Below are positions 1 to 55,468 of a stretch of 55,468 bases of DNA, piece after piece. This DNA is from a virus (taxonomy: Duplodnaviria > Caudoviricetes). The notes below the pieces were generated by a model. It was not told the DNA's origin. It worked only from the letters and a program-made list of their open reading frames with translations, and did not search any database. Location: positions 1 through 55,468 of IMG/VR virus record IMGVR_UViG_3300028027_000070; one strand, 5' to 3'. The position numbers and the translations under genes are program-made. Each line of letters opens with the position of its first letter. Position 1 is the first letter of the stretch.

Positions 1-6
1 CAATAA

Positions 7-240
7 ATCCCTGACCAAGAAAAGGAAAGATTATTAAGATTATCCAAAAAATTCATAAACGTTCACCAGGAAATTTTTAAAATAGAGGAATCTATTAAGA
101 TTATGAACGAGAGATCATTCAAATTGATATCAGATCTCGAAAAATGTAGGGATTCTGAAAAATCTTTCATAAAGGATTTAACTCAAAAATATGGGAATGG
201 ATCATTGGATCCGCTTACCCTAACATGGAAAAAAGAATAA
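7..240 (+). CDS. 3' part of a small coiled-coil hypothetical protein (partial or possibly frameshifted)
   Basis: Frame 1 is open 7-240 (...QEKERLLRLSKKF...LTQKYGNGSLDPLTLTWKKE*). A TAA at 4-6 means the true 5' end is unclear. Confidence 0.45.
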   Translation: MPDQEKERLLRLSKKFINVHQEIFKIEESIKIMNERSFKLISDLEKCRDSEKSFIKDLTQKYGNGSLDPLTLTWKKE

Positions 241-246
241 ATTAAG

Positions 247-1107
247 ATGAATTATTTTACCAGTTATTTTACTAAAGAAAATTTTAAAAAAGTTACCGAC
301 GTGATGGGTAGCAGAATATTTCTTGTTGTTGCACTTGCAATTGTTGTGATGCTTTTGTTGAAACAATGCGGAGCTGCTGATGCTGCTGAAGCCGAGGCTA
401 AAAGACAGCATAATAATTATCTCGCTTCACAGGATTCTGTTAGAACGATAAAGAGTGATCTTAATCACACTATAGTAGAGAAGTCTGCATATGAGCTCAC
501 TGTAGCTGAATTAAGCGACGATCAGAAAGAACTTATACATCAACTTGGGCTGAAGGCTAATGGAAGAGGTACGACGCCTAATATAGTTATACAGACAACC
601 GGACAATACGAAGGAAATTTTAAATCTATACCATCGACTATAGTTAAGGATCCAAATGGTAATGAATACATAACTTTTACTTATGATCCAAAATTAGTTG
701 GTAATAACCAGCTTAAAATAGCGGGTAAGACCGGATATAAATTGGAGATAAATAGGGATCCTGCCGATTCTACCAAATATATAGGAAAAGTCATTCCTGG
801 TGAAACTGAATTGACACTTAATCAAAAAATTGATATAGTTACTGGTATTTATAGAGAACCAAAGTCTAAGAGACTTATGACTAGAGTTAGCACGACATTT
901 CCAAACATGACTTTTAGTGACGTTAATTCTTTCGATATTACTGATGATCCTGATACAAGAGCAGCTTTAAAAGCAGCAAGAAAACCTTTTGGCCTTGGGC
1001 TTCAGGTTGGATATGGTCTTCATGGAAATACCACTGGGATATATCCTGGATATTATGTAGGATTTGGGATAAGCTACTCCCCTAAATGGCTTCAATTTGG
1101 AAAATAA
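247..1107 (+). CDS. Membrane-anchored protein with coiled coil and C-terminal amphipathic beta-strands (spanin-like candidate)
   Basis: N-terminal hydrophobic helix IFLVVALAIVVMLLL. C-terminus FGLGLQVGYG...YYVGFGISY resembles Bacteroidota phage envelope proteins. Confidence 0.55.
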   Translation: MNYFTSYFTKENFKKVTDVMGSRIFLVVALAIVVMLLLKQCGAADAAEAEAKRQHNNYLASQDSVRTIKSDLNHTIVEKSAYELTVAELSDDQKELIHQLGLKANGRGTTPNIVIQTTGQYEGNFKSIPSTIVKDPNGNEYITFTYDPKLVGNNQLKIAGKTGYKLEINRDPADSTKYIGKVIPGETELTLNQKIDIVTGIYREPKSKRLMTRVSTTFPNMTFSDVNSFDITDDPDTRAALKAARKPFGLGLQVGYGLHGNTTGIYPGYYVGFGISYSPKWLQFGK

Positions 1108-1115
1108 AAAATAAA

Positions 1116-3440
1116 ATGGCATTTAGCACATCTTCTAAGTTCGTTCAGATAACTCCATATTTACTTATGGAGTATATGTATGCGGACCAACCTCAACCGG
1201 AAACATATTTTGTAAACAGCGGTCCATCGACTGTTGGGTATGATAAACTTATAAATGGGTTCAGATCGGGTGCGGTTCAGATATTCAATCCTAATAATGA
1301 TTATCAGATAACACATAACACGACTCAAAATAGCGTTGTTAAGATTGGTGAAAATTCATTTGTTACACTTGATTCCAATCTTATTATACCTTTTAATGAC
1401 TATTCGGATGAGCTAACAAACAGTATCAATTTACCTATAACTTTTCCTTCGAATCTTCTGGTTGTCTATGATTCTATTAGATATCACATAAGAGCAGGTT
1501 ATAACCTTGGTAATACCGATGGATTAATAATGTCCGTTGATTATGAAGATGTCGATACAACTCTGGTCACAGTTTCCCAAATATTAATAAAAAAGGGAAC
1601 TAATGATGATTATAATCTAAATCCAAACCCTGTTACTATAGGTTCAAATATCTATGATAAGTACATAGAAATAAAGATCCCTAATCTTAGAGATATGAAC
1701 AATAAATATCAGGCATCATCGTCTGTATTTAAACCACAGACTCTAGCTGGATTGATAAGTCATAGTGGATTTGGTTTTGTTTATAATGCTCCAATCAGAA
1801 TATCAGCATGGCAGATTCAAAGTACTGTTGATTATGCTGGCTATGCTAGATATGATTCATCAAAGATAGCAACATTATCTCTTGAGCAAGAGGATCAATT
1901 TTCAAACATAGGTGCAACGATAAGACCCTCTGATAGAGGTGAATTCTTTGAATTTTATGCAACTGACAATGAGGGATTCATTGAAGATTTTATATTGTTT
2001 CAAAATTCACTCGGTAATGCTTATTATATAGGTCATCAGATAGAGGTGCTTGAACAAATAGGTGCTTCACTTATAAGAACTTCAAATTTTGATTCGATTC
2101 AAACGACTGCATACGATTCACCAAATTATTATAGACCAATAGTTAGAAATGCAGGTGTTGCTGCAAGTTTCACTTTGAGATATACTATGACATTAATTAA
2201 TAGTGCAGATCAGAGTAGAACTATAAGAATATCCTCATATTCATCTAGTAATCCGTCAGAATGGGGATTAAAAATAAAACCTATACAACTAAGCACATTT
2301 CCACAGGTACAGAAAATATACAATAGAATATACTCACAACCATCAATAAACATGAGTAGTAATTCACCTGCTCCTAGGGAAATATTGAAATACACTAATG
2401 TTTTTATAAATCAGAACTATGTTACCGCGAGTATGGATAGTCTTACTTTTACTAATAATTCACTAAGAGTTGATACTGGTGCTTCTACTACTACCGCTGT
2501 TGGTACTGGAAAATTGACGATAGCTATATCACCATTTGACACATATCTAAAATTCAAATTTATAAAAAGCGGACCTTCCGGAGATCCTGTACCAATAGAT
2601 CTTACTAGTTCTGGAGAATTTAATATCTCATTTATAGATCTTAGTGGAAGTAAAATCCAGATACCATCTCTGAAGGATAATAATATAGCAAGTCCAGCAT
2701 TAGGTGAGATTGCATTTAAGATCGATGAATCTGCTGCCAGTAGAATTCTACAGATAAGCGATAGAAGATTCTTTATAACTAACGGCGTATCTATAAACCA
2801 AACATCTCTTTCAGCAACAGATAAAAGTGCTGTAACTGTTAATAGTGGTGTTACTAATAATGTTTTAGAAAAAACAATAGAAAGTGTTATTGCTGATAGA
2901 AGAGATTCAAATAACAATATAAAGGGAGCAAACAATTATGTTAATACTGCTGCTCATAATAATATATTAACACCTGTTAATAATTCAAACTCCGTTATGT
3001 ATTGGGGATATTGGAAAAAAAATGGGGAGGAAGATTTTGCTACGGGAGCTACTGGATCTACTAATTTATCTACGGCTGGAGCTACTGGAGCTACTGGTGA
3101 TATTCTAGAAACCCTAAATGCACCTATTCCTTCTATAAGATCCATACTTCCTGCTACTTCAGGTTCTGGAATTAGAGGAATTGGAACACCAACAGCCTCA
3201 TCAACAAATCAAACCCTAATGGGTAGTGCTATGATAGCATCTCTTAGCGCAGAGATGAGAGGATATAAAGCTATTGGATGGGCAGATCAAACAATAACCA
3301 ATTATTTCCTTAATCCAGGCAAACCTGGAAGAATTAAGTATCCTAAAATAACCAAGGCTGATGTTGTTAAAGCAGGTAAGGGTATATTAGCACCAGCAAC
3401 ATTAAGAAGGTTGTCAGGTAGGGGTATTTTTGGTTTTTAA
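1116..3440 (+). CDS. Large hypothetical protein, probably virion structural (baseplate/tail)
   Basis: Long ORF rich in S/T/N with beta-type composition and a GAT-repeat linker, next to a tail-tube-fold gene. Start taken at ATG 1116. Confidence 0.55.
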   Translation: MAFSTSSKFVQITPYLLMEYMYADQPQPETYFVNSGPSTVGYDKLINGFRSGAVQIFNPNNDYQITHNTTQNSVVKIGENSFVTLDSNLIIPFNDYSDELTNSINLPITFPSNLLVVYDSIRYHIRAGYNLGNTDGLIMSVDYEDVDTTLVTVSQILIKKGTNDDYNLNPNPVTIGSNIYDKYIEIKIPNLRDMNNKYQASSSVFKPQTLAGLISHSGFGFVYNAPIRISAWQIQSTVDYAGYARYDSSKIATLSLEQEDQFSNIGATIRPSDRGEFFEFYATDNEGFIEDFILFQNSLGNAYYIGHQIEVLEQIGASLIRTSNFDSIQTTAYDSPNYYRPIVRNAGVAASFTLRYTMTLINSADQSRTIRISSYSSSNPSEWGLKIKPIQLSTFPQVQKIYNRIYSQPSINMSSNSPAPREILKYTNVFINQNYVTASMDSLTFTNNSLRVDTGASTTTAVGTGKLTIAISPFDTYLKFKFIKSGPSGDPVPIDLTSSGEFNISFIDLSGSKIQIPSLKDNNIASPALGEIAFKIDESAASRILQISDRRFFITNGVSINQTSLSATDKSAVTVNSGVTNNVLEKTIESVIADRRDSNNNIKGANNYVNTAAHNNILTPVNNSNSVMYWGYWKKNGEEDFATGATGSTNLSTAGATGATGDILETLNAPIPSIRSILPATSGSGIRGIGTPTASSTNQTLMGSAMIASLSAEMRGYKAIGWADQTITNYFLNPGKPGRIKYPKITKADVVKAGKGILAPATLRRLSGRGIFGF

Positions 3441-3460
3441 TTTAAAAAGATAATTAGAAT

Positions 3461-4009
3461 ATGTTATTAAATCCGAAAGGTAATAGTTTTTATTTTGTTT
3501 TTCCTAGGGGATTCTTTCCCCCTCCTGTTGTGGATAAATATCTACCATATATTAAAAAACAACCAATCCCGTTTGATAATATAAACGACTATATGAATAG
3601 TACAATCCAAACCATTGGATTCCCTAGTATGAATATAGATTCAGTTGAACAAATTAGAAATCTTGGTAAAAAAATATCATATAAAAGTTCAACACCGGTC
3701 CAGGATTTATTTAGTCAGGATTTTACTGTTGGATTTAAGAATGTTGATGGCTTTGTGAATTATTTCATAATGCTTGATACAATATTGCATTTTTTGAATT
3801 TTAAAAATCCTCAATTACATCTACAGGATCTTCCATTGAGAATTATGGATAATGAGGGAAATATAGTGATGTCAGTTACATTCCAGGGAACAATATTGAC
3901 TTCATATTCTGAATTACAGCTTAGCTATGCCTCAAACGCAAATCAATTTACACCATTTACTCTTGGATTCAAATGTAACTATATCGATATAGTTCTGGAA
4001 GCAAAGTAG
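3461..4009 (+). CDS. Tail tube-fold protein (T4 gp3 tail completion / gp19-like)
   Basis: LRIMDNEGNIVMSVTF...LTSYSELQLSY...FTLGFKCNYIDI pattern typical of gp3/gp19/gp54; 182 aa. Confidence 0.6.
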   Translation: MLLNPKGNSFYFVFPRGFFPPPVVDKYLPYIKKQPIPFDNINDYMNSTIQTIGFPSMNIDSVEQIRNLGKKISYKSSTPVQDLFSQDFTVGFKNVDGFVNYFIMLDTILHFLNFKNPQLHLQDLPLRIMDNEGNIVMSVTFQGTILTSYSELQLSYASNANQFTPFTLGFKCNYIDIVLEAK

Positions 4010-4016
4010 ATATATA
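4009..4016 (+). promoter_or_regulatory. Putative late promoter GATATATA
   Basis: Exact octamer recurs upstream of gene starts at 11 sites (4009, 9604, 14464, 18033-, 19528, 26182, 35233, 37379-, 44203, 48476, 49507). Confidence 0.65.
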
Positions 4017-4036
4017 CTTAAACAAACAAATTAAAA

Positions 4037-4273
4037 ATGAAAACATTCTCAAATTTAAAAGAGGTAAACGAAGCAAAATATGGACAACCGCTATACAGTG
4101 AAAAAGATCATATGAAAAATCTATTAATTGCTGCTTGTGGTAACGATAGAAGAGTTTTAGATGATATTGTAGATTGTCTTAGTGAAGAGCAGGTTAAGTC
4201 ATGCTTTAGTAAACTAGCTAAGGTTTATGGAACAACAGGTTCGGTTGGACAAAAACAGGATATTAACCAGTAA
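4037..4273 (+). CDS. Small hypothetical protein with CTS-like N-terminus
   Basis: Starts MKTFSNLKEVNE; preceded by GATATATA. Confidence 0.7.
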   Translation: MKTFSNLKEVNEAKYGQPLYSEKDHMKNLLIAACGNDRRVLDDIVDCLSEEQVKSCFSKLAKVYGTTGSVGQKQDINQ

Positions 4274-4283
4274 AATTAAATAT

Positions 4284-5000
4284 ATGAATTTAGTCGGTAT
4301 CGACTTTTCACTAAATTCCCCTTCTTTTTGTTGTTTGAAAAATAATAGATATGTGTGGGGATCAATTTCTAGATCTGATAGGACATTTGAATCCTTATTG
4401 AAAAATAAGAAAAAACCATATTTTATACTTGATTCTGATGATAATTTTATTATTAAGATATTAGGAAAGCAAGAATTTTCTGATGAATACTCTGCAAAGG
4501 AAAGAGAAAAAATAGGTTATTTTCTAGAAATAGTTGAATTACTTTGGAGCTCTGTTCTGGATGTTATGGGAGATGATCCATTTTACGTAGCAATGGAGGG
4601 TCTAAGTTTTTCTTCGAATGGTAATTCGCTTGTTGATATATCTATGGCAACAGCGCTTTTAAGGGAGAGAATAATAGAAAAAATAGGTAGTGAAAATTTT
4701 TATGTCTTTTCACCAACAACAATTAAAAAATTTGCGGGTAAGGGGACATTTAAGAAGGATGAATTATACCACGCATTATATAATTTAAGGGAGGATGAAA
4801 CAAACTTAAATGTATTCTGTAAGATATTAGAAGAGAATAAAAACGAATGGATAACAGGAGCTAAGGCGATAAATAAGCCAATAGACGATGTTGTCGATTC
4901 AACTTGGATCAATTTGTATTTAAAAGAGGAATTAAGAGGAAATAATGAAGTTATTAAAGGGAAATCAAAAAGTAAAAAGACTACAAAGAAATTGGTGTAA
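4284..5000 (+). CDS. ruvC: RuvC-like Holliday junction resolvase
   Basis: VGIDFS, AMEG, SPTTIKKFAGKG and DDVVDS motifs. Confidence 0.8.
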   Translation: MNLVGIDFSLNSPSFCCLKNNRYVWGSISRSDRTFESLLKNKKKPYFILDSDDNFIIKILGKQEFSDEYSAKEREKIGYFLEIVELLWSSVLDVMGDDPFYVAMEGLSFSSNGNSLVDISMATALLRERIIEKIGSENFYVFSPTTIKKFAGKGTFKKDELYHALYNLREDETNLNVFCKILEENKNEWITGAKAINKPIDDVVDSTWINLYLKEELRGNNEVIKGKSKSKKTTKKLV

Positions 5001-5167
5001 CCTTCTTGTGACTCTATCAGAGTCTACCCAATTTATAGAGCATACAATCACAATTTTATCATATACAACATAACACACAATAAATATATTCGTGTGTTAT
5101 TTTGGTGTACCATATTAAAGAAATAGCCCAATAAAAATTAAAAAAATGTAATATTATAAGATTAGAG

Positions 5168-5194
5168 GAAACAAAAGTAAAAACAGAAGTAAAA
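5168..5194 (+). promoter_or_regulatory. Putative middle (ECF-sigma-like) promoter GAAAC-N16-GTAAAA
   Basis: Same bipartite motif with 16-17 nt spacer at 13727, 18039, 26792, 31554, 42828 and 45419. Confidence 0.55.
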
Positions 5195-5201
5195 TTTAAA
5201 G

Positions 5202-5236
5202 AATTAAAAAACAAATTAAAAAACAAATTAAAAAAA
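5202..5236 (+). repeat. AATTAAAAAACA tandem repeat (about 3 copies) in the SSB leader
   Basis: Units at 5202-5213, 5214-5225 and 5226-5236, directly before ATG 5247. Confidence 0.7.
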
Positions 5237-5246
5237 TTTAAGAAAG

Positions 5247-6236
5247 ATGAGTAATTTAGACATTTTCAATTTGGATGCAGAGGCATTCGTAACAAAAGTT
5301 CCAACAACAGGTGGAGACAAGGATGATTTTTATAAGCCATACCCAGAAGATGGTAAGGATGGAGTTTATAAATCATTAATTAGATTCCTACCAAATCCGG
5401 AGAATCCAGCAAAATCAAAAATACATAAATATTATGTATATTTAAAAGATCCTGTAAGTGGTGATGGGTTTTCTGCAGATTGTCCTTCGACGGTTGGTAA
5501 AAAATCAGTATTAAAGGATTTATTCTGGAAACTTAAGAATTCACATTCTGCTGCTGACCAGGAGCTATCTAAAAACTTCGCGAGAAAGGAAGATTTCTAT
5601 TCTCTTGTTCAAATTGTACAGGATAAGAATAGACCAGAATTAGAAGGAAAGGTTATGATCTTTAAGTTTGGTAAAAAGCTTAATGATATGATCGAGGCAC
5701 AACTACAACCTGAATATGGAGCTCCGTGCAATCCTTTCGATCTTTTCGAAGGTAGAGAATTTTCAGTAAGTGTAAGAAAAGTTGGTGAGTGGAATAACTA
5801 TGATTTATGCTCTTTTGTAGGGGAGAAAACTTCAATCAAAGTTGATGGAAAATCAATGGAGAAGAACCAAAAAGATATGGAGGTTATCCTTTCGTATTTA
5901 AACGAAGGACCTAAAAATCTAACAAGCTTTGATTATAAAGATTGGGATGATGATCTTACTGAGAAGATTATGAATGTAATCAGAAACAGCGTACCTGAGC
6001 AAAGAGTTCTTAATGAAATCCTTGGCAGCTCAGCATCAGCTCCATCCAGACCAGCACCACAGGCTTCTAGACCTGCTCCGAGTCAACCAGCTTCACAAGC
6101 AAGCAATCCTTCTAGTGATCTTTATGACGAGGTTAGTAATACTAAGGTAAGTGGATATGAGAATACCGCTGCAACTTCTGCACCAAGCACACCTAGTGCA
6201 ACAAATTCATTAGAGGATCTTTATAGCGACCTATAA
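5247..6236 (+). CDS. gp32: Single-stranded DNA-binding protein (T4 gp32-like)
   Basis: IRFLP, EGKVMIFKFGKK, NPFDLFEG and NYDLCSF motifs; flexible linker and acidic LEDLYSDL tail. Confidence 0.9.
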   Translation: MSNLDIFNLDAEAFVTKVPTTGGDKDDFYKPYPEDGKDGVYKSLIRFLPNPENPAKSKIHKYYVYLKDPVSGDGFSADCPSTVGKKSVLKDLFWKLKNSHSAADQELSKNFARKEDFYSLVQIVQDKNRPELEGKVMIFKFGKKLNDMIEAQLQPEYGAPCNPFDLFEGREFSVSVRKVGEWNNYDLCSFVGEKTSIKVDGKSMEKNQKDMEVILSYLNEGPKNLTSFDYKDWDDDLTEKIMNVIRNSVPEQRVLNEILGSSASAPSRPAPQASRPAPSQPASQASNPSSDLYDEVSNTKVSGYENTAATSAPSTPSATNSLEDLYSDL

Positions 6237-6247
6237 TAATTAAAAAT

Positions 6248-6287
6248 AAAGGGACATCTCCTTAGAAGAGTTGTCCCTTTTTATTTT
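6248..6287 (+). terminator. Intrinsic terminator
   Basis: AAAGGGACA...TGTCCCTTT stem followed by a T-rich tract. Confidence 0.7.
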
Positions 6288-6293
6288 ATAAAG

Positions 6294-7358
6294 ATGCAAC
6301 TAGAAAAAATCGAAAGAACAGTAAGAGAGGTATTAGCAAAGGAATTTGCTAGAGATCCTAATAAACAAATAGTTTATAAAGCGGGTAATCGTTTGAATTT
6401 CTCGTGTCCTTATTGTGGAGATTCGAATGACGCTAGAAAAAAAAGGGGTAACTTCTATATGGATACCCTAGCATACAAATGTTACAATGGCGGATGTGGT
6501 ATCTATAAGGATTCCATCTCATTTTTCAGGGATTTTTCAGTTTATGGAAAGTTCAATGGTGACGAAAGGGAGGAATTAAGATCAATAATAGATACAAATA
6601 AAACAAAGAGAAGATCTGCAATAGGTAAAATAGATATAAGCTATTTCTTCGATAATGATATAAGTGATCTGCTTATACTAAGATCTGATTTTATGCAGAA
6701 ACTCAGATTGCAGGAGGTGTTTGGTTCTTCTATACATAGATATGTAACAAGAAGACATCAAAAACCAGATATGAAGTTTGCATGGGATCCAAGAAAGGAA
6801 AGGCTTTTCTTATTTAATCTAACACCAGATGAGAAAATAATTGGACTGCAGGTTAGAAATATGCAATCAATAAAGGGTAGTTCAAAATACCTAACATATA
6901 AGCTTAGTGGAATATACGAGAAGCTACTTAACGTTAAGGATCAAGAATTCCTGGATAGAGCTAGAGACGTAGATCCGATATCAAATGTTTTTGGAATTGG
7001 TAATCTTGATTTCTCTAATGATATAACTGTTTTTGAAGGACCTATGGATTCATTCTTTTGGCCGAATTCTGTTGGTCTTTGTTCCTTAGAAAATAGATTT
7101 CCCTTTGATGTGGAAAATAAGAAATATTTTTATGACTGGGATAAAGCAGGAATTGGAAAGAGTATGGATTTATTAAGTAAGGGCGAAACTGTTTTTAATT
7201 GGGGTAAATTTCTGGAGGATAATGGAATAACAAAGAATAGGAAATGGGATTTGAATGATCTCGTTATACATCTAAGAGCAACGGGAAAGAAAATTAAAAG
7301 ATTGGATAATTATTTTACAAATGATATACTTGACCTCAGATATTTTATTAATGACTAA
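6294..7358 (+). CDS. gp61: DNA primase (T4 gp61-like)
   Basis: Zn ribbon CPYCGDS...CYNGGC; TOPRIM motifs VFEGPMDS and YDWDKAG. Confidence 0.88.
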   Translation: MQLEKIERTVREVLAKEFARDPNKQIVYKAGNRLNFSCPYCGDSNDARKKRGNFYMDTLAYKCYNGGCGIYKDSISFFRDFSVYGKFNGDEREELRSIIDTNKTKRRSAIGKIDISYFFDNDISDLLILRSDFMQKLRLQEVFGSSIHRYVTRRHQKPDMKFAWDPRKERLFLFNLTPDEKIIGLQVRNMQSIKGSSKYLTYKLSGIYEKLLNVKDQEFLDRARDVDPISNVFGIGNLDFSNDITVFEGPMDSFFWPNSVGLCSLENRFPFDVENKKYFYDWDKAGIGKSMDLLSKGETVFNWGKFLEDNGITKNRKWDLNDLVIHLRATGKKIKRLDNYFTNDILDLRYFIND

Positions 7359-7596
7359 GATTGATCAACAAAATCTAATAGAGGACTGGGAAAGCGAGAT
7401 GAGTAGAAATCAGGAGTCCAAAATAAAATTCCCTATTGTGGTTTCTGGTGACAAGGAGCTTCATGTAAATTTGGATTTTTCAGAGCCAAAGATAAATGAA
7501 CCAAAGGTTAAGCAGGAACCCAAGAATAAAAATGAAATTAAAGTATTAGATCTTCCTAAAAAAAGAGGTACAAAAAACAAACCAAAATTATTTTAA
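7351..7596 (+). CDS. Hypothetical protein
   Basis: ORF overlapping the primase stop; ends KPKLF. Confidence 0.6.
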   Translation: MTKIDQQNLIEDWESEMSRNQESKIKFPIVVSGDKELHVNLDFSEPKINEPKVKQEPKNKNEIKVLDLPKKRGTKNKPKLF

Positions 7597-7597
7597 T

Positions 7598-8041
7598 ATG
7601 GCTGAACAAAAAACCGATTTCGTAAAAGTTTTCGAAACTGAGAGGGAAGAATGGAAAGAAAAGATACAAGTTCTTTCTCTTAATATGAAAGACATAAAAA
7701 CATTAGCTAAAGCGCAGGTCGATATGTTTAGTTATAGACAGGTACTTTTGGAATATAGCTATAAATTAGCTGGTATAGTATCTAAGCTTAATTCTAAATA
7801 TAAGTCAGATAAAGCTAGGAAAATGAGAGAGTATTCTGAACAAATGAATGTCAGATACGGAGCAACAGAAAAAATGATTCTAATAGAGGGTGATCTGATT
7901 GAGATATCAGAAAAAACTGAGCTTGTTGAGAATCATAGAAAATTTATAGACCAAACAATACAAACTGTTGACCATATGTTATATGGGGTCAGACAAAGAA
8001 TATCGCTGGAGGACTACTTAAGAGGTTCTACTGTAAAATAA
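7598..8041 (+). CDS. uvsY: UvsY-like recombination mediator
   Basis: All-helical 147 aa protein directly upstream of uvsW, matching T4-like synteny. Confidence 0.6.
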   Translation: MAEQKTDFVKVFETEREEWKEKIQVLSLNMKDIKTLAKAQVDMFSYRQVLLEYSYKLAGIVSKLNSKYKSDKARKMREYSEQMNVRYGATEKMILIEGDLIEISEKTELVENHRKFIDQTIQTVDHMLYGVRQRISLEDYLRGSTVK

Positions 8042-8050
8042 AATTATATA

Positions 8051-9592
8051 ATGTTAAAATTTAGAGTAACAGATGACCAGCAGTGGATGCTTTTATTAGA
8101 AGCAGTCGACGAAGTGGAGAAAAAACAAGTTGAAATTTCTTTAACACAGAAAATACATAACCATTTTTTCCATCCCCTTGTGAAGAAAAAAATCTGGGAT
8201 GGATCTATATGTTTTATAGAGAAGAGAGGTGGATTCTGGAAGGTACCAATAGGACTCTGGCGGGAGCTACTAGATATAGGTGAAAAGTATAAAATTGATA
8301 TTAATATAGAGGGTCTAAATGAAGTCATAACTAATGATGTCAAATTAGATGAGTTTACTCAGTGGGTTAATGAATTTTTCGAAGGTGGTATAGGTGGAAA
8401 TCCTGACAAGATGCCTAGAGATTATCAGATAGAAACAGCATGGAAGATACTAAGATATAGATATTCTGTTTCTGAGGTTGCAACTTCATCAGGGAAAACC
8501 CTTATATCGTTTATGATATTTGCTTATTTAAAATCAAGGGGAATGGTAAGAAAGATACTTATGATCGTTCCTAATTCCAATCTTGTATTTCAGGGTAATG
8601 ACGATTTTGAGGAATATGGACTTGATAAACTTGATGGTGTTAAGATACAGCAAATCGGAGGGGGAAGTAAAATAAAGGATGGGTGCGATATAATAATAGG
8701 TACATACCAATCTTTAGTTAAAAGAGAATCTGATTTTTTTGAGGAGGTGGATTGCGTATTTATAGATGAGGCGCATCACACTAATAGCACATCGATAAAA
8801 AAGATAGTTTCCCAATGTATGCACTCTAAATGGAGATTTGGGTTAACCGGTACATTAACTAAAAGAGGAACTGCAGATTATTTAACTATACAGCAATTTC
8901 TCGGTCCTCTTGTTATGGAGATACCACCTAGTTTTCTTTTCGATAATGGATATGCCACGCCGGTTTCTATAAAGGTCGTTACTATGGATTGGCTTGATCC
9001 TGTATATAAGGAAAAGCTAGCGGATCTTAAACTAAGTGATAATAACGTGGAAGGTAACGAGATATACAATCTTGAGAGAAAGCTAGTTATAGAAAGCAAA
9101 AAAAGATTAAATTATGTTACTGATTTTATAAACAAAACCTCAAAAAATTCACTTGTCTTATTCCAGTCCGTTAAGGAGGAATACGGTAAACAGATATGGA
9201 ACCTTTTGAGAGAATTAAATGGTGATAGAGAGGTGTTTTATGTTGATGGCGACACTAGTGAGGCGTTAAGAGAGGAATATAAGAGAAGAATGTCGGTTGG
9301 CTCTAATAAGGTCCTAATTGCGACATATGGAACATTCTCAACTGGTATATCAATAAACAATCTGCATAATATATTTCTTGTTGAATCATACAAGAGTGAG
9401 ATCCTGATAAAACAAAGTTTGGGTAGGGGTATGCGTAAGATGGAAGGTAAGGAGAAGGTTAATGTTATAGATTTTGTTGATGACTTCAGTACCAAAAAAT
9501 ATAAAAGCTATTTGGCAAAGCATAGCATCGAAAGAATAGAGATTTATAAGAAGGAAGGGTTCGAATATAAAATATATAACGTTAAACTTTAA
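8051..9592 (+). CDS. uvsW: UvsW-like SF2 DNA helicase
   Basis: PRDYQ, ATSSGKT, DEAH, GLTGT, FSTGISI and QSLGRGMR motifs. Confidence 0.93.
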   Translation: MLKFRVTDDQQWMLLLEAVDEVEKKQVEISLTQKIHNHFFHPLVKKKIWDGSICFIEKRGGFWKVPIGLWRELLDIGEKYKIDINIEGLNEVITNDVKLDEFTQWVNEFFEGGIGGNPDKMPRDYQIETAWKILRYRYSVSEVATSSGKTLISFMIFAYLKSRGMVRKILMIVPNSNLVFQGNDDFEEYGLDKLDGVKIQQIGGGSKIKDGCDIIIGTYQSLVKRESDFFEEVDCVFIDEAHHTNSTSIKKIVSQCMHSKWRFGLTGTLTKRGTADYLTIQQFLGPLVMEIPPSFLFDNGYATPVSIKVVTMDWLDPVYKEKLADLKLSDNNVEGNEIYNLERKLVIESKKRLNYVTDFINKTSKNSLVLFQSVKEEYGKQIWNLLRELNGDREVFYVDGDTSEALREEYKRRMSVGSNKVLIATYGTFSTGISINNLHNIFLVESYKSEILIKQSLGRGMRKMEGKEKVNVIDFVDDFSTKKYKSYLAKHSIERIEIYKKEGFEYKIYNVKL

Positions 9593-9629
9593 TTTATATT
9601 AAGGATATATAGAAAAACATTTTCGACTA

Positions 9630-10181
9630 ATGACAATAAAATCTTTTGATGAATTTAATAATTCCAAAATTCAGGAATCCTATCGCAATTCTGACTATCT
9701 TGAAGCAGAGGGTAAAACTTCATTCTCAAGATGGCTTAGAAGAATAGGAAATAATATAGGTATCGGAGACGGTGGATATAGTAGCTATTATGCAGATGTT
9801 GATCCTAATATGTCAACCATAAAGAGTGCTTCTAGTGTTATAGGTTTAGCAGTTAAGGGACTTACTAAAGGAACTGCTGCTTTTATAGATTTTCTTTCAC
9901 CCGGGGAAGAGACTAAATCATGGAAGGACCTTGATAAAGAGGAGATAAAGAGAAGAAAAGAGGAGATAATCAAAAAGTGGGAAGCTGAGCATATAGAAAA
10001 TAGAAAAGTTACCGATGGTGATGCTGAGGAATTTTATAAATCCGGCGTTCTTAGAGGTAAAAAATACTTCGGTGATGATTTTACCCCACAGAATCCTAAA
10101 GATAAAGAACAGGAAATTTATAGAGATTACCTTAAAGATATAATGGGTACTTACTATAAAAAAACAAGAAAGAGAGCATAA
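9630..10181 (+). CDS. Hypothetical protein with CTS-like N-terminus
   Basis: Starts MTIKSFDEFNNSKIQE; GATATATA at 9604. Confidence 0.7.
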   Translation: MTIKSFDEFNNSKIQESYRNSDYLEAEGKTSFSRWLRRIGNNIGIGDGGYSSYYADVDPNMSTIKSASSVIGLAVKGLTKGTAAFIDFLSPGEETKSWKDLDKEEIKRRKEEIIKKWEAEHIENRKVTDGDAEEFYKSGVLRGKKYFGDDFTPQNPKDKEQEIYRDYLKDIMGTYYKKTRKRA

Positions 10182-11113
10182 TGGGTAACGGTATCCTTAA
10201 TTTTTCTAATTTTAAGGCCTTGTTTGAAGGAGGAGCTGCAATAAAAACATCTAGACGAATACGAGAGGATGAATTTCCAGGAACGTTATTATCTATAAAG
10301 GAAAAGCTTTTTCCGCTGCTTGGTATAGATCAATCAAAAATCAATGATCAATATGTGATCATAGGAAGTATAGGAAAAAAAGAAAATCCTGATGATACCT
10401 CCGGTGATCTTGATATTGGTTACGATGCTAAATGGTATTCAGATACTAATGGTATAACAAAGAAGGAATGCTCTGGATTTATATACGATAAGATAAGAAA
10501 TGATCTTGGCGATATTATAGGATTCCAACCTGAAATAAATTATCTGAAGGGACTTAATATAGTTAGTATTGGTTGGCCGATAGATGGTAATATAGATAAG
10601 GGTATAGTTCAGCTTGATCTTATACCTCTATCAGATATGAAATGGGCAGATTTTATATACTATTCACCAAATTATAAAATAGGTGAAAGTAAATATAAAT
10701 CCGCTCATAGAAATTGGCTATTAGCAGCCATATTATCTTCGAGAAAGGAAATAATGGAAATTGATGATGCAGGCGAAGTATTAGATTATAATACACCAGT
10801 CCTTATTTTAAGCGATGGTTTATACTGGCATACAAAATCATACAGGGGAAAAATCAAAGATAGATTAAAAAATCCTAAAAAAATAGAAGGAAGTGAGAGA
10901 TTCGTTACTAACGATCCTCAGGAATTTGTTAATTTTGCTTTAGGTCCTGGATATAATATAGACGATGTTAAAACCTTTGAACAACTGTTTTCTGTAATAA
11001 TGTCGCCAGATTTCGAATTAAAGGATAAGTTACCGGAAATAAAGGAAAGATTTTTGGAATTTTTGCAAAGAGTTGGACTAGAAATACCTACTGAGATTAA
11101 TAGAATACAATAA
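10181..11113 (+). CDS. Pol-beta superfamily nucleotidyltransferase
   Basis: hGS...DxD motif (IGSIGKK...SGDLDIG) and third Asp in VQLDL; CTS-like start ILNFSNFKALFE. Confidence 0.7.
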   Translation: MGNGILNFSNFKALFEGGAAIKTSRRIREDEFPGTLLSIKEKLFPLLGIDQSKINDQYVIIGSIGKKENPDDTSGDLDIGYDAKWYSDTNGITKKECSGFIYDKIRNDLGDIIGFQPEINYLKGLNIVSIGWPIDGNIDKGIVQLDLIPLSDMKWADFIYYSPNYKIGESKYKSAHRNWLLAAILSSRKEIMEIDDAGEVLDYNTPVLILSDGLYWHTKSYRGKIKDRLKNPKKIEGSERFVTNDPQEFVNFALGPGYNIDDVKTFEQLFSVIMSPDFELKDKLPEIKERFLEFLQRVGLEIPTEINRIQ

Positions 11114-11135
11114 TAAACATTAAAAAAAGCTACTT

Positions 11136-13178
11136 ATGGCAGGAATTAGTCATTTATATGATATTTATAACAAAAAAGGTAAAGATTTTATTGATAATCT
11201 CTTTAACTCCTATGTGACCATCAATGAAAAAATGGATGGCTCCGCTTTTGTTTTTGAGAGAGATCCTGAAACTGGTAGATTTAATTTTTATAAAAGAGAT
11301 CAAAGATATCCAATAACTCTTGTTGATCGTACTCTTATGAAATATTACGAAAAACCGATAAATTATATAGAGTCACTCCCACCACATATTCTTAATGAAA
11401 TACCTAGAGGCTGGAGATTTGGTCTTGAGTATTTTTCAAACAATCAACCGGTGGAGATTGCTTATGATAGATTACCTAAGAATAATCTAATATTATCATA
11501 TATTCATACAAAGAACGAAAACGGAAAACCTTCATCAACAATACAGGATCAGGAACAGTTAAATAATTGGGCGGATCTTCTTGGTGTTGAAAGACCACCT
11601 ATAGTATTCCAGGGCATGCTAACGGATGACCAGAAAAATCAAATATTGGATTTTCTAAGAACACCATTCGATCAGCTAGTTGCTGAGTATAAGACAAAGA
11701 GCTTTGTTAGGTACATAATAGGTGTTCTTAATCCTTCCTCAAAAACAAGTGCACTTAATAATGACCTTGATAAGCCGATAGAAGGAATAGTTTTTAGATT
11801 TGGCGAAGAGGATAATGGTAAGGAACCAATATTATCCAAAATGGTTGATCCGGTTTTTACTGAGATGGCCAAGGAGAAATATAGTAAAAGATCAGAGGAA
11901 AAACCTAGTGATTTTCTGGGTCTAACTATAATGGATATAATGAATTATATCCTCGAGGAGGGTGTTGAGTCATTTAACGTTGCTGGTGATAGTGACGATG
12001 AAAGATATATCTCCTTCATGTCCGACGTTTTTGTTAAATTCCTTGGAGAATATGCATATAAATATAGAGGTGCTGATTTTCAGGAACCTGATTATTTAAA
12101 GAAGGACGAGTTCAGATTGAATCTGGACATGATAAAGGATAAAAGAGTACTTAAGTATTTGGATACTGATGATTCTTATGAATCCCTTTTTAAGCTTATG
12201 CTTAACTCGTTTAGAAAAATAAGAAAAAGAGCTAGTGGAATAATAACTGCTGGTATAATAGATCAATTTAATATAGTAGTAAGTGATATAGAGAGTGTTG
12301 TTGCCAAGGAGATTAAGCCAGCTATACAAGAATCTGAATCTATTCCATCTTTCATGGATTTTAAGAAAAGTAATATATCATCAAAGAAAATAGATTATGT
12401 TACAGCTGAATCTGAAAATTCGGAGGACGACTCTGACGAGGATGTTGATGATCCATTCTATTCATATAATGAATTTATATCAACACTAGAAACTATAGAT
12501 ACCACAAAGAAAGATAAGACAAAGGAAATAAAGGAGGATGCTTCTGAGGACGTAAAGAAATTAGAGCCTGTTAATTTATTAGTTGGTAGATTTCAGCCTT
12601 TCCATAATGGACATCTTAAGATGGTTGATCAATTATATAAGGAAAATGATCTTCCTAGCATAATAGCTGTTGTCCATCCTGGACATAACAAATCTGGTAA
12701 ATCCCCATATGATGAAAAATTAATATCGAGATATATGGAAGGAATAGTTAGAGATAATCCAGGTAAAATAGCTGGTTATTTTATAGTTAATCGTGGATTA
12801 CTTGGTCCTATTTATGGAAAGGCTAAGGAATATGGATTTCTCCCTAAGATGATAGGTGCTGGCGATGATAGAATAGAGGATTATAATAAGCAAGCTGAAT
12901 ATCTTAAGAAAGCAGGTGGAGATTTTCCTGAGGATATAAAAATAACTCAAACTAAGAGATCTTCCAGTGGAAGTGACGTTAGAAAAAAAATAGATTCTGA
13001 AGACTATACCGGATTTAAAAAACTCGTACCACAAGCGGTTGCAAATGTTTATAATTCATTAATAGATTCACAGAGAGGAACAGGTATTAAAGAGGAGGAA
13101 GATCCTACTTTTTCCGATTCTGATCTTATAACAGAATCTGAAAATTTTCAGAATATAGAAAAAAATAATCAAGAATAG
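11136..13178 (+). CDS. RNA/DNA-ligase-like adenylation domain fused to an HxGH (cytidylyltransferase/NMNAT-like) domain
   Basis: N-terminal NEKMDGS (motif I), EGIVF and SKMV. C-terminal GRFQPFHNGH, GAGDDR and SSGSDVR. Acidic linker between them. Confidence 0.75.
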   Translation: MAGISHLYDIYNKKGKDFIDNLFNSYVTINEKMDGSAFVFERDPETGRFNFYKRDQRYPITLVDRTLMKYYEKPINYIESLPPHILNEIPRGWRFGLEYFSNNQPVEIAYDRLPKNNLILSYIHTKNENGKPSSTIQDQEQLNNWADLLGVERPPIVFQGMLTDDQKNQILDFLRTPFDQLVAEYKTKSFVRYIIGVLNPSSKTSALNNDLDKPIEGIVFRFGEEDNGKEPILSKMVDPVFTEMAKEKYSKRSEEKPSDFLGLTIMDIMNYILEEGVESFNVAGDSDDERYISFMSDVFVKFLGEYAYKYRGADFQEPDYLKKDEFRLNLDMIKDKRVLKYLDTDDSYESLFKLMLNSFRKIRKRASGIITAGIIDQFNIVVSDIESVVAKEIKPAIQESESIPSFMDFKKSNISSKKIDYVTAESENSEDDSDEDVDDPFYSYNEFISTLETIDTTKKDKTKEIKEDASEDVKKLEPVNLLVGRFQPFHNGHLKMVDQLYKENDLPSIIAVVHPGHNKSGKSPYDEKLISRYMEGIVRDNPGKIAGYFIVNRGLLGPIYGKAKEYGFLPKMIGAGDDRIEDYNKQAEYLKKAGGDFPEDIKITQTKRSSSGSDVRKKIDSEDYTGFKKLVPQAVANVYNSLIDSQRGTGIKEEEDPTFSDSDLITESENFQNIEKNNQE

Positions 13179-13179
13179 A

Positions 13180-13725
13180 ATGAAAAAGTTTATTGAATCA
13201 TTTGAACAGTTTACTAATCCAGTAAATGAAAATGACGGATTTGGAACTTCACCCTTTTTAATGAAGAAAGTTAGTGATGTTTATCATTATTTCTTCACTT
13301 TGGATAGCGAGGACGAGGAAGAAGAAATGGGATACCATCTTATAATAGGGAAGTATTCTGAGAATGAAGCTATAGAGGGAGCCAAAAATTCATATTGTGT
13401 ACTTAATATAAATCAAATAGGACACGAGCTTATAGAAGATATAGCTATTAATAAAGAGGATATTCCATCTCCTGATGATAGTAAATTTCTTCTTGATGGT
13501 GGTGAACTTTCCCGTTTGATGGAATACATATTCAAATGTGTGCTCGATTATCTTTCTCTTAATCCAAAGGTTATAAGAATATATGATGAGCTCCAGGACA
13601 ATCTTGAATATAAAGGAAAGGGTGAATATATAGAATATATGAAGTCTATTTGTATATCAGAGCTTGGTAAAAATTGGGCGGTTCAAAACGGTACAGATGA
13701 AAAATCATTAATTATAAGCAGATAA
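13180..13725 (+). CDS. Hypothetical protein with CTS-like N-terminus
   Basis: Starts MKKFIESFEQFTNPVNE. Confidence 0.7.
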   Translation: MKKFIESFEQFTNPVNENDGFGTSPFLMKKVSDVYHYFFTLDSEDEEEEMGYHLIIGKYSENEAIEGAKNSYCVLNINQIGHELIEDIAINKEDIPSPDDSKFLLDGGELSRLMEYIFKCVLDYLSLNPKVIRIYDELQDNLEYKGKGEYIEYMKSICISELGKNWAVQNGTDEKSLIISR

Positions 13726-13778
13726 GGGAACTTTTTTAAAAATCGTTGATATAATAATAAATTAAAATTAAATTTAAA

Positions 13779-13958
13779 ATGGAAAAATTCGAACAAATCA
13801 AGGCTCTATTGGAGCAAACACAAGGTGATGCTGAAAAATTCTTTAGCAAAGGTAACAGTGCAGCTGGCACAAGAGTTAGAAAAGCTATGCAGGAATTGAA
13901 AGCTCTTGCTCAGGAAGTAAGAACTGAGGTTCAGGACTCTAAGAACAAAACAGCATAA
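13779..13958 (+). CDS. Histone H1-like (Hc1 family) nucleoid protein; below the ORF-track cutoff
   Basis: Translates as MEKFEQIKALLEQTQGDAEKFFSKGNSAAGTRVRKAMQELKALAQEVRTEVQDSKNKTA, with the KGNxAAGTRxRK signature. Confidence 0.85.
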   Translation: MEKFEQIKALLEQTQGDAEKFFSKGNSAAGTRVRKAMQELKALAQEVRTEVQDSKNKTA

Positions 13959-13984
13959 TTATTAATTTTTAAAAAAAACATAAC

Positions 13985-14218
13985 ATGAGCTACTACTTAG
14001 CAAAAGTAAGATTCGAATCAGGAGAAGTTAAAAAGAATGGTGATCCAGTTTATACAATATCACAATTTCTAGTTTCAGCAGAATCTGTATTGGACGTGGA
14101 AACGAAAGTTGCGTCTTATATGGAGGGAACTCTAGGAGACTTTGAAACCATCCAGGTTACAAAAACAAAAATAGAAACAGTCATATATGACAAAGAAAGA
14201 TACGAAGACTCAATCTAA
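13985..14218 (+). CDS. DUF4494-like protein
   Basis: YYLAKVRFE...FLVSAESVLDVE pattern of the Bacteroidota DUF4494 family. Confidence 0.55.
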   Translation: MSYYLAKVRFESGEVKKNGDPVYTISQFLVSAESVLDVETKVASYMEGTLGDFETIQVTKTKIETVIYDKERYEDSI

Positions 14219-14447
14219 ATCCTCAAATACCGATTCCTATGTTCCGCCACAATCGCCTATAGCTATACAACCCGGAGACACTGGATTTGCTACTGTAGGT
14301 AAGGCATATAATAGATTTATATGGACATTTGGAGATTGGCAAAAGAAGAAAAAGAAGATAATCAATCCGGATACAAATTGGGATCTTAATAAGAAACCAA
14401 TGTCAGACTCTGACTGGGAGAAGAAAAAAAAGGACTTATATTTATAA
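14187..14447 (+). CDS. Hypothetical protein
   Basis: ORF followed by a terminator; internal IWTFGDW motif. Confidence 0.6.
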   Translation: MTKKDTKTQSKSSNTDSYVPPQSPIAIQPGDTGFATVGKAYNRFIWTFGDWQKKKKKIINPDTNWDLNKKPMSDSDWEKKKKDLYL

Positions 14448-14459
14448 GTCCTTTTTTTT
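14424..14459. terminator. Bidirectional-type intrinsic terminator
   Basis: A8-GGACTTATA / TATAAGTCC-T8 perfect inverted repeat. Confidence 0.75.
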
Positions 14460-14475
14460 GTTGGATATATACATT

Positions 14476-14784
14476 ATGAAAAATGTTAAACCTTTCTCTA
14501 ATTTTATATCCGAGGATATATTAATGGATGGACCGAGAATGCCAGAAAAAGTCCTTAGATATAGTGGCGGTGACGTAACCAAAATGCCCATTATTGGTGA
14601 AATTGAAACCGGGAATATAGCTGGTATGGGAAGTGCTACTTATAATGTCGTTGAGATAATAGAGGGCGGAAAGGAAGGGGATTGTATCTATGTTACGGAT
14701 ATGTGGTATAAACCAGGTGTCCCTCAATTGGTACATTCAGCTATGATTAGTAGATTTACACCAGAGTGGGAAAAATTAAAATAA
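14476..14784 (+). CDS. Hypothetical protein with CTS-like N-terminus
   Basis: Starts MKNVKPFSNFISE; GATATATA at 14464. Confidence 0.7.
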   Translation: MKNVKPFSNFISEDILMDGPRMPEKVLRYSGGDVTKMPIIGEIETGNIAGMGSATYNVVEIIEGGKEGDCIYVTDMWYKPGVPQLVHSAMISRFTPEWEKLK

Positions 14785-14794
14785 TAAATAACCT

Positions 14795-15163
14795 ATGCCA
14801 GCAGTTAGTATAGCTCAACAAAGATTAATGGCTCAGGCCTATGCAGTTAAGATCGGAGAACTATCCGCATCTAAGCTTAATCCTAAATATAGAGACGAGA
14901 TAGTTAAATTGTCAAAGAATATGACAGAGAAGGAGCTAAAAGCTTATGCGTCTACAAAATATAAGAAGCTTCCAGATCACGTTGACGAGATGGACACACC
15001 AGTAATTTTGGAACCCGTTGGCTCTTCAACAATTCCTAAATTTCACCCTAAGGGACCAGGTAACATTGTTCCATTTTTGAATCCTGAATCTAAGAAATTA
15101 AAAAAAGGTGCGAAGAATCTATCTAATCTTAAGGATTATAGAGATTGGCTTTCTAATAAATAA
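14795..15163 (+). CDS. DUF3008-like protein
   Basis: MPAVSIAQQRLMAQAYAVK...MTEKELKAYASTK signature. Confidence 0.65.
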   Translation: MPAVSIAQQRLMAQAYAVKIGELSASKLNPKYRDEIVKLSKNMTEKELKAYASTKYKKLPDHVDEMDTPVILEPVGSSTIPKFHPKGPGNIVPFLNPESKKLKKGAKNLSNLKDYRDWLSNK

Positions 15164-15164
15164 T

Positions 15165-15590
15165 ATGAAAAAGCAGATGAAACATCTTCTGGATTTTAAA
15201 TCATATTCTCCGGAATATGAATATAAAACCGAGTATAGAAGAGAAATTGAATTGGATAGGATAAGAAAGTCAAGAGAATATAGAAGAATTCTATCCCTTG
15301 GTTTTGATGAGGATACTTCACACCAACAGGAAATAAACAACACATTGAAGTTCATCAGAAGTGTTAAGAAGCAGAAAGAACTTGGTCACGGTGATGTGTT
15401 TTATACTATACATCCATCAGGAACAGTAAGAAGATATAACCCATTAAAATCCAAGGAAATTGGAGAGGGAAATGGTAACGATATAAAAAAATTCAGCGAA
15501 CCTTTTAAAACAGCTAAGGACTATGCTAAGGGATTAAATTTTCTTTGGCAATATCTGAAGAGAAAAGAGGCTAGAGGAGACTATAGATAA
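15165..15590 (+). CDS. Hypothetical protein with CTS-like N-terminus
   Basis: MKHLLDFKSY near the start. Confidence 0.65.
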   Translation: MKKQMKHLLDFKSYSPEYEYKTEYRREIELDRIRKSREYRRILSLGFDEDTSHQQEINNTLKFIRSVKKQKELGHGDVFYTIHPSGTVRRYNPLKSKEIGEGNGNDIKKFSEPFKTAKDYAKGLNFLWQYLKRKEARGDYR

Positions 15591-15593
15591 ATT

Positions 15594-15821
15594 ATGTGTG
15601 GATGCGGATCAGTAAATTCTACGGAGATCAGAACGATGACTCATAGCAAGGAAACTAGTAGAATATTAAATTCCTGGATTATTGATAATATGAATAGGAG
15701 GTTATTAGTGCAGAGCCCAATATATGATAGTTATAATGATATAATAGGGTATGTGACAAAAAATGAATCTGGAAATATTGTAAGAATATTTTCTAAGAAT
15801 ATAAAAGAAATATTAGAATAG
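15594..15821 (+). CDS. Hypothetical protein
   Basis: Tightly packed ORF starting MCGCG. Confidence 0.55.
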   Translation: MCGCGSVNSTEIRTMTHSKETSRILNSWIIDNMNRRLLVQSPIYDSYNDIIGYVTKNESGNIVRIFSKNIKEILE

Positions 15822-15822
15822 T

Positions 15823-16290
15823 ATGTTTTACCCAACTGGAAATAGTACAAACGGAAGAAAATTAGTTTGTATTGATGACGAAAGAAAAAATATTGATTCC
15901 TATCTTGATGAATGCAATTGCGACGAGTCATGCAATTGTGTAGAAAATTGGTTGAATCAAAATGACTATTGTGTCGAGAAATGGCAATTGAGAAATTATC
16001 TAAAGGGAGAAGAATCTAGTGTTAGTAAAATCGATGAGGATATGGACGGTGGAGCAGCCCCAGCCCCTGGACTTTCCACACTAGGAAATGTTGGCGGAAT
16101 GGGAAATCCAGTTGCACCTACTAATGACGGAACAAATTCCGGATTCTATGATACTACAAAGACTGGTAGCGGCGATAAATTCACTACGCTGAGTGCTGGA
16201 ACTAATGCTGCTAATAAAAAAGGCAGGAGTAGAAAGAAGATGATCTCATACAAGGAATTTGTCCAAAAAAATAGGAAGAAAAAGAAATAA
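15823..16290 (+). CDS. Hypothetical protein (Gly-rich, C-terminal CTS-like motif)
   Basis: Ends KKMISYKEFVQKNRKKKK; followed by a terminator. Confidence 0.65.
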   Translation: MFYPTGNSTNGRKLVCIDDERKNIDSYLDECNCDESCNCVENWLNQNDYCVEKWQLRNYLKGEESSVSKIDEDMDGGAAPAPGLSTLGNVGGMGNPVAPTNDGTNSGFYDTTKTGSGDKFTTLSAGTNAANKKGRSRKKMISYKEFVQKNRKKKK

Positions 16291-16291
16291 T

Positions 16292-16318
16292 AAATCACCC
16301 AATCGGGTGATTTTTTTT
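16292..16318 (+). terminator. Intrinsic terminator
   Basis: AAATCACCC-AATC-GGGTGATTT stem plus T run. Confidence 0.8.
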
Positions 16319-16358
16319 ATTCGTAATTTTTTTTTAAATTGCGATAAAAATTATAACC

Positions 16359-16748
16359 ATGAATAGAGAGATATTAATACAGGAGGATTACCCTAATGAT
16401 CCATGGAAGATGTTAGTTTGCTGTATATTATTGAACCAGACCCATAATAGGTCAGTGCGACCTATTTTAGACTCCGTATTTGAGTTTATTCCTGATTACC
16501 ATTCTGCAATCAATTGCGACGTCGAACGTCTAGCAGCGATCATAAAAACAACAGGCTTGTATAATATGAAGGCCAGAAGAATAATAGGTATGAGCAAGGG
16601 ATACAAAGAAGGCTTTACTCGAGTTACCGAACTTCCAGGAATAGGCATATATGCTAATGAATCCTGGGAAATATTCGTTAATGGTAATCTCGATATAAAG
16701 CCAACTGATGGTAAGCTTAGAGCCTACCTGGATGCTGTTTTATTTTAG
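16359..16748 (+). CDS. MBD4-like HhH-GPD DNA glycosylase
   Basis: LIQE...DPWKMLVCCILLNQT, HhH motif LPGIGIYA, and catalytic Asp position in PTDGKL. Confidence 0.8.
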   Translation: MNREILIQEDYPNDPWKMLVCCILLNQTHNRSVRPILDSVFEFIPDYHSAINCDVERLAAIIKTTGLYNMKARRIIGMSKGYKEGFTRVTELPGIGIYANESWEIFVNGNLDIKPTDGKLRAYLDAVLF

Positions 16749-17714
16749 AACTTTGATTCTTAGATTTATCGGTTCCTTAAGTACTGGATTTGAAACATAG
16801 AAGGGTTTTTGAACCTCGCATCTTACAAATTTCTTATCTTCACCTAATGGCAGGTATATTATATCATCAGGCTTGAACATCTTGTGGATCTTCATTGTTT
16901 TTCCATCTCTTTCAAACTCAAGATCCATTTCTATATGATCATCAAATATAGCCCAATTGTCGGTTCTTCCGAATTTTTTGAACTTCTTATTAATTATTCT
17001 AAATACCTTTCCTGTAACAAACCCATCGCTTCCAAGTTTCGATGCAAATCTTATAGGCTTACCTTTTTTTAGATTGTAGCTTTGTATCTTGGAGTCTCCA
17101 AATGCTGAAGCCTTGTCTTTTGGTATTTTTTTTGACTCCTCTTCAGTTAAAACAGTTCCGTCGGTTTGTATAACTATTCTGTAGTCATAATCATCATTAG
17201 GTTTTGTTACGACATATTTAAGTTTTTCCTCGTCGTATTTCACCTTATTTATGCCAGCATGAAATTCTATGGATTTGTTTATTTCCTCGTGTGATTCCTC
17301 GTCCTTGAATATCTTTATCGCTCTAGCTATATTTTCAATTATAGGAATGTATATTTGGTTACCCTCCTTTGATGGCTGATTTGATTTTAGATCCGCAGGT
17401 ATGTCAACATTTAATGGATAAAATTTACCCATGAATCTAAAATGTGCCTCCATAATTGGATACCCTGTTGCTATTTTATCTGAAAATTTTAACCATTTAA
17501 GTTTCTCATTTAGTCTAATATCATACTCCTTTGCAAGTAATTTAGAGCATTCTTTCTTTATTTCCTCTATCTTGATATTATTAAAATATTTTGATAATAT
17601 GGCAGGGAATACTATGTTTTCCGGTGTGTATATTTTTTCTAGCTCCTCTACATCAACTTTTATTGACAATCTTGCCTCGTTGATCCACCCTTTAAAATTT
17701 TGCATATTCTCCAT
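16740..17714 (-). CDS. Hypothetical protein with CTS-like N-terminus
   Basis: 324-aa ORF starting MENMQNFKGWINE. Confidence 0.7.
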   Translation of the reverse strand: MENMQNFKGWINEARLSIKVDVEELEKIYTPENIVFPAILSKYFNNIKIEEIKKECSKLLAKEYDIRLNEKLKWLKFSDKIATGYPIMEAHFRFMGKFYPLNVDIPADLKSNQPSKEGNQIYIPIIENIARAIKIFKDEESHEEINKSIEFHAGINKVKYDEEKLKYVVTKPNDDYDYRIVIQTDGTVLTEEESKKIPKDKASAFGDSKIQSYNLKKGKPIRFASKLGSDGFVTGKVFRIINKKFKKFGRTDNWAIFDDHIEMDLEFERDGKTMKIHKMFKPDDIIYLPLGEDKKFVRCEVQKPFYVSNPVLKEPINLRIKVLK

Positions 17715-18019
17715 TATTCTTTCTTCTTTGAGTTTTTTTCTTGGAATGAAATCTTTAGATATTCCGTTATATCAGATCCCGATTTTTTATCTTCGTCTAT
17801 GAATTTGTTGAATTCCTCGGATCTCCCGGCATCATCTAGAAAGTCATGGAAATATGACGACTCGTACATTGCGTCTATTGTTTCCGGCATTGTTGGATCC
17901 GCACTTTGGTAGTTTCTCCTGTTTACCCTTGTCTCGTATGATTGACCCGGAACATCCACGCTTCCCGGCGAGTCAATCCATTCATTAACGAAACCCTTGA
18001 ATTTTTGTAAATTTTTCAT
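17714..18019 (-). CDS. Hypothetical protein with CTS-like N-terminus
   Basis: Starts MKNLQKFKGFVNE; GATATATA on the minus strand at 18033-18026. Confidence 0.7.
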   Translation of the reverse strand: MKNLQKFKGFVNEWIDSPGSVDVPGQSYETRVNRRNYQSADPTMPETIDAMYESSYFHDFLDDAGRSEEFNKFIDEDKKSGSDITEYLKISFQEKNSKKKE

Positions 18020-18088
18020 ATTATTTATATATCTGACCGGAACATATGTTTATTATGACGTAAAACATCTACATTAAAATATTTCTGA

Positions 18089-19495
18089 ATGATTATTGAT
18101 ATAGAGAATAAAGGAAGCTACTTAAATGTATCCCACTTTGGTCCTGAGGGAGAACTTGCATTTCTACACGTACCCATACCCGAGAGTGAGAGATTCAATT
18201 GGGAAAAGTGCAATCCAGGAGATCCTAAGAAGGATAAGGAGTGGACAAACTGGAAGGGTGAACCTGTTAAGAAAGTAAAATCTGAGAGATATGACAAATA
18301 TCGGATGGCCCAGATTTTAATGGAAGCCCCAGATGAATTAACAAAACCATTATGGGAGTATCAGGAACCAAAAAAATACTTCGTCGATATAGAAGTTGAG
18401 ATAACGGAGGATAAGGCTGCATCCCTTGATACTGAAAATGCAAAAAACCGTGTACTCTCCATAGGTATCGGAACTGACAAAAGAAAATTATTGATTCTTG
18501 GTTTAGATCCACTAACTCCTGAACAACAAGGAAGTATATTTAATAAGATAAACAAATACTTCGAAAAAACCGGCGATGAGTGGAGCTTTAAATATAAGCA
18601 ATTCGAAACCGAGTATGATATGATGTACACTTTCTTTCGTGAGCTTGGTCCGAAAATGGCAACAATGACCGGATGGAACTGGTTAGGATATGACTGGCCA
18701 TATCTTCTGAATAGAGCTAAAAGACTTGGTATAGATCCCAAAATTATATCACCAGGAAAAACCTTGATTGGTAAAGGTCAATTACCTCAGCATTTATTAA
18801 TGTTTGACTACTTGGAGATTTATAAAAAGTGGGATCGAGTTATAAAGATCAAGGAAAGTAATAGACTTGATTATGTTGCAGAGAAAGCTGTTGGTTTTAA
18901 AAAGATTGCTTATGATGGAACACTTAGAGATTTATATCAATCAAACTTCGAAGATTTCATCTATTATAATGCTGTCGATTGTGCTCTTGTCCATTATATA
19001 GACCAGAAGCTTAAAACCATGCAGACTTTCTTTAAGATTGCCATGATATCTGGTGTTGAAATAAACAGATGTCTTTCCCCTGTTTGGTCAACTGAAGTTC
19101 TTATGATGAAGAAATTCCTGGAAAGAAAACAGGTTCTTACTGCGGAGAGAAAAGAGGAAGTTCACGTCAAGTTTGCTGGTGGATATGTTAAGGATCCTAT
19201 AAAGGGTCTACATGGTTGGGTAGCATGTTATGATTTTGCTTCACTGTACCCTAACGCAATGGTTCAATGGGGAATTTCTCCTGAATCATATAAAGGAAAG
19301 AATCTACTGAATCCCAAGGAAAATTGGATTAAATGTGCATCGGGAGCTTACTTTGGTAACGATGATGAAAACCCAATACTTAAGATAATAATTAAGGATC
19401 TGTATGCAAGAAGAAGAAAAACTAAGGATAAAATGCTTGAATTAGAGCTAGAAATAGATGGTTTGAAAAAAGTACTACAGAAAGAGAAAAATTAA
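18089..19495 (+). CDS. gp43: Family B DNA polymerase, N-terminal subunit (3'-5' exonuclease plus motif A)
   Basis: ExoI DIEVE, ExoII GWNWLGYDWPY, ExoIII YNAVD, motif A YDFASLYP. Ends in the first fingers helix; motifs B and C absent. Confidence 0.92.
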   Translation: MIIDIENKGSYLNVSHFGPEGELAFLHVPIPESERFNWEKCNPGDPKKDKEWTNWKGEPVKKVKSERYDKYRMAQILMEAPDELTKPLWEYQEPKKYFVDIEVEITEDKAASLDTENAKNRVLSIGIGTDKRKLLILGLDPLTPEQQGSIFNKINKYFEKTGDEWSFKYKQFETEYDMMYTFFRELGPKMATMTGWNWLGYDWPYLLNRAKRLGIDPKIISPGKTLIGKGQLPQHLLMFDYLEIYKKWDRVIKIKESNRLDYVAEKAVGFKKIAYDGTLRDLYQSNFEDFIYYNAVDCALVHYIDQKLKTMQTFFKIAMISGVEINRCLSPVWSTEVLMMKKFLERKQVLTAERKEEVHVKFAGGYVKDPIKGLHGWVACYDFASLYPNAMVQWGISPESYKGKNLLNPKENWIKCASGAYFGNDDENPILKIIIKDLYARRRKTKDKMLELELEIDGLKKVLQKEKN

Positions 19496-19596
19496 CGTAT
19501 TACTCTCGATAGATCTGAACTGAGGTTGATATATAAAATCCAAGAACGATCTAGAGTCTAGTAATAAAAACTAAAAATTAACTAAAATTAAATAAA

Positions 19597-20064
19597 ATGG
19601 CTAACATTGACAACAGCTGCTCTGAGTTAAATATTGAGGATCTTTATTCAAAAAGTAGTGACACTCTTGGGGACATACTAAATTTACAAGCTGATACACA
19701 GAAGAATGTTTATGGTTATAACTTTGATGAAATGAATCTAAGAGAAGTTATGGGATTCTGGCATATGAACACCCATGCAATGATAGATGAAATTCACGAA
19801 GCTACCGATGCACTTGGTGGTATTAAAGATGGAAACGGAAACGCTATATGGAAAAAATGGAAATTAGCTTATGATACTTATGGATCTAAGAAATTTTCCG
19901 ATCTTACAGTGGACGACCAATTGGAATGTAAATTTGAAGTTATAGATATGCTTCATTTCTTCATGAACTACGCAATATCTATAGGTATGACACCTTCTGA
20001 AATGTACAACATGTACATGAGTAAAAATCAAGAAAACAGAAGAAGACAACAAAACAATTATTAA
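19597..20064 (+). CDS. gp56: dCTPase/dUTPase, all-alpha (T4 gp56-like)
   Basis: WKKWK...[19 protein letters not shown]...KNQENRRRQ, closely resembling gp56. Confidence 0.85.
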
Positions 20065-20078
20065 AAAACAAAACAAAA

Positions 20079-21062
20079 ATGGAAGACAGATACTCTTTAC
20101 CAGAACCAATCCTGACGGATAACCCCGGCAGATTTGTAATATTCCCGATCGAACACCATGATATCTGGGAAAGATATAAAGAACAACAAGCATCAATATG
20201 GACAGCAGAGGAAATTGATCTATCTGCTGATCTCAACGATTGGAGAAATAAAATGAATGATGACGAGAGATACTTCATTAAGAACGTTCTGGCGTTTTTT
20301 GCTGCATCTGATGGTATCGTTAATGAGAACCTTGCCGAAAATTTTCTCTCAGAGGTTCAATATGCTGAGGCTAAATTTTTCTATGGTTTCCAAATCATGA
20401 TGGAGAATGTTCACTCTGAGACATATTCTCTCCTTATAGATACCTATATACAGGATCCAGCTGAGAAAGATAGATTATTCAATGCTATTGATAATATACC
20501 TGCTGTTAAGAAAAAAGCTGAATGGGCATTAAATTGGATAGGAAATGCAAGTTTCCAGGAAAGACTTATAGCTTTTGCTGCAGTTGAGGGTATATTCTTC
20601 AGTGGGTCATTTTGTTCTATTTTCTGGATGAAGAAGAGAGGTATGCTTCCTGGCCTTTGTTTTTCTAATGAATTGATTTCTAGAGATGAAGGAATGCATT
20701 GTGATTTTGCTGTTCTTCTTCATAATGAGCACTTAGCTAATAAGGTATCTGAAGAAAGAATAAAGGAAATAATTCTTAGTGCACTTGAGATAGAAAAGGA
20801 ATTCATAACTGAATCCCTGCCTGTTAGATTAATAGGAATGAATCAAGATCTTATGAAGCAGTACCTTGAATTTGTTGCGGATAGATTGCTAGTTGATCTT
20901 GGATGTTCTAAGGTTTATAATGTGGCATGTCCTTTCGATTTTATGGAGAATATAGCTTTGCAAGGAAAAACTAATTTCTTCGAGAAAAAGGTTGGTGACT
21001 ACCAAAAGTCAGGAATAATGAATAAAAATACCGATACCTTTGCTTTTGGCGAGGATTTCTAA
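20079..21062 (+). CDS. nrdB: Ribonucleotide reductase class Ia beta subunit
   Basis: [37 protein letters not shown] and RDEGMH motifs. Confidence 0.97.
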
Positions 21063-21079
21063 AAAAATTAATCTAAAAT

Positions 21080-23572
21080 ATGTTTGTAACTAAAAGAGAT
21101 GGCTCGAAAGAAGCTGTTAGGTTTGAAAAAATTTCGAATAGAATAAGAAAAATGACATACGGGTTAAACACCGATTATGTTGATGCTATGGAAGTAGCAC
21201 AGAAGGTTATTGCTGGTATCTATGATGGGATAACAACTCAGGAATTAGATAATCTTACTGCTGAGACTGCTGCTTCATTAATACCTAGACATCCTGATTA
21301 TTCTATATTAGCCTCAAGGATAGCGGTATCCAGATTACACAAAACCACCAAGAAAAAATTCTCTGAGACTATACAGGATCTATATGATTATATAAATCCA
21401 GAAACTAACGAACCTGCTGGTATTATAAATGATCTCACGTATGAGGTTGTTATGAAAAATAAACAGAAGCTTGATGGTGCAATTATACATGAAAGAGATT
21501 TTGATTTTGAATATTTCGGATTTAGAACGCTTGAGAAAAGTTATCTATTAAAGACTAATGGTGAAGTGTGCGAATCACCTCAGCACATGTACATGCGTGT
21601 AGCCGCGGGAATATGGGGTGAAGATATAAAGAGCGTTATTAAAACCTATGAGCTTTTGTCAAATCATATGATGACACATGCAACACCTACATTATTTAAT
21701 GCTGGTACTAAGAAACCTCAGTTATCGTCTTGTTTCCTATTAATGATGTCTGATGATTCAATTCCTGGAATTTATAAAACACTTGCTGATGTAGCTGCTA
21801 TATCTCAAAATGCTGGAGGAATAGGTCTTGCTGTACATAATGTGAGAGGTACTGGTTCTTATATTAGAGGTACAAATGGTACTTCTAATGGTATAATTCC
21901 AATGCTTAAAGTTTTCAATGAAACTGCTAGATATGTTGATCAGGGTGGAGGTAAAAGAAAAGGATCTTTTGCTATTTATATAGAGCCTTGGCACTCAGAT
22001 ATCGAGGATTTCCTAGAACTTAGAAAAAATCACGGTAAAGAGGAATTTAGAGCTAGAGATCTTTTCTTAGCTTTATGGACTCCTGATTTATTTATGAAAA
22101 GAGTAGAGGAGGATAAAGAATGGAGTTTATTTTCACCATCCGACGTTCAGGGTCTTTGGGAATTATATGGCGATGAATTTGAAGCTGCATACGAAGCTGC
22201 TGAAGCTGCAGGTAAAGCTAAAAAGACTATGAAAGCTAGAGATCTTTGGACTAGAATCCTTGATGCTCAAATAGAGAACGGTACTCCGTATATCCTATAT
22301 AAGGATGCTGCTAATAAAAAATCAAACCAGAAGAATTTAGGTACAATTAAAAGTTCCAATTTATGTACTGAAATCATGGAATATACTGATAAGGACGAGC
22401 AAGCTGTTTGTAATCTTGCTTCAATTCCGGTTAATAAATTCCTTAAATCTACAGATAATAGAACTTCAAAAATATCAAAGGGAAGATGCGAGGTTGATCA
22501 CCAGGCTCTTTATGATGTTGCATATCAAACAACTCTTAACCTTAATAAAGTTATAGACGTTAATTATTATCCAACAGCAGAGACCAAAAAATCAAACATG
22601 AGACATAGACCTATTGGTATAGGTATTCAGGGTCTTGCTGATTTATTTGCAATTCTTGGTATTCCTTTTGCTTCACCAGAGGCTAAAAGAATCAACGAGG
22701 AAGTATTTGAAACGATATATTTTGCTGCCATGACTTCTTCTATGGCACTTGCTAAGAAGGAAGGAGCTTATGAAACATTCCAAGGATCACCTCTATCTAA
22801 GGGTGAATTCCAATTCAATATGTGGGGATTTAATGATGAACAATTATCTGGAAGATGGGATTGGGCTAAACTTAGAAAAGAAGTAATGAAGAACGGAGCA
22901 AGAAATTCCTTATTGTTAGCTCCTATGCCAACAGCTTCGACAGCTCAAATTATGGGTAACAATGAAGCATTTGAGCCATTCACTTCGAATATATACACAA
23001 GAAGAACTCTAAGTGGTGAATTTATTATAATAAATAAACATCTGGTGAAAGATCTTATTTCTCTTGGTTTATGGAGTGAGGACATGAAAAATCTGATAGT
23101 TTATCATAAAGGTTCTGTTCAGAATATAGAGCAGATACCTGAAAATATTAGAGAGATTTATAGAACTGTTTGGGAGATAAAACAAAAGGATCTTATAGAC
23201 ATGTCAGCAGGAAGAGGTAAATTTATATGTCAATCTCAGTCTCTCAATTTATTTATAGAGAATGTAAATTCTGCTAAATTGACTTCTGCTCACTTCTATT
23301 CATGGAAGGCTGGCCTTAAGACTGGTATGTACTATCTAAGAACTAAAGCAGCAGTTGATGCTCTTGCAGGACTTGGTATAGATATGGAAAAAACTAAAAA
23401 TTCCATGAAAGAATCCGAGATAAAAACAACACCTGCTGAAGTTAGTAAGCCTGTTAATGTTACAATTAACGGAATGACCAGCGAGGAATTAAGCAAGGCT
23501 GCGGAAGAGGTCCTTTCTGGAGTTGCATGTAGTTTGGATAATCCTGACGAATGCGATATGTGTGGATCATAA
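21080..23572 (+). CDS. nrdA: Ribonucleotide reductase class Ia alpha subunit with ATP cone
   Basis: VTKRDG ATP cone, SSCF, SNLCTEI, AVCNL, APMPTAST and C-terminal CDMCGS. Confidence 0.97.
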   Translation: MFVTKRDGSKEAVRFEKISNRIRKMTYGLNTDYVDAMEVAQKVIAGIYDGITTQELDNLTAETAASLIPRHPDYSILASRIAVSRLHKTTKKKFSETIQDLYDYINPETNEPAGIINDLTYEVVMKNKQKLDGAIIHERDFDFEYFGFRTLEKSYLLKTNGEVCESPQHMYMRVAAGIWGEDIKSVIKTYELLSNHMMTHATPTLFNAGTKKPQLSSCFLLMMSDDSIPGIYKTLADVAAISQNAGGIGLAVHNVRGTGSYIRGTNGTSNGIIPMLKVFNETARYVDQGGGKRKGSFAIYIEPWHSDIEDFLELRKNHGKEEFRARDLFLALWTPDLFMKRVEEDKEWSLFSPSDVQGLWELYGDEFEAAYEAAEAAGKAKKTMKARDLWTRILDAQIENGTPYILYKDAANKKSNQKNLGTIKSSNLCTEIMEYTDKDEQAVCNLASIPVNKFLKSTDNRTSKISKGRCEVDHQALYDVAYQTTLNLNKVIDVNYYPTAETKKSNMRHRPIGIGIQGLADLFAILGIPFASPEAKRINEEVFETIYFAAMTSSMALAKKEGAYETFQGSPLSKGEFQFNMWGFNDEQLSGRWDWAKLRKEVMKNGARNSLLLAPMPTASTAQIMGNNEAFEPFTSNIYTRRTLSGEFIIINKHLVKDLISLGLWSEDMKNLIVYHKGSVQNIEQIPENIREIYRTVWEIKQKDLIDMSAGRGKFICQSQSLNLFIENVNSAKLTSAHFYSWKAGLKTGMYYLRTKAAVDALAGLGIDMEKTKNSMKESEIKTTPAEVSKPVNVTINGMTSEELSKAAEEVLSGVACSLDNPDECDMCGS

Positions 23573-23586
23573 AAAAATAAAATCTA

Positions 23587-24255
23587 ATGGATAATAATAA
23601 ATGGTTTAATGATGATGTCATTAAAAAATTCGATGAATTTTTAAATGAAAGAGAGCTACCAGATTCACAGGGAGATGTCCTTGTGATGCTGGGAGCACCA
23701 GGATCAGGAAAGGGTACATTATCAAAACAGTTAAATGAGAAATTTGGGATAAATCATATTTCTACTGGCGATCTAATCAGAAAATCTGATGATCCTGACT
23801 TGAAGAAGATTATCGAGGAAGGTAAGTTTATATCTGATGAGATGATGCTTAAGATGTTAAGAAAGGAACTGAAAAAATTAGATCTTAATAAGGGTATAAT
23901 ATTTGATGGATATCCAAGAACAATAAAACAAGCCAGAAAGTTGGATTCATTACTTGGTAAACTTGGACTTGGTTTAAATCATGCCATATTTATGGATCTT
24001 CCTGAGGAAAAAGCGAAGGAAAGAATAAGAAATAGAGCTAAGAAGGAAGGTAGAAAGGATGATGCTAGCGATGAGGTTATTGATAAAAGATTCGCTGAAT
24101 ATAACGAGAAAACTTTCCCCCTTGTCGATTTTTATAAGAAAAGTAGAAAATTGATAAAAATCGATGCCGACCTTGGTATGGAGGGAGTTCTTAAAGCGAT
24201 TGTAAAAAAACTTGGTCTTAAAGAAGTTAAAAAGAAAAAAGATGAAAAAATCTAG
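23587..24255 (+). CDS. adk: Adenylate kinase (short LID) with N-terminal CTS-like extension
   Basis: GAPGSGKGT, HISTGDLIR, DGYPRT and RKDD motifs; extension IKKFDEFLNE. Confidence 0.92.
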   Translation: MDNNKWFNDDVIKKFDEFLNERELPDSQGDVLVMLGAPGSGKGTLSKQLNEKFGINHISTGDLIRKSDDPDLKKIIEEGKFISDEMMLKMLRKELKKLDLNKGIIFDGYPRTIKQARKLDSLLGKLGLGLNHAIFMDLPEEKAKERIRNRAKKEGRKDDASDEVIDKRFAEYNEKTFPLVDFYKKSRKLIKIDADLGMEGVLKAIVKKLGLKEVKKKKDEKI

Positions 24256-24895
24256 TGAGGATTTTGTAAAATCAATAAAAGAAAAAGTAACGCAACAGAA
24301 GAATACAGAAATAATCCAGAGGAATCTACTCCATGATTCTCTGGATTATTTTTCTTCAGTGCTATCCAAAGATGGTGAAATAGAGGTTAGAAATCAGAAA
24401 AAATTTGATTCTGGAGAATTGAATTGTTTTTTGGGACTGTATTGTGAGAGCGATTCTATACCGGACCATATAAATTCAATATTAGCCACTAATGAATTGG
24501 AGTATAAAGTTCTTGAGCTTGATACTAAAAAAATGGTGTATTGTGTTAATTTTGGTAGAAATATATTATCCTCGCCCCATGATGATAATTTAATATTCCT
24601 TGAATTTAATTTTAAGGGTAAACATATATTTGAGTGTAAAATATCACCAAAAATTGGTCCAATCGATTACTCATTATATGAGAATAAGTATTTCAATATA
24701 AAGGTATGGGTATTCGAGGATGGGATTTTTAATAAGTATGAAATACCACTAATAAATATATCCAGAAGTAAAAGAGGAATAACAAGGGAACTTGACGGTA
24801 AATATAAGGCATCGATAATCTTTGATCTTGTAGGTGAGGTTGAATATATAAAAATTTCTAAAAAAAGAGGAGCAAAACTAGTAACTAAACTATAA
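24242..24895 (+). CDS. Hypothetical protein
   Basis: ORF of ~217 aa overlapping the adk stop. Confidence 0.6.
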   Translation: MKKSSEDFVKSIKEKVTQQKNTEIIQRNLLHDSLDYFSSVLSKDGEIEVRNQKKFDSGELNCFLGLYCESDSIPDHINSILATNELEYKVLELDTKKMVYCVNFGRNILSSPHDDNLIFLEFNFKGKHIFECKISPKIGPIDYSLYENKYFNIKVWVFEDGIFNKYEIPLINISRSKRGITRELDGKYKASIIFDLVGEVEYIKISKKRGAKLVTKL

Positions 24896-24912
24896 TATTT
24901 AAAAAGTTTTAA

Positions 24913-26172
24913 ATGAGTATTAAGAATAAAAAGAAACAAAAAAAGGTTGCAGCTCCAATTAATGTTGCTAGACCTGTTCCTAATAACGTTCAGGTGATAG
25001 ATCTTTGCTTGGTTATGATAGTTAAGGACGAAGAGGACACAATGGAAAGATGTATTAGAGCTGTTGCTCCATATATTAAATATTGGGTAATAGTAGATAC
25101 AGGATCTACAGATAACACAATTAGTGTGATAAATAAAACAATGGAATCCCTAGGTATTCCGGGTGAATTGCACGAGAGACCTTGGGTAAATTTTGAGGTT
25201 AATAGAACTGAAAGTTTAAATCTTGCTAAAGGAAAATGTGATTATAGATGGATTATAGATGCGGATGATACTTTTGTCCCTGAGAATCCTAATATTAATC
25301 CTTTTGCTGGATTGGATAAAGGTCCAGATTGTTATCAGATATTATACAAGCTAAATAATCTTCAATATCACAGAGCACAGATTGTTAAATCTGAACAGAA
25401 TTGGGTTTATAAGGGAGTATTACACGAATTTCTACATTTGGACGAGGAGAAGGAGCAAATTTTCCAAGCTCCCGTCCCGAACTCCTTTGTTATAGCTGAT
25501 ATCTCACCACTTAAGAGAGCGGATTCATTAGAGGAAAAATACTCTAATGATGCCAAGATCCTAGAGGAAGCACTTTTGAAGGAGCCAGGTAATGAAAGAT
25601 ATATGTTCTATCTTGCTCAGAGTTATAGAGATTCAAATCAGCTTGAAAAATCGATAGAAGCCTACGGTAAAAGAATTGCAATGGGCGGATGGGAAGAAGA
25701 GGTTTATTACTCCATGTATATGATTGCTAAGATGAAGGAAAGATTAGGAGCACCTATATCGGAGGTTACCGAGCTTTATTCTAGAGCATGGGAATATAGA
25801 CCATCAAGACTTGAAGCTGTTTTTCATACAATGAGAAAATATAGGGAACAGAAAAGACATCTGATTGCTTTTGCATATGGTGACGTAGCAATAAAAACCA
25901 GAGGTACCCAGGATATACTATTCATAGAGGCTGAGATATGGCAATGGAGACTATTGGATGAATATTCACTAGCAGCACATTATATAGGAAATCCAGAAAT
26001 AGCTATGGAAAAAACCAATGCTATCTTGAACGCCCCTTTCTTCAAGACTTTACCTAGCGATGAACAGAATAGACTTCTTAAGAACATGGACTTCTATAAG
26101 AAAGGTGCACAGGAAAAAGCAAAGCAATCACAGCTAGCTAAAATGGAGGCAGATAAGAATAAAAGAAAGTAA
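24913..26172 (+). CDS. Family 2 glycosyltransferase with TPR repeats
   Basis: LVMIVKDEE, VDTGSTD, IDADD and YKGVLHE motifs; TPR-like YMFYLAQSYRD. Confidence 0.88.
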   Translation: MSIKNKKKQKKVAAPINVARPVPNNVQVIDLCLVMIVKDEEDTMERCIRAVAPYIKYWVIVDTGSTDNTISVINKTMESLGIPGELHERPWVNFEVNRTESLNLAKGKCDYRWIIDADDTFVPENPNINPFAGLDKGPDCYQILYKLNNLQYHRAQIVKSEQNWVYKGVLHEFLHLDEEKEQIFQAPVPNSFVIADISPLKRADSLEEKYSNDAKILEEALLKEPGNERYMFYLAQSYRDSNQLEKSIEAYGKRIAMGGWEEEVYYSMYMIAKMKERLGAPISEVTELYSRAWEYRPSRLEAVFHTMRKYREQKRHLIAFAYGDVAIKTRGTQDILFIEAEIWQWRLLDEYSLAAHYIGNPEIAMEKTNAILNAPFFKTLPSDEQNRLLKNMDFYKKGAQEKAKQSQLAKMEADKNKRK

Positions 26173-26206
26173 TCTTTACCAGATATATAGAATAAAAATT
26201 TAACAA

Positions 26207-26740
26207 ATGAAACATCTTTTAGAATTTGAATCCTATGAGGGTTTGAACGAATCTGGAGTACCTGTCTATAATATGGATGATTTTAGAAGAAGTCCTTCTG
26301 CTGAACCTGAGGATGAGGTATCTACTACAAAAATATTCTCTTATATAAGCGACCTTTTGGATCAGCAAAAAACTGGCGAGGTTCAGGAAATAACAATGAC
26401 TGTCGATCTTCCGATGCAGGGAAAAAAAGCTCCTCAGCATGTTCTTGATACGCTTGATATCGAAAGAAAAAGAATAGAAAAGGAACAACATAGCATAAGA
26501 GGAAGCAGAGTAGAAGCTGCTGATGTAGCACCAGGTGATAATATCTACGGCGGTGAAGGTAGAAATCTTTTCATAGATAGCGAGTATATAGTTACCGGTA
26601 TTACCAATCTGGATGGTGTTGATTTTATTATAGGTCTTCCTGCTTCTAAGAAAAAAGAAGCTTTTGCAACACCAGAGTCGGTTGCTTATTTTTCTACATT
26701 TATCGAGCCCAGACAAATAGAAGAAGTATTTTATTCTTAA
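26207..26740 (+). CDS. Hypothetical protein with CTS-like N-terminus
   Basis: Starts MKHLLEFESYEGLNE; GATATATA at 26182. Confidence 0.7.
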   Translation: MKHLLEFESYEGLNESGVPVYNMDDFRRSPSAEPEDEVSTTKIFSYISDLLDQQKTGEVQEITMTVDLPMQGKKAPQHVLDTLDIERKRIEKEQHSIRGSRVEAADVAPGDNIYGGEGRNLFIDSEYIVTGITNLDGVDFIIGLPASKKKEAFATPESVAYFSTFIEPRQIEEVFYS

Positions 26741-26757
26741 TACAAAACACATAAATT

Positions 26758-26788
26758 AAAACCCTCAATTAAACATTGAGGGTTTTTT
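26758..26788 (+). terminator. Intrinsic terminator
   Basis: AAAACCCTCAAT / ATTGAGGGTTTT stem plus T run. Confidence 0.8.
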
Positions 26789-26839
26789 ATTGAAATTAAT
26801 TTTCGAAAGAGCATATAATAATAAACATAAAAATTAAAT

Positions 26840-28624
26840 ATGGATAATAAGAAGGTCAATAAAACCATAGAGGTACTTACCGATTTCGAGCACATCATAA
26901 AAAGACCAACGATGTATGTTGGATCAGTAAAGAAGAGCGAGGAGACGTTGCCAATAATCGGCGATGGCTTCATTAAGGCGGTGAATAAGGAACATTCTAT
27001 AGGTATGTATAAATTGTTCGATGAGGTGTTTGCAAATTCAGTAGACGAAGCGAAAAGGATGTCTACGTCGATGAAGACCATAATAGTTGAGGTTGATAGT
27101 AAGGAAAATCTTGTTTCTATAACAGATACAGGTGACGGATTCACTAACGGATCAACCATAAACAAGAAGAGTAAGCTTACTAATATCGAGACCGCGGTAT
27201 CCATGCTTAGGGCCGGATCTAATTTCGACAATGATGATATAGCTGAATCTATAGTTGGTACAAACGGTATGGGTGTTTCTTTAGTTAATGCACTTTCAAA
27301 CAAGTTTGAGATCGAAACTACAAATCCATCTGAGACTTATTTACAAACATGGATTTCCTTTAAGTCCAATAAACCAACAATAACTACAAAGAAGAAGGGA
27401 ACAAAAACTGGGACTAGGGTTTCATTCATACCAAATTCATCCGTCTTTGACAATTCTAAATGGGATTATTCAACAATAATATCATATCTTTGTTTAAAAA
27501 AGAGAGTTCTTGAAACCGAGGAAAAAACTGCATCCCTTAAGATAGAATTTATATGGAACGGTAAGAGTGAAACCATACAATCTGGGCTTAATCCTGATTG
27601 GTCAGCAAAAGCAAACATTGGTGAAATACTAATATGGGAGAAAAGACCGGAATCTGGGACTTTCTCTTTTGTTAATAGTGCCCTTTGTACAGGGATACAT
27701 CAGAAAATTATACAGGATAAAATAAACATAGAGCTTGATGATACATTGGGACATCACTTTTATGATACTCTTATTATTCTAAATATGTCACCTAGTATAG
27801 TTAGATTTGGTGATCAGAATAAAACTAAATTTGTTTCCAAGAGGGAGGAAGTCGAGCCTACTATAATGAGACATTTTGATTCCGTCCTCAATAAATTCTT
27901 TAAGAGTGATGTTTATAAAAAAATTAAGAAGTCAGTAGATGACAGAAGAAAAGAGTCGGAATTAAAGAAAATAAGGAAGGAGAAGAAAGGAATTAGAATA
28001 AAGAATTCTAATAAATATTTTCCACCAACAGCCATGAGAGCAGAGAATCTATTTATAGTTGAGGGATTAAGCGCGATGGGATCTATATTACAGAAGAGAG
28101 ATCCTAAAAAAGATGGTGTTTATGCACTGAAGGGAAAAATTAAGAATGCAAGGAGCCTTTCTGATCTCTCTGATAATAGAGAGATATTAGAACTTATGCA
28201 AATATTAAATCTTGATCCGGAGGGACAGAATTTAACATGCCCTTTTGAGAAAGTTGTTATTGCTACTGATCAGGATCCCGACGGAGCACATATCACATCA
28301 TTGTTAATAAATCTTTTTTATACGTGGTTCCCTTGGATGATAAAGCAGAATAGAATACATTTTCTTGATACACCTCTAGTTACAGTGGGTGATAGAGTTA
28401 AAAAATATTACTATTCCATGGATGAATTTAAGAAAGCTAAAGGTGACAAAAATAATGTTAGATATCTTAAGGGTCTCGGTTCATTATCATTGGAAGACTG
28501 GGATCACGTTATGTCTAATAGGAGAGTAACAGTACTTCGTGAAGATCCTGGAACTAAAAAGCATTTAGAGATGGCATTTGGTAAATTGGCAAGTGAGAGA
28601 AAAAAATGGCTAAGCTCGATGTAA
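26840..28624 (+). CDS. Type II topoisomerase ATPase/TOPRIM subunit (GyrB/ParE, T4 gp39+60-like)
   Basis: RPTMYVGS, EVFANSVDE, GTNGMG, VEGLSA, TDQDPDGAHI and YLKGLGS motifs. Confidence 0.93.
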   Translation: MDNKKVNKTIEVLTDFEHIIKRPTMYVGSVKKSEETLPIIGDGFIKAVNKEHSIGMYKLFDEVFANSVDEAKRMSTSMKTIIVEVDSKENLVSITDTGDGFTNGSTINKKSKLTNIETAVSMLRAGSNFDNDDIAESIVGTNGMGVSLVNALSNKFEIETTNPSETYLQTWISFKSNKPTITTKKKGTKTGTRVSFIPNSSVFDNSKWDYSTIISYLCLKKRVLETEEKTASLKIEFIWNGKSETIQSGLNPDWSAKANIGEILIWEKRPESGTFSFVNSALCTGIHQKIIQDKINIELDDTLGHHFYDTLIILNMSPSIVRFGDQNKTKFVSKREEVEPTIMRHFDSVLNKFFKSDVYKKIKKSVDDRRKESELKKIRKEKKGIRIKNSNKYFPPTAMRAENLFIVEGLSAMGSILQKRDPKKDGVYALKGKIKNARSLSDLSDNREILELMQILNLDPEGQNLTCPFEKVVIATDQDPDGAHITSLLINLFYTWFPWMIKQNRIHFLDTPLVTVGDRVKKYYYSMDEFKKAKGDKNNVRYLKGLGSLSLEDWDHVMSNRRVTVLREDPGTKKHLEMAFGKLASERKKWLSSM

Positions 28625-28627
28625 TTA

Positions 28628-28660
28628 TTTTTTAATCCCGAATAAATATTTTATATTTGC
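28628..28660 (+). promoter_or_regulatory. Putative early promoter for host sigma (Bacteroidota -7 element TAnnTTTG)
   Basis: T-run...CG-N11-TATATTTGC; same architecture at 37755, 41298 and 50095, variant at 16335. Confidence 0.7.
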
Positions 28661-28672
28661 ATAAAAAATAAC

Positions 28673-29602
28673 ATGGATAGAAAATTAGGTTACTGCTGCA
28701 TCAACATGACTCTTTCGGAGAGTAAGAATAAGGTCACCACAAATAGGGGAATGGTTAAGAAAACATTTCTTGAGCGAGGGCTTGATTATGTTTCCGAACT
28801 TTCTTTACAAAATGTTAAGGATCTTAAAACAATACTAGAATGGAACGAGTCTAATTCGATAAAGATGTATCGGATGTCCAGTGATATTTTTCCTTGGTGC
28901 TCCGAGTATGAAATATCTGATCTTAATGATTATGTAGAGATATGCGAGATACTTAAGGAGTGTGGAGATTTTGCTAAATCTGTTGATCAGAGAATAACAT
29001 TTCACCCTTCCCCATATGGAGTTCTTGCATCGGAGAGACCCGATGTTGTCGTTAAGGCAATAAAGGAATTATCACAGCACGGAGAGATAATGGATATGAT
29101 GGGATTGGACAGATCTGTTTATTATCCAATAAATATACACATCAACACGACAAAACCTGATAAAGAAACCGCAGCAAATAGATTCTGTGAAAATTTCTCT
29201 TTGTTGCCCGAATCTGTTAAGAGTAGATTAGTTGTAGAGGTTGATGATAAAAAATCACAATATACCTCACTTGATCTATATTCCATGGTTTATCAAAAAA
29301 TCGGTATACCTGTCACTTTCGATTATCTTCACAATGAATGCAATCCACCAGATCTTGACGAAAGAAAATCCCTAGTCGTTTGTTTATCTACATGGCCCAA
29401 CGGTATACCTGCAATAACCCATTATTCAGATTCCAAGAAAATGTTCGAGGATTCATCTGCAAAAGAGGTTGCTCATTCTGATTGGATTTGGCGAGGACCC
29501 GAAACTTATGACCTTTTGTTCGATATAGAATTTGAGGTAAAAATGAAAGAAAAAGCACTATTGAAATACATAGATGAAAAAAATAATAAATTATATGAAT
29601 AA
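28673..29602 (+). CDS. uvsE: UV damage endonuclease
   Basis: LGYCCIN, YRMSSDIFP, RITFHP, FDYLH, HSD and EVKMKE motifs. Confidence 0.92.
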   Translation: MDRKLGYCCINMTLSESKNKVTTNRGMVKKTFLERGLDYVSELSLQNVKDLKTILEWNESNSIKMYRMSSDIFPWCSEYEISDLNDYVEICEILKECGDFAKSVDQRITFHPSPYGVLASERPDVVVKAIKELSQHGEIMDMMGLDRSVYYPINIHINTTKPDKETAANRFCENFSLLPESVKSRLVVEVDDKKSQYTSLDLYSMVYQKIGIPVTFDYLHNECNPPDLDERKSLVVCLSTWPNGIPAITHYSDSKKMFEDSSAKEVAHSDWIWRGPETYDLLFDIEFEVKMKEKALLKYIDEKNNKLYE

Positions 29603-29828
29603 AGATATAATAGAAGAATTTGAGAATTCGCTATCAGATAACATAAAAAACCCGGATATAAAATATAGCCTGGATAAGCTTATAGATGGGGAAGTTAAAT
29701 ATGGGTATTTGGTTGAAAATTTCGGGAAGGATAAAGTTGATGCATTAGTATCAGATTTCTTATTTTTAGCAGATTTTGATTTCTTCACCACAATAAAAGA
29801 AAAATTACAGGAAGAAAAAAATGATTAG
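29595..29828 (+). CDS. Hypothetical protein
   Basis: Small ORF coupled to its neighbours. Confidence 0.55.
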   Translation: MNKDIIEEFENSLSDNIKNPDIKYSLDKLIDGEVKYGYLVENFGKDKVDALVSDFLFLADFDFFTTIKEKLQEEKND

Positions 29829-30174
29829 TCTCAATGGATCTGGAATGAGCGGATTTCCAACACACCCACAGCATAGCATATTAAAAAAACATATTGAAAG
29901 ATGCATACAGGACATATTTCTTAATTCATTAAGGGAAAGAGCTGATGATCTCGTATATGTTTTTGATAATGATGAACAGATAGATTTGTTTATAAATAGA
30001 ATGCTAAAATATTGGGAAGGTGTAGAAAAATATGAAACCTGCATGGAAATAAAAAATCTTTCCTCCCCACTTAGAGACAAATGGAGAACTCGAGGAGTTA
30101 TTGATCCAGGAGAGGCCTCAATAAAGATAAAGGATATTTTTAAATCAACTTTGAATAATGGGGGATCACTATAA
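29821..30174 (+). CDS. Hypothetical protein with UVR-like ExxExYExC motif
   Basis: [20 protein letters not shown]. Confidence 0.65.
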
Positions 30175-31198
30175 AACTCTAGGTGTATCAAAAAATGCAA
30201 CACCGGAAGAGATAAAGAAAGCATATAGAAAATTAGCTGTCCAATATCATCCGGATAAGACAGGGAATGATCCGATTCTGGAGGGGAAATTCAAGGAGAT
30301 AAACGAGGCATACGAGACACTTTCGGATCAGAAGAAGAGAGAAAAATACGATAACCCAAATCCATTTGGTGGAAGCTTTAACTGGGGAGGAACAAACCAG
30401 AGCAATCCGTTTCAGAACTCAGATTTCGGTAATTTTTGGGGTCAGGGTAGAGCTAATAATAATATGAACAGTCAAACCCTCAGAAAGGGTAATAATATAA
30501 ATGTTTATGTTACTATTACTCTGGAGGAGATGATGACTGGAGTAACAAAAAAAGTTAAAGTAAATAGAGCAGCACAATGTATCGATTGTAATGGGTCAGG
30601 TGCGGAATTTGGACACTCTAAGGATTGCGACGAATGTCATGGTCTTGGTAAAAAAACCAGGACAGTAAGGCATGCTTTTGGTGACATGTCTGTTGTGGAG
30701 GATTGCTTTAAATGTACAGGTAGTGGAAAAATTGCTGAGGCCAAATGTCCGGTTTGTTATGGAAATGGAACCATCAGAAGAGATGAAGAAATAGATATAA
30801 ATATACCGAAGGGATCTATATCCGGTGTTTCATATATGGTTATGAGCAAAGGGGACTGGGTTAAATCCCCATGCAACCCTGGAGATCTTATAGTCAATAT
30901 TAATGAATATGTTCATTCCACGTATACTAGAGATGGTAATAATCTAGCTCATGAGGCAAATATATCATTCAAAGATGCTTGTTTAGGAACAGAAATAGAA
31001 CTAACAAATTTGAAGGGATCGGCATACAGAATAAAGATACCTGCAGGAACTTCAGCTGGTAAGATATTCAGATTACCAGGTAAGGGAATACCAGAATTTA
31101 ATGGATTTGGAAACGGAGACATATTAGTTAAAGCTAATATAAAAATACCAACTGAATTAACAGAAGAGCAAATAAATGCTCTCGAATACTTTTCATAA
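30158..31198 (+). CDS. dnaJ: DnaJ co-chaperone
   Basis: J domain with HPD, G/F-rich region, four CxxCxGxG repeats and C-terminal domain. Confidence 0.95.
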
Positions 31199-31539
31199 TG
31201 AATATACTTTTAATAATATTTGTCGGATGGTGTATAACATCAACTATCGTAAATTCCGACATTTTAGATCCTATCAGAAACTATCTATTAGTAAAAACAC
31301 CGAAGCTATCTAAGTTAATGACATGCGTTAGGTGTCTTGGCTTCTGGGTTGGTCTTTTAATTTTTGGTGTCATAAACTATAATGGTAATCTTAATCAATT
31401 TTTTGGACTCCCTTTATGGGTTAATTATTTTATATTTCCGTTTGTTCAAAGTTCAGGTGGTGTTATAATCGAATCATTTGTAGTGTTTCTTCATAGTAGA
31501 AATACTGTTATTTTAAACAATAATAAAGATTCACAATAA
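31198..31539 (+). CDS. DUF1360-like membrane protein
   Basis: Hydrophobic segments and LMTCVRCLGFWVG motif. Confidence 0.6.
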   Translation: MNILLIIFVGWCITSTIVNSDILDPIRNYLLVKTPKLSKLMTCVRCLGFWVGLLIFGVINYNGNLNQFFGLPLWVNYFIFPFVQSSGGVIIESFVVFLHSRNTVILNNNKDSQ

Positions 31540-31595
31540 TATCAAAAACTTAAGAAACAATATCAAAAATGAACATAAAATAATAAAATACTTAC

Positions 31596-32999
31596 ATGAA
31601 CAAGCATTTAACCATCACGGATCAGATAAACACGCAGTATAGGTCCTATGCTCTTTATGTTTTACAGAGCAGAGGTATACCCAACTTTTATGATTCGCTA
31701 ACACCAGTACAGAGACTGATATTAGAGAATTCTCCAAGCAGATTCAGTAAGACCGTTGGTCTTGTTGGTGAGGTGATAAAAACTGGCTTATATCATCATG
31801 GCGATTCATCCCTTGCAGGAGCTATTTCTAAATTGGCAAGACCGTTCGGATGTTCATATGGAATACTCGAGGGTGATGGATTTTTTGGATCACCTGTTAA
31901 CCCGTCACCATCAGCACCTAGATATACCGCAGTTAAGATAAACCAAAAAATCCGTGACATCATAACCAAAAATTCTGATCTTAACGAGAAGAATGAAGAG
32001 GGTGGACATAATTGGATCCACGTTGAAGTCCCTGTTGGTTTACTTACACATATAGTTGGTATAGCTGTTGGATACAGAAGTAATATACTTCCTAGAAAGT
32101 TCGAGGACGTTGTTGAATATCTACAGGGCTCTACGAAGCTTTTAAAGCCATATTTTAAGGACTTTAGTGGAAAGATAAGCAAATATATGAATGAGGATAA
32201 TTCATGGCTTTTAGAGAGCGGTTTAGAGGTAGATTCAAACAGAAAAATAATAAGAATATTCGACCTCCCTCCAGTGATGAGATATGATAGCTTTATTAAT
32301 AAGCTGGAGTCTAAATTGGAGAAATCTGGGTATGATTATAGGATAGAGAATAAATCACAAAGTAAATGTGAATTAGCTGTTCAGATAAAAGGTAACGTAA
32401 CACCGGAAGCATTTATTTATATTGCTGATCATATTTCTAAACTTACTAAGATCATCGTTAAAGAAGATGTTATATTCGTGAGGGATGGCAACGTTATGGA
32501 ATTTGGATCTGTTAGAGAATATCTAGATCATTTCAAGCAACATTTAGAATTAGTAAAGCTTAAAAGACTAGTTAGAGACAATGATGATAATTTAAAAGAA
32601 CTAGCATTTCTGGAAGCTAAATTATTATTTCTTAATTTTATGATAGAGAAAAAGAGAAAGAATGATGAGATTATCAAATTTCTTTCAGACTTTCCAAGCT
32701 GGATATCCTCGAGATTACAAAGAATAGAGATAGTTAAGCTCTCCCCTGAATATATCAAGGAAACCAAAGATGGTATTGACTCTATAAAAAAAGAGATAGA
32801 AAAAGTTAAGAAGGCCATATCTATACAGGAGAAGATCTATAATAAAGCATCGATTGAGGTTGAGAAATTAGGAGACAGCGCATCGAAGAAAATACAAAAT
32901 AGTTTATTTGAAACACAGCATGATGACGGAATAGAGATATTTCAGGTTGGTGACGAGGAATTTGAGGAAACAAAAGAGGAAGAAAATGAAGAATTTTAA
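31596..32999 (+). CDS. gp52: Type II topoisomerase breakage-reunion subunit (GyrA/ParC, T4 gp52-like)
   Basis: RGIPNFYDSLTPVQR, YHHGDSS, catalytic APRYT and GIAVG motifs. Confidence 0.92.
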   Translation: MNKHLTITDQINTQYRSYALYVLQSRGIPNFYDSLTPVQRLILENSPSRFSKTVGLVGEVIKTGLYHHGDSSLAGAISKLARPFGCSYGILEGDGFFGSPVNPSPSAPRYTAVKINQKIRDIITKNSDLNEKNEEGGHNWIHVEVPVGLLTHIVGIAVGYRSNILPRKFEDVVEYLQGSTKLLKPYFKDFSGKISKYMNEDNSWLLESGLEVDSNRKIIRIFDLPPVMRYDSFINKLESKLEKSGYDYRIENKSQSKCELAVQIKGNVTPEAFIYIADHISKLTKIIVKEDVIFVRDGNVMEFGSVREYLDHFKQHLELVKLKRLVRDNDDNLKELAFLEAKLLFLNFMIEKKRKNDEIIKFLSDFPSWISSRLQRIEIVKLSPEYIKETKDGIDSIKKEIEKVKKAISIQEKIYNKASIEVEKLGDSASKKIQNSLFETQHDDGIEIFQVGDEEFEETKEEENEEF

Positions 33000-33017
33000 T
33001 AATTAAATATTTTAATA

Positions 33018-33785
33018 ATGAGGTTAAGAATAACAAGCATACCTAATTTAATTGTCTTTTTGAAAAGACTAAAAGCAGTCGAGAAGAGTGTAATACTAGA
33101 AATAACTAGCGATCGTATTTTCTGTAAGGTTCATACGCCAGATAAGGCTACTATGAAATATTCAAGTGTTGAATTGGATAAAGTTTTTGAAACTGATTTC
33201 GATTGGAATTCAATAAAGCATGATCGTGTTAAGATTGGATTGAATGACGTTACTAGATTAATGGAGGCTTTCAAACACTTTAGACCTGAGGAGGAAGTTA
33301 ATTTGGAGCTTGATGTTGCAAATGTTGATGATTCCAGCGTTTCTACTGAATTAAGATTGGTTTCTCCTTCATTGACAATTAGATTAAGATGCTCAGATCT
33401 TACTATGCTTTCTTATGTTGAGGATAAAATATTATCGATGGTTCATTCCAAAGAAGATTGCTTGGTTAATTTTAAAATGTATCAGTCTGATTTCACTACA
33501 ATAGCTTCTCTTTGTGGGATGGAAAGCGATAATCAGGAAATACTTTGTTTTGAAATTGAGGAGAAAACTGCTCATGCGGTAGGTAATTCTTTTAATTATA
33601 AACTGAATATAGGATCAAGTGAAATTATACTTGATGATAGCGAGAAAGAAATTGCTAATATCTATAAGAGTCAGTTAGGTTATATGGAATCTGAGTCTTG
33701 CGACGTTTATGTACATGATAATAGACTAGTTCTATTTTCTGAGCAGTCAGCAACATCAATAGCAATAGGGCTAGTTGAAAAATAG
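33018..33785 (+). CDS. Sliding clamp (gp45/PCNA-like)
   Basis: 255-aa acidic protein with a two-domain helix/strand pattern, directly upstream of the polymerase C-half. Confidence 0.6.
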   Translation: MRLRITSIPNLIVFLKRLKAVEKSVILEITSDRIFCKVHTPDKATMKYSSVELDKVFETDFDWNSIKHDRVKIGLNDVTRLMEAFKHFRPEEEVNLELDVANVDDSSVSTELRLVSPSLTIRLRCSDLTMLSYVEDKILSMVHSKEDCLVNFKMYQSDFTTIASLCGMESDNQEILCFEIEEKTAHAVGNSFNYKLNIGSSEIILDDSEKEIANIYKSQLGYMESESCDVYVHDNRLVLFSEQSATSIAIGLVEK

Positions 33786-33800
33786 TAATTAAATATAAGT

Positions 33801-34946
33801 ATGACTCAGGAAGAAATTAAAGAGATTGAAGAAAAAATAGAGAGGCTCACCGCTCTTAAGAATGAATATAAGAATGAGGAGCAAGCGGTAAAGTTAACAA
33901 TGAACTCCATCTACGGAGCGATTGGTAACAACTATTTTGTTTGCTTCAACCCAGATGTTGCTGAAGCAGTAACACTGCAGGGTCAGGATCTTATTAAATA
34001 TTCCGAGAAGATATTACATAAGTATTTTCATGAACATTGGCATCTAGACACGGAGCTTCACGAGAAGCTAGGATTGGAACACGTTAAAAGAGTGACTAAT
34101 CCATTGGTTGTTTATGGTGATACAGATTCTAATTATGTTACTTTCCAGGAAGTTGTTGACTCGTGTGATTATGCGGGAGATGCCAAGGATCTTATCATAA
34201 AAATAAATGAATATAGATTAAATGATTATCTTAGAAAATGCTTTGATATCTATTCGAAAAAATGGGGAACTGAAAACTATCAGGATTTTGAGCTAGAGAC
34301 TCTTGCTATAAATGCTATATTTTTAGGTAAGAAAAAATACGTAGCAAATCTTGTTTATGATTCAGGACTACATATGGAACCTCTGTCCCAACTTAAATTT
34401 ACCGGCGTTGAGATGATAAAGGGTGGAACCCCTCCTTTTGTTAGAGAAAAATTGGTATATTTAACGAAGCTTATTTTTACTAAAGGTAGAGCCTTCGATA
34501 TAAGGGAATTTGTTAAGGAATTAAAATCGATAAAGAGAGAATTCAAATTACAGGAACCACAAAACATATCTGCATCAATAAATATTAATAATTATGATAA
34601 GATATTAAATGATACTACTGGATTTGAAGTTGCTAAGGCATGTCCTATACACGTTAGAGCATCTGGTTATCATAACTACCTTTTAAATAATTCAACGTAT
34701 AAAACAAAATACTCTCTCATTAGAGCAGGTGACAAGGTAAATCTATATTTTGTTAAAACTAAAAATCTTAACGATAGTAACATCTTTGCTTACCCCCAGG
34801 GGACATTTCCATATGAATTTGCTCCCCCTCTGGACTATGATGAGCAATTCACGAAAACAATTCTTGATCCGATAAATAGGTTCATTGAGGTAATGGGATA
34901 TAATCAGATAAGTCCAAATCTATTTATGGTTAACGCTTTATTTTAA
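33801..34946 (+). CDS. gp43: Family B DNA polymerase, C-terminal subunit (motifs B and C, thumb)
   Basis: KLTMNSIYG, VTLQGQ, YGDTDS and KKKY motifs; begins with a coiled-coil helix. Confidence 0.92.
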   Translation: MTQEEIKEIEEKIERLTALKNEYKNEEQAVKLTMNSIYGAIGNNYFVCFNPDVAEAVTLQGQDLIKYSEKILHKYFHEHWHLDTELHEKLGLEHVKRVTNPLVVYGDTDSNYVTFQEVVDSCDYAGDAKDLIIKINEYRLNDYLRKCFDIYSKKWGTENYQDFELETLAINAIFLGKKKYVANLVYDSGLHMEPLSQLKFTGVEMIKGGTPPFVREKLVYLTKLIFTKGRAFDIREFVKELKSIKREFKLQEPQNISASININNYDKILNDTTGFEVAKACPIHVRASGYHNYLLNNSTYKTKYSLIRAGDKVNLYFVKTKNLNDSNIFAYPQGTFPYEFAPPLDYDEQFTKTILDPINRFIEVMGYNQISPNLFMVNALF

Positions 34947-34947
34947 T

Positions 34948-35217
34948 ATGAATTCATTTTTTGATAACCTTGATTCTGAGGATTTTGCTGATTATGCTAT
35001 CCTTCTGATAGAAGAAGCCGATTATATAATTAATAATCGGATAGAATATCTTAGGGATAGAACAATGTCAGAGGATGAAAAAATCGACAGAATCAGGGAG
35101 CTCATGGATTTTTTCATTCTAGAGGATCATATGGTAATATACGATGACCTTTGGAATATAATGAATATGATACTTCTCAAAAAATATATAGAATGCAGCG
35201 CATCTGATCTTATATAA
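34948..35217 (+). CDS. Hypothetical protein
   Basis: Small acidic helical ORF. Confidence 0.55.
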   Translation: MNSFFDNLDSEDFADYAILLIEEADYIINNRIEYLRDRTMSEDEKIDRIRELMDFFILEDHMVIYDDLWNIMNMILLKKYIECSASDLI

Positions 35218-35259
35218 TTGTATTATCATTGGGATATATACATAATAAAATAATCGAGA

Positions 35260-36726
35260 ATGATGATATCAAACAATGTGCTGGACTTTTCTTCCTTCCT
35301 TAATGAAGCTAAAACCGAAACAACAAAGGTTGTGGTTCTTACCGGCAACGTTACAGGAAGTAAAACTTCAGAATCATTCACAAAGGAATGTAAAAAAAGA
35401 GGTATTAAATGCTATATAGTAGATGTAAATGATGTTGTTCTTGAGAAAGTATATAATGGGCATTTACTTAAGACTGGCAAGGAAAAAATATTAATAGATC
35501 CAAATTCCACCGTTATAATACCAAGAAGAGGTGTGCTAGAAAATTCACACACTAGGCAAATTCTTTTAAACCTGGAAGCCGCCAGATATTTTACTGTTAA
35601 TACTATAGCTTCTATGGAAGCTTGTGAGAACAAATTTATAACATCTCAAATAATGGAAGCTAATGATCTTCCTGTTCCTAAATCTGCATTAGTACCTGAT
35701 GAAAATTCACTGGATAAGGCATTAGAAGCTGTAGGTGGGAAATTTCCCGTTATAATGAAGCTTCTTTCCGGAACACAGGGAATCGGCGTTTCTATAATAG
35801 ATTCATATGCATCTCTTAAATCTGTTTATCAAACAATAAGAAAACTTGATTCAACTAACGAGATATTAATCCAGGAAAAAATTGATTCCAATTACGATCT
35901 TAGAATACAGGTGATTATCAAAAAATTCAATCCTGATCCAAGAGAAGTTGCCAAGAATAATTCATTTATACTTGGAACTATGAAAAGAGGAGCTGTTAAA
36001 AAGGATTTTAGAACTAACTACTCACTGGGTGGAACCGTAAATAAATTTAAGATAACTAAGGAGCTTTCCGACATAGCAATAAAAGCAGCTAATGCTGTTG
36101 GATGTCACTGGTGTGGAGTTGATATAATGATAGATGCAAAAACTAAAAAGCCCTATATACTGGAAGTTAATTCGTCTCCGGGAACGGAAGGAATATCAAA
36201 AGCAATAGGTAAACCCATTGTTGATGATGTTATTGATTATATATTGGATAAAAATAGCTGGAGCTATTCTAATATGGAAGTTGGATATCTGGAAACATTA
36301 AGCATACCTAAAATTGGTGACATTATATCAAAATTTGACACTGGTAATGGATCTAAATCTTGTACATTACATGCAGATAAAGTTGAGGAAAAAGGCGGAA
36401 AGGTTCACTGGACGCTAGGAGGTAAGAAGTTTATAAATCCAATAGTGGGTCATTCTGAGGCTGAAATTGGAACCAAAAAGCATAAAAGACCTATCATAGA
36501 ACTTGATGTTGAATTTAATGGTGTTTTGGTACCAAAGGTAAAGATTTCTCCTGATGATAGAACAGATAAGAGCACACCATTTTTAGTAAATCGTGAATTT
36601 ATGAGAAGAGTTGGATTATCTGTTAATGCAGATCAAGCTTTTGTAGTAACTAAAAATCCGGAAGATAAATTTAGCTTAAAAAATGCAAAGGGTAATCCTC
36701 ATGCAGGAATAAAATTTAAAAAATAA
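35260..36726 (+). CDS. rimK: RimK-family ATP-grasp ligase fused to a retropepsin-like (RimB-type) protease
   Basis: GTQGIGV, LIQE, DFRTNYSLGG, GVDI and LEVNSSPG motifs; C-terminal KFDTGNG...FLVNR; CTS-like start VLDFSSFLNE. Confidence 0.88.
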   Translation: MMISNNVLDFSSFLNEAKTETTKVVVLTGNVTGSKTSESFTKECKKRGIKCYIVDVNDVVLEKVYNGHLLKTGKEKILIDPNSTVIIPRRGVLENSHTRQILLNLEAARYFTVNTIASMEACENKFITSQIMEANDLPVPKSALVPDENSLDKALEAVGGKFPVIMKLLSGTQGIGVSIIDSYASLKSVYQTIRKLDSTNEILIQEKIDSNYDLRIQVIIKKFNPDPREVAKNNSFILGTMKRGAVKKDFRTNYSLGGTVNKFKITKELSDIAIKAANAVGCHWCGVDIMIDAKTKKPYILEVNSSPGTEGISKAIGKPIVDDVIDYILDKNSWSYSNMEVGYLETLSIPKIGDIISKFDTGNGSKSCTLHADKVEEKGGKVHWTLGGKKFINPIVGHSEAEIGTKKHKRPIIELDVEFNGVLVPKVKISPDDRTDKSTPFLVNREFMRRVGLSVNADQAFVVTKNPEDKFSLKNAKGNPHAGIKFKK

Positions 36727-36741
36727 AAATAAATAAATAGA

Positions 36742-36969
36742 ATGGAAAATTTGAAAGAATTCGGTAAAGTTAGCTCTAAGCTAATTGAATCTGAAGAAAA
36801 TGCAGAAAAAGACGAGAAAATACAGGTTTTACTTTCTGGTGAAGATTTAAGTGATCTAACAAGAAAGATAGCGAAAAAAGCTTTATCTAAAGGTGAAGCT
36901 CCTGAATCTGTATCTCATTATGTTAGATCACTAATTAGAAGAGATCTTGGTAAAACTACTAAGGATTAA
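36742..36969 (+). CDS. Ribbon-helix-helix DNA-binding protein
   Basis: KIQVLLSGEDLSDL...SVSHYVRSLIRRDL pattern. Confidence 0.6.
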   Translation: MENLKEFGKVSSKLIESEENAEKDEKIQVLLSGEDLSDLTRKIAKKALSKGEAPESVSHYVRSLIRRDLGKTTKD

Positions 36970-37346
36970 TTCTTAGTAAAGAAATCAGTATATGATAAAA
37001 CCCTGCGATCATTAGATTGTGGGGTTTCTTCTTGATCATCGGATTCTATTTCTGAGTCAGCTGGCTCTGATAGATTTTCATCATCATCCTCATCTTCGTC
37101 GTCCTCCGTGTCATCATCATCCTCATATTCCTCATCCGGATTTTCAACTTCATCATCATCCTCATATTCCTCATCTGGATTTTCAATTTCCTCAGAATCT
37201 TCGTAGTCTGAGTTATCCTCATCCTCATCATATTCTGAATCACTCTCTTGGTCATAGTCATCATCATAACCTTCTGATTCTTGTTCTTGATTAGTAAGAT
37301 ACGAATCGTCATTGATAAACTCGTCTTCTTCTTTTAAATGTTTCAT
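36966..37346 (-). CDS. Extremely acidic low-complexity protein
   Basis: Starts MKHLKEEDEFIND, D/E-rich body with a 13-aa duplication, ends RVLSYTDFFTKN; GATATATA on the minus strand at 37379-37372. Confidence 0.7.
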   Translation of the reverse strand: MKHLKEEDEFINDDSYLTNQEQESEGYDDDYDQESDSEYDEDEDNSDYEDSEEIENPDEEYEDDDEVENPDEEYEDDDDTEDDEDEDDDENLSEPADSEIESDDQEETPQSNDRRVLSYTDFFTKN

Positions 37347-37403
37347 AGATTTAATTTTTATAATTAGAATATATATATCTACGATAAAAAAAATGCAATT
37401 ATT

Positions 37404-37715
37404 ATGTCTATTATATTGGAATTCTCCGAGTTTATTGAAGATGATCTTAGTGTGGAAGAAATGAATCAAATCAAGGATTGGGTTAAAAAATATGAAAAAT
37501 ATTTTAATTTTCATAACGGTGATAACTTTGAATCCTCGATTGATCAACTTTCCTCCGATGTTATGGAGCAAACAGGAATAGATAAATCTAAAACAAATTC
37601 TGTTATTAAATATCTTGAGGAATTATATCTATTGGGTGATGGCTTATCCGTTGTTATGGCTCCTGATGCACAATTCCAATCTAGAGACATTGATCAATTA
37701 ACAAGATTTTGGTAA
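37404..37715 (+). CDS. Hypothetical protein with CTS-like N-terminus
   Basis: Starts MSIILEFSEFIE. Confidence 0.7.
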   Translation: MSIILEFSEFIEDDLSVEEMNQIKDWVKKYEKYFNFHNGDNFESSIDQLSSDVMEQTGIDKSKTNSVIKYLEELYLLGDGLSVVMAPDAQFQSRDIDQLTRFW

Positions 37716-37780
37716 AATTTTCATAAATAATTTTTTTAATCCGCATGATATTCATATATTTGCGACATAATTAAAGACAA

Positions 37781-38698
37781 ATGAAACCCACTAAAGCAAT
37801 ATACGTTGATTGGCACATGCCTAAAAGGGATGCTGGAAAAATGGTTCCTGAGAAGAGACCATGGGAGATTGCTATGATTATACGATCAACACATTTTGCA
37901 AGAAAATATAACGATCTATCCCCGATTCTCTATTGCGACCCTGATACATATTCGTATTATGATGAGATTGGATTATTAAAGCATTTTGATGAGGTTAAAC
38001 CAATACTTCCGACTAATGCAAATTTTGACACATCCATATTTTGGGCGGCCGGAAAATTTTATGCTATATTGGACTGCGAGGAACCTTTCATTCTAATAGA
38101 TCTTGATGCGGAAGTTAGATTTAAAATAGATTTTGGTGATTGTGATGTTTATTGTACTCATCTGGAGAAAGCTATTGCTGATGATCTTAAATTCTATCCA
38201 AACCCTGAATATCTAGACCGGGAAAATTATATAGCAAATAATTTTAATATAACATGGAGCGACCAAGCGTGTAACACCTGTTTACTTGCTTTTAATGACA
38301 TTGATTTTGCTAAGGAATATGCAAGTATGGCTTTAAAATTTATTGATGATTTATACGAGCTTAATCCTTCATTTAGTAATGTATCATATATTGTTCTAAT
38401 AGAGCAAAGGTTTCTTTATGATCTGGCGAAGAGCAGAGGAAAGAGTATAAATTGTTTAATTAGCGGGAATTATATTCCGACTAATCATTCCTTAGATCTT
38501 CCATCATTCGAAGATTCTAATGTTGATACAATTGCGGATATGGGATTCTTTCATGTATGGGGATTTAAAAATGATATTAAGAGGAGTCAGGATGTTGAAG
38601 ATTCATTCCTTGGCGATTTGGTAACAGGTGTGGATGATATTCATGATGATATAATTAACTCAATTTCTATGAATCATAAATTATATATAGATAAATAA
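37781..38698 (+). CDS. Putative GT-A nucleotide-sugar transferase (DUF6734-like)
   Basis: FWAAGKF...PFILIDLD (DxD), EQRFL and FFHVWG motifs; early promoter at 37755. Confidence 0.6.
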   Translation: MKPTKAIYVDWHMPKRDAGKMVPEKRPWEIAMIIRSTHFARKYNDLSPILYCDPDTYSYYDEIGLLKHFDEVKPILPTNANFDTSIFWAAGKFYAILDCEEPFILIDLDAEVRFKIDFGDCDVYCTHLEKAIADDLKFYPNPEYLDRENYIANNFNITWSDQACNTCLLAFNDIDFAKEYASMALKFIDDLYELNPSFSNVSYIVLIEQRFLYDLAKSRGKSINCLISGNYIPTNHSLDLPSFEDSNVDTIADMGFFHVWGFKNDIKRSQDVEDSFLGDLVTGVDDIHDDIINSISMNHKLYIDK

Positions 38699-38708
38699 TT
38701 TATCGGTT

Positions 38709-38858
38709 TTGGAAAACTCGGGAAATAATGATGATTTACTAGAGGAGGCTAAAAAATTAGCTGCTGAACTCAACATTACGTTAACTGAGATAATGTTAAC
38801 ACCAAGATTATTAAATCTTATAAATAAAATTATACAAGAAAAACGAAACAAATCATAA
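38709..38858 (+). CDS. Small hypothetical protein (49 aa, TTG start)
   Basis: Translates as MENSGNNDDLLEEAKKLAAELNITLTEIMLTPRLLNLINKIIQEKRNKS. Confidence 0.4.
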   Translation: MENSGNNDDLLEEAKKLAAELNITLTEIMLTPRLLNLINKIIQEKRNKS

Positions 38859-38882
38859 GATTGTTTCTTTAATAATAAACAA

Positions 38883-39345
38883 GGGCCAACATGGTATTGA
38901 TTGGCAGAGTTCGTTCTTTGAGATGCAGGCAGAGTTAGTATTGGAAACTCTTAAATAACCTATACAAAGCTTTAAACGGCAAAAACAATGTTTGGGATGC
39001 TATCAACGCGTTTGGTGCTCCCGCAGCTAAGGCTGAGTACGCAGTAGCGGCTTAACCGACCTGGTCTCACTTACCAAGGAAAGTAAATGTGAAAAATCCG
39101 GGTGGCTCCCTCAAGACTTTGGTCGTCGTCAAGGCGTACCTTGAGCATCCAGATCCTGGAGATCTATACAGGGGGCGAAAGAAAAATCCTTAGTGCCAGG
39201 ATAAATAATATCACTGAGTTGGTTGATTGTTCGGAACTCTGTTAACTGAACAATATATTTCGCTTTGTTAGAAAATGAAGCTAAGCCTGTGAATGAGTCC
39301 TTTGGCTATCTGAACAAGACGAGGGTTCGAATCCCTCTTGGTCCA
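38883..39345 (+). ncRNA. ssrA: tmRNA
   Basis: Acceptor stem GGGCCAA/TTGGTCC+A with G3.U70 Ala determinant; T arm GAGGG-TTCGAAT-CCCTC; tag ORF 38978-39055 GKNNVWDAINAFGAPAAKAEYAVAA*; CCA not encoded. Confidence 0.92.
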
Positions 39346-39351
39346 CGCGGA

Positions 39352-39380
39352 GTTTTTATGCATTTCTGATGCATAAAAAC
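39352..39380. other. Hairpin directly after the tmRNA (terminator or processing signal)
   Basis: GTTTTTATGCAT / ATGCATAAAAAC inverted repeat. Confidence 0.6.
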
Positions 39381-39402
39381 ATTATAAATTATATGTCGAT
39401 AG

Positions 39403-40071
39403 ATGATAGACAATAGAAAATATCATTATATTTACAAAACTGTAAATATCATAAATTCTAATTTTTATATAGGTTTGCATTCAACCAATAATATTAATGA
39501 TGGATATATGGGATCTGGAGATAGAATAAGAAGCTCTATCAGACATTACGGAAAGGATAACCATACCTTCGAAATATTGGAATTTTTAGATTCTAGAGAT
39601 CTTCTTTTAAGTAGAGAGAGGGAGATAGTAAATAGAGATTTATTAAAAAATCCATTATGTTTGAATATTATGGAGGGAGGTTATGGATTTCTTGACGAGG
39701 AGCACATGAAAAAAGTTAGCAAAGCTGGTAATGATGCTTTCAGAGAGAAATTAAAGGATCCTAATTACATGGAGGACTTTTTATTAAAATGTGATTCCAA
39801 GGGAAAGGCAGAAAATATGCACAGAATCCACATCGAAAGAGGATTCGATTTTGGTACATTTAGAAATAAAAAGCATACAACTGAAACTATTTCTAAAATG
39901 AAGGAATCAAAATCCGGAAAGGGATTAGGAAATGAAAACTCACAGTTTGGTACATGTTGGATTAATAGTGTTGAAATTGGTGATAAAAAAATTAGAAAAG
40001 AAGATCTTGAATTCTATTTGGAATCAGGATGGAAAAAAGGAAGAATTAAAAAATTAACTAAATTAAATTAA
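39403..40071 (+). mobile_element. Free-standing GIY-YIG (Seg-like) homing endonuclease with NUMOD3 motif
   Basis: YIYKTVN...FYIGLH, YMGSG and KKHTTETISKMKES motifs. Confidence 0.85.
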
Positions 40072-40072
40072 A

Positions 40073-40438
40073 ATGGAAATCGCAATTATCTTAATGTTTG
40101 TAATAATCTTTGCTCTATTTATTACAGGAATGTTAATAAATAGAAAAGAAAGAATAAAGGAAAGAGACGAAATGTTTTATGAAGGCGAAGTAAAATTTGG
40201 AGAAAATCCAGATGGATCTAAGGTAGCACCTTCAAATTCGATTGATGTGGTAGATGAACTTAGTAAAACGTTAACCAATGAATTAGAAAAGGTTACTAAA
40301 ACAAGGAAGAAAAAACCAGCTAAGAAAAAGAAACCAGAATTTCCAATAGAACCAGCTATTATTAAGCCTAAAGCCAAAAGAGGCAGAAAGCCGAAGAATA
40401 AGGATAAAAAGGGTGGTGATGACATGTTATTGAGCTAA
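40073..40438 (+). CDS. Membrane-anchored protein with Lys-rich tail
   Basis: N-terminal TM helix; basic C-terminal region. Confidence 0.65.
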   Translation: MEIAIILMFVIIFALFITGMLINRKERIKERDEMFYEGEVKFGENPDGSKVAPSNSIDVVDELSKTLTNELEKVTKTRKKKPAKKKKPEFPIEPAIIKPKAKRGRKPKNKDKKGGDDMLLS

Positions 40439-40467
40439 TATTTACCATTAGAAATATAGATAATTAC

Positions 40468-40492
40468 AAAAAGACCCAATGGGTCTTTTTTT
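40468..40492 (+). terminator. Intrinsic terminator
   Basis: AAAAAGACCC-AAT-GGGTCTTTTT. Confidence 0.75.
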
Positions 40493-40532
40493 ATATAATT
40501 AAAGAGTGAAAGTAAATCAATAAATTTAATAA

Positions 40533-41273
40533 ATGATGGATGCATTTTTGGAAAAAATGAACGGTGAATGGTTAGATGATTTTGTTTATATAGCAAAACA
40601 GCCACTAATCGATATGGGATATAATATAGTTCCTTACGATGGGGATGATCTTGAGCATACACTAGTTATGAGAAACCCGGATCCAAACACTGATATATGT
40701 GTAGGTTCTGTACAGGGTACCGAAAAATTCTTTGAAGCATGTGGTGTGAATATACCTAAATATATTGGATACCCTGAGCAGCTTATGAAATATATGGGAA
40801 GAAAAATAGAAACGATGGCATTTAGCGATCTTGGAACAGATTTTCCATATTTTGTTAAGCCTGCAAACGAGGTTAAGATGTTTACTGGTGATGTTGTTTC
40901 TAATCCTAAGCATCTTGAATATCTTGTGATGTTTGATAAATGTCAGCCAGATACACAGGTAATAAAATCGGAGGTGATTGATTTTCTGTCCGAATATAGA
41001 GTTTTTGTTAGTCAGGGTAAAATATATGACGTTAAGCATTATAAAGGAACATGGAAGGAACACATCAGCTGGTCTGTGGTTGAGGATATGGTTAAAGATT
41101 ACAGTGGATGTCCTTCTGCATATACATTGGATGTTGGTATCGACTCTAATGGTCTAACCAGGCTTGTAGAGGTTAACGATATGTGGGCTATCGGCTCATA
41201 CGGAATGGATGGTAGGGATTACGCGCTATTATGTGCGAGAAGAATGAAGGAGATATTAAAAAATCAAAAATAA
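40533..41273 (+). CDS. ATP-grasp protein (DUF4343/R2K-like)
   Basis: YFVKP...KMFTG, SEYRVFV, YTLDVG and LVEVND motifs. Confidence 0.8.
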   Translation: MMDAFLEKMNGEWLDDFVYIAKQPLIDMGYNIVPYDGDDLEHTLVMRNPDPNTDICVGSVQGTEKFFEACGVNIPKYIGYPEQLMKYMGRKIETMAFSDLGTDFPYFVKPANEVKMFTGDVVSNPKHLEYLVMFDKCQPDTQVIKSEVIDFLSEYRVFVSQGKIYDVKHYKGTWKEHISWSVVEDMVKDYSGCPSAYTLDVGIDSNGLTRLVEVNDMWAIGSYGMDGRDYALLCARRMKEILKNQK

Positions 41274-41325
41274 TTTTTTTATCTCGTAATATTGTGATAT
41301 ATTTGCATAACTAAAATATAAAAAG

Positions 41326-41835
41326 ATGAGCTTTAGACACGTTAAAAAGAGAATAAGTTTGATCCTTCCGAAGTTTGGTAGAACCGTTAAGCGGGATATA
41401 CTTTATATTACTCCTAAGATGAACAGGGAGGAGAGGGAGATAACATCAATTATTAGAAATCTTCTGGAAAATCCTGAAAATAAGGTTGTATATTCTGTCA
41501 ATAGCAAATCTATAAGAATTCAGACGAAAGACAAAAAATATGTGATTGCTCTGACGAATAGTCAGGTAAGGATAAATTTTGTCAATGTTACAATAAACGA
41601 AAGAATAGGTAACAGGCTTTTCAAAAGCGTGATTGCTAGGATAGAGGACGAGATAGAGGCAATGGATAATGATGTTGTATCGGATCATAAGGAATTCCTA
41701 AGTAATATGAATGGGATATTTTTGAGAAGCAATGCAGAATTTGCTAAGAGATCCTCTCTGGTTAAGAAAGCTTCATCCAAGAATATAGAAACAACATTAT
41801 CCAGAATTTTACATGATTCTGTGAATGAGCGATAG
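41326..41835 (+). CDS. Hypothetical protein
   Basis: ORF following the early promoter at 41298. Confidence 0.65.
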   Translation: MSFRHVKKRISLILPKFGRTVKRDILYITPKMNREEREITSIIRNLLENPENKVVYSVNSKSIRIQTKDKKYVIALTNSQVRINFVNVTINERIGNRLFKSVIARIEDEIEAMDNDVVSDHKEFLSNMNGIFLRSNAEFAKRSSLVKKASSKNIETTLSRILHDSVNER

Positions 41836-42097
41836 CAGGTATGACGACTATGGAACGTTTGATGAACTGAAGCGCGTATCAGCATTAATCAGGAAGGGAA
41901 TGTTTGACTATATCAACGGCAAAAAAACCAAACCTGAATTTCTTAGATTGTATTACGAATATGAGGGATTTTTATTGGAACACGGATATGTTGAAATAGA
42001 TGATCAATATTTTGAAATGGATTTACCCGAAGCTGAGAAATTCATATATGATCCATTTCAAAATGAAGAATTAGTTTGGAAAAATATAAAAAAATAA
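41825..42097 (+). CDS. Hypothetical protein
   Basis: ORF coupled to its upstream neighbour. Confidence 0.6.
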   Translation: MSDSRYDDYGTFDELKRVSALIRKGMFDYINGKKTKPEFLRLYYEYEGFLLEHGYVEIDDQYFEMDLPEAEKFIYDPFQNEELVWKNIKK

Positions 42098-42106
42098 ATT
42101 AAAAAT

Positions 42107-42814
42107 ATGTTGAAGGTCACATTAATATCGGACACTCATTGTAAACATCATCAAATAACAGAAGATCTCCCTGGTGGGGATCTTCTTCTTTTTGCTGGTG
42201 ATATAATGGGTACGGGGTATAAAAAGGAAGAATTACACGATTTCTGTAAATGGTTCAATTCTTTAGATCAGTATGAAACCAAAATATTTATAGCTGGTAA
42301 TCATGATCGTATATTCGAGAATTTTCCTCTAGAAGCAAATATGATAGTTAATGAATACCCAAATATTACTTATTTGCAGGACGAGAGCGATTCTCATTTC
42401 ATAAACGGTAGCCAGGACAATTTCGTTAGTATTTATGGTTCACCATGGCAACCCTGGTTCTATAGCTGGGCTTTTAATCTACCTAAGAATGGACCAGGAC
42501 TTATGTCCAAATGGGAAGCTATACCAGAGCTTACCGATATTCTAATAACACATGGACCAGCCTTTGGATATCTGGATACCGTTGAGGGAAGAAGACACGA
42601 GAACCTAGGATGCGAATTATTAATCGAAAGAATAAAGGAAATAAAACCAAAGATCCATATATGTGGTCATATACACACCGGATATGGATATGTTTTTGAT
42701 GGTGATACCCACTTCTTTAATGCTTCTGTTCTTAATGAAGATTATAACTATGCACACAAGCCTTTTGTGTTTGAATGGGATCCTGCCACGAATGAGATAT
42801 TTTTTCCTGAATAA
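42107..42814 (+). CDS. Metallophosphoesterase (MPPED-like)
   Basis: SDTH, AGD, AGNHD, THGP and GHIH motifs. Confidence 0.9.
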   Translation: MLKVTLISDTHCKHHQITEDLPGGDLLLFAGDIMGTGYKKEELHDFCKWFNSLDQYETKIFIAGNHDRIFENFPLEANMIVNEYPNITYLQDESDSHFINGSQDNFVSIYGSPWQPWFYSWAFNLPKNGPGLMSKWEAIPELTDILITHGPAFGYLDTVEGRRHENLGCELLIERIKEIKPKIHICGHIHTGYGYVFDGDTHFFNASVLNEDYNYAHKPFVFEWDPATNEIFFPE

Positions 42815-42872
42815 TTTTAATATTGTCGAAATTTATTGATGTTTCTATCATATAAAAATACAAACATTATAA

Positions 42873-43667
42873 ATGAAAACCTTCTCTAAACCTTCCGAAG
42901 CAATAAAATGGACAAAGGAAAGACTATCCAATTATGGATATGTTGTTAAAACTGAAAAATGGCAGGGAATAGAATCCCCCGATGATATGTGGGAAACCAT
43001 GAATCATTCATTCCAGTTTTTCATTCCTGAAACTTTAGAAGAGCTTAAGAAGGAGGTTAGACCAAATCTTCCTTGGGCTGATGATCACTTCCAGGAGAGA
43101 GTCAGCGGACTACCTCTGAATCCACCTCCATCCCATGAATGGTGGCCATTTGCTCAAAAGAACAATGAGCAGTTTGGTGGACATGAGAAATTCTCACACA
43201 CATATCCCGAAAGAATTTGGCCTAAAACCGCAACGCTTGACCCTGATAGCGGGGATCCTGAATATAGAACATTAAAGGGGATTAGGTTTGAATATGGGGA
43301 TTTTGGCGATGTTATAGATCTAATGGAAAGAGAACCTTTTACTAGACAAGCATTTTTACCTATATGGTTTCCTGAAGACACGGGTACAGTTCACGGCGAG
43401 AGAGTTCCATGCACGATAGGATATCATTTTATGAGAAGAGGTGATAATATCCATATTGTTTATTATATTAGATCCTGTGACTATATAAGACACTTCAGGG
43501 ATGATGTTTATATGGCATGTAGAAAACTTATGTATGTACTTGATATGCTTAAGTTAAGAGATTATGAAAGATGGAAGGACGTTAAACCCGGATATTTTGC
43601 GATGCATATAGTTTCCCTGCATTGTTTCAATAGTGAAAAAGGAATACTAAAACAATCAAAATTATAA
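42873..43667 (+). CDS. Thymidylate-synthase-fold enzyme, probably dCMP-modifying (T4 gp42-like)
   Basis: TRQA, catalytic VPCT, RSCDYIRHFRDD and SLH motifs; Asp at the TS Asn177 position. Confidence 0.75.
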   Translation: MKTFSKPSEAIKWTKERLSNYGYVVKTEKWQGIESPDDMWETMNHSFQFFIPETLEELKKEVRPNLPWADDHFQERVSGLPLNPPPSHEWWPFAQKNNEQFGGHEKFSHTYPERIWPKTATLDPDSGDPEYRTLKGIRFEYGDFGDVIDLMEREPFTRQAFLPIWFPEDTGTVHGERVPCTIGYHFMRRGDNIHIVYYIRSCDYIRHFRDDVYMACRKLMYVLDMLKLRDYERWKDVKPGYFAMHIVSLHCFNSEKGILKQSKL

Positions 43668-43669
43668 TA

Positions 43670-43957
43670 ATGGAAAAACCAATAATATTAGGCCCGGATT
43701 TTAAAAAGATTAACGAACCATCAGAAAGTATAAAGAAGCATTATGCCAAAATGTACGAGAGAAATCAGAATAAGTTTATAAGAAGATCTAAGCTTGAGCA
43801 GTCACATCTGGATAGTGAATTTATATACGAGGACCTAACTCTCAGATTAATAGGATCAGCGGATAGTGACAGAATGGTTGTTGTTAACGAATCTGATAAT
43901 ACCTACTACTTAATACATTCCGATATACCAACAAATGCAATATTAAACAAAGAGTAA
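43670..43957 (+). CDS. Hypothetical protein
   Basis: Tightly packed ORF. Confidence 0.6.
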   Translation: MEKPIILGPDFKKINEPSESIKKHYAKMYERNQNKFIRRSKLEQSHLDSEFIYEDLTLRLIGSADSDRMVVVNESDNTYYLIHSDIPTNAILNKE

Positions 43958-43961
43958 AGTT

Positions 43962-44183
43962 TTGTTAGAATACTATATAAAAACAATTGACCCAAGATCA
44001 CATATAGGAGTATGTGAAATAATTTCCCTAATGGGGATAGAAATTCTTGAGGACGGTTTCGGAGGTCCCGATGATGATTATTATGGTATTTTTAAACTTA
44101 TTTCAGATACTGAGGGATTCGATGTCTTCGTAGAGCTCCCCGATATCGTAATAGATTTCCCCACAAATAAGGTTATTAGATAA
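43962..44183 (+). CDS. Hypothetical protein
   Basis: Tightly packed ORF with TTG start. Confidence 0.5.
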   Translation: MLEYYIKTIDPRSHIGVCEIISLMGIEILEDGFGGPDDDYYGIFKLISDTEGFDVFVELPDIVIDFPTNKVIR

Positions 44184-44255
44184 AAATCCCTTGTGTTACT
44201 TGGATATATAAGTCAAATAAATTTTTGGTGTATTGGGCGATAAACCAAATAAACT

Positions 44256-44642
44256 ATGGACGAAAAAGAAATAACACAAGCTTTTCTGATGAAGGAAATA
44301 TTAGGTGAGATCAAAGATCTCAAATCTAGTATGCCTAACGGGGAAATAAAGATTCTTCAAACGAGTATGGATGATCTAAAAAGAGAACAAAAATCCATCA
44401 AGGACGATATGTCTGACATAAAGAAGAAATTATTAGATCCCGATGATGGTGTAATAGTAAAGGTAAACGAGAATACCAGATTTAGGATGCAAGAGCAGGA
44501 TCGCTATGACGATTACATGCAATTTACTATAGATATTCAGGAAATGAAAACCTGGAAAAAAGGAGTAAACCAAGCACTATGGATTCTTTTTGGTGCACTA
44601 ATAGCTGTAGCTGCTAAAGTAATATTTGGAGTGGGGGGATAA
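44256..44642 (+). CDS. Coiled-coil protein with C-terminal TM helix (holin-like candidate)
   Basis: C-terminal ALWILFGALIAVAAKVIF; GATATATA at 44203. Confidence 0.55.
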   Translation: MDEKEITQAFLMKEILGEIKDLKSSMPNGEIKILQTSMDDLKREQKSIKDDMSDIKKKLLDPDDGVIVKVNENTRFRMQEQDRYDDYMQFTIDIQEMKTWKKGVNQALWILFGALIAVAAKVIFGVGG

Positions 44643-44646
44643 AATC

Positions 44647-44943
44647 ATGGATATAGATTCTAGTACTTTTAGAGATTTTATAGATATAAAGGATAAAAGT
44701 GGTATGTATCTTGGTGATCTTTTCTACGAGAAGGTAAAATCTGCAATAATGAAGGATAGAGATCTAGCCTCGCTTTTTACTTCAGTCGACAATGACCCAA
44801 ATAATCCGGGTACTTCCCAAATATTCATGTGTAGCATATATAGTGAAAAATTCCCAATTTTTCTACAAGAATATTTAAGATGGTGCGAGACCAGAGAGGA
44901 GTATGAGAAATGCTCCGATATAATGAATCTAGATATATTATGA
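44647..44943 (+). CDS. Hypothetical protein with UVR-like motif
   Basis: Ends ETREEYEKCSDIMNL. Confidence 0.65.
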   Translation: MDIDSSTFRDFIDIKDKSGMYLGDLFYEKVKSAIMKDRDLASLFTSVDNDPNNPGTSQIFMCSIYSEKFPIFLQEYLRWCETREEYEKCSDIMNLDIL

Positions 44944-45143
44944 AAAGTTCAGATATATTGATATACGAGACATCCCTTAAATTATATTCTGATATAATGA
45001 GCACCCATGGAAAGAATAAAACAATCACTGAAATAAGGGAATGTATGGAAACTTTTGAAAGACTTGAAGATTATGATAAGTGCAAAGATCTTTTAAATCT
45101 TATGAAAATAGAATTTAATAATAGTGATGACAATAAACAATAG
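44940..45143 (+). CDS. Hypothetical protein with UVR-like motif
   Basis: Contains ERLEDYDKCKDLLNL. Confidence 0.6.
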   Translation: MKSSDILIYETSLKLYSDIMSTHGKNKTITEIRECMETFERLEDYDKCKDLLNLMKIEFNNSDDNKQ

Positions 45144-45378
45144 AGAAAATCAGAGATATGTTTTCGAGAGCGCATTTAACAGCATGCTTAAATATGGGAA
45201 GAAGAGCATGATGTCTAGAAAAATATTATCCAGAAGGGATGAGATAGAATCATCAATGCTAAAATATTATGAATCTACCGAGGAATTTGAGAAGTGTAAA
45301 TATATTCTTGACTTCTTTAAGGACCTGGAGGAAACGCTCCGAGAGAGTCCGGAAACTATGAATATCGAGAATTTATAG
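45124..45378 (+). CDS. Hypothetical protein with UVR-like motif
   Basis: Contains MLKYYESTEEFEKCKYILDF. Confidence 0.65.
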   Translation: MMTINNRENQRYVFESAFNSMLKYGKKSMMSRKILSRRDEIESSMLKYYESTEEFEKCKYILDFFKDLEETLRESPETMNIENL

Positions 45379-45396
45379 TAAATATACCACAAAAAG

Positions 45397-45433
45397 ACAA
45401 AGGTTTCAGAAAAATACTGAAACCTTTGTTTTG
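45397..45433 (+). terminator. Hairpin/terminator overlapping the next promoter
   Basis: ACAAAGGTTTCAG / CTGAAACCTTTGT 13-bp inverted repeat followed by TTTG. Confidence 0.7.
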
Positions 45434-45473
45434 TTAATAGATATAAATATCATTAAACATCAAAAATCAATTA

Positions 45474-47045
45474 ATGAAATTTTCAGATCTAACTACAGAA
45501 CAGATTACAACAATTTCCGATGTTTATTGGGATAGAAATTTAGCTTGGGACGATAGAATGTTGAAGCTTAAGAACTATCTTGGTAAATCTGAGAGAACTG
45601 TTCAGGCTTGGGCTTCTAAGCTAGGAATAACAGAGAAAGCTCTACAGGAATCCCCACAATTTATAAAAGCAAAAGAAAGAAAATTCAATAAGAAGAAGAA
45701 AAGATTCATTATAACATGGGCTCAGAATGATACACCTGTACATGAAACCTTTGTTGAAAATATGGAAGCTTATGCGGATTTTCTGAATGCTGACATTCAT
45801 ATAATAGCTGGAAGGTATAAAAATCCAACCTCCGTATTTACAGATAGAAATTATGACACCTGGTCTGAACGAATAGAAAAGTATTTAGATGCGGGAAGAC
45901 ACGAAGTTCATAAACATATGTGGATTATGTCCGATGTTAAGATACAACCAACTGCGGTAGATCCTATGACTGGACTTCAGGGTATGAGCGGTATAAACTC
46001 TTGCGTATTTGGATCACCAAGAGTACATATGGAAACCATTCCTGTACTGGAAGGAAATCTACCAAAGATGATGATGACAACCGGTGCATGCACGGTTAAT
46101 AATTATACAGATTCAAAAGCAGGTAAGAAGGGTGAATTTCACCATACCTTAGGATTTGTTGTTATTGAAATAAAGGATAAGGATACATTCTTCGCTAGAC
46201 AGGTAACCGCTAACGATCAGGGCGATTTTACTGATCTTTATTTCAATGTGTCTTATGATGCAGGTGAAGAAAAAGGGGTCGTTAAAAGAATCGAGAAGGT
46301 GTCTGCAGCGATACTAGGAGACCTACACTATGGTCAGCATGATGAACGAGTGATAAGTAAGACTCTAGATTTATTTTCCCTTATAAGACCAGAAAATGTC
46401 ATCCTGCATGATGTCTTCGATGGACTTTCAATCAACCACCATGAATCAAAGGATCCATTTATACAATTCCAGAGGGAAGTTGACGGCACCAATTCATTAA
46501 AGAGAGAAGTTGATGAGATGCTTGAAGGATTGGAGGTATTTAAGGATTATAATACCATTATAGTTAGAAGTAATCATGATGATTTTCTGGATAGATGGCT
46601 AAAAGGAACTGACTGGAGAAAAGCTTCAACCATGAAGAATTCCATAGAATATATGGAATATAGTGCTTTATTACTTAAAGGTAAAGCACCGAATGGAATC
46701 ATACCTTATTTAATAAATGAGAAATTCCCAAATTATATAACATTAGGTCGCAGCGATAGTTTTGTTATAAATGGATGGGAACTTGGTCAGCATGGGGATA
46801 TAGGTTCAAATGGGACTAGAGGATCTCTGATACAATTCAGAAAACTAAATACTAAAATAGTTGTTGGCCACTATCATTCACCTGGTAGAAAAGACGGAGC
46901 TTTAGCCGTTGGTACATCAACAAAATTAAGGGTCAATTATAATATAGGTCCTAGTGGTTGGCTTCAATCCCACGTTATTATACACGAGGATGGGAAGGCT
47001 CAACACATAAACTTCATAAAAGGTGAATTTACAACTTTAAAATAG
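45474..47045 (+). CDS. T5 A1-like nuclease (N-terminal HTH plus metallophosphoesterase domain)
   Basis: FIITWAQNDTPVH, LGDLH, HDVFD, SNHD, QHGD and GHYH motifs. Confidence 0.75.
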   Translation: MKFSDLTTEQITTISDVYWDRNLAWDDRMLKLKNYLGKSERTVQAWASKLGITEKALQESPQFIKAKERKFNKKKKRFIITWAQNDTPVHETFVENMEAYADFLNADIHIIAGRYKNPTSVFTDRNYDTWSERIEKYLDAGRHEVHKHMWIMSDVKIQPTAVDPMTGLQGMSGINSCVFGSPRVHMETIPVLEGNLPKMMMTTGACTVNNYTDSKAGKKGEFHHTLGFVVIEIKDKDTFFARQVTANDQGDFTDLYFNVSYDAGEEKGVVKRIEKVSAAILGDLHYGQHDERVISKTLDLFSLIRPENVILHDVFDGLSINHHESKDPFIQFQREVDGTNSLKREVDEMLEGLEVFKDYNTIIVRSNHDDFLDRWLKGTDWRKASTMKNSIEYMEYSALLLKGKAPNGIIPYLINEKFPNYITLGRSDSFVINGWELGQHGDIGSNGTRGSLIQFRKLNTKIVVGHYHSPGRKDGALAVGTSTKLRVNYNIGPSGWLQSHVIIHEDGKAQHINFIKGEFTTLK

Positions 47046-47051
47046 AAATCG

Positions 47052-47639
47052 ATGTTCAATAATATAGACGTTTCTCAATTGAAACTAGTAGCTGGTGTGG
47101 ATGAAGTTGGACGTGGATGTCTCTCTGGAGCGGTAGTGGCTGCAGCTGTTATATTGCCACCTGGATTTAGTGATCCAAGGATAAAAGACAGCAAGACTAT
47201 TAAGAGTCTTAAGAAAAGAGAAGAGGCTGAGAAACTAATAATGGATAATGCTATCTGTTGGGGCATAGGTGCAGCTTCACCAGAAGAAGTTGATAGAATA
47301 AACATATTGCAGGCTACATTTTTAGCTATGAAAAGAGCAATAGATTCATGCGGTAAGGTACCGGATTTTTTATACATAGATGGTGATAAATTTCCGGGAT
47401 ATAATGGTATACCGTATGAGTGCGTAATAAAAGGTGATTCTAAAATACAATCGATAGCAGCAGCATCGATACTTGCTAAAGTCTATAGAGATAGACTGAT
47501 GAAATCATTAGATAACGAATATCCCAAATATGGCTGGATAACTAACGTTGGTTATGGGACTGCTGACCATATAAAAGCAATAAGAGAAATAGGTATAACT
47601 AAACATCACAGAAAGACATTTTGTCAAAATTTTATTTAA
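47052..47639 (+). CDS. rnhB: Ribonuclease HII
   Basis: GVDEVGRG, DSK, IDG and KGD...IAAASILAKVYRD motifs. Confidence 0.95.
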   Translation: MFNNIDVSQLKLVAGVDEVGRGCLSGAVVAAAVILPPGFSDPRIKDSKTIKSLKKREEAEKLIMDNAICWGIGAASPEEVDRINILQATFLAMKRAIDSCGKVPDFLYIDGDKFPGYNGIPYECVIKGDSKIQSIAAASILAKVYRDRLMKSLDNEYPKYGWITNVGYGTADHIKAIREIGITKHHRKTFCQNFI

Positions 47640-47640
47640 T

Positions 47641-47964
47641 ATGGAAAACAACACAGAAAAAGAGTTTATAGTGGCTGATGAATTTAGCATAATGGACGAG
47701 GAACAAATACAGAAAGCTATTGGTATAGAATATTTCGATCAAGCGGAATGGTGCTTTCAATTTGATGATGACGAGCCAATTTCAATCGCCTGGAGTAATA
47801 GCGAAAGTGAACCAGGAGAGCTAACTTTCATGCTGAAGGCAAATAACGAGAGTAGAATAGTATTCCAATCAGCGGACGGGAATAAAACACTTAGATTATT
47901 TGCTAGGTCTATGAGCAATGAGAAGAGAGACGAATTAGGTAGAGGTAAAAAAATCGAAGAATAA
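47641..47964 (+). CDS. Hypothetical protein
   Basis: Tightly packed acidic ORF. Confidence 0.6.
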   Translation: MENNTEKEFIVADEFSIMDEEQIQKAIGIEYFDQAEWCFQFDDDEPISIAWSNSESEPGELTFMLKANNESRIVFQSADGNKTLRLFARSMSNEKRDELGRGKKIEE

Positions 47965-48024
47965 TTTCAAAATTCCAATAAAAAATTATATTTTTTTGGT
48001 ATATACAACTAAAAAAAGTTAATA

Positions 48025-48474
48025 ATGAAAAGTAATTATTTTTTAACTGTTGACCTAACGTCAAATAAAAAATTTCTAAGAGATCAGATAGATGAGATCA
48101 AATCAAATCTTGAGCTTAATGAAGATTTCTTAAAATTTTGTACTCTATTTAGTGCAGCATTAGATGTGAATTTTAATGGGTATATCGAGATCTATATAGA
48201 GGATCAACCTTTCGATAATGATATATTGAGCGAGGTTGAAGAGCTTATTGAAAATTTAGATTCATTCATTCCAGGTGGATGGGTAAGTGATTCAAAGATC
48301 GAATGGGTAAGCGAAATCCCGGATCAGACATATGTTTGGTTTAAGGATGGTGACGTATGGTCAAGCGTCGTTAAAGAACATGACAGAGGATTCATAGGTG
48401 AGGAAGAGGAATGGAATGAAGATTCCAGTGATTCTTATGGTTCCTATGATGATTATGATGAAGATTCCTGGTAA
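48025..48474 (+). CDS. Hypothetical acidic protein
   Basis: 149-aa ORF. Confidence 0.6.
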   Translation: MKSNYFLTVDLTSNKKFLRDQIDEIKSNLELNEDFLKFCTLFSAALDVNFNGYIEIYIEDQPFDNDILSEVEELIENLDSFIPGGWVSDSKIEWVSEIPDQTYVWFKDGDVWSSVVKEHDRGFIGEEEEWNEDSSDSYGSYDDYDEDSW

Positions 48475-48485
48475 GGATATATAAT

Positions 48486-48568
48486 ATCAATTGTATTGAA
48501 GGTGCCTTTAGTACTTGATGTCCCGGGTTTAACGACCTTTGAGATGTTCGAATGAGCATCGATGGGAT
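48486..48568 (+). ncRNA. Candidate structured 5' leader RNA (hairpin plus three-way junction)
   Basis: Four hand-paired helices between the promoter at 48476 and ATG 48593 (see findings). Confidence 0.45.
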
Positions 48569-48592
48569 TTTAAAAAAATAAATAAGGTAAAA

Positions 48593-49456
48593 ATGAAAAA
48601 CAAAAAACCTGGTATTACCAATGGCATGTCCATTGATAAACCACAAGCCTGGATCGCAGTATCCAGCAATCGTCAGAAAATCTACGACGTAAACACAGGA
48701 GCTGAAAAAGTATACCTGGATGATGGACAGGAGTTTCAAATCGAACTCTATAATCCCACACAAATTTCTTATGTAGCTAAGATCTACATAAACGGTCAAA
48801 TCATTAGTTCTTCTGGATTGGTTTTAAAACCAGGCCAGAGATATTTCCTTGATAGATTTATAGATGAGAATAAAAAGCTTATCTTTTCGACCTACGAGGT
48901 TGAAAACACGAAGGGAGCTAAAGAGGCAATTTTAAAGAATGGTAATCTTAAGGTTGATTTCCACGCAGAGTATTTTCAGAACTTTGGATGGAACAATATG
49001 GGAACATCAACTTTCACCCAATACCCAAGCACATTAACAATTCCTACCAACACTATCTTTAGGGACTATGGAACTTATTCCACACCAATTTCTACATTTA
49101 GCACTAGTAACAATATAAGTTACACAAGCGGAACAACAAATACGTATTTTTGTGCTCAGAACACAATGAGCACACTGGGTTCTCCTGTGACTTCTGACAG
49201 TACTGTAAGATCCAAGTCAGCTAATAGTATAGAAACTGGAAGAATAGAGAAAGGTGGTAAATCCAATCAGAGTTTCGATAATGATAATGGAACTTATAAT
49301 TCCTATGCATCTTGGACTTCTGAATATAAGATATTACCAAGATCCGCTAAACCTGTAGAGGTTTCGGAAATCAGATCATACTGTCCAGGGTGTGGTACTA
49401 GAATGAAAAAGCAAAACTGGAAATTCTGTCCAACTTGCGGAGAGTCACTGGACTAA
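48593..49456 (+). CDS. Hypothetical protein with beta-rich N-terminal domain and C-terminal double zinc ribbon
   Basis: CPGCG...FCPTCG; S/T-rich linker. Confidence 0.7.
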   Translation: MKNKKPGITNGMSIDKPQAWIAVSSNRQKIYDVNTGAEKVYLDDGQEFQIELYNPTQISYVAKIYINGQIISSSGLVLKPGQRYFLDRFIDENKKLIFSTYEVENTKGAKEAILKNGNLKVDFHAEYFQNFGWNNMGTSTFTQYPSTLTIPTNTIFRDYGTYSTPISTFSTSNNISYTSGTTNTYFCAQNTMSTLGSPVTSDSTVRSKSANSIETGRIEKGGKSNQSFDNDNGTYNSYASWTSEYKILPRSAKPVEVSEIRSYCPGCGTRMKKQNWKFCPTCGESLD

Positions 49457-49532
49457 TATAATATCGTACAAAGGCACCTCGATATAATAAAAATTAATCC
49501 TTATGGGATATATAATTAAAAAATACACAAAG

Positions 49533-49985
49533 ATGGAAAGAATAGCTTCATTTGAACAATTTAAAAATAATGAAAAACCTGAAATCGTAAACAACGAGGA
49601 GGTTTTAGCAGTAACAAACGAGAGCAATAATGACGATAGAAAGCATTATATGTTTTTTAGAAATCTTGCAACGATAAAACATCACGTTGAGGAAATATTA
49701 AAGATGGATCCTGATAAAGTTGATGAACTTTTAAACAATGGTCATGATTGGGCTTCTGACCATATAGCAACATCTAAGGATGACGTTCAGGAAGTTTCTG
49801 AATGGTTGATGGGTGAATTTGCAGATTCAACCGAATCTGATGATGAAGATGAGGATGAGGACGAAGAATATGAGGAGGAAGAAGTTGAAACTGACGAGGA
49901 AGACGAAACTGACGAGGAAGATAATGAAGAAGAGGAAGTTGAGACCGAGGAGACTGAGGAAGAAACAACTAAACAACAAATATAA
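49533..49985 (+). CDS. Hypothetical protein with CTS-like N-terminus and acidic tail
   Basis: Starts MERIASFEQFKNNE; GATATATA at 49507; poly-E/D tail. Confidence 0.7.
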   Translation: MERIASFEQFKNNEKPEIVNNEEVLAVTNESNNDDRKHYMFFRNLATIKHHVEEILKMDPDKVDELLNNGHDWASDHIATSKDDVQEVSEWLMGEFADSTESDDEDEDEDEEYEEEEVETDEEDETDEEDNEEEEVETEETEEETTKQQI

Positions 49986-50004
49986 TATCCGCCATAAAAA
50001 AACT

Positions 50005-50031
50005 AAAACCAGCTATTAAGCTGGTTTTTTT
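50005..50031 (+). terminator. Intrinsic terminator
   Basis: AAAACCAGCT-ATTA-AGCTGGTTTT plus T run. Confidence 0.8.
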
Positions 50032-50121
50032 GTGGAACATAATTGTTATTTTAAATATGATATCTGATTATTTTTTTTAATCGAATTTTTATATTATATT
50101 TGCATTTTAAAAAGATTAACT

Positions 50122-50295
50122 ATGGAAACAACACATTTAGTATTAAACGTATTAGGCTGGGTATTCTTATTGGGCTCTTGGGCAATTTATTTTTTCAATA
50201 AGAAGAAAGAAATGAGATTATACAGGATACAACTTGCAGCTAATGTAATAGCATTAATTTGCTTTGCTACCAATCTAATATTAAAATTTACATAA
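50122..50295 (+). CDS. Small two-TM membrane protein (57 aa, not in the ORF track)
   Basis: Translates as METTHLVLNVLGWVFLLGSWAIYFFNKKKEMRLYRIQLAANVIALICFATNLILKFT; first gene after the early promoter at 50095; stop overlaps the next ATG. Confidence 0.65.
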   Translation: METTHLVLNVLGWVFLLGSWAIYFFNKKKEMRLYRIQLAANVIALICFATNLILKFT

Positions 50296-50927
50296 TGGTA
50301 GACTTTGATAAAGATACCCGGGATTTTTTCGAGGACGTTAAAGGTAGACCAAGACCCAACTTCTTCAGAAGGATTTGGATGTGGTGGGATCATGACGGTA
50401 AATATTTACATAAAGAAATTAAATGGGGGATCCAGAATCTTATCTATTGGTTTCCTGTAATATGGAAAGATCGTAATTGGGACGGCAATTACATTTTTGA
50501 GGTAATGAAACATAAATTAGTATCTCAAGCCAATTATATTGGTCGTAGAGATTTTCATACAAGAGCACAACAAGATGCACGAAATATGAGAATCTGTGTT
50601 AAATTAATACAGAATATACAAGATGATGTTTATACATTAGAATATATGGATTATGCTAAAGATAGACATTGGTTCGAACCTTGTAATGATGGAACAGGAA
50701 ACTCCACTTGGGAGAGCGAGAATATTTGGGAAAAATATGACGATTACTTCAAAAAATACCCATTAGTTTACAAGAGAGTAATGAGAGGCGAAGGATTTAC
50801 TTCCCTGGAAGGCAGAGAAGATGATAAGCACGTGATTGCTTTGAGCATGGCACATCTAAATCATCAGAGAGCCAAATCCCTATTATTTAAAATAATGGAC
50901 ACACAGATTGAAGGCTGGTGGGATTAA
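50295..50927 (+). CDS. Hypothetical phage protein
   Basis: WFPVIWKDRNWD motif and C-terminal WWD. Confidence 0.7.
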   Translation: MVDFDKDTRDFFEDVKGRPRPNFFRRIWMWWDHDGKYLHKEIKWGIQNLIYWFPVIWKDRNWDGNYIFEVMKHKLVSQANYIGRRDFHTRAQQDARNMRICVKLIQNIQDDVYTLEYMDYAKDRHWFEPCNDGTGNSTWESENIWEKYDDYFKKYPLVYKRVMRGEGFTSLEGREDDKHVIALSMAHLNHQRAKSLLFKIMDTQIEGWWD

Positions 50928-50940
50928 TTTATAAATATAA

Positions 50941-51153
50941 ATGAGAGCTGAAACGATGATTATTATAATAATTTGTATAGCACTTTTCTGTGTTGTTGCA
51001 CTATGGGTTTCGGGTATTGATTATATGCAAAAGAATCATCCTGATTATAAGGGCAATGATTTTTTCAATGAACTGGATGGACCAGATTTTAGTCACGAGG
51101 AGAATGATCTCTATTATGACACTAAAGATAACGAAGAAGAAAAAGATGACTAG
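50941..51153 (+). CDS. Small membrane-anchored protein
   Basis: N-terminal TM helix, acidic tail. Confidence 0.6.
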   Translation: MRAETMIIIIICIALFCVVALWVSGIDYMQKNHPDYKGNDFFNELDGPDFSHEENDLYYDTKDNEEEKDD

Positions 51154-51571
51154 AAGACTAAATGAGCACCTGTCACATGAAATAATGGGTGATAACAAAG
51201 AACTCCAAGAACCACCCAGGGTTGAAGATAAGAATAAATCATTTTATAATGTCTATTTTAAAAATAAAAAATCAGGAATAGGAAAGATAGTTAGCGAATA
51301 TAAGAAAGCTACACCGTACGAAATTTGGGAGGGCATAAGAGATAATTTTATTTTTGGATTTATTGGAGCCATGCTTGTTGTTTTTATAGCAACACGAACA
51401 GATATCGCTGTCCTATTGGGATATTTCCTTTATTATTCATTCATGGGTAAAATTGTAAATAGACCAAAATATGTAACAGATCTAGGAAAACTGATTGTTT
51501 TCCCAATCCCTTCCGCTCTCGGTGCATTTGCAGGATATAAGATTTCATATATTTTAATTCATTTAATTTAA
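51146..51571 (+). CDS. Hypothetical membrane protein
   Basis: About three TM segments in the C-terminal half. Confidence 0.6.
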   Translation: MTRRLNEHLSHEIMGDNKELQEPPRVEDKNKSFYNVYFKNKKSGIGKIVSEYKKATPYEIWEGIRDNFIFGFIGAMLVVFIATRTDIAVLLGYFLYYSFMGKIVNRPKYVTDLGKLIVFPIPSALGAFAGYKISYILIHLI

Positions 51572-51583
51572 AACTAATAACTA

Positions 51584-52075
51584 ATGTCATACTCAAGATG
51601 GTCAAATAGCCGATGGTATACATTCCATACTTCATTCAGTGGGGATACTAAGGAATCACAGGCGTTCGAGGTCATGATAGATTTTGCCAGGACTAGGGTA
51701 TTTACTTATGGTGAATTGGTTAGAGATATGGATGGATGTATTTCCGAGATACGTGATCTATGTTCGAATCCAATCGAGTATAGAACACCAAAAGAAATAA
51801 TAACAGAGGAATATAAAGAGGATCAAACAACCATATTTGATAGAATGATGTATGTAACCGAGGTGTCGGAGGGTGATCCAGCAACGGATGGGGAATTGAA
51901 AGAGCTTATGGTCTATATGAAGAACTTCATTGCCGATGTTGAGTGGGATTATTCAATTGGTGGAAAAATTAGTGATTATTTAATAGGTGTAGACTTAAAA
52001 ATAATTAGTAAATTTGGATGGTGGCTAAAACATAAAATACAACCAAAGAGAAAAAAATACATAAAGTATGAATAA
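51584..52075 (+). CDS. Hypothetical protein
   Basis: Starts MSYSRWSNSRWY. Confidence 0.65.
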   Translation: MSYSRWSNSRWYTFHTSFSGDTKESQAFEVMIDFARTRVFTYGELVRDMDGCISEIRDLCSNPIEYRTPKEIITEEYKEDQTTIFDRMMYVTEVSEGDPATDGELKELMVYMKNFIADVEWDYSIGGKISDYLIGVDLKIISKFGWWLKHKIQPKRKKYIKYE

Positions 52076-52286
52076 TAACGAATTTGAATACAACAAAAAA
52101 ACCGGAATCATTAAGACATGTTCACCTGATATGTTGGACTCATCTAAACCTGGATCTGGTATAGTTATAGAGATATCTGATACCTATATAAACTCATTAC
52201 CTAATGACATGGAACTTGGTCATAATGTGAGAAAGATGTTAATGGAACTTTTGAATTTTAAAAAATCCATGGAAATAAAAAAATAA
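52068..52286 (+). CDS. Hypothetical protein
   Basis: Coupled ORF containing PNDMELG. Confidence 0.6.
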   Translation: MNNNEFEYNKKTGIIKTCSPDMLDSSKPGSGIVIEISDTYINSLPNDMELGHNVRKMLMELLNFKKSMEIKK

Positions 52287-52504
52287 TGATTAGTAATATC
52301 AAAAATTTATTCATTTTATTCTTATTGACGAGTTTATTCTCCTGTAAAACTGTAGAGGAAAGGATTTATGATCATTCGTACACAAATGAGTGGCATTATA
52401 TAGATACCATGAGATTCCAGGTTTATCAAACCAAGAATGGTAGAAAGTATATCATCGTATTAAATAACAGACAAACTAGATTTGTAAGACAGTACATAAA
52501 ATGA
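52286..52504 (+). CDS. Putative lipoprotein
   Basis: Hydrophobic signal followed by an LFSC lipobox. Confidence 0.6.
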   Translation: MISNIKNLFILFLLTSLFSCKTVEERIYDHSYTNEWHYIDTMRFQVYQTKNGRKYIIVLNNRQTRFVRQYIK

Positions 52505-52794
52505 GCGAAATAGAAAAATGTGATGATTGTGATTCTCCCGCGGTATGGTTTTATATGCCCGGAGATTACCAAAGATGTGAGGAACATGTTCATCGAGGTT
52601 GTTCGTGTAACGAATACTCAGTAGTTGCTGAACATTACCATCCACCAGGTGGGATTCATCCGGAAGAGGATACTAAGGAAGGGGTTGATTGGATTTGGAC
52701 TAATGAGGAAAAAACTTCATGGGCTAATATCGACAGTAAAGGTAGGAGATGGCCATGTTGCGAGTGGGATTATGATGGACCGGACATGGATTAA
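52501..52794 (+). CDS. Cys-rich hypothetical protein
   Basis: CDDC...CEEH.HRGCSC...PCCE. Confidence 0.65.
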   Translation: MSEIEKCDDCDSPAVWFYMPGDYQRCEEHVHRGCSCNEYSVVAEHYHPPGGIHPEEDTKEGVDWIWTNEEKTSWANIDSKGRRWPCCEWDYDGPDMD

Positions 52795-52923
52795 AATAAG
52801 CTTGTTTAAGCGAATCTATTTTTAAATGTATATGTTTTAGAGTAAAATGAATTTTAGTTCATGTACGTGCAAATAAACAATAGATAAAAGTATTAATAAT
52901 AGTATATCGATAAAAATAAACAT

Positions 52924-53367
52924 ATGAGTAGTGAAATTATCAATGAAAAATTAGAGGAAAAAACAATCTGGAATGACCAGGAGTTTGTTGAAGCTTTTGA
53001 AGAATGTAAAGATGAGCACACCTCGGAGATTACAGAAACGAATAAGCCTTGGAGGTATGATATAGATCCGGAAGAGCTTGGACTTGATAGTCTTAAGGTT
53101 GAGCCGGTTTTTATTTGTAATGGGAATTCACAAAAATGTAGACTTACAAAAACGCCTATAGCTAGAAATACTGATCTTAATAAGAACTTCTCAGCTATAA
53201 AACCAAAGAAGCTCAAGAAGGAGCTTGTATCACATATAAAGGAAAATTACTCCCACGTTAATAGCATAATAGAGCATAGACAATCAGCGGTATCTTCTGA
53301 TAGAGTTGTTGATATGGTCTATTACACAGTTCATGGAATTAAGATAAAATCAAATGGAGAATTATAA
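52924..53367 (+). CDS. Hypothetical protein
   Basis: 147-aa ORF. Confidence 0.55.
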   Translation: MSSEIINEKLEEKTIWNDQEFVEAFEECKDEHTSEITETNKPWRYDIDPEELGLDSLKVEPVFICNGNSQKCRLTKTPIARNTDLNKNFSAIKPKKLKKELVSHIKENYSHVNSIIEHRQSAVSSDRVVDMVYYTVHGIKIKSNGEL

Positions 53368-53587
53368 AAAATTAAGAGAAGTTGGGGATACTGTGTATCT
53401 TGATGGGTGTACAGCAATGGCTCAACAGAATGCCGAGTTTGTAAAGATAACCAAGGTAGATTGGAGATTTGACGAGAAGACTGGTGAGAAATTTCCAGTA
53501 TATCATATCGGCGACGGTGAATGGTATGACGGCAGGGATGGTGGATGCTATAGTAAAAAGGAATCAATGTATTATTTAGACCTATGA
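53354..53587 (+). CDS. Hypothetical protein
   Basis: ORF coupled to its neighbours. Confidence 0.6.
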   Translation: MENYKKLREVGDTVYLDGCTAMAQQNAEFVKITKVDWRFDEKTGEKFPVYHIGDGEWYDGRDGGCYSKKESMYYLDL

Positions 53588-54072
53588 AAATATCAAAAAA
53601 TGACAGACTATTACCTCACTTAGGTTTATTAAACTTCGAGGGTGATGCAGTAAGAGCATACAAAAAATTAGACGGTGAAAATTTCATTATTGTTGACGAT
53701 CATCTTGAAATTATAGCGGAGTGGGACAGATTGGAGATTTTTGAGTTTCTTAGAGGTGACTTCACAGTAACAACAAGCTATGGAAAGGAATATAGATACA
53801 CAGACTGGAACAATGATTGTAAACCAAGAGAAGAAAAATTGGATCTATTTATTGGTATAGTGGATCTTCCTGTTGTTGTTAATAGAATAACTGAACTTCT
53901 TCTTAGTGTCAATGAGAATGATCTGAAGAGAAATCTAATAACAGATATGCAAATGATGACTGAACGATCAATGACTCCGTCCATTGGAGTTAAATACGAG
54001 AATGGAACTGAGATCATTCATAGGGATGTTAGTGATATTATAAAATTTCTAGAATCATTAAAGAATGAATAA
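53584..54072 (+). CDS. Hypothetical protein
   Basis: ORF coupled to its neighbours. Confidence 0.6.
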   Translation: MKISKNDRLLPHLGLLNFEGDAVRAYKKLDGENFIIVDDHLEIIAEWDRLEIFEFLRGDFTVTTSYGKEYRYTDWNNDCKPREEKLDLFIGIVDLPVVVNRITELLLSVNENDLKRNLITDMQMMTERSMTPSIGVKYENGTEIIHRDVSDIIKFLESLKNE

Positions 54073-54253
54073 AGAGTTGGTAAGAGTTGGTTTTAGATCC
54101 GATGATCTGAACTTCGATTGGCAATCGGCCATAGGAAATAGCCCAGGATATGAATTTGTCAACTCTATGAAAATAGAAAACAAAGAGAACATGAATTGGC
54201 CAAAGTGGACAATTATCGTTGACTATAAAAGAAATAAAGATGGCAAAAATTAA
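54065..54253 (+). CDS. Hypothetical protein
   Basis: ORF coupled to its neighbours. Confidence 0.55.
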   Translation: MNKELVRVGFRSDDLNFDWQSAIGNSPGYEFVNSMKIENKENMNWPKWTIIVDYKRNKDGKN

Positions 54254-54509
54254 ATTACTTACCGACGTTGATGTTGTATGGTGGGCAGAAACAATACAAG
54301 CAGACGCAGAAATCGACGGTGAAAAGGTCACATTTAGATATCATGAAAACCCAAAAGGTGTTGAACAATATATTTATGATCAGGACAGGGGTTGGATCCA
54401 GGACTATGATCCTAAATTTGAACCCTTATTTGATATCTGCGGTCAATTAGAAATCAATAAGAATTCCAAACTAGGAGAGGAATTCGAGAGCGAAGAGGAA
54501 GAAGAATAA
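54240..54509 (+). CDS. Hypothetical protein
   Basis: Acidic ORF coupled to its upstream neighbour. Confidence 0.6.
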   Translation: MAKIKLLTDVDVVWWAETIQADAEIDGEKVTFRYHENPKGVEQYIYDQDRGWIQDYDPKFEPLFDICGQLEINKNSKLGEEFESEEEEE

Positions 54510-54526
54510 TTAAATAATAAATAAAA

Positions 54527-54958
54527 ATGAGCAAAGTAAAAATTTCAACAGACAGAGGTGACATGGTTGCAGAACTATACGATCAAGAAACACCTATCAC
54601 GGCTAATAACTTCCTAAAATTAGCAAACGGTGGATTCTATAATGGATTAAATTTCCATAGAGTTATTCCAAATTTTGTTATTCAGGGTGGATGTCCAACA
54701 GGTACCGGACAAGGCGGACCTGGTTACAATATCCCTTGTGAAGTTACTGCACCAAATCAATTCCACGACAGAGGGGTTCTTTCAATGGCACACGCAGGAA
54801 GAAACACAGGTGGATCCCAATTCTTTATTTGTCATAGCAGACAAAACACAGCACACCTTGACGGAAATCATACATGTTTTGGAAGAGTTACTGAGGGTCT
54901 TGATGTGATTGATCAAATCCAACCAGGTGACAAGATAGTATCAATCTCTGTAATCTAA
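54527..54958 (+). CDS. Cyclophilin-type peptidyl-prolyl isomerase
   Basis: FYNGLNFHRVIPNFVIQGG, LSMAHAG and GSQFFI motifs. Confidence 0.95.
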   Translation: MSKVKISTDRGDMVAELYDQETPITANNFLKLANGGFYNGLNFHRVIPNFVIQGGCPTGTGQGGPGYNIPCEVTAPNQFHDRGVLSMAHAGRNTGGSQFFICHSRQNTAHLDGNHTCFGRVTEGLDVIDQIQPGDKIVSISVI

Positions 54959-54964
54959 ATCCAT

Positions 54965-55309
54965 ATGAGCGGAGGTCACTGGGAATATTTGCAGTATAGA
55001 TTTACTGATGTTGCTGAGGACATAAGAAAACTTATTGATAAGAACGGAAAGGAAAAGACTGAAGAAGAGCTTAAATATAGCTATGTGAGCGAAGATTGGC
55101 TTGAAAAATATCCGGGAGATAGATTTCATTATAAGTATTCTAATGAGATGATAGAAAAGTTTAAGGATGGACTTAGACATATTGAGATAGCGCAAATCTA
55201 TATGCAAAGATTAGATTGGCTATTATCTGGTGATGATGGAGATGAATCATTTATGAGTAGACTTGAGAACGATTTAAAAAAATTAGAAGATGAAAATTTA
55301 CGAGGATAG
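54965..55309 (+). CDS. Hypothetical phage protein
   Basis: MSGGHWEY start and DWLLSGDDG motif. Confidence 0.7.
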   Translation: MSGGHWEYLQYRFTDVAEDIRKLIDKNGKEKTEEELKYSYVSEDWLEKYPGDRFHYKYSNEMIEKFKDGLRHIEIAQIYMQRLDWLLSGDDGDESFMSRLENDLKKLEDENLRG

Positions 55310-55468
55310 AATAAAGGAAATCATCAATGATATCTGTGATAAACAATTATTAAAACAACCAATTAGTGTCCCTTCCGCTGGTAAGATGATTTCCACGTAT
55401 AGGGGCAATGATACAGCTATTGAACTATTCGAAGGAGCTGCTAAGGAAACTAAGAGCAACATCTTCAG
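55290..55468 (+). CDS. Hypothetical protein, truncated by the window end
   Basis: MKIYEDRIKEIINDIC... open to the end of the window. Confidence 0.5.
   Translation, partial: MKIYEDRIKEIINDICDKQLLKQPISVPSAGKMISTYRGNDTAIELFEGAAKETKSNIF

Follow-up and report, generated by a model that had tools for sequence, protein, structure and literature searches.

We found that the window, the whole 55,468-nt stretch of viral DNA analysed here, carries a compact late operon of four genes, g1 to g4, which we propose encodes injected RNA-repair and NAD+-replenishing cargo of a T4-like phage of roughly 430 kb. We put the probability of this reading at about 0.45. The phage is huge and T4-like, and its host is probably a member of Bacteroidota. 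The domains, motifs and folds of the products, the late promoter, the match between their leader peptides and that of T4, and the linkage of the three enzymes are all directly established. The features of the unit are as follows.

9603 to 9612, + strand: late promoter motif GGATATATAG, 18 nt before the g1 ATG
9630 to 10181, + strand: g1, 183 aa, no assigned function, N-terminal leader resembling a capsid targeting sequence (CTS-like), residues 1-16
10181 to 11113, + strand: g2, 310 aa, Pol-beta superfamily nucleotidyltransferase (NTase), leader residues 1-16
10364 to 10369, + strand: g2 motif G62 S63 (this and the next two from the conservation alignment)
10406 to 10414, + strand: g2 motif D76-L-D78
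10616 to 10618, + strand: g2 D146
11136 to 13178, + strand: g3, 680 aa, fusion of a ligase with a HIGH domain
11136 to 12314, + strand: g3 residues 1-393, Rnl2-like RNA ligase adenylyltransferase domain and helical C-domain
11226 to 11240, + strand: g3 motif I EKMDG (K32 at 11229 to 11231)
12315 to 12554, + strand: g3 residues 394-473, acidic linker, predicted disordered, 23 D/E in 80 residues
12345 to 12365, + strand: g3 linker motif 1, PSFMDFK, residues 404-410
12456 to 12500, + strand: g3 linker motif 2, FYSYNEFISTLETID, residues 441-455
12555 to 13079, + strand: g3 residues 474-648, HIGH-superfamily, NMNAT-like adenylyltransferase domain
12585 to 12614, + strand: g3 GRFQPFHNGH (G484 to H493, including H490)
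13080 to 13178, + strand: g3 C-terminal tail, residues 649-680, acidic, disordered and variable
13180 to 13725, + strand: g4, 181 aa, no assigned function, CTS-like leader residues 1-17

The four + strand ORFs are packed into 9630 to 13725, with spacings of -1, 22 and 1 nt, and no strong terminator-like site was found inside the unit, weak hairpins at 10715 to 10730 being the sole candidates. The motif upstream of g1 is kept in all 28 distinct orthologous upstream variants. In the complete 434-kb genome of a relative, G001, it also precedes tail sheath, portal, head-closure and prohead-protease/major capsid protein (MCP) genes, and the genes behind GATATATA there encode tail sheath (E 4e-118), portal (3.5e-55), protease (1.2e-39) and MCP (1.7e-41). 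Because the same motif stands before structural and protease genes, we regard GGATATATAG as a late promoter, in agreement with the tight unit under one late-type promoter described by the first-pass annotation. Within the window's clade, g1-g4 belong to a collinear backbone running from a helicase to the downstream genes, and a free-standing mobile module was therefore rejected for this clade. For g1, no family was found in Pfam, PHROG or NCBIfam and the Atlas gave no lead; none of the 107 homologues of g4 is named or has a Pfam domain, and the Atlas likewise gave no lead.

The products of g1, g2 and g4 begin with the leaders MTIKSFDEFNNSKIQE, MGNGILNFSNFKALFE and MKKFIESFEQFTNPVNE, respectively, with the consensus MKxIKxFxxF(I/L)NE; the g4 leader ends in VNE, followed by NDGFG. 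The g1 leader is retained in 28 of 28 variants. CTS-like motifs had been noted in all four products, and this stands at the N-terminus of three of them; g3 has no N-terminal leader and carries internal motifs only, as had also been noted. In G001, 66 of 644 ORFs (about 10%) bear the leader, where the internal rate predicts 2.7%, and the leader is associated with the late promoter (odds ratio 8.1, p 4e-11), so the pattern is not due to chance. Its conserved positions are F(0), F(+3), I/L(+4) and E(+6). The T4 internal proteins start with MKTYQEFIAE (IPII and IPIII) or MKTFKEF (IPI), and in the T4 CTS residues 4 and 7 are described as serving targeting and residues 8 and 10 processing (PMC9026906). 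The four conserved positions coincide with these four T4 determinants in g1, g2 and g4, and not in g3. A gp21-family protease (PF03420, E 8.8e-10) and a gp23-family capsid protein (PF07068, E 1.7e-41) are encoded in G001, in a region outside the window. In distant phages, g2 relatives and stand-alone HIGH proteins also begin with the leader. Leader-bearing genes are grouped in arrays, and T-even internal-protein loci are reported to hold diverse cargo with the leader alone in common (PMC3012670).

With high confidence, g2 encodes a Pol-beta nucleotidyltransferase. The GS/DxD/D residues pointed out earlier were borne out by an alignment of 60 family members, in which G62 never varies and each of S63, D76, D78 and D146 is kept in at least 90% of the sequences; the Pol-beta signature (hG[GS], a [DE]x[DE] pair and a third carboxylate on the palm sheet) is thus complete. 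In Foldseek searches with the predicted structure (pLDDT 94.9), the top matches were all Pol-beta NTases (CutA, TUT7, GLD-2, MenT3, PAP and Pol beta). The PDB matches are weak (best E 8e-3, TM about 0.26), and among them the nearest neighbours are RNA 3'-end NTases. A protein of Atu_ph07 matches g2 at E 2e-18 in BFVD, and the family comprises 514 clusters at 50% identity (E<=1e-3). Pfam gave no match to g2 at E<=1. This included the RlaP family PF10127, which is also missing at that threshold from the genomes G000, G001 and G002, and g2 was thus rejected as an RlaP. RlaP itself is described as extending RNA 3' ends by one or two NMPs (PMC12776372).

The N-terminal half of g3 carries all the covalent nucleotidyltransferase motifs examined, I, III, IV and V (K32, E98, E216-G217 and K235), motif I reading E31-K32-M-D34-G35. 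Foldseek matched this domain to T4 Rnl2 (2hvr_A, E 2.6e-7; 1s68, E 3.7e-5), and K32 and E98 line up with the EKIHG and FGEF of T4 Rnl2, in an hhalign comparison that is not significant (E 0.07). The Pfam RNA_ligase model scored g3 at E 4.7e-5 and 24.0 bits, and PF09414 scored the G001 orthologue at 25.5 bits, both under the cut-off of 27. The motif set and the fold together uphold the KxDG ligase adenylation domain that had been assigned. In deeper relatives the motif I lysine is gone: LR756500 and 7 of 79 loci have ENLDG, and LR756502 has EDVQG; the ligase domain can therefore persist without ligase chemistry. Elsewhere, G001 encodes two canonical PF09414 ligases, next to which g3 is a third, divergent one, together with a CCA-adding enzyme and 31 tRNA genes. 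Given these other ligases and the CCA-adding enzyme, the g1-g4 set may be redundant for RNA repair.

The C-terminal half of g3 was matched by Pfam CTP_transf_like (E 2.4e-5) and, over residues 480-642, by an archaeal NMNAT sequence in the PDB (E 2e-3). Besides GRFQPFHNGH it has a second motif, SGSDVR, ending in R616, and its R485, H490, H493, K522 and R616 align with R11, H16, H19, R47 and R136 of NMNAT. Its structure matched archaeal NMNAT 1hyb with E 9e-6 and TM 0.72 (range 0.70-0.74). These motifs, five catalytic positions and fold confirm the NMNAT/cytidylyltransferase-like domain proposed at first. The NCBIfam NMNAT models were the top scorers, yet fell below their cut-offs (PRK01153, 34/127 bits; TIGR01527, 27/181), and the generic TIGR00125 was the sole NCBIfam model above cut-off on this domain (29.8 vs 27.7 bits). 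NadV is encoded in G001 and G002, where the only PF01467 domain is that of g3; some phages are reported to carry NadV alone (PMC7824862).

Both of the internal CTS-like motifs reported in the acidic linker were found in g3 residues 394-473. A conserved (I/V)xE-S lies at residues 397-400, and E399, F406, F409 and F447 are invariant across 21 g3 orthologues. In the model the linker stays under pLDDT 50 and forms two short helices, residues 406-413 and 442-453. In homologues that are not fused, linker-type motifs occur at the ligase C-terminus and the HIGH protein N-terminus. Processing of the g3 fusion as a polyprotein, raised by the first-pass annotation, is conjectural.

Co-occurrence across phages, which had been suggested as a check, was assessed: g2 adjoins g3 in 67 of 79 loci. 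Of seven distant g2 loci, six have a HIGH gene no more than 7 kb away, and two of the seven have a g3-type ligase in that range as well. In these distant phages the three enzymes are separate leader-bearing neighbours or parts of other fusions, and long proteins combine the domains with CCA-adding, P-loop kinase, HD and Nudix domains. All g3 motifs are intact in the window's lineage and 67 of the 79 loci, over 50-96% sequence divergence. Degenerate ligase/HIGH motifs were found in 10 of 12 loci without g2 nearby against 0 of 67 with it, a relation that comes from three lineages only and counts g2 as absent when none lies within about 6 kb. Since leader genes form arrays, the adjacency of g2 and HIGH genes may stem from common regulation instead of a joint pathway.

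We propose that g1, g2 and g4 would be loaded onto the prohead core by a T4-type N-terminal CTS, lose this leader to the gp21-type protease, which would cut after its (I/L/V)xE, and be carried into the host together with the phage DNA, while g3, with internal motifs only, might ride along or be cut in its linker. The enzymes would then act in the new host ahead of any phage gene expression. There, g2 may extend the damaged 3' ends of RNA with nucleotides in the manner of RlaP; g3 may use its Rnl2-like domain to reseal broken RNA, such as nuclease-cut tRNA; and its NMNAT-like domain may convert NMN, made by phage NadV, and ATP to NAD+ against NAD+-depleting defences. We infer the packaging, cleavage and injection of the g1-g4 products and all their substrates and activities. 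The first-pass annotation had called the unit an injected module; the coincidence of the leader with the T4 determinants and the gp21 and gp23 proteins in the clade argue for this, injection itself being the inferred part. It had also offered several functions, among which RNA repair is supported by the fusions with CCA-adding enzyme, kinase and HD domains, and NAD+ synthesis by the relatives with NadV, in which g3 is the only HIGH domain; signal-nucleotide metabolism and protein nucleotidylation found no support.

The same enzymes might instead stay unpackaged, with the leader being some other tag or assembly peptide of late proteins and the enzymes serving late tRNA and NAD+ upkeep in the producing cell. 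The lack of an N-terminal leader on g3, the presence of leaders on about 10% of ORFs, many for head cargo, and leader-like motifs at internal sites and C-termini are compatible with this. We nevertheless consider it unlikely, given that the four conserved positions are the T4 CTS determinants, that the gp21/gp23 head system is present, and that diverse genes with near-identical leaders stand in arrays, like the T-even internal-protein loci as described (PMC3012670). It is less probable still that g1-g4 are an offensive set, in which injected g2 would nucleotidylate the 3' ends of host tRNA or other RNA, or proteins, in a MenT-like shutdown. MenT3 does turn up as a weak structural match to g2, and injected T4 Alt is reported to modify host proteins (PMC9026906). 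The best structural matches, however, come from terminal RNA NTases, ahead of MenT; ligase, CCA-adding and kinase domains recur in linkage with g2; and no antitoxin-like partner was seen.

Two further explanations concern what the fused domains do. The HIGH domain could be an RNA-directed adenylyltransferase making 5'-adenylylated RNA (AppRNA) for the fused ligase to seal, and not an NAD+ synthase. That would account for the persistence of the fusion where the ligase lysine has been lost. All complete orthologues retain the fusion, and NNGH and R/K485 are kept in the K32N lineages. HIGH domains are also fused with CCA-adding, kinase and HD RNA-repair domains, and KptA, a repair enzyme that would use up NAD+, is absent. 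Against it, NMNATs give the nearest matches in both sequence and fold, genomes that encode NadV hold no second HIGH domain, and the K32N lineages also lack the motif III E and the motif IV EG, which points to general decay. We know of no HIGH enzyme reported to make AppRNA, and hold this role to be quite improbable. That g1-g4 are mainly structural internal head proteins with vestigial enzyme motifs has a slim chance: catalytic motifs have been lost in several lineages in which the proteins persist, but they are intact in the window's lineage and 67 of 79 loci at 50-96% divergence, and each catalytic residue of g2 is kept by at least 90% of 60 distant relatives.

If the injected-cargo reading is true, RNA-repair and NAD+-salvage enzymes would be delivered pre-made, with no need for expression first, and the expected timing of counter-defence would change. 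If the leader works as in T4, the proteins that uncultured huge phages inject could be recognised directly in metagenomes by a sequence rule. The g2 family, a large phage Pol-beta NTase family without a curated model, and the ligase-HIGH fusion are both easily tested at the bench. It is a more doubtful proposition that a widespread group of T4-like huge phages has widened capsid targeting to general delivery, with dozens of tagged proteins per genome and a recurrent three-enzyme nucleotide-transfer kit pre-empting immunity. In that proposition, judged as a whole, the kit would consist of the new Pol-beta NTase family, an NMNAT-like HIGH enzyme and an Rnl2-like ligase. It would take the form of separate genes, a fusion, or giant polyproteins cut by the prohead protease at leader-like sites. 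If so, tRNA-cleaving and NAD+-depleting immunity would be pre-empted from the first second of infection.

Among known systems, RlaP resembles g2 in being a Pol-beta NTase beside an RNA ligase gene (g3 adjoins in 67 of 79 loci), but g2 has a different C-terminal half, a leader peptide and a family without a Pfam model. T4 RNA ligase 2 (RnlB, Rnl2 family, PF09414) shares with g3 the adenylyltransferase fold and C-terminal domain, a motif I lysine near the N-terminus (EKMDG vs EKIHG) and motifs III, IV and V. Unlike it, g3 is fused to a HIGH NTase, lies in a late operon, scores below the Pfam cut-off, and belongs to a type that has dropped the motif I lysine in some lineages. Archaeal NMNAT, or the NadM type, has in common with g3 the GRFQPFHxGH and S-x-x-V-R motifs and the fold (TM 0.70-0.74), and its customary partner NadV is encoded by g3-bearing relatives. 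In contrast, the domain in g3 is fused to an RNA ligase, with neither a Nudix nor a kinase domain as partner; its scores fall far short of the equivalog cut-offs; and the stand-alone relatives carry a CTS-like leader. A phage system of Nampt plus Nmnat, which we take to be named NAD+ reconstitution pathway 2, is a further parallel. As far as its description covered here goes (10.1101/2024.02.11.579819), the likeness is NadV plus a single NMNAT-like domain per genome, whereas here the two genes are ~290 kb apart and the NMNAT-like domain is late-expressed and ligase-fused.

The polyvalent proteins of phages (Iyer et al. 2017, PMC5512222) likewise hold several unrelated enzyme domains per polypeptide and are proposed to be packaged and injected, but none of the MuF, portal or metallopeptidase hub domains appeared here. 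The ligase-HIGH combination is not reported in the portions of that work consulted (PMC5512222), nor was the fusion found in the parts of the literature searched. As in T4 IPI, IPII and IPIII, the leader has an aromatic, an aromatic, I/L and E spaced as Y4, F7, I8 and E10, expression is late, a gp21-type protease is present, and diverse cargo has only the leader in common. Unlike in T4, the leader usually has three extra N-terminal residues, motifs are also internal and C-terminal, and the leader stands on about 10% of ORFs, against a handful in T4, with enzymes of 180-570 aa among the cargo.

The four genes of the late unit, g1 to g4, lie close together behind one copy of the promoter motif:

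9603-9612, motif GGATATATAG upstream of g1
9630-10181, + strand, g1, ORF of 183 aa
10181-11113, + strand, g2, ORF of 310 aa, predicted Pol-beta nucleotidyltransferase
11136-13178, + strand, g3, ORF of 680 aa, predicted Rnl2-like ligase fused to an NMNAT-like HxGH (HIGH) domain
13180-13725, + strand, g4, ORF of 181 aa

Four + strand ORFs, tight spacing (−1, 22 and 1 nt) and the upstream motif confirm the four-gene arrangement that the first-pass annotation placed at 9604-13725. We found no strong terminator-like site inside the unit; beyond it, a strong hairpin first appears at 16292-16313. The window, an IMG/VR viral contig of 55,468 bases, has a G+C content of ~33% and a CheckV completeness estimate of 20%. 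With g3 as query, 79 related loci were found in viral contigs, some of 430-434 kb. Nearly all of them keep helicase-g1-g2-g3-g4 in this order, with the same genes after it, and g1-g4 are therefore part of the collinear backbone of the clade. In loci L004-L006, L008, L015, L021, L029 and L077, the helicase upstream of g1, or its neighbour, is interrupted or, compared with the window, shifted by 1-2 kb, and an inserted mobile gene may be the cause. On the 11-kb contig of L021 (6001-8565), the g3 frame stays open into g4 with no stop, giving 855 aa, which may reflect either a genuine fusion or a mistake in assembly. Neither g1 nor g4 has a family in Pfam, PHROGs or NCBIfam or a lead in Atlas, and the g4 homologues are all unnamed.

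Direct terminal repeats are present in two relatives, G001 (434,509 bp) and G002 (430,120 bp), both rated complete. A survey of G001 over its full length found 31 tRNA genes and a gene for a prohead protease of the gp21 family (PF03420, E 8.8e-10; PHROG head maturation protease, E 1.2e-39); directly 3' of the protease gene lies that for a major capsid protein of the gp23 family (PF07068, E 1.7e-41). ARAGORN found no tRNA or tmRNA genes in the window; it missed a tmRNA gene at 38883-39348 (+), which Rfam RF00023 matches with 48.3 bits and E 4e-16 (gathering score 47). A GIY-YIG-like ORF (39403-40071) lies 3' of it.

The motif GATATATA occurs within 70 nt upstream of 73 G001 ORFs. When nine large ORFs of this set were run against PHROGs (threshold 1e-5), four matched structural families and the other five had no match at 1e-5:

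Structural genes of G001 preceded by GATATATA
Tail sheath, PHROG E 4e-118
Portal, PHROG E 3.5e-55
Head closure, PHROG E 2.8e-8
Prohead protease, PHROG E 1.2e-39, capsid gene next in line

All 28 distinct orthologous variants of the region before g1 also have the motif. The homology of the genes behind it bears out the earlier description as late-type, and GATATATA is very probably a late promoter. Separately, TATATTTGCA-type motifs (TAnnTTTG) occur at window positions 28640-28672, 37750-37780, 41290-41325 and 50090-50121, where the genes behind them lack the late motif; G001 has 28 forward copies and 1 reverse. We take TAnnTTTG to be the Bacteroidota promoter type. These motifs are probably host-type early promoters, and their presence in the window and G001 suggests a Bacteroidota host. 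A sigma-70 consensus scan was uninformative (39 sites vs 44 expected).

No sequence match to g2 was found in Pfam, PHROG, NCBIfam or the PDB; an exhaustive profile-free search gathered a family of 514 clusters at E<=1e-3. Among 60 aligned members, G62 never varies and conservation reaches at least 90% at S63, D76, D78 and D146, a set that is, judged from the alignment, the Pol-beta nucleotidyltransferase signature. The structure model (pLDDT 94.9) gave weak Foldseek matches to solved structures, with CutA best (E 8e-3), then TUT7, GLD-2, MenT3, PAP and Pol beta; the top matches are all Pol-beta enzymes of RNA 3' ends or their relatives. Agrobacterium phage Atu_ph07 (490 kb) supplies the best viral-model match (E 2e-18), an uncharacterised protein whose gene lies within an unannotated array. 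There (44.9-53.1 kb, L198) it sits amid ~10 similar-sized hypothetical genes (250-360 aa), which may be paralogues.

In g3, residues 26-225 match Pfam RNA_ligase (E 4.7e-5, below the cut-off), and the N-terminal domain matches T4 Rnl2 by Foldseek (E 2.6e-7). The HIGH half matches CTP_transf_like (residues 481-523, E 2.4e-5) and, among PDB sequences, archaeal NMNAT (residues 480-642, E 2e-3), with R485, H490, H493, K522 and R616 aligned to catalytic positions. Foldseek again placed archaeal NMNAT first (E 9e-6, TM 0.70-0.74 by target), then NadD, NadM and PPAT; NCBIfam ranked NMNAT models highest, at scores far under their cut-offs. The model (mean pLDDT 76) has folded domains at 1-393 and 474-648, a disordered tail, and an acidic, disordered linker (394-473) with two short helices. 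All complete orthologues (631-694 aa) retain the fusion, and linker residues E399, F406, F409 and F447 are invariant in 21 orthologues at 40-91% identity. Structure prediction with Foldseek, proposed in the first-pass annotation, thus returned Pol-beta for g2 (weakly) and an Rnl2-like ligase plus NMNAT-like HIGH domain for g3, and we hold these domain identities with high confidence. DUF6267 was discarded as kin of the ligase domain (hhalign E 0.14). PF19782 matched nothing in G001 or a third genome, G000, in a search that also matched none of the control genomes.

We detected g2 beside g3 in 67 of the 79 loci. EKxDG is intact in all 67, and HxGH wherever the sequence extends that far. The other 12 loci form three lineages:

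g3 motifs in loci without a nearby g2
Lineage of 7 loci: ENLDG; motif III E to A/V; motif IV EG to DS; the complete 6 also have NNGH
Lineage of 4 loci: ligase motifs intact; the complete 3 have DNLD replacing HNGH
L024: motifs intact

Two further relatives carry ENLDG and TLGH (LR756500) and a ligase-only gene with EDVQG (LR756502). The pattern fits dependence of g3 chemistry on g2, on three loss lineages only, in whose genomes g2 could lie elsewhere. Judged from the decayed motifs, the ligase fold can apparently persist without ligase activity.

The neighbours of seven g2 loci at 34-44% identity were examined:

Genes around distant g2 homologues
L189: g2, then a fused ligase-HIGH gene
L192: stand-alone HIGH gene (197 aa), g2, stand-alone ligase (429 aa); another HIGH gene as well
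L193-L196: g2 preceded at 1.5-3 kb by a stand-alone HIGH gene; ligase absent within 7 kb
L197: g2 alone

Together with the 79 loci, these answer the earlier question of co-occurrence: in most loci a HIGH gene, fused to a ligase or separate, lies near g2. Stand-alone HIGH proteins begin with MIHIKLFEQF, MLKFKEFV, MKKFKEFV or MKNIPTFEDF, and the stand-alone ligase carries FKTFKDY and KLNEFI motifs at its end; both motifs inside g3 thus have counterparts in terminal peptides of the unfused proteins. The same domains are also joined in long database proteins:

1802 aa: g2-like, KxDG region, HIGH, g2-like, Nudix, g2-like
1636 aa: HIGH, CCA-adding enzyme, DUF5661, P-loop kinase, HD, g2-like
1056 aa: HIGH, g2-like

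Whether true polyproteins or merged gene calls, they show a conserved neighbourhood. Distant phages repeatedly carry, beside the HIGH, g2 and ligase genes, a second leader protein with EGGxYGHLxHPF and EKxDG (L116:3704-4969, L193:2865-4178, L192:5225-6397); it falls in no Pfam family and may be another ligase-like enzyme. The KxDG proteins adjoining g2 in L193, L192 and LR756500 have no Pfam match.

The N-termini of g1 (MTIKSFDEFNNSKIQE), g2 (MGNGILNFSNFKALFE) and g4 (MKKFIESFEQFTNPVNE) carry a leader, also found at the start of distant g2 family members (e.g. MKTFKQF..EGG). The first residues of g3 belong to the ligase fold; of the capsid targeting sequence (CTS)-like motifs noted earlier on all four products, those of g1, g2 and g4 are N-terminal leaders and those of g3 are internal. 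The pattern M-x(2-8)-[FY]xx[FYW]-x(0-5)-E occurs in 66 of 644 G001 ORFs, against 2.7% expected from its rate inside proteins, and ORFs with the pattern tend to have GATATATA in the 45 nt before them (counts 26/43/40/535, odds ratio 8.1, p 4e-11). Several promoterless leader genes sit just 3' of a GATATATA-bearing one, like g2 and g4. Alignment of the 66 leaders at their first aromatic residue gives MKxIKxFxxF(I/L)NE, with F/Y in 66, F/Y/W at +3 in 66, I/L/V at +4 in 26 and E at +6 in 31. In T4, IPII and IPIII begin MKTYQEFIAE and IPI MKTFKEF. According to an excerpt of PMC9026906, the IPIII leader acts mainly via residues 4 and 7 in targeting and 8 and 10 in processing; these (Y, F, I, E) are the four conserved positions here. 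Because the clade has a gp21/gp23 head system and these positions match, a CTS is the best reading of the leader, and on sequence grounds a reasonably probable one. The many leader ORFs may represent a greatly enlarged internal-protein repertoire. Other window ORFs with leader-like starts lie at 4037, 14476, 15165, 16740(-), 17714(-), 23587, 26207, 35260 and 49533, often behind GATATATA (4009, 14464, 18026(-), 26182, 35233, 49507). Leader-like motifs also occur C-terminally at window 15823-16290 and L116:7266-7649 (ISYKEFVQKN...; LKFIKTFNEFKTEYK); PMC9026906 also reports a C-terminal propeptide for T4 Alt.

An injected cargo for RNA repair and NAD+ synthesis, made under a late promoter, is our best explanation of the unit, at a probability of roughly 0.45 for the whole chain. 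RNA repair, to which we give even odds, draws on the enzymes nearest to g2 in fold, the Rnl2-type ligase, the long proteins in which CCA-adding, kinase and HD domains are fused in, and the RlaP precedent in excerpts of PMC12776372 and PMC7824862. NMNAT activity of the HIGH domain, a claim that could equally well fail as hold, is argued for by NMNAT-like motifs and fold; G001 and G002 both encode NadV, and g3 is the sole PF01467 domain in each. Excerpts of PMC9503650 and PMC7824862 describe NadV as always present in NadM-containing phages, and some phages as having NadV alone. KptA/Tpt1 was rejected as a reason for local NAD+ supply, being absent. Elsewhere in G001 lie genes for a CCA-adding enzyme, P-loop kinases and two canonical PF09414 ligases. 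The late set therefore comes on top of these, consistent with a version made for delivery but also with redundancy. The earlier proposal of an injected anti-defence module is thus upheld in part: domains, late promoter, CTS-like leaders and RNA-repair/NAD+ context speak for it, but g3 lacks an N-terminal leader, some lineages have lost ligase motifs and the kit is possibly redundant.

The literature searched yielded neither a ligase-NMNAT fusion nor an expanded CTS in huge phages; proteins of this kind may be listed in gene tables that accompany PMC7824862 and PMC9503650. RlaP, to which g2 is likened by context, was rejected as its identity: PF10127 matched neither g2 nor anything in G000, G001 or G002, and g2 therefore resembles RlaP in predicted role, outside that family. 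Excerpted text of PMC3012670 describes T-even internal proteins as varied anti-defence proteins with only the CTS in common. In L193 (2865-10248) and L196 (2185-7915), the HIGH and g2 genes are embedded in tandem arrays of 7-8 genes, nearly all with a near-identical start, MK(N/P/H)I(P/K/Q)x[FY]xx[FY](I/V)NE, and most with products of no Pfam family; these arrays resemble the hypervariable internal-protein loci of T-even phages.
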